A stretch of 29,288 bases of DNA from Eledone cirrhosa (Eukaryota): NCBI GenBank assembly GCA_964016885.1, contig CAXHJY010000445.1:1-29288 (forward strand), read 5' to 3'. Position 1 is the stretch's first letter. Every line of letters begins with the position of its first letter. Under the pieces are notes generated by a model that was not told where the DNA came from, did no database searches, and worked only from the letters and a program-made list of their open reading frames with translations. Positions 1 to 29,288 of the stretch are shown here, piece by piece. The position numbers were made by a program, and so were the translations under genes.

Positions 1-51
1 ACATACATATATATACATACATACATATATATACATACATAATATATATAC

Positions 52-91
<40 letters not shown>

Positions 92-104
92 ACATACATA
101 TATA

Positions 105-159
<55 letters not shown>

Positions 160-469
160 ACATACATATATATATATATATACATATATATACATACATA
201 TATATATATATACATACATATATATATACATACATACATATATACATATATAGATACATATATACATACATACATATATACATACATACATATATACATA
301 CATACATATATACATACATATATATATACATATATATATACATATATATATACATATATATATACATACATATATACATATATATATACATATATATATA
401 CATACATATATACATACATATATACATATATATATACATACATATATACATACATATATACATACATAT

Positions 470-518
<49 letters not shown>

Positions 519-521
519 TAT

Positions 522-610
<89 letters not shown>

Positions 611-635
611 CATATATACATACATACATATATAT

Positions 636-674
<39 letters not shown>

Positions 675-729
675 CATACATATATATATATATACATACA
701 TATATACATACATATATATATATACATAC

Positions 730-778
<49 letters not shown>

Positions 779-829
779 CATATATATATACATACATATA
801 TACATATACATATATATATATATACATAC

Positions 830-860
<31 letters not shown>

Positions 861-2329
861 CATATACATATATATACATACATATACATACATATATATA
901 TACATACATATACATACATATATATATACATATATATATACATATATATATACATATATATATACATATATATATACATATATATATATATACATACATA
1001 TATATATACACATATATATATATATACATACATATATACATATACATACATATATACATATACATATATATATACATATACATATATATATACATATACA
1101 CATATACATACACATATACATATATATATACATATATATACATATATATACATATATATACATATATATATATACACATATACATACACATATACATATA
1201 TATACATATATATACATATATATATACATATATATATACATATATATATACATATATATATACATATATATACATATATATACATATATATACATATATA
1301 TATACATATATATATACATATATATACACATATATATACATATATATACATATATATATACATATATATATACATATATATACATATATATACATATATA
1401 TATACATATATATATACATATATATATACATATATACATACATATATATACATATATATATACATATATATATACATATATATATACATATATATATACA
1501 TATATATATACATATATATATACATATATATATACATACATATATATATATATACATACATACATATATATATATATACATACATATATACACATACATA
1601 TATATATACACATACATATATATATACACATACATATATATATACATACATATATATATACACATACATATATATACACATACATATATATACACATACA
1701 TATATATATACATACATATATATATACACATACATATATATATACATACATATATATATACATACATATATATATACATACATATATATATACATACATA
1801 TATATATACATACATATATATATACATACATATATATATACATACATATATATATACATACATATATATATACATACATACATATATACATACATATATA
1901 TATACATACATATATATATACACATACATATATATACACATACATATATATATACATACATATATATATACATACATATATATATACATACATATATATA
2001 TACATACATATATATACACATACATATATATACACATACATATATATATACATACATATATATATACATACATATATATATACATACATATATATATACA
2101 TACATATATATATACATACATATATATATACACATACATATATATACACATACATATATATATACACATACATATATATACACATACATATATATATACA
2201 CATACATATATATATACACATACATATATATACACATACATATATATATACATACATATATATATACATACATATATATATACATACATATATATATACA
2301 TACATATATATATACATACATATATATAT
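1..2329. repeat. Compound (TA)n/(TACA)n microsatellite array, C on + strand
   Basis: Almost purely TA/CA dinucleotides, with local 14-bp higher-order periodicity (TATATATACATACA) in the right half. Confidence 0.98.
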
Positions 2330-2937
2330 GGTGGCTGCCAACTCGTTTTCGAGTACGGCCACTACTTTATATCCATGTAGGAGAACCCCTACCGATACGC
2401 TGAACGAGTGTGACTTTTTAGTCTAACCAGCGACTTCAAAACTCTGGTACAGACACTACACTTGTGACAATTATTGACACATAGTGCTGGGCCCATGGTA
2501 CCATGTGACGACAAATGCAGAGAGATCTCCAGATATAAAGCAATGCCTGTGCCGTGAAGCTTTTATAGTGAGCAAAGGCACTGCACAAAGCCAGTCCCAC
2601 TCTCTTAACCAAGATGATATTTACCAAAAAGAAGAACAAGTCAACATCATTGGATATCATCAGGGTTGCAGGTGTTATATCAGAGTTTTCCTTCTCCTAG
2701 AATTCTACCTTGACTAAGGCTAAGGGGTCATCTCTCCCGGTGATTTTGGATGGCCATTGACTCTTAAGAGCTCCTTTGACCTTTGACAGGTTTTGTTTTT
2801 AGTCCTGCAGGATGTCCAAAGTCACCCTCCTCACCAAGAAACCTTGGTGGGGTTGCCAGTTTAGTCGCCAACGACCCGACCATGAGACAGGTTGTACTGG
2901 GATACATGTTACCAGTAGCACCAACTGGTGACCTGAC
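2330..2937 (-). mobile_element. 608-bp non-autonomous RTE-derived bipartite element (SINE-like), copy A
   Basis: Colinear with 20280-20887 (about 14 substitutions by eye, no indels). The minus-strand 3' end TGGCCGTACTCGAAAACGAGTTGGCAGCCACC resembles the RTE terminus at 14199-14232. It carries a decayed C2H2-finger coding remnant at 2389-2466. Microsatellite lies on both sides. Confidence 0.85.
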
Positions 2938-3318
2938 ACACATACATATATATATACATACATATATATATACACATACATATATATATACACATACATA
3001 TATATATACATACATATATATATACATATATATATACATACATATATATATACATACATATATATATACATACATATATATATACATACATATATATATA
3101 CATACATATATACATACATACATATATATATACATAGATATACATACATATATATATACATATATATATACATACATATATATATACATATATATATACA
3201 TACATATATACATATATATATACATACATATATATATACATATATATATACATACATATATATATACATACATATATACATATATATATACATACATATA
3301 TATATACATATATATATA
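2938..3318. repeat. (TA)n/(TACA)n microsatellite
   Basis: Direct reading. Confidence 0.97.
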
Positions 3319-6300
3319 CATCATCATCATCATCATCATCATTTTACGTCCGCTTTTCCCTGCTTGCAAGGGTGGGACGGGTCTTATTCAGCACAGCATC
3401 TCTCCACTCGTCACGGTCCCTCGTCATCTCCACCGTGAGCTTCAATGATCTGAGGTCTGTTCTCACCACCTCCGCCCATGTTTTTCGTGGTCTACCTCTA
3501 CCACGTCTTCCTTCAACTGGCATTTCCTGGCACTTCTTCACCCATCGGTCATCCTCCATGCGCATCACATGTCCATACCACCTCAGTCTCCTCTCCCGTA
3601 CACTACATTCTATCCCTCTCAGACACAGTTTCTCTCTCAACACATTTATGCTGGGTCGTTCACGCACATTTACACTGCACATCCAACGGAGCATGCTTGC
3701 CTCATTTCTCTCCAGCCGTCGCATATCTTCTGCGGTAGCTGCCCATGTCTCACTACCATGCAGCATCGCGCTCCTCACACAGGCATCATACAACCGGCCT
3801 TTCGTACGCAGGGAGAAACCCTTCTTCGTCAACAGAGGAAGCAGCTCCCTAAACTTCTTCCAACCCGTCCTTATTCTAGATACTATGGCCTCGGAACACC
3901 CTCCTCCCATGCTAATCTGATCTCCTAGGTACCGGAAGCTATCCACCACTTCTATAGCGCCCTCTCGCATTTGAAAAATGTGTCTATCAGTGCGACTTCT
4001 ACTGTCTAATTTCCCTGTACATCTACTGCATACATATTTCTCCCTACCTGTTAGTTTGCCTGCTATCCCGCTACATCTCTTGTGTACCCAGGACCTACAT
4101 TGTGTGCATTTTATAGAATTTATGCCAGTTCCTTTTCTGCATATCGAACATGGCCATTTCCCTGACGGAATCAGGGTTTTGTCCTCTTTTCTACTCATCA
4201 ACACTTTTGTCTTAGCTAGATTTACTCTCAGTCCTCTTGCTTCCAACTGCTGTTTCCATAGCCGGAATTTATTCTCTAGCTCCTCTACTGATTCTGCCAT
4301 AAGAGCCAGATCGTCAGCATAGAGAAGTTCCCATGGACAGCCAGTCTTAAACTCCTCTGTTATGGCTTGGAGGACTATAATGAACAAGAGCGGGCTGAGG
4401 ACCGAACCCTGATGTACTCCTACTTGTATCTGGAATTCCTCACTAAACTCCATTCCTACCCTGACTTTACTGAGAGTACCTCTGTACAAAGTTTGCACTG
4501 TCCTTACAAGCCATTCCTCAACACCCAGCTTCCTTAGGGACCACCAGATGACAGATCGGGGTACCCTATCAAAGGCCTTCTCTAGGTCAACAAAGGCTAA
4601 GTATAGTGGCTTATTCTTCTCTAAGAACCTCTCTTGCATTTGTCTCACCAAGAAGAGGGCATCTGTTGTACTCTTCCCAGGCACAAAACCAAACTGCATC
4701 TCATCTAGTTTGACCCTTTCTCTAATTAGTTGTGCTAGAATCCTTTCTGCCACTTTCATAACCTGATCTATCAGTTTTATACCCCTATAATTGCTCCTCT
4801 CCAAAGCATCCCCTTTACCTTTGTAGCAATTTATGAGAATACTGCTGCACCAGTCTTTGGGTATGACACCACCATATATAGCCTGATTGATTATGCGTGC
4901 AACCAGTTTAGTGCCTACGTCCCCTGATGCCTTCAGCATCTCAGCAACTATTCCCGATGGTCCGGCCGCCTTACCATTTTTCATTTCCCTAATCGCCTCT
5001 TGGACCCTATATTCGTCAATCTCAATAGCTGGTCCCTCTGTCGGATCTACCAAGGGTAATTTCTCTCTCTCCCATTCGTTCTCCACATTCATCAGTCTCT
5101 CATAATGACATTTCCAGGCCTCCTTTTTCTGGTCATTCGTGACACTAAGTACACCGGCATCATCCCGGACACATTTATCACCAACAACATCCTGATTTGC
5201 ATTGACACACTGCCTTGCAATGTGGAACACCGCACGCCTCTGATCTTCCCGTCGCAGAACATTGGCAAACCTCCTACTCTCTGCCTCCCTGCGTGCTAAG
5301 TACACCTGACGTCTAGCTTCTCTCTTAGTGGCTGTATATTCTTCCCTACTCCCACCCTTATTCCAAGCCTTCCATGCTAGTCTTTTGTCTCTAATAGCCT
5401 TATCTACACTGCTGTTCCACCACCAGGTCACTCTCTGTCTGGTTGGAGCTCTGCTCCAGCCACAGGTTTCATCAGTAGCCTTCAGCAAGTTGTCACGTAA
5501 GAACTTCCAGTTATTATCTATGTCATACGTCTCTAAATCGTCTTCTTTTTCATCATATACATCTTGAAGGGCTTTCCTAAATTTGAATTTTAGTGAAAGG
5601 TCTTTTAGCTTCCAGACCTTTCTTCTCCACACCTTCCTATATGTCTCATTCCATCTCTTGCTTACTGAGATATCACTAACAACTAACCTATGCTGTGGGG
5701 TACATTCTTCCCCAGGGTATGCCTTGGTATTAGACACTATCTGCCTGTCCCGCTGCCTAACTAGCAGGAAGTCAATCTGGCTTATGTGCTCACCAGATTT
5801 GTAGGTTATTAGGTGATTGGCAGGTTTCTGGAAGTTTGTGTTGCAAATAGTCAATGTACTTGCATCACAAAATTCAAGAAGTCTCACTCCTTCTTCATTT
5901 CTTGAACCGTAACCGTGCCCACCATGTACCCCAGTGTAACCATCCTGGAGCTGTCCAACATGACCATTGAAGTCTCCTGCTAGCATAACGATGTCTCCGT
6001 CCTCTGTCATTGTGGTTGTTTGCAAAAGTTGCTCATAAAAGCAGTCTTTCTCATCTTTGCCTAGGCCTGCTTGGGGAGCATAGACCGAGATGATTGTCAG
6101 TAGTCTCCTACCTACAACTAATCTAAGCTTAATTATTCGATTACTAACTCGAACTACCTCTATTGTCTTATTGATCCATTTCTCAGCCAGGAAAATGCCT
6201 ACTCCCCCTAACCCATCATCCTTACCTACCCAGAATAGCTTATAGCTAAGACGCTTGCCTACGACTAGTCTCGCAGAGGCACCCCTCCATCTCACCTCTT

Positions 6301-6599
6301 GCACGCAGCACACATCCACCTGCCTTCTCTCCAGCATCTCCGCTATTTCAGCAGACCTACCTCTGAGAGTGCCAACATTAAGTGTTGCAACTCTGAGATG
6401 CGACGTCTTCATATTTTTCTATGCTGTTTTGTTGCTGTGCTGATAAGCTTTTTGGCATTGATACACTGGTTGGATGCCCTTCCTAACACCAGCGCCACTT
6501 TACAGCATGGACTGGGTGCTTTTATTTGTGCCACCAGCACTAGAGAGGATGTCTTACTAGACTCAAGGGCCCTCTCTACCCCTCCATTTTACAGCATGG
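3319..6599 (-). mobile_element. Near-full-length RTE-clade non-LTR retrotransposon with (GAT)n tail
   Basis: Single APE-RT ORF. The stop codon is followed almost immediately by (GAT)8 at 3319-3342. About 190 bp of 5' UTR shares a motif with 22772-22890. The 5' boundary is approximate and no target-site duplication was seen. Confidence 0.9.
3344..6412 (-). CDS. RTE ORF: APE-like endonuclease plus reverse transcriptase with internal PHD-type (C4HC3) finger, 1022 aa, intact
   Basis: Endonuclease motifs TLNV, QEVRW, YAP, GDFNGH, IDFLL, QHRLV. RT motifs [37 protein letters not shown]-type C-terminus RLRWYGHV...[10 protein letters not shown]. Confidence 0.95.
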
Positions 6600-6765
6600 T
6601 CATTAAAAAAAAAAAAAAAAAAGGGAAACTTATTGACACGACTCACACACTAATACTCATGCATACAAACCACAACCACACATACCAACACTCATTCATG
6701 CATACAATCACGCACACCACTCACAAACATATATATATATACATATATTACCGACAGTACTGATA

Positions 6766-6817
6766 CAAAATCAAAATCAAAGTCAAAATCAAAATCAAAA
6801 TCAAAATCGTCAAAATC
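6766..6817. repeat. (CAAAAT)n hexamer tandem repeat, about 8 copies
   Basis: caaaatcaaaatcaaagtcaaaatcaaaatcaaaatcaaaatcgtcaaaatc. Confidence 0.85.
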
Positions 6818-6865
6818 ACTATCATGTCAACTGTTGACCTTTCCCAGTCCAGTTCGGCTTGTATA

Positions 6866-7205
6866 TAATAACAATAACAATAATAATTGTTTGTTTACGC
6901 TGGTAATGGCGGTGGTGGATGGTGTCAGTGTGGTGGTGGTGGATGGTATCAGCGTGGTGGTGGTGGATGGTCAGTGATGGTGGTGGCAGTTGTTGGTGCT
7001 GTAGTTGTTATTGTAGTTGTTACTGTTGTTGTTGTCCTTCATTTCACTGCTGCTGTTGCTGCAGACAATGGTGTTGATGCTGTTATTGCTGTCGCATATA
7101 TACAAATACATACACACACATTCAACACAGACGATGGTGTTGTTGCTGTTGTTGTTGTTGTTGTTGGTGTTGCTGCTGTTGTTGTTGTAGTTGTTGCTGT
7201 GTTGA
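6866..7205. repeat. Low-complexity trinucleotide tract (AAT/GGT/GTT/GCT)
   Basis: Degenerate triplet repeats, including a 24-bp unit (tggtggtggtggatggtRtcagYg) present 2-3 times. Confidence 0.85.
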
Positions 7206-7764
7206 AATCTGGTCGCATCCACTGAGATATACATATACACACACATACACATATGTATATACACATACATACATCAAAAGAGAGTCAGCAGTATGTCAAC
7301 AGGGGACAGGACAGCGACCTTAGAGTAATGTGGTGATGGTGGAGAGCGAGTGTAGGCGTTATTGTTAGTGTGGTGACGGGGGGGGGGTCAGTGAGATGTT
7401 ACAAGTTCATAGATCACTTCTCTCTTTTCCTCTCTCTTCAAAATTTTGAATTGATGGCCTTTTGCAATGGCGGACAAGTATATATAATATATATATATGA
7501 AGCAAAGAAAAGAAAATACATATATATACATACATATATATATACATATATATATTGTTATATTTGGGGAGGGTCATATTTGCGTAATATTGCCAGAATT
7601 AATAACAGAACACACTCACTGTTTGGTTGGTTTTCGCTTCTCGCTGTCTTTTATATATATATATCTGCGATCTAGCTTACTCGGTCCTCAATGTTGCCAT
7701 TGACTGACCGGCGGTCAAAAATAATACAGATACAATATAGACAAACACATATATATATAGTTTA

Positions 7765-7802
7765 CATAAATCTTTCGTTGCACATCTGCAACATCGTCAG
7801 TG
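7765..7802 (-). ncRNA. Hammerhead-like motif (mirror copy of 13831-13868)
   Basis: CTGACGA-T-GTTGCA(GATG)TGCAAC-GAAA on the minus strand. Stem I is weak. Confidence 0.55.
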
Positions 7803-8081
7803 GTGTTATATTCATTGTTCCTCCTGTTGTGTTGTATGTCTACGCCATTTTTTTTTTTTGTTCAGTCTGTCTATATATTTATTTATTTATTTGCTTGTTT
7901 GTTTATCTTATTTTATTTTGTCTTCTTTGCGCATGCGTTTGCGTGTGTGTATAGTGTTATGTGTGATGTGTGATGTGTGACTAGTGTGTATAGTGTTGTC
8001 TGCTGGGTGACTAGTGTGTGTTTATGTGCTTGTGTATGTATTTATTTATCTTATTTTATTTAATTTAATTTACTTATTTAT

Positions 8082-10277
8082 TTATACTTCTCTTAGGTCA
8101 GTGTTGTTTGTTTGGGTGTTGTTGTTGTTCCACTCATTCTTTCTGTTTAGCTTTGGTCTTCTAATTTCTATTTCACTGGCCTCTCTGATTTGCCTATCTG
8201 CTGGGTCATTCCTATGTTTAGATATTATTCTAATTTCTATGTTGTCTATGTTACCGTCATGATGTTGTCTAGCATGTTCGTATAGTACTGACCCGTTTTT
8301 TCGTCCTTTTAGTTCCCCCCAGTGTTGGTCTATCCTTTCACCTATGCTACGAGCTGTCTCACCTATGTATGTTGTTGTCGTGTTTCTGCAAGTACCCTCT
8401 GTACATCTTATGCTATAGACTACGTTTCTAGTTTTACAGTTTATCCGGGGGTTCACCTTACATATGATACATTTCCTATTGGTACAGTGGGTTTTCTTAA
8501 AAGGGTAGGTTTTGCTGATCAGGGATTTTATGGTGGTTCCTGGCTTTTCTACCACCTTTATTTTTAAGTGGGTCTTTCTCAGGGCCTTTCTACACTGGTT
8601 AGCTAATTTCCCTCCAGGGGTGGCGTCCACAAACATGACACTCTGATATCTCTGGTTGTCGTACCATGATGTGGCCTTCCCTATCTTATGTCTAGCCCTA
8701 TCTAAGCTATTCCATGATTTGCTCCTGTATAGTGGGCAAATTCCTTTCATGTCCAGTTCTATGAGGGTCTTATACTTTTCCATGGCTCCTTCGTATACTC
8801 TGACTCTGTCTCTTTGGTTGTAGCCAGAGAACTGCATGCGGTTGATGAAGTGTTGGATGTGTCCTTCCATTTCTGTTGGGTCGCACATGCTGGACACATT
8901 CTTCATCACTCGTACCAAATCTGCGATCAGAATATTAAACTTAGCACTACTGGACATTGCTGAGTTTTTGAGTATCAGGTATTTGGAGGCCATGGGTTTA
9001 GCATAGTGTGAGTGGAGAATTTGGGCTCTCTCGTCTATAGTGTTAATCCAGAGTTCTGTGTCTAATACAGGTAGTCTATTGTTAGGGTGTTTGGAAGGGA
9101 AGTCTATAGTTACAGTTATACTCTGGTGTATGGAATTAGCTATCTGCTGGATGCTTTCCATCGTGCTACGTTCTAAATCAAACTTGTTAGTGCTCTCTAG
9201 TGGGGGTGTTCTTATAACTATATTGATATCGTCTACATAACGAGAGTACATGATGAGGTCTATGGAGCTTTCATTAAGGAGATCTTTAAGTCTCCTTTCC
9301 CACCATACCATGAAAAGGTTGGCAACATCGCCAGCTATGCTGACGCCGATGGCTGCTCCCTCATTTTGGGTGTAGATTTTCTCATTGAACTTAAATATGT
9401 GGCCCTTTAGGGTAGTTTTGATACTAGCCCCTATTGCATGTGCGACCATTTTTCTTACCTGATCAGTGTTTTGGGGGGTCCGTATAGCTTTGGTCCACCC
9501 AATCCACCTTCCTATGGGAGTCTTTTTAGCCATTGAGGTTATGGTGGGGGGTCTACCTCTTATAGGTCTACTAGGGCAGAAACATCTAAGGTCATGGCTG
9601 TCTAGGTAGTCAGTGTCGTAGGTAAGTCTAAGTAGGAGGCCCAGTTCGTCTGTGTCGACGTCGCAGAACTCCACCTCACTCTCAATGATCATCTCCACAC
9701 ATCTTTTCACAGCAAAATCAATGTTAATGGATGGGTACAGTGACACCACATCCATGCTGCCTATTATGCAGTTGGATAGGCTCCTGTTTTTGTTGCACTC
9801 ACTGATTCTGCTGAGGAGGTCCTCTGTACTTTCACATACATCTGGGGACATCTTGATTATGGGGCGTATAACCATTGAGAGGAAGTAGGAGATCCTGTAG
9901 TTGCTAGCTATATTAGCTCCGCATACAGGTCTTGTTGGTGGTCCTATTGTCGGGTCGTCGACTGTCTTGTGGTCTTTGCGGAGCCCATACAAGGGTGGTA
10001 TGCCATTGTTAGACGCCTGGAAGTTGTTGGCAGTGCGTCTGCTTGGCTTTAGGATGTCAGTCCACATCATCATGTGAGCGTTGAGGATTTTTTCTCTCCC
10101 ATCGTGTGTTAGTTGTGCAACTTCGCTCGTGTTGGTGATGTGGGGTTGCATTGCCTCGATGTAGTTCGGCATGCTATCTATTGACATCCTACCAGACTTA
10201 TCTGTGGGTAGACACACTACCTCACCATCCCTTGTGCGCTGCTTGAGGCTAACCAAGCCTTCTACAGGTTTTATCCC
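8082..10277 (-). pseudogene. 5'-truncated PLE RT plus GIY-YIG reading frame without a native start
   Basis: Identical to the C-terminal ~730 aa of 10313-13552. The frame is closed by TGA three codons beyond the inversion junction, and the track start is an internal TTG (Leu). Confidence 0.85.
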
Positions 10278-10312
10278 GAAATCTCATCACAGCAAACGAG
10301 AGAGATGACTTC

Positions 10313-13300
10313 ATGAGCGTCATCCGACGCGAAACGAAATATGCTCAAAACGAATGCTGTAGGCATTTCAAGAAGAAATTAGAATGGATGAATAAGAAAA
10401 AACTACAAGAAAGGAAAATCGAATATTCTCAAAAATACCCAGATAACATCGACAACATCCGTATGAGTGATGTAAAACTACCGGAAGAATTTACCAATGA
10501 CCACACAGTAAATATCTATGGGAACACTTTAATCAGTGAACAAGAACAACAAATCCTAAAGTTACCACCAAAATTTGCCATCTACAAAAAGATTAATCCT
10601 ATGGAATGCAAAACGGAGCTGGAAAAGTGTTTCACAAAAATACGTTGGAATGCAAAGGTAAACAACAACAACAACAATAATAACGGTAGTAGTAATATAA
10701 ACAATAACTCTGGGTATAGAAATAACAGCCATAACCATAACAATGGCAGGAAAGTGAGAAATAGTGATAATGGTAATAATACTAGCGATAGACAGAACAA
10801 CAACAACCACAATAATAATAATAATAGAAACGTTAACCACAGACACAGCAACAGTGACCACAGTAGTAATAACGGTAACAATACGAACAACAACAACAAC
10901 AATAACCACAGTGGTAATAATGGAAATAGTACATGTAGCAACATCAACAAAAACAAGAAACATAATAATAGTAACAACCACAATGGTAGAAATAGCAGTA
11001 ACAACAACAATAACGGTGAAGTAAACAACAATACATCTAGCAATCATAACAATAATAATATTAATGCTAAGGATAGAAACAACAACAACCACCATGATAA
11101 CAATAATAGCAACACACACAACTATGACGATAGAAATAACGACAACCCCTTAGAGAAACTATTTTTCAACCCAGCTGACAAAACATATAAGATGGGTAAT
11201 ATCTATCCTACGAGGTTACCCTTTAATAAAAGAGTTTGCATACCACAACAAATAGATGACGAGACGGAGGCACAGTTCACCATAGCTAGAAATAAGATTA
11301 GACAAGTAGTAGACAGGTACACTATGAGACAGAGCAGACCAGAGGCCCAACAACTTGGGATAAAACCTGTAGAAGGCTTGGTTAGCCTCAAGCAGCGCAC
11401 AAGGGATGGTGAGGTAGTGTGTCTACCCACAGATAAGTCTGGTAGGATGTCAATAGATAGCATGCCGAACTACATCGAGGCAATGCAACCCCACATCACC
11501 AACACGAGCGAAGTTGCACAACTAACACACGATGGGAGAGAAAAAATCCTCAACGCTCACATGATGATGTGGACTGACATCCTAAAGCCAAGCAGACGCA
11601 CTGCCAACAACTTCCAGGCGTCTAACAATGGCATACCACCCTTGTATGGGCTCCGCAAAGACCACAAGACAGTCGACGACCCGACAATAGGACCACCAAC
11701 AAGACCTGTATGCGGAGCTAATATAGCTAGCAACTACAGGATCTCCTACTTCCTCTCAATGGTTATACGCCCCATAATCAAGATGTCCCCAGATGTATGT
11801 GAAAGTACAGAGGACCTCCTCAGCAGAATCAGTGAGTGCAACAAAAACAGGAGCCTATCCAACTGCATAATAGGCAGCATGGATGTGGTGTCACTGTACC
11901 CATCCATTAACATTGATTTTGCTGTGAAAAGATGTGTGGAGATGATCATTGAGAGTGAGGTGGAGTTCTGCGACGTCGACACAGACGAACTGGGCCTCCT
12001 ACTTAGACTTACCTACGACACTGACTACCTAGACAGCCATGACCTTAGATGTTTCTGCCCTAGTAGACCTATAAGAGGTAGACCCCCCACCATAACCTCA
12101 ATGGCTAAAAAGACTCCCATAGGAAGGTGGATTGGGTGGACCAAAGCTATACGGACCCCCCAAAACACTGATCAGGTAAGAAAAATGGTCGCACATGCAA
12201 TAGGGGCTAGTATCAAAACTACCCTAAAGGGCCACATATTTAAGTTCAATGAGAAAATCTACACCCAAAATGAGGGAGCAGCCATCGGCGTCAGCATAGC
12301 TGGCGATGTTGCCAACCTTTTCATGGTATGGTGGGAAAGGAGACTTAAAGATCTCCTTAATGAAAGCTCCATAGACCTCATCATGTACTCTCGTTATGTA
12401 GACGATATCAATATAGTTATAAGAACACCCCCACTAGAGAGCACTAACAAGTTTGATTTAGAACGTAGCACGATGGAAAGCATCCAGCAGATAGCTAATT
12501 CCATACACCAGAGTATAACTGTAACTATAGACTTCCCTTCCAAACACCCTAACAATAGACTACCTGTATTAGACACAGAACTCTGGATTAACACTATAGA
12601 CGAGAGAGCCCAAATTCTCCACTCACACTATGCTAAACCCATGGCCTCCAAATACCTGATACTCAAAAACTCAGCAATGTCCAGTAGTGCTAAGTTTAAT
12701 ATTCTGATCGCAGATTTGGTACGAGTGATGAAGAATGTGTCCAGCATGTGCGACCCAACAGAAATGGAAGGACACATCCAACACTTCATCAACCGCATGC
12801 AGTTCTCTGGCTACAACCAAAGAGACAGAGTCAGAGTATACGAAGGAGCCATGGAAAAGTATAAGACCCTCATAGAACTGGACATGAAAGGAATTTGCCC
12901 ACTATACAGGAGCAAATCATGGAATAGCTTAGATAGGGCTAGACATAAGATAGGGAAGGCCACATCATGGTACGACAACCAGAGATATCAGAGTGTCATG
13001 TTTGTGGACGCCACCCCTGGAGGGAAATTAGCTAACCAGTGTAGAAAGGCCCTGAGAAAGACCCACTTAAAAATAAAGGTGGTAGAAAAGCCAGGAACCA
13101 CCATAAAATCCCTGATCAGCAAAACCTACCCTTTTAAGAAAACCCACTGTACCAATAGGAAATGTATCATATGTAAGGTGAACCCCCGGATAAACTGTAA
13201 AACTAGAAACGTAGTCTATAGCATAAGATGTACAGAGGGTACTTGCAGAAACACGACAACAACATACATAGGTGAGACAGCTCGTAGCATAGGTGAAAGG

Positions 13301-13552
13301 ATAGACCAACACTGGGGGGAACTAAAAGGACGAAAAAACGGGTCAGTACTATACGAACATGCTAGACAACATCATGACGGTAACATAGACAACATAGAAA
13401 TTAGAATAATATCTAAACATAGGAATGACCCAGCAGATAGGCAAATCAGAGAGGCCAGTGAAATAGAAATTAGAAGACCAAAGCTAAACAGAAAGAATGA
13501 GTGGAACAACAACAACACCCAAACAAACAACACTGACCTAAGAGAAGTATAA
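10313..13552 (+). CDS. PLE polyprotein: Asn-rich N-terminal insert, reverse transcriptase, Cys linker, GIY-YIG endonuclease (1079 aa)
   Basis: PTDKSG, RPVC, MDVVSLYPSI, EGAAIG, RYVDD, LPVLD; linker CTNRKCIIC; endonuclease NVVYSIRCTEGTC...YIGETARS..ERIDQH...EH...REASEI...PKLN. The frame is open upstream to the junction at 10278 (NLITANERDDF-M), so this ATG is probably internal. Confidence 0.93.
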   Translation: MSVIRRETKYAQNECCRHFKKKLEWMNKKKLQERKIEYSQKYPDNIDNIRMSDVKLPEEFTNDHTVNIYGNTLISEQEQQILKLPPKFAIYKKINPMECKTELEKCFTKIRWNAKVNNNNNNNNGSSNINNNSGYRNNSHNHNNGRKVRNSDNGNNTSDRQNNNNHNNNNNRNVNHRHSNSDHSSNNGNNTNNNNNNNHSGNNGNSTCSNINKNKKHNNSNNHNGRNSSNNNNNGEVNNNTSSNHNNNNINAKDRNNNNHHDNNNSNTHNYDDRNNDNPLEKLFFNPADKTYKMGNIYPTRLPFNKRVCIPQQIDDETEAQFTIARNKIRQVVDRYTMRQSRPEAQQLGIKPVEGLVSLKQRTRDGEVVCLPTDKSGRMSIDSMPNYIEAMQPHITNTSEVAQLTHDGREKILNAHMMMWTDILKPSRRTANNFQASNNGIPPLYGLRKDHKTVDDPTIGPPTRPVCGANIASNYRISYFLSMVIRPIIKMSPDVCESTEDLLSRISECNKNRSLSNCIIGSMDVVSLYPSINIDFAVKRCVEMIIESEVEFCDVDTDELGLLLRLTYDTDYLDSHDLRCFCPSRPIRGRPPTITSMAKKTPIGRWIGWTKAIRTPQNTDQVRKMVAHAIGASIKTTLKGHIFKFNEKIYTQNEGAAIGVSIAGDVANLFMVWWERRLKDLLNESSIDLIMYSRYVDDINIVIRTPPLESTNKFDLERSTMESIQQIANSIHQSITVTIDFPSKHPNNRLPVLDTELWINTIDERAQILHSHYAKPMASKYLILKNSAMSSSAKFNILIADLVRVMKNVSSMCDPTEMEGHIQHFINRMQFSGYNQRDRVRVYEGAMEKYKTLIELDMKGICPLYRSKSWNSLDRARHKIGKATSWYDNQRYQSVMFVDATPGGKLANQCRKALRKTHLKIKVVEKPGTTIKSLISKTYPFKKTHCTNRKCIICKVNPRINCKTRNVVYSIRCTEGTCRNTTTTYIGETARSIGERIDQHWGELKGRKNGSVLYEHARQHHDGNIDNIEIRIISKHRNDPADRQIREASEIEIRRPKLNRKNEWNNNNTQTNNTDLREV

Positions 13553-13830
13553 ATAAATAAGTAAATTAAATTAAATAAAATAAGATAAATAAATACATAC
13601 ACAAGCACATAAACACACACTAGTCACCCAGCAGACAACACTATACACACTAGTCACACATCACACATCACACATAACACTATACACACACGCAAACGCA
13701 TGCGCAAAGAAGACAAAATAAAATAAGATAAACAAACAAGCAAATAAATAAATAAATATATAGACAGACTGAACAAAAAAAAAAATGGCGTAGACATACA
13801 ACACAACAGGAGGAACAATGAATATAACAC

Positions 13831-13868
13831 CACTGACGATGTTGCAGATGTGCAACGAAAGATTTATG
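13831..13868 (+). ncRNA. Hammerhead-ribozyme-like motif in PLE 3' region
   Basis: Core CTGACGA (13833-39), 6-bp stem II GTTGCA/TGCAAC, GAAA, near-palindromic AGATTT, then A. Only 2 bp of stem I (CA/TG). Confidence 0.55.
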
Positions 13869-14240
13869 TAAACTATATATATATGTGTTTGTCTATATTG
13901 TATCTGTATTATTTTTGACCGCCGGTCAGTCAATGGCAACATTGAGGACCGAGTAAGCTAGATCGCAGATATATATATATAAAAGACAGCGAGAAGCGAA
14001 AACCAACCAAACAGTGAGTGTGTTCTGTTATTAATTCTGGCAATATTACGCAAATATGACCCTCCCCAAATATAACAATATCTGTTTCGACACACGATTT
14101 CATATAAAAAACCTCGCAAAACTAATACATATATATACATACATATATATATACATACATATATATATATACATATATATATATACATACATACATATGA
14201 TGATGGCTGCCCCCTCGTTATCGAGTATGGCCATTGCACA

Positions 14241-16400
<2,160 letters not shown>

Positions 16401-16412
16401 AATAACAATAAC

Positions 16413-16461
<49 letters not shown>

Positions 16462-16540
16462 GCAATAATAATAATAACGACAACAACAATAATAATATAC
16501 ATATTCATATATATATACACACACACGCACGCACATAAGC

Positions 16541-16577
<37 letters not shown>
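16401..16577. repeat. (AAT)n/(AAC)n followed by (TA)/(CA)n microsatellites
   Basis: Direct reading; lies between the Dong-like 3' end and the RTE stop codon. Confidence 0.9.
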
Positions 16578-16578
<1 letters not shown>

Positions 16579-16586
16579 GATAGCAA

Positions 16587-18674
16587 CTAACAGTGCTGCG
16601 ATCGAATGTGGCTTTTTAGCCCAGCCAATGATCCAAAATGTCTTGCACAGAGTCGGCAACCAAAACATTTACTGGGAATAGTCGGCTGTGGTTGGAGTTC
16701 GTGTACTTTTGCATGTCGCTTGAGTCCTCCTGCTGATTTACATTCTCTACCACATGTTTGGCAAGCATGATGAGTAGCATCTCCAACAGCAGCCTGGTAG
16801 TCAACCACTGGTCTTACTTTATGACTGCGAAGATGACTTTCGAGTCCAGCTTTGCTTAGGCAGAGTCTCGCACAGACGCTGCATGTCAGAAACATAGGAG
16901 GACCCTCGCCGTCTGGAAGTGCAACAGCAATACCCTTCCTCACGTCCCGCTTTACTTTCTCGTGTGCGATTCGAGATGCCTCAAAGGCAACTTTTCCCTC
17001 ATATACAGTCTTTCTCCATTTATTACGATCAGCAGCAATATTTTCCCATGTATCAGCAGAGATGTTAGCGTCTTTCAGAGAGGCCTTCAAGGAATCCTTA
17101 TACCTCTTTTTTGGTTTATGTGGCGGTCGTTTTCCTTTAACCAACTCTCCATAGAAGAGTTGTTTTGGTATTCTAGAATCCTTCATCCTGGCAAGGTGAC
17201 CACTCCAACGGAGTCGCTGCTTAAGCACAAGAGCTTCTATACTGTCACACATAGAGCTTTCCAAAATCTCGACATCACTGATGTGGTCCCTCCAGCGAAC
17301 GCCATGTATCCGTCTGAGACACATCTGATGGAAACGCTCCAATTGCTTAAGGTGGCGTCGATATGTGACCCAGGTCTCGCAGGCATAAAGAAGACAAGAG
17401 AGTACACATGCCCTGTACACCTTTACCTTTGTCCTCCTGCATATGTCTCGCCGACCCCAGAGTCGCCTTTCTAGCTTTCCGAAAGCATCACTTGCTTTCC
17501 TAATCCTAAGTGAGATTTCACTGTCAAGGTTGCCGTATCGATTGACAGTGCTTCCCAGGTAGACAAACTGATCAACCACTCCAAGTCGTTTGCCATACAC
17601 ATAGATGTTTGGTTCAGTGTACTGCCTACCAGGTGCAGGTTGGTACATGACGACGGTTTTCTTGAGACTGACAGTCAAACCCAGGGCAGTGCAAGCGTCA
17701 GAAAATACATTCAAAATGTGCTGCATATCACTCTCTGTGTGCGCTACAAGATCGCAATCATCTGCATACAAGAGGTCTCTTATGACTGATGTAAATACTT
17801 TTGTCTTCGCAGCAAAGCGCCTGATGTTAAATATGCTGCCTGAGGTTCGATATCGGATGTAAACACCATGCTCGCAATTCCTGAATGCAATACAGAAAAC
17901 CATTGCAAAGTATATGGCAAACAGGGTCGGTGCTGGAATATCCCCCTGTTTCACTCCATTTTTTACTGAGATAGGCTCCGACATGTTACCTCCGACATTA
18001 ACCCAAGCCCTCATGTCGTCATGGAAAGACCTAACTAAAGCAAGGAACTTATCAGGGCAACCAAGTTTCTGGAGAACCTTCCATAATGCATCTCTGTTGA
18101 CAGTATCGAAAGCCTTTGTCAGATCGACAAAAACCTGATACAGATCCAAGCCCTGTTCAATGCACTTCTCCTGGAGCTGTCTAGCTGAGAAGATCATATC
18201 AGTAGTGCCGCGTCCAACACGAAAACCAGATTGACTTTCAGGAAGGACACAATCTGCAATGTGTGTCAGCAGACGGTCCAGAAGCACCCTACATAAAACT
18301 TTCCCCACGACAGAAAGCAATGATATACCTCTGTAGTTCCCACAATCATTCCTGTTACCCTTTCCCTTGTACAAGACCACCATTACCGCATCTCTCCAGT
18401 CCTCAGGCACGGATTCATTAGCCCATATCCTTCCAAACAGAGAGTGAAGATGTTGCAGGAGTCTCTCACCACCATATTGTAGGAGCTCAGCATGTATGCC
18501 ATCCATACCTGGAGATCTTCCACTGTTCAGCTTCGAAATAGCCACTGCAACCTCCACAAGTGTCGGAGGCTCTGCGAGAGCTACTTTCACAGGACTTTCC
18601 GTAATGAGATTGAGGAAATCTTCACTGACGACAGACGGCTGATTCAAAAGATCATCAAAGTGCTCCCGCCACCA
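16587..18674 (-). CDS. Partial RTE ORF: RT plus three C-terminal C2H2 zinc fingers (endonuclease lost by 5' truncation)
   Basis: [50 protein letters not shown]. Fingers CSVC..HLRSH, CQTC..HAKVH, CRLC..HIRSQH. The first ~19 aa of the track ORF come from microsatellite. Confidence 0.92.
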
Positions 18675-20279
<1,605 letters not shown>

Positions 20280-20887
20280 GGTGGCTGCCAACTCGTTTTC
20301 GAGTACGGCCACTACTTTATATCCATGTAGGAGAACCCCTACTGATGCGCTGAACGAGTGTGACTTTTTAGTCCAGCCAGCGACTTGAAAGCTCTGGTAC
20401 AAACACTACACTTGTGACAATTATTGACACATAGTGCTGGGCCCATGGTACCATGTGACGACAAATGCAGAGAGATCTCCAGATATAAAGCAATGCCTGT
20501 GCCGTGAAGCTTTTATAGTGAGCAAAGGCACTGCACAAAGCCAGTCCCACTCTCTTAACCAAGATGATATTTACCAAAAAGAAGAACAAGTCAACATCAT
20601 TGGATACCATCAGGGTTGCAGGTGTTATATCAGAGTTTTCCTTCTCCTAGAATTCTGCCTTGACAAAGGCTAAGGGGTCATCTCTCCCGGTGATTTTGGA
20701 TGGCCATTGACTCTTAAGAGCTCCTTTGCCTTTTGACAGGTTTTGTTTTTAGTCCTGCAGGATGTCCAAAGTCACCCTCCTCACCAAGAAACCTTGGTGG
20801 GGTTGCCAGTTTAGTCGCCAACGACCCGACCATGGGACAGGTTGTACTGGAATACATGTTACCAGTAGCACCAACTGGTGACCTGAC
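20280..20887 (-). mobile_element. 608-bp non-autonomous RTE-derived bipartite element, copy B
   Basis: About 97.7% identical to 2330-2937 by eye. Contains an intact C2H2 finger frame [25 protein letters not shown] at 20339-20416. Confidence 0.87.
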
Positions 20888-22636
<1,749 letters not shown>

Positions 22637-24162
22637 CATCATCATCATCACCGTTTTACGTCCGTTCTTCCGACGCTAGCATGGGTTAGACGGGTTGTCC
22701 TGTTGTGGGCAGTGTCTGGTCGGCTGACCATGCCTTGCTCATACAGGAACTGATCTGGCTTGATTTCTACAGCTGGATGCCCTTCCTAACACCAACCTCA
22801 TTTACAGTGAGTGCTGGGTGCTTTTTCGTGGCGCCTACACGTCCACTTTACAGTGTGGGCTGGGTGCTTTTTTGCCGTGGCACCTCCACGACCACCTTGC
22901 GGTGGGGGGGGGGGGGCATATTGTTTATATGCTTCAGCATGTACCCATGGGAGGTCGGGTACCCTGTATTACTGCGTGACGCCAGAAGTCACGGTCGTGT
23001 GTCATTGACTTTGAGAGGTGTAGTTGGGTAAGGTCGGCTCTTATCACTCATCCCAAGTCATCTTGGGTCTCCCACTCCGCGGTTTCCATCAACTTCTAGT
23101 GCTCTGCACCTTTTTATGCAGCTGTCATCCTTCATACGCATCACATGTCCATACCAGCGTAACCGCCTCTCCTGCACGCAGCATTTGATTCCTCTTATGC
23201 TCAGTCTCTCTCTCAATTCATTTATGCTTTGTCGTTCACGTATATTACTGTTACACATCCATCGGAGCATGCAGGCTTCGTTTCTCTCTAATCTACGTAA
23301 GTCTTCCACCTTCAGCGCCCAGGTCTCACTACCATGCAACATCGCTGTTCGGATACACGCATCATACAGTCTGCCTTTCATTCTGAGGGAGAAGCCTTTT
23401 GCAGCTAGCAGTGGTAGTAGTTCCCTAAACTTCTTCCATCCCGTTCTTACCCTAGTTATTGTACTTTCTGAGCACCCACCTCCGTTGCTAATTCGGTCAC
23501 CTAGGTAGCAGAAGCTGTCTACTGTTTCTACAGGGCCCTCCCAGAGATTGGTGGTACTTGTTTCCTGTGGCTGTTTGCTTGCTGTTTCAGCACAGCTGCT
23601 GCATGTGAATCCTACATTCTTAATTAAGCTTCCTGAGATCCCGCTACATCTCTTGTGTACCCATTGTTTGCATTTGGGGCAAAGAATGGAGTTCCTACCT
23701 ACACCTTTCCTACATACTGAGCAAGGCCATTTCCCTGAGGGGATCTGGGTTCTGTTTTCTCGTCTACTTATAAGGACCTTAGTCTTTGTCATGTTGACTT
23801 GAGGCCCTTTCTCTCTAGTCCCTGCTTCCAGGTTTGGAATTTATTCTCTAGTTCTACCATAGATTCAGCTATGAGTGCGAGGTCATCAGCATACAGGAGT
23901 TCCCATGGGCATCCGGTCTTAAACTCCTCCGTTATTGCCTGCAGGACTATGATGAACAGGAGAGGGCTAAGAACAGAGCCCTGGTGGACCCCAACCTGTA
24001 CGCTAATTCCTCGCTATACTCATTGCCAATCCTAACTTTGCTGACTGCTCCCCTATACATGGCTTGTACCGCTTCACAAGCCATTCATCTACTCCCTAGT
24101 TTTCTAAGAGCCCACCAGATTACTGCACGTGGAACTCTGTCAAAGGCTTTCTCAAGGTCGAT
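22637..24162 (-). mobile_element. 5'-truncated RTE LINE of a second PHD-containing family, with ~300-bp 3' UTR and (GAT)n tail
   Basis: Homologous to 3344-4590: [26 protein letters not shown] finger, RLRWYGHV. The 3' terminus CCCGTCTAACCCATGCTAGCGTCGGAAGAACGGACGTAAAAC resembles that of the first RTE. Candidate 12-bp TSD ATACACATATAT (22625-36 and 24161-72). Confidence 0.9.
22934..24162 (-). pseudogene. Frameshifted RT/PHD/C-terminal fragment
   Basis: About six single-base indels must be corrected to restore a frame ending ...DRDFWRHAVIQGTRPPMGTC*. Confidence 0.8.
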
Positions 24163-24694
24163 ACACATATATATACATACGTATATATACACATATATAT
24201 ACATACGTATATATACACATATATATACATACGTATATATATACATATATATACATACGTATATATATACATATATATACATACGTATATATATACATAT
24301 ATATACATACGTATATATATACATATATATACATACGTATATATATACATATATATACATACGTATATATATACATATATATACATATATATACATACGT
24401 ATATATATACATATATATACATACGTATATATATATCATACGTATATATATACATACGTATATATATACATACGTATATATATACATACGTATATATATA
24501 CATACGTATATATAATACTAATATTACATATATATACATACGTATATATATACATATATATACATACGTATATATATACATATATATACATACGTATATA
24601 TAACATACGTATATATATATATACATTATATACATACATATTATATACATATATATACATACGTATATATATACATACGTATATATATATATAC

Positions 24695-24731
<37 letters not shown>

Positions 24732-24737
24732 CATTAC

Positions 24738-24774
<37 letters not shown>

Positions 24775-24952
24775 CATACGTATATATACATACGTATATA
24801 TATATACATATATATACATACGTATATATATATACATATATATACATACATATATACATACGTATATATATACATATATATACATACGTATATATATACA
24901 TATATATACATACGTAATATATACATATATATACATACGTATATATATACAT

Positions 24953-24988
<36 letters not shown>

Positions 24989-25019
24989 CATACATATATA
25001 TATACATATATATACATAC

Positions 25020-25052
<33 letters not shown>

Positions 25053-25327
25053 CATACATATATATATACATATATATACATACATATATACACACATATA
25101 TATACACATATATATATACACATATATATACACATATATATATACACATATATATACACATATATATATATACACATATATATACACATATACACATATA
25201 TATACATATATATATACACATATATATATACACATATATATACACATATATATATACATATATATATACATATATATACATATATATATACATATATATA
25301 CACATATATATACACATATATATATAC

Positions 25328-25364
<37 letters not shown>

Positions 25365-25377
25365 CATATATATACAC

Positions 25378-25414
<37 letters not shown>

Positions 25415-25423
25415 CATATATAT
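24163..25423. repeat. Continuation of the CpG-containing array, then a plain TA/CA array
   Basis: The same ATACGT unit as 22197-22636 persists to about 24945. Confidence 0.95.
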
Positions 25424-25424
25424 A

Positions 25425-25988
25425 ATTAAATTAAAGCAAATCGAAATTGCTTTTAAATTAATCAATAAACATTTGGATAAACTACGGTGTGTTTTTTCTT
25501 CGAATGCTGTCCAGCAGCAGCAACAACAACAACAGCAGCTACAACGGCAACAACAACAACAGCTACAACAACAATAGCAACAACAAGGACAACAACAGTG
25601 TGAACCACTCCTTGATTCATCAACAATGGCCGATCTACTAAATGAAACTATTGACCCCCCAGTAGCCTCTGTCTCACAGCATGAAACGCCACATCCTTTC
25701 TCTGGCCCAGCAGTCCAATCATCACCACTGCCAACATCTCTGCCTACTACTACTACTACAACATTTTTGTCTACTGCTATGTCAAGGAATTTACCTTCTA
25801 ATACCAGAACAAGAACTCTCCCTCCCACAGTCCACAAAGGTCGTCAAATCCTACCCAAACATCATCTACACCTCTCACAACACACACACCCACATACCCA
25901 CCTACTCGAAACCCCATCATTTGCCGCTACTCTCTACGCTATAGAATATGTACGGATAGTGGCTGCAAATTCACCCATTTACCTATGA
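25425..25988 (+). pseudogene. PolyQ and Ser/Thr/Pro-rich coding-like fragment with one in-frame TAG
   Basis: Frame [55 protein letters not shown]... is continuous with track ORF 25626-25988. The TAG at 25575 lies inside a CAA/CAG run. No domain recognised. Confidence 0.35.
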
Positions 25989-26084
25989 TGAAAATAGCAT
26001 TTTCTATTAATCATCACCATCAACATCACTTTTATTATTATTATTATTATTGTTGTTGTTGTTGTTATTGGTCGTGGTCATATT

Positions 26085-26189
26085 TATAATATTCCATTCT
26101 ACAAATTACACAGCCCAAATGAAATCAAGAGAAAAATCAAAGAAAAGAATTTTATTGATAAATTCAAACCCAAGCTAAATGAACAATAA
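26085..26189 (+). pseudogene. C-terminal 34 aa of a PLE GIY-YIG endonuclease
   Basis: YNIPFYKLHSPNEIKRKIKEKNFIDKFKPKLNEQ*. The R-x-I-x-E...I...PKLN pattern matches RQIREASEIEIRRPKLN of the large PLE in this window. Confidence 0.75.
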
Positions 26190-26395
26190 TAACGCCTAGG
26201 GGTATTACTTCTACTACCACTATGACCACGACCAATAACAACAACAACAACAACAATAATAATAATAATAAAAGTGATGTTGATGGTGATGATTAATAGA
26301 AAATGCTATTTTCATCATTTTCAAAAAAGCAGAACAATTGATACTTTGGATATGACTATTGGTCGTTAGCATGCTCAACCAGCCGTGACGCTTAA

Positions 26396-26502
26396 ACCAA
26401 TCAGCTGTAGTAATTCAGTGAAACTACACACTGATTGGTCGAAATACAGTTTACAGGGCTTTGCATTCTGGAGCCACTTTTCTCTGTATAAAATGTATAA
26501 AA
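26396..26502 (+). promoter_or_regulatory. Candidate pseudo-LTR promoter: inverted CCAAT pair and tandem TATAAAA
   Basis: ACCAATCAG (26396) and CTGATTGGT (26431); TATAAAA at 26487 and 26496, about 65 bp upstream of the hammerhead. Confidence 0.35.
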
Positions 26503-26565
26503 GGTAGGAAATTTACCCATCTCATTACAGTTGAAAATTGCAAACTCGACTGTCACCACATATCA

Positions 26566-26604
26566 TGAACCTGAAGATTGCGAAAGCATGAAAGTACTTG
26601 TTCA
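26566..26604 (+). ncRNA. Minimal type I hammerhead ribozyme (PLE type)
   Basis: TGAAC-CTGAAGA-T-TGC(GAAA)GCA-T-GAAA-GTAC-TT-GTTCA. Stem I is 5 bp, stem II is GNRA-capped, stem III is the palindrome AGTACT, and predicted cleavage is after 26599. Confidence 0.85.
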
Positions 26605-26753
26605 ATTAACACTTAGAATTTAATATTCTATCATACTATTTCATTATAATACCATTATATATATTTTAAAGGATTGTAAATAAAACGAGTAAATCAGACA
26701 AAGTTGGAATTCCTCTTATTAATATAATCTTCTATACACAATCATACACACCC

Positions 26754-28930
<2,177 letters not shown>

Positions 28931-29288
28931 AAAAGTGTTAAATAAAAGTGTTAAATAAAAGTGTTAAATAAAAGTGTTAAATAAAAGTGTTAAATAAAAG
29001 TGTTAAATAAAAGTGTTAAATAAATGTGTTAAATAAATGTGTTAAATAAATGTGTTAAATAAATGTGTTAAATAAATGTGTTAAATAAATGTGTTAAATA
29101 AATGTGTTAAATAAATGTGTTAAATAAATGTGTTAAATAATGTGTTAAATAAATGTGTTAAATAATGTGTTAAATAAATGTGTTAAATAAATGTGTTAAA
29201 TAAATGTGTTAAATAAAAGTGTTAAATAAAAGTGTTAAATAAAAGTGTTAAATAAAGTGTTAAATAAATGTGTTAAATAAATGTGTTA
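28931..29288. repeat. 13-bp minisatellite AAA(A/T)GTGTTAAAT, about 27 copies, running off the window end
   Basis: Direct reading; variant units occur in blocks, with a few 12-bp units. Confidence 0.95.

What the first reader, a model, noticed from the sequence alone, without database searches (positions are those of the whole stretch)
20280..20887. Bipartite RTE-derived SINE-like family that keeps its partner LINE's last C2H2 finger and 3' hairpin
Seen: two full 608-bp copies (2330-2937 and 20280-20887) with identical ends, about 14 substitutions apart, both on the minus strand. The 3' part encodes [25 protein letters not shown], which aligns with the final finger [25 protein letters not shown] of the RTE at 16587, including the stop position. 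It ends in a CTCG-loop-CGAG...GGCAGCCA hairpin like that at 14199-14232. The 5' part contains CTAGGAGAAGGAAAACTCTGA, which I recall from RTE 5' UTRs (unverified). Inference: an internally deleted (5' UTR plus 3' end) non-autonomous element mobilised in trans by a zinc-finger RTE related to the one in this window. Bipartite RTE derivatives are known in general, but this family and pairing may be undescribed.
Basis: partly seen in the sequence, partly recalled or inferred. Interest (0 to 1): 0.72.

Follow-up and report, generated by a model that had tools for sequence, protein, structure and literature searches.

The report
Shrunken retrotransposon outliving its parent LINE
This 608-letter repeat is a jumping gene that lost its 3.4-kb middle and was copied over 30,000 times; every full-length parent copy examined is broken, so its newest copies are likely made by a distantly related active jumping gene with a similar tail.

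Summary
Observation confirmed, and the parent was found. The 608-bp element is an internal-deletion derivative of a ~4.06-kb RTE LINE with three C-terminal C2H2 fingers. Bases 1-428 are the parent's 5' UTR (mostly 95-98% identical); bases 429-608 are its last 180 nt (mostly 94-97%); both ends coincide. A junction probe gives 31,716 matches, against 37 for the parent's 5' continuation. Copies sit in TA/TATG microsatellites and show 5' truncations and one 5' inversion. The finger is a passenger: no purifying selection. The window's RTE is not the parent (57% protein identity). The parent looks dead: 0 of 37 copies has an intact ORF, about 2% diverged. Yet a subfamily of at least 349 copies, about 0.3% diverged, exists. 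The window's RTE family is active and shares 26 of 30 hairpin bases and the tail-less 3' junction, so it likely mobilises the young copies (inferred). Known kind (bipartite non-autonomous RTE); no tRNA head. Look-ups of earlier scan notes found no match. Hits in other organisms look like contamination.

The parts
20280..20887 (-). Full-length copy of the 608-bp bipartite non-autonomous RTE; member of the youngest subfamily (six changes from the family majority)
   Evidence: 40 of 40 scored hits are 100% identical over 608 bp; 349 exact matches to a 63-nt probe holding two of the six changes; majority comparison
20460..20887 (-). 5' part (element 1-428) = start of the parent LINE's 5' UTR; stops about 50 nt before the parent's likely start codon
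   Evidence: mostly 95-98% identical to the 5' ends of full-length parent copies, same first bases
20788..20887 (-). Structured head shared with a sister bipartite family; first hairpin (about 20869-20880) differs between the families by paired changes; role in making the 5' end not shown
   Evidence: (z -1.3, not significant alone); no ribozyme family in Rfam at E up to 10
20630..20650 (-). Conserved RTE 5' UTR motif, also in the RTE-derived half of squid Ceph-SINEs
   Evidence: PMC5786205 supplement passages; inside the 68.6% match to the window RTE family's 5' UTR
20280..20459 (-). 3' part (element 429-608) = last 180 nt of the parent LINE: end of the second finger, linker, third finger, stop, 3' UTR
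   Evidence: mostly 94-97% identical to parent 3' ends
20345..20410 (-). Third C2H2 finger of the parent; passenger sequence (stop at 20339-20341)
   Evidence: Pfam; pN/pS 1.3 across copies; 2.6% non-CpG variation against 1.2-1.8% in the 5' part
20281..20312 (-). 3' terminal hairpin, likely the signal recognised by the RTE protein
   Evidence: fold -14.8 kcal/mol, z -2.9; 1.5% non-CpG variation against 3.1% in the adjacent spacer; 3' end intact in 68 of 71 copies
2330..2937 (-). Second full-length copy, older (10 differences from the family majority); last His of the finger lost
   Evidence: differences read against the majority
16587..18670 (-). 5'-truncated copy of the active zinc-finger RTE family ('family A'); not the parent; likely present mobiliser (left edge exact, right edge approximate)
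   Evidence: 150 of 150 scored hits 100% identical in protein; 57% protein identity to the parent
14199..14245 (-). 3' hairpin of the same family-A copy, separated from its ORF by an inserted LINE
   Evidence: same hairpin follows the stop codon and microsatellite in other copies
14370..16400 (+). 5'-truncated LINE inserted in the (TAA)n tract of the family-A 3' UTR; likely R4/Dong type (label from a recalled endonuclease motif, not tested); edges approximate
   Evidence: ORF 14374-16326, Pfam RVT_1, junctions

Best explanation
The element is a non-autonomous retrotransposon made by one internal deletion of a 4.06-kb zinc-finger RTE LINE, keeping the LINE's first 428 and last 180 bases, and its youngest copies are likely made by a different, active zinc-finger RTE (the family seen at 16587) because the parent looks dead. 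Shown: the two halves and both ends match the parent; about 3,450 bases including the start codon are gone; over 30,000 copies; insertion into TA/TATG microsatellites; 5' truncations and a 5' inversion; no selection on the finger; no intact parent among the copies examined. Inferred: transcription by RNA polymerase II from the retained 5' UTR; recognition of the 3' hairpin by an RTE protein in trans; target-primed reverse transcription primed at the AT that follows the 3' end; the deletion arose by a template jump at a short GTC/GTCA repeat; the bulk of copies (about 2% diverged) was made by the parent while it lived, and the 0.3% subfamily by family A.
For: Origin: eight copies fetched carry both element ends about 4.0 kb apart around an ORF with endonuclease, RT and three fingers; more. 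Copy number: 31,716 (control 0) against 227 for a parent 3' ORF probe (control 4) and 37 for the parent 5' continuation. Retrotransposition marks: of 71 copies taken from a position-ordered list, 68 have the 3' end intact and 34 are full length; one copy is 5'-inverted (L083); 62 of 65 3' flanks begin with AT. Dead parent: longest ORF in 37 copies is 863 aa, against about 1,180 needed; two protein searches list parent-like hits with open frames of at most 721 and 863 aa, then drop to family A at 53-58%; 16 parent ORFs are 1.9-3.0% from their majority. Young subfamily: 349 exact probe matches, 16 mismatches in 5,206 bases over 10 loci; its change at position 497 is in none of 55 parent 3' ends. 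Family A: 0.06-0.3% pairwise among 6 copies, about 70 of 150 hits with frames of 1,200 aa or more (counted by eye), hairpin 26 of 30 identical, and the same tail-less junction into ATGTATGT/ATATATAT, unlike the PHD-bearing RTE with its (GAT)n tail (only 9 such ends).
Against: Cross-mobilisation is indirect: no assay. Genome searches score only the best 150 candidates, and one assembly can miss a polymorphic or unassembled intact parent. Family A's hairpin folds weakly by itself (z -0.35). One broken full-length parent copy (L180) has ends only 3 of 608 bases from the short element's majority while its ORF is 2.2% diverged; this is unexplained and may mean conversion between short copies and parents, which blurs dating. 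The 10 young loci were picked by an exact peptide match, so 0.3% is biased low. Target-site duplications could not be fixed because flanks are microsatellite; only one case had non-simple sequence on both sides. Variation counts are not independent, since subfamilies share changes.
Confidence: 0.72

Rival explanations
1. Same origin, but the young copies were made by a last intact parent copy that is missing from this assembly or died very recently; no partner change.
For: The element's 3' end is the parent's own, so the parent protein would be the natural partner. Searches are capped at 150 scored candidates. L180 has ends nearly identical to the short element's majority.
Against: An active LINE normally also leaves young copies of itself; none of 16 parent ORFs is under 1.9% diverged, 0 of 37 is intact, and both protein searches ran past the parent hits into family A.
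Confidence: 0.2
2. The retained finger is functional: a 35-aa micro-protein (ATG at element 442) is made and helps the RNA be copied.
For: An in-frame ATG precedes the finger; 42 of 68 copies keep ATG, frame and C2H2 pattern; Pfam match.
Against: pN/pS 1.3 overall and 78 non-synonymous to 29 synonymous distinct changes on 82 to 26 sites; the region varies more than the 5' part and hairpin; a subfamily seen at three loci has the last His changed and a 28-nt duplication; the sister family and other deletion copies lack the finger.
Confidence: 0.04
3. The identical young copies come from gene conversion or assembly polishing, not recent retrotransposition.
For: Over 30,000 near-identical donors exist; L180 hints at conversion.
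Against: The young type differs from the majority at six positions, so polishing would push the other way; young copies have distinct flanks (30 of 30) and their own 5' truncations and an inversion.
Confidence: 0.04

Closest known systems
Bipartite non-autonomous RTE LINEs (Bov-A from Bov-B, RTESINE1/2, WALLSI3, MAR4_MD, RTE-N2_Lch; Kojima 2018, PMC5786205, parts 1-4 of 5 read)
   Same: 5' end plus 3' end of an RTE LINE joined by internal deletion; no ORF; no small-RNA head; the paper expects polymerase II transcription and dependence on the LINE.
   Different: The 3' part reaches 118 nt into coding sequence and carries a whole C2H2 finger because the parent's 3' UTR is only about 60 nt; the parent appears dead while the derivative is still young. 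The paper describes dependence on the original LINE.
Ceph-SINEs (OegopSINE, Sepioth-SINE1, SepiaSINE; PMC5786205 text and supplement passages)
   Same: Carry the same conserved RTE 5' UTR motif.
   Different: They have a tRNA head and CORE-like body; this element has neither, and its head is the LINE's own 5' end.
RTE-2_OV of Octopus vulgaris (PMC9115989, passages read)
   Same: RTE LINE with a C2H2 finger and a microsatellite starting at the ORF end, like family A here.
   Different: Four published primers mismatch family A and the parent at 5-7 of 20 bases, so neither is that element; the passages read mention no short derivative.
Perere-3 RTE with a 5' twister-variant ribozyme (PMC8501958, passages read)
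   Same: RTE LINE with a structured RNA at the exact 5' end.
   Different: No twister or HDV-like match here; self-cleavage is untested.

Membership tests
Bipartite non-autonomous RTE (RTE-N type) | 5' part is the 5' end of an RTE LINE | tested here: met
   1-428 matches parent 5' ends at mostly 95-98%, same first base
Bipartite non-autonomous RTE (RTE-N type) | 3' part is the extreme 3' end of the same LINE | tested here: met
   429-608 matches parent 3' ends at mostly 94-97%, same last base
Bipartite non-autonomous RTE (RTE-N type) | Parent is an RTE-type LINE (single ORF, APE plus RT) | tested here: met
   Single ORF aligned over 1,175 aa to family A, which has Pfam endonuclease and RVT_1; conserved RTE 5' UTR motif. 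No named Repbase RTE reference was in the tree.
Bipartite non-autonomous RTE (RTE-N type) | Amplified as a unit by retrotransposition, no RT or endonuclease coding | tested here: met
   31,716 junction matches; 5' truncation, inversion, intact 3' ends
Bipartite non-autonomous RTE (RTE-N type) | Target-site duplications | tested here: inconclusive
   52 of 67 full-length copies show a 6-30 nt repeat, but flanks are microsatellite, so chance is not excluded
Bipartite non-autonomous RTE (RTE-N type) | Mobilised in trans by an RTE protein; polymerase II transcript | not testable with these tools
   Needs an assay and RNA data
SINE in the strict sense (tRNA, 5S or 7SL head; Ceph-SINE) | Small-RNA-derived head with polymerase III promoter | tested here: not met
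   ARAGORN 0 genes; no such Rfam hit; head equals the LINE's 5' end
5' self-cleaving ribozyme of LINEs (HDV-like, twister) | Known ribozyme fold at the 5' end | tested here: inconclusive
   No Rfam ribozyme hit at E up to 10; no descriptor search was run; a paired-change hairpin is present
RTE-2_OV | Sequence identity of parent or family A to RTE-2_OV | tested here: not met
   4 of 4 primers tested mismatch at 5-7 bases

The most novel reading that the evidence does not exclude
A short derivative out-numbered its parent LINE more than 100-fold, outlived it, and now rides on a LINE of another lineage (57% protein identity) without changing its tail: a natural, dated partner switch showing that zinc-finger RTE proteins read a shared ~30-nt hairpin across lineages.
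Probability: 0.6. Interest if true: 0.5.

Novelty: new member of a known kind. Interest (0 to 1): 0.36.

Why it matters
The class is known, so this is mainly a well-resolved new family: about 0.5% of a 3-Gb genome by rough estimate (31,716 copies of up to 608 bp), with parent, junction and ages in hand. The added value is the apparent partner switch. Parent, short derivative, a sister derivative and an active cousin LINE all end in variants of one small hairpin, which makes the question of how strictly RTE proteins recognise their RNA directly testable. The young subfamily would also supply presence/absence markers.

Tried and rejected
Window RTE as direct parent: rejected; only element 192-398 matches its 5' UTR (68.6%) and its full-length copies start with a different head. 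A 654-aa open frame containing the peptide was microsatellite read-through in front of a truncated copy. Two degenerate probes built on the guess that HLSSH was the end of the second finger found 2 and 9 places, short-element variants apart from one place with no match to the element; the guess was partly wrong, since the first His comes from the 5' UTR. Horizontal transfer: runs labelled with 16 other organisms hold 56-73% of sampled words. I laid 4 of these 16: each gave one near-majority or window-like contig at depth 3-69, against about 1.2 million in organism A's run, and one also gave four low-depth variant pieces. Two raw-read runs of organism K gave 0 reads in the 1-2% read, which the tool marks as no test; two other runs of organism I hold next to none of the words. 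No RNA holder was listed. Rfam and ARAGORN found nothing specific. The protein tree is the quick version only; it puts parent and family A in one clade (support 100) but not as sisters. Literature searches listed no paper on this family; Repbase and Dfam were not available, and files 5-8 of the PMC9115989 supplement were not searched.

Full report
Observation. Two 608-bp minus-strand copies lie at 20280-20887 and 2330-2937, differ at 14 positions without gaps and are flanked by TA/TATG microsatellite. The peptide, its alignment to the last finger of the RTE at 16587 and the hairpin match at 14204-14233 (26 of 30) are as described. The window's genome G000 is 3.0 Gb; an earlier scan note calls it an octopus, which I did not test.

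It is a large, dispersed, partly very young family. All 40 scored hits were 100% identical over 608 bp, and the 30 fetched had different flanks. A 24-nt probe at element 386-409 (one mismatch) has 31,716 matches, control 0; this includes the few parent 5' UTRs. Of 71 copies from 40 regions picked out of the first 100 listed places, 68 have an intact 3' end, 34 are full length, mean divergence from the majority is 2.0%, and 62 of 65 3' flanks start with AT. Locus L083 has a 5' inversion (1-377 inverted, 377-608 forward). These are marks of target-primed reverse transcription (established knowledge). Target-site duplications cannot be fixed in microsatellite.

The window's RTE (family A) is a relative, not the parent. 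Full-length copies encode about 1,180 aa with endonuclease, RT and three C-terminal fingers. Their 3' UTR is a microsatellite followed by the hairpin, so 14199-14245 is this copy's own end, displaced by a 2-kb LINE insertion. Only element 192-398 matches family A's 5' UTR, at 68.6%, and family A has a different long head.

Finding the parent. A loose end in contigs laid on the junction gave a 20-nt probe with 227 matches, control 4. Most of the 30 fetched loci continue upstream into RTE coding sequence. Longer fetches showed complete elements of about 4.0-4.07 kb with the short element's first and last bases: element 1-428 is the 5' UTR and 429-608 the last 180 nt. About 3,450 nt are deleted, including the likely start codon some 50 nt past the break. 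Both breakpoints carry GTCA; 3 of 37 parent copies read GTCGTC at the 5' break, which would make GTC an exact direct repeat. At least five other single loci show different deletions of the same parent, so such deletions recur and this one succeeded. Parent and family A are 57% identical in protein; a quick tree of 33 rows places them in one clade with two unnamed proteins but not as sisters. C-terminal fingers are common among the 91 homologues.

The finger is a passenger. It is present because the parent's 3' UTR is short. Across the 71 copies, non-CpG variation is 2.6% in the coding remnant and 3.1% in the spacer, against 1.2-1.8% in the 5' part and 1.5% in the hairpin; pN/pS is 1.3, and distinct changes are 78 to 29 on 82 to 26 sites. 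These counts share subfamily history and are not independent. In the other direction, 42 of 68 copies keep an ATG-led intact finger, about what 2-3% drift would leave. A subfamily at three loci has lost the last His, and a sister bipartite family with the same head (80%) and family A's hairpin carries no finger.

The parent looks dead; the element does not. All 37 places with the parent's 5' continuation were fetched; the longest ORF is 863 aa and 20 near-full-length copies are all broken. Protein searches from each end list about 100 and 21 parent-like hits with open frames of at most 721 and 863 aa, then fall to family A. Sixteen parent ORFs are 1.9-3.0% from their majority, similar to the bulk of short copies. 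The subfamily of the 20280 copy differs from the majority at six positions, has 349 exact matches to a 63-nt probe and about 0.3% divergence in 10 loci chosen by peptide match. Family A is as young (0.06-0.3% pairwise; about 70 of 150 hits with frames of 1,200 aa or more; 4,473 exact matches to its hairpin, shared with the sister family). Element, parent and family A all run straight from the hairpin into ATGTATGT or ATATATAT, whereas the PHD-bearing RTE has a (GAT)n tail. I infer that family A now mobilises the element. Against this: no assay, capped searches, one assembly, a weak fold for family A's hairpin, and the unexplained copy L180, whose ends are 3 of 608 from the short element's majority while its ORF is 2.2% diverged.

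5' end. Many copies start at the same G, 81 of 96 preceded by TAT, so the true start may lie a few bases upstream. The first hairpin differs between the two bipartite families by paired changes, but the head's fold is not better than shuffles (z -1.3) and Rfam finds no ribozyme. Internal promoter versus self-cleavage is open.

Other organisms. Runs under 16 other labels hold over half the sampled words. The four I laid gave single contigs at depth 3-69, one with extra low-depth variants. Trace contamination fits best; see Tried and rejected.

Comparison. Kojima 2018 (PMC5786205; parts 1-4 of 5 and supplement passages) describes bipartite non-autonomous RTEs and says only RTE, Ingi, Vingi and R2 make them. 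This element meets the structural definition and is not a SINE in the strict sense. PMC9115989 (passages; supplement search without files 5-8) describes RTE-2_OV, which is neither family here by primer test. PMC13282606 (passages and supplement search) counts 893 recently active unclassified SINE families in Octopus vulgaris without sequences, so this family could be among such unnamed entries. PMC8501958 and PMC6685494 were seen as passages; the latter raises competition of SINEs with their LINE up to the LINE's demise. PMC6007223 was seen as abstract only. Eight searches listed no description of this family; Repbase and Dfam were not searchable.

Verdict. Real, well resolved, a new member of a known kind. 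Origin by internal deletion is close to certain; the partner switch is likely (about 0.6-0.7) and is the part worth testing. Interest 0.36.

Noticed in passing
window 7849-10277 and 11357-13785: Perfect 2,429-nt inverted repeat around a 1,099-aa ORF (10253-13552) whose 3' part is duplicated in reverse; looks like a very young Penelope-like element in inverted arrangement (label from recalled motifs; Pfam gave no hit).
   Followed up: no
window 14370-16400; L051: A LINE, likely R4/Dong type, has inserted into the (TAA)n tract inside family A's 3' UTR, both in the window and at L051: one LINE carries the target of another.
   Followed up: partly
L014:2650-3195, L042:2530-2900, L073:1780-2110, L089, L124: Sister bipartite family: same head (80%), 5' UTR like family A (88%), family A's hairpin, no finger. 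It suggests family A once had this head and later swapped its 5' end.
   Followed up: partly
L065:1-560, L021:2150-2500: Pieces of a third zinc-finger RTE lineage and its own bipartite derivative, ending in a more diverged hairpin.
   Followed up: no
window 3344-6418: Second RTE family with a PHD finger after the RT core (Pfam PHD passes cut-off); already noted by earlier scan findings.
   Followed up: partly
L180 (G000:C2:8276300-8281300): Broken full-length parent whose two ends carry all the short element's diagnostic bases while the ORF is as diverged as other parents; source lineage or gene conversion.
   Followed up: partly
L074, L082, L124, L198-L217: Copies often sit in clusters a few hundred bases apart, inserted into the microsatellite beside earlier copies of the same or related families.
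   Followed up: no
sequencing runs X4-X19: Runs under 16 other organism labels contain the element at trace depth; a caution for horizontal-transfer claims based on very high-copy repeats.
   Followed up: partly
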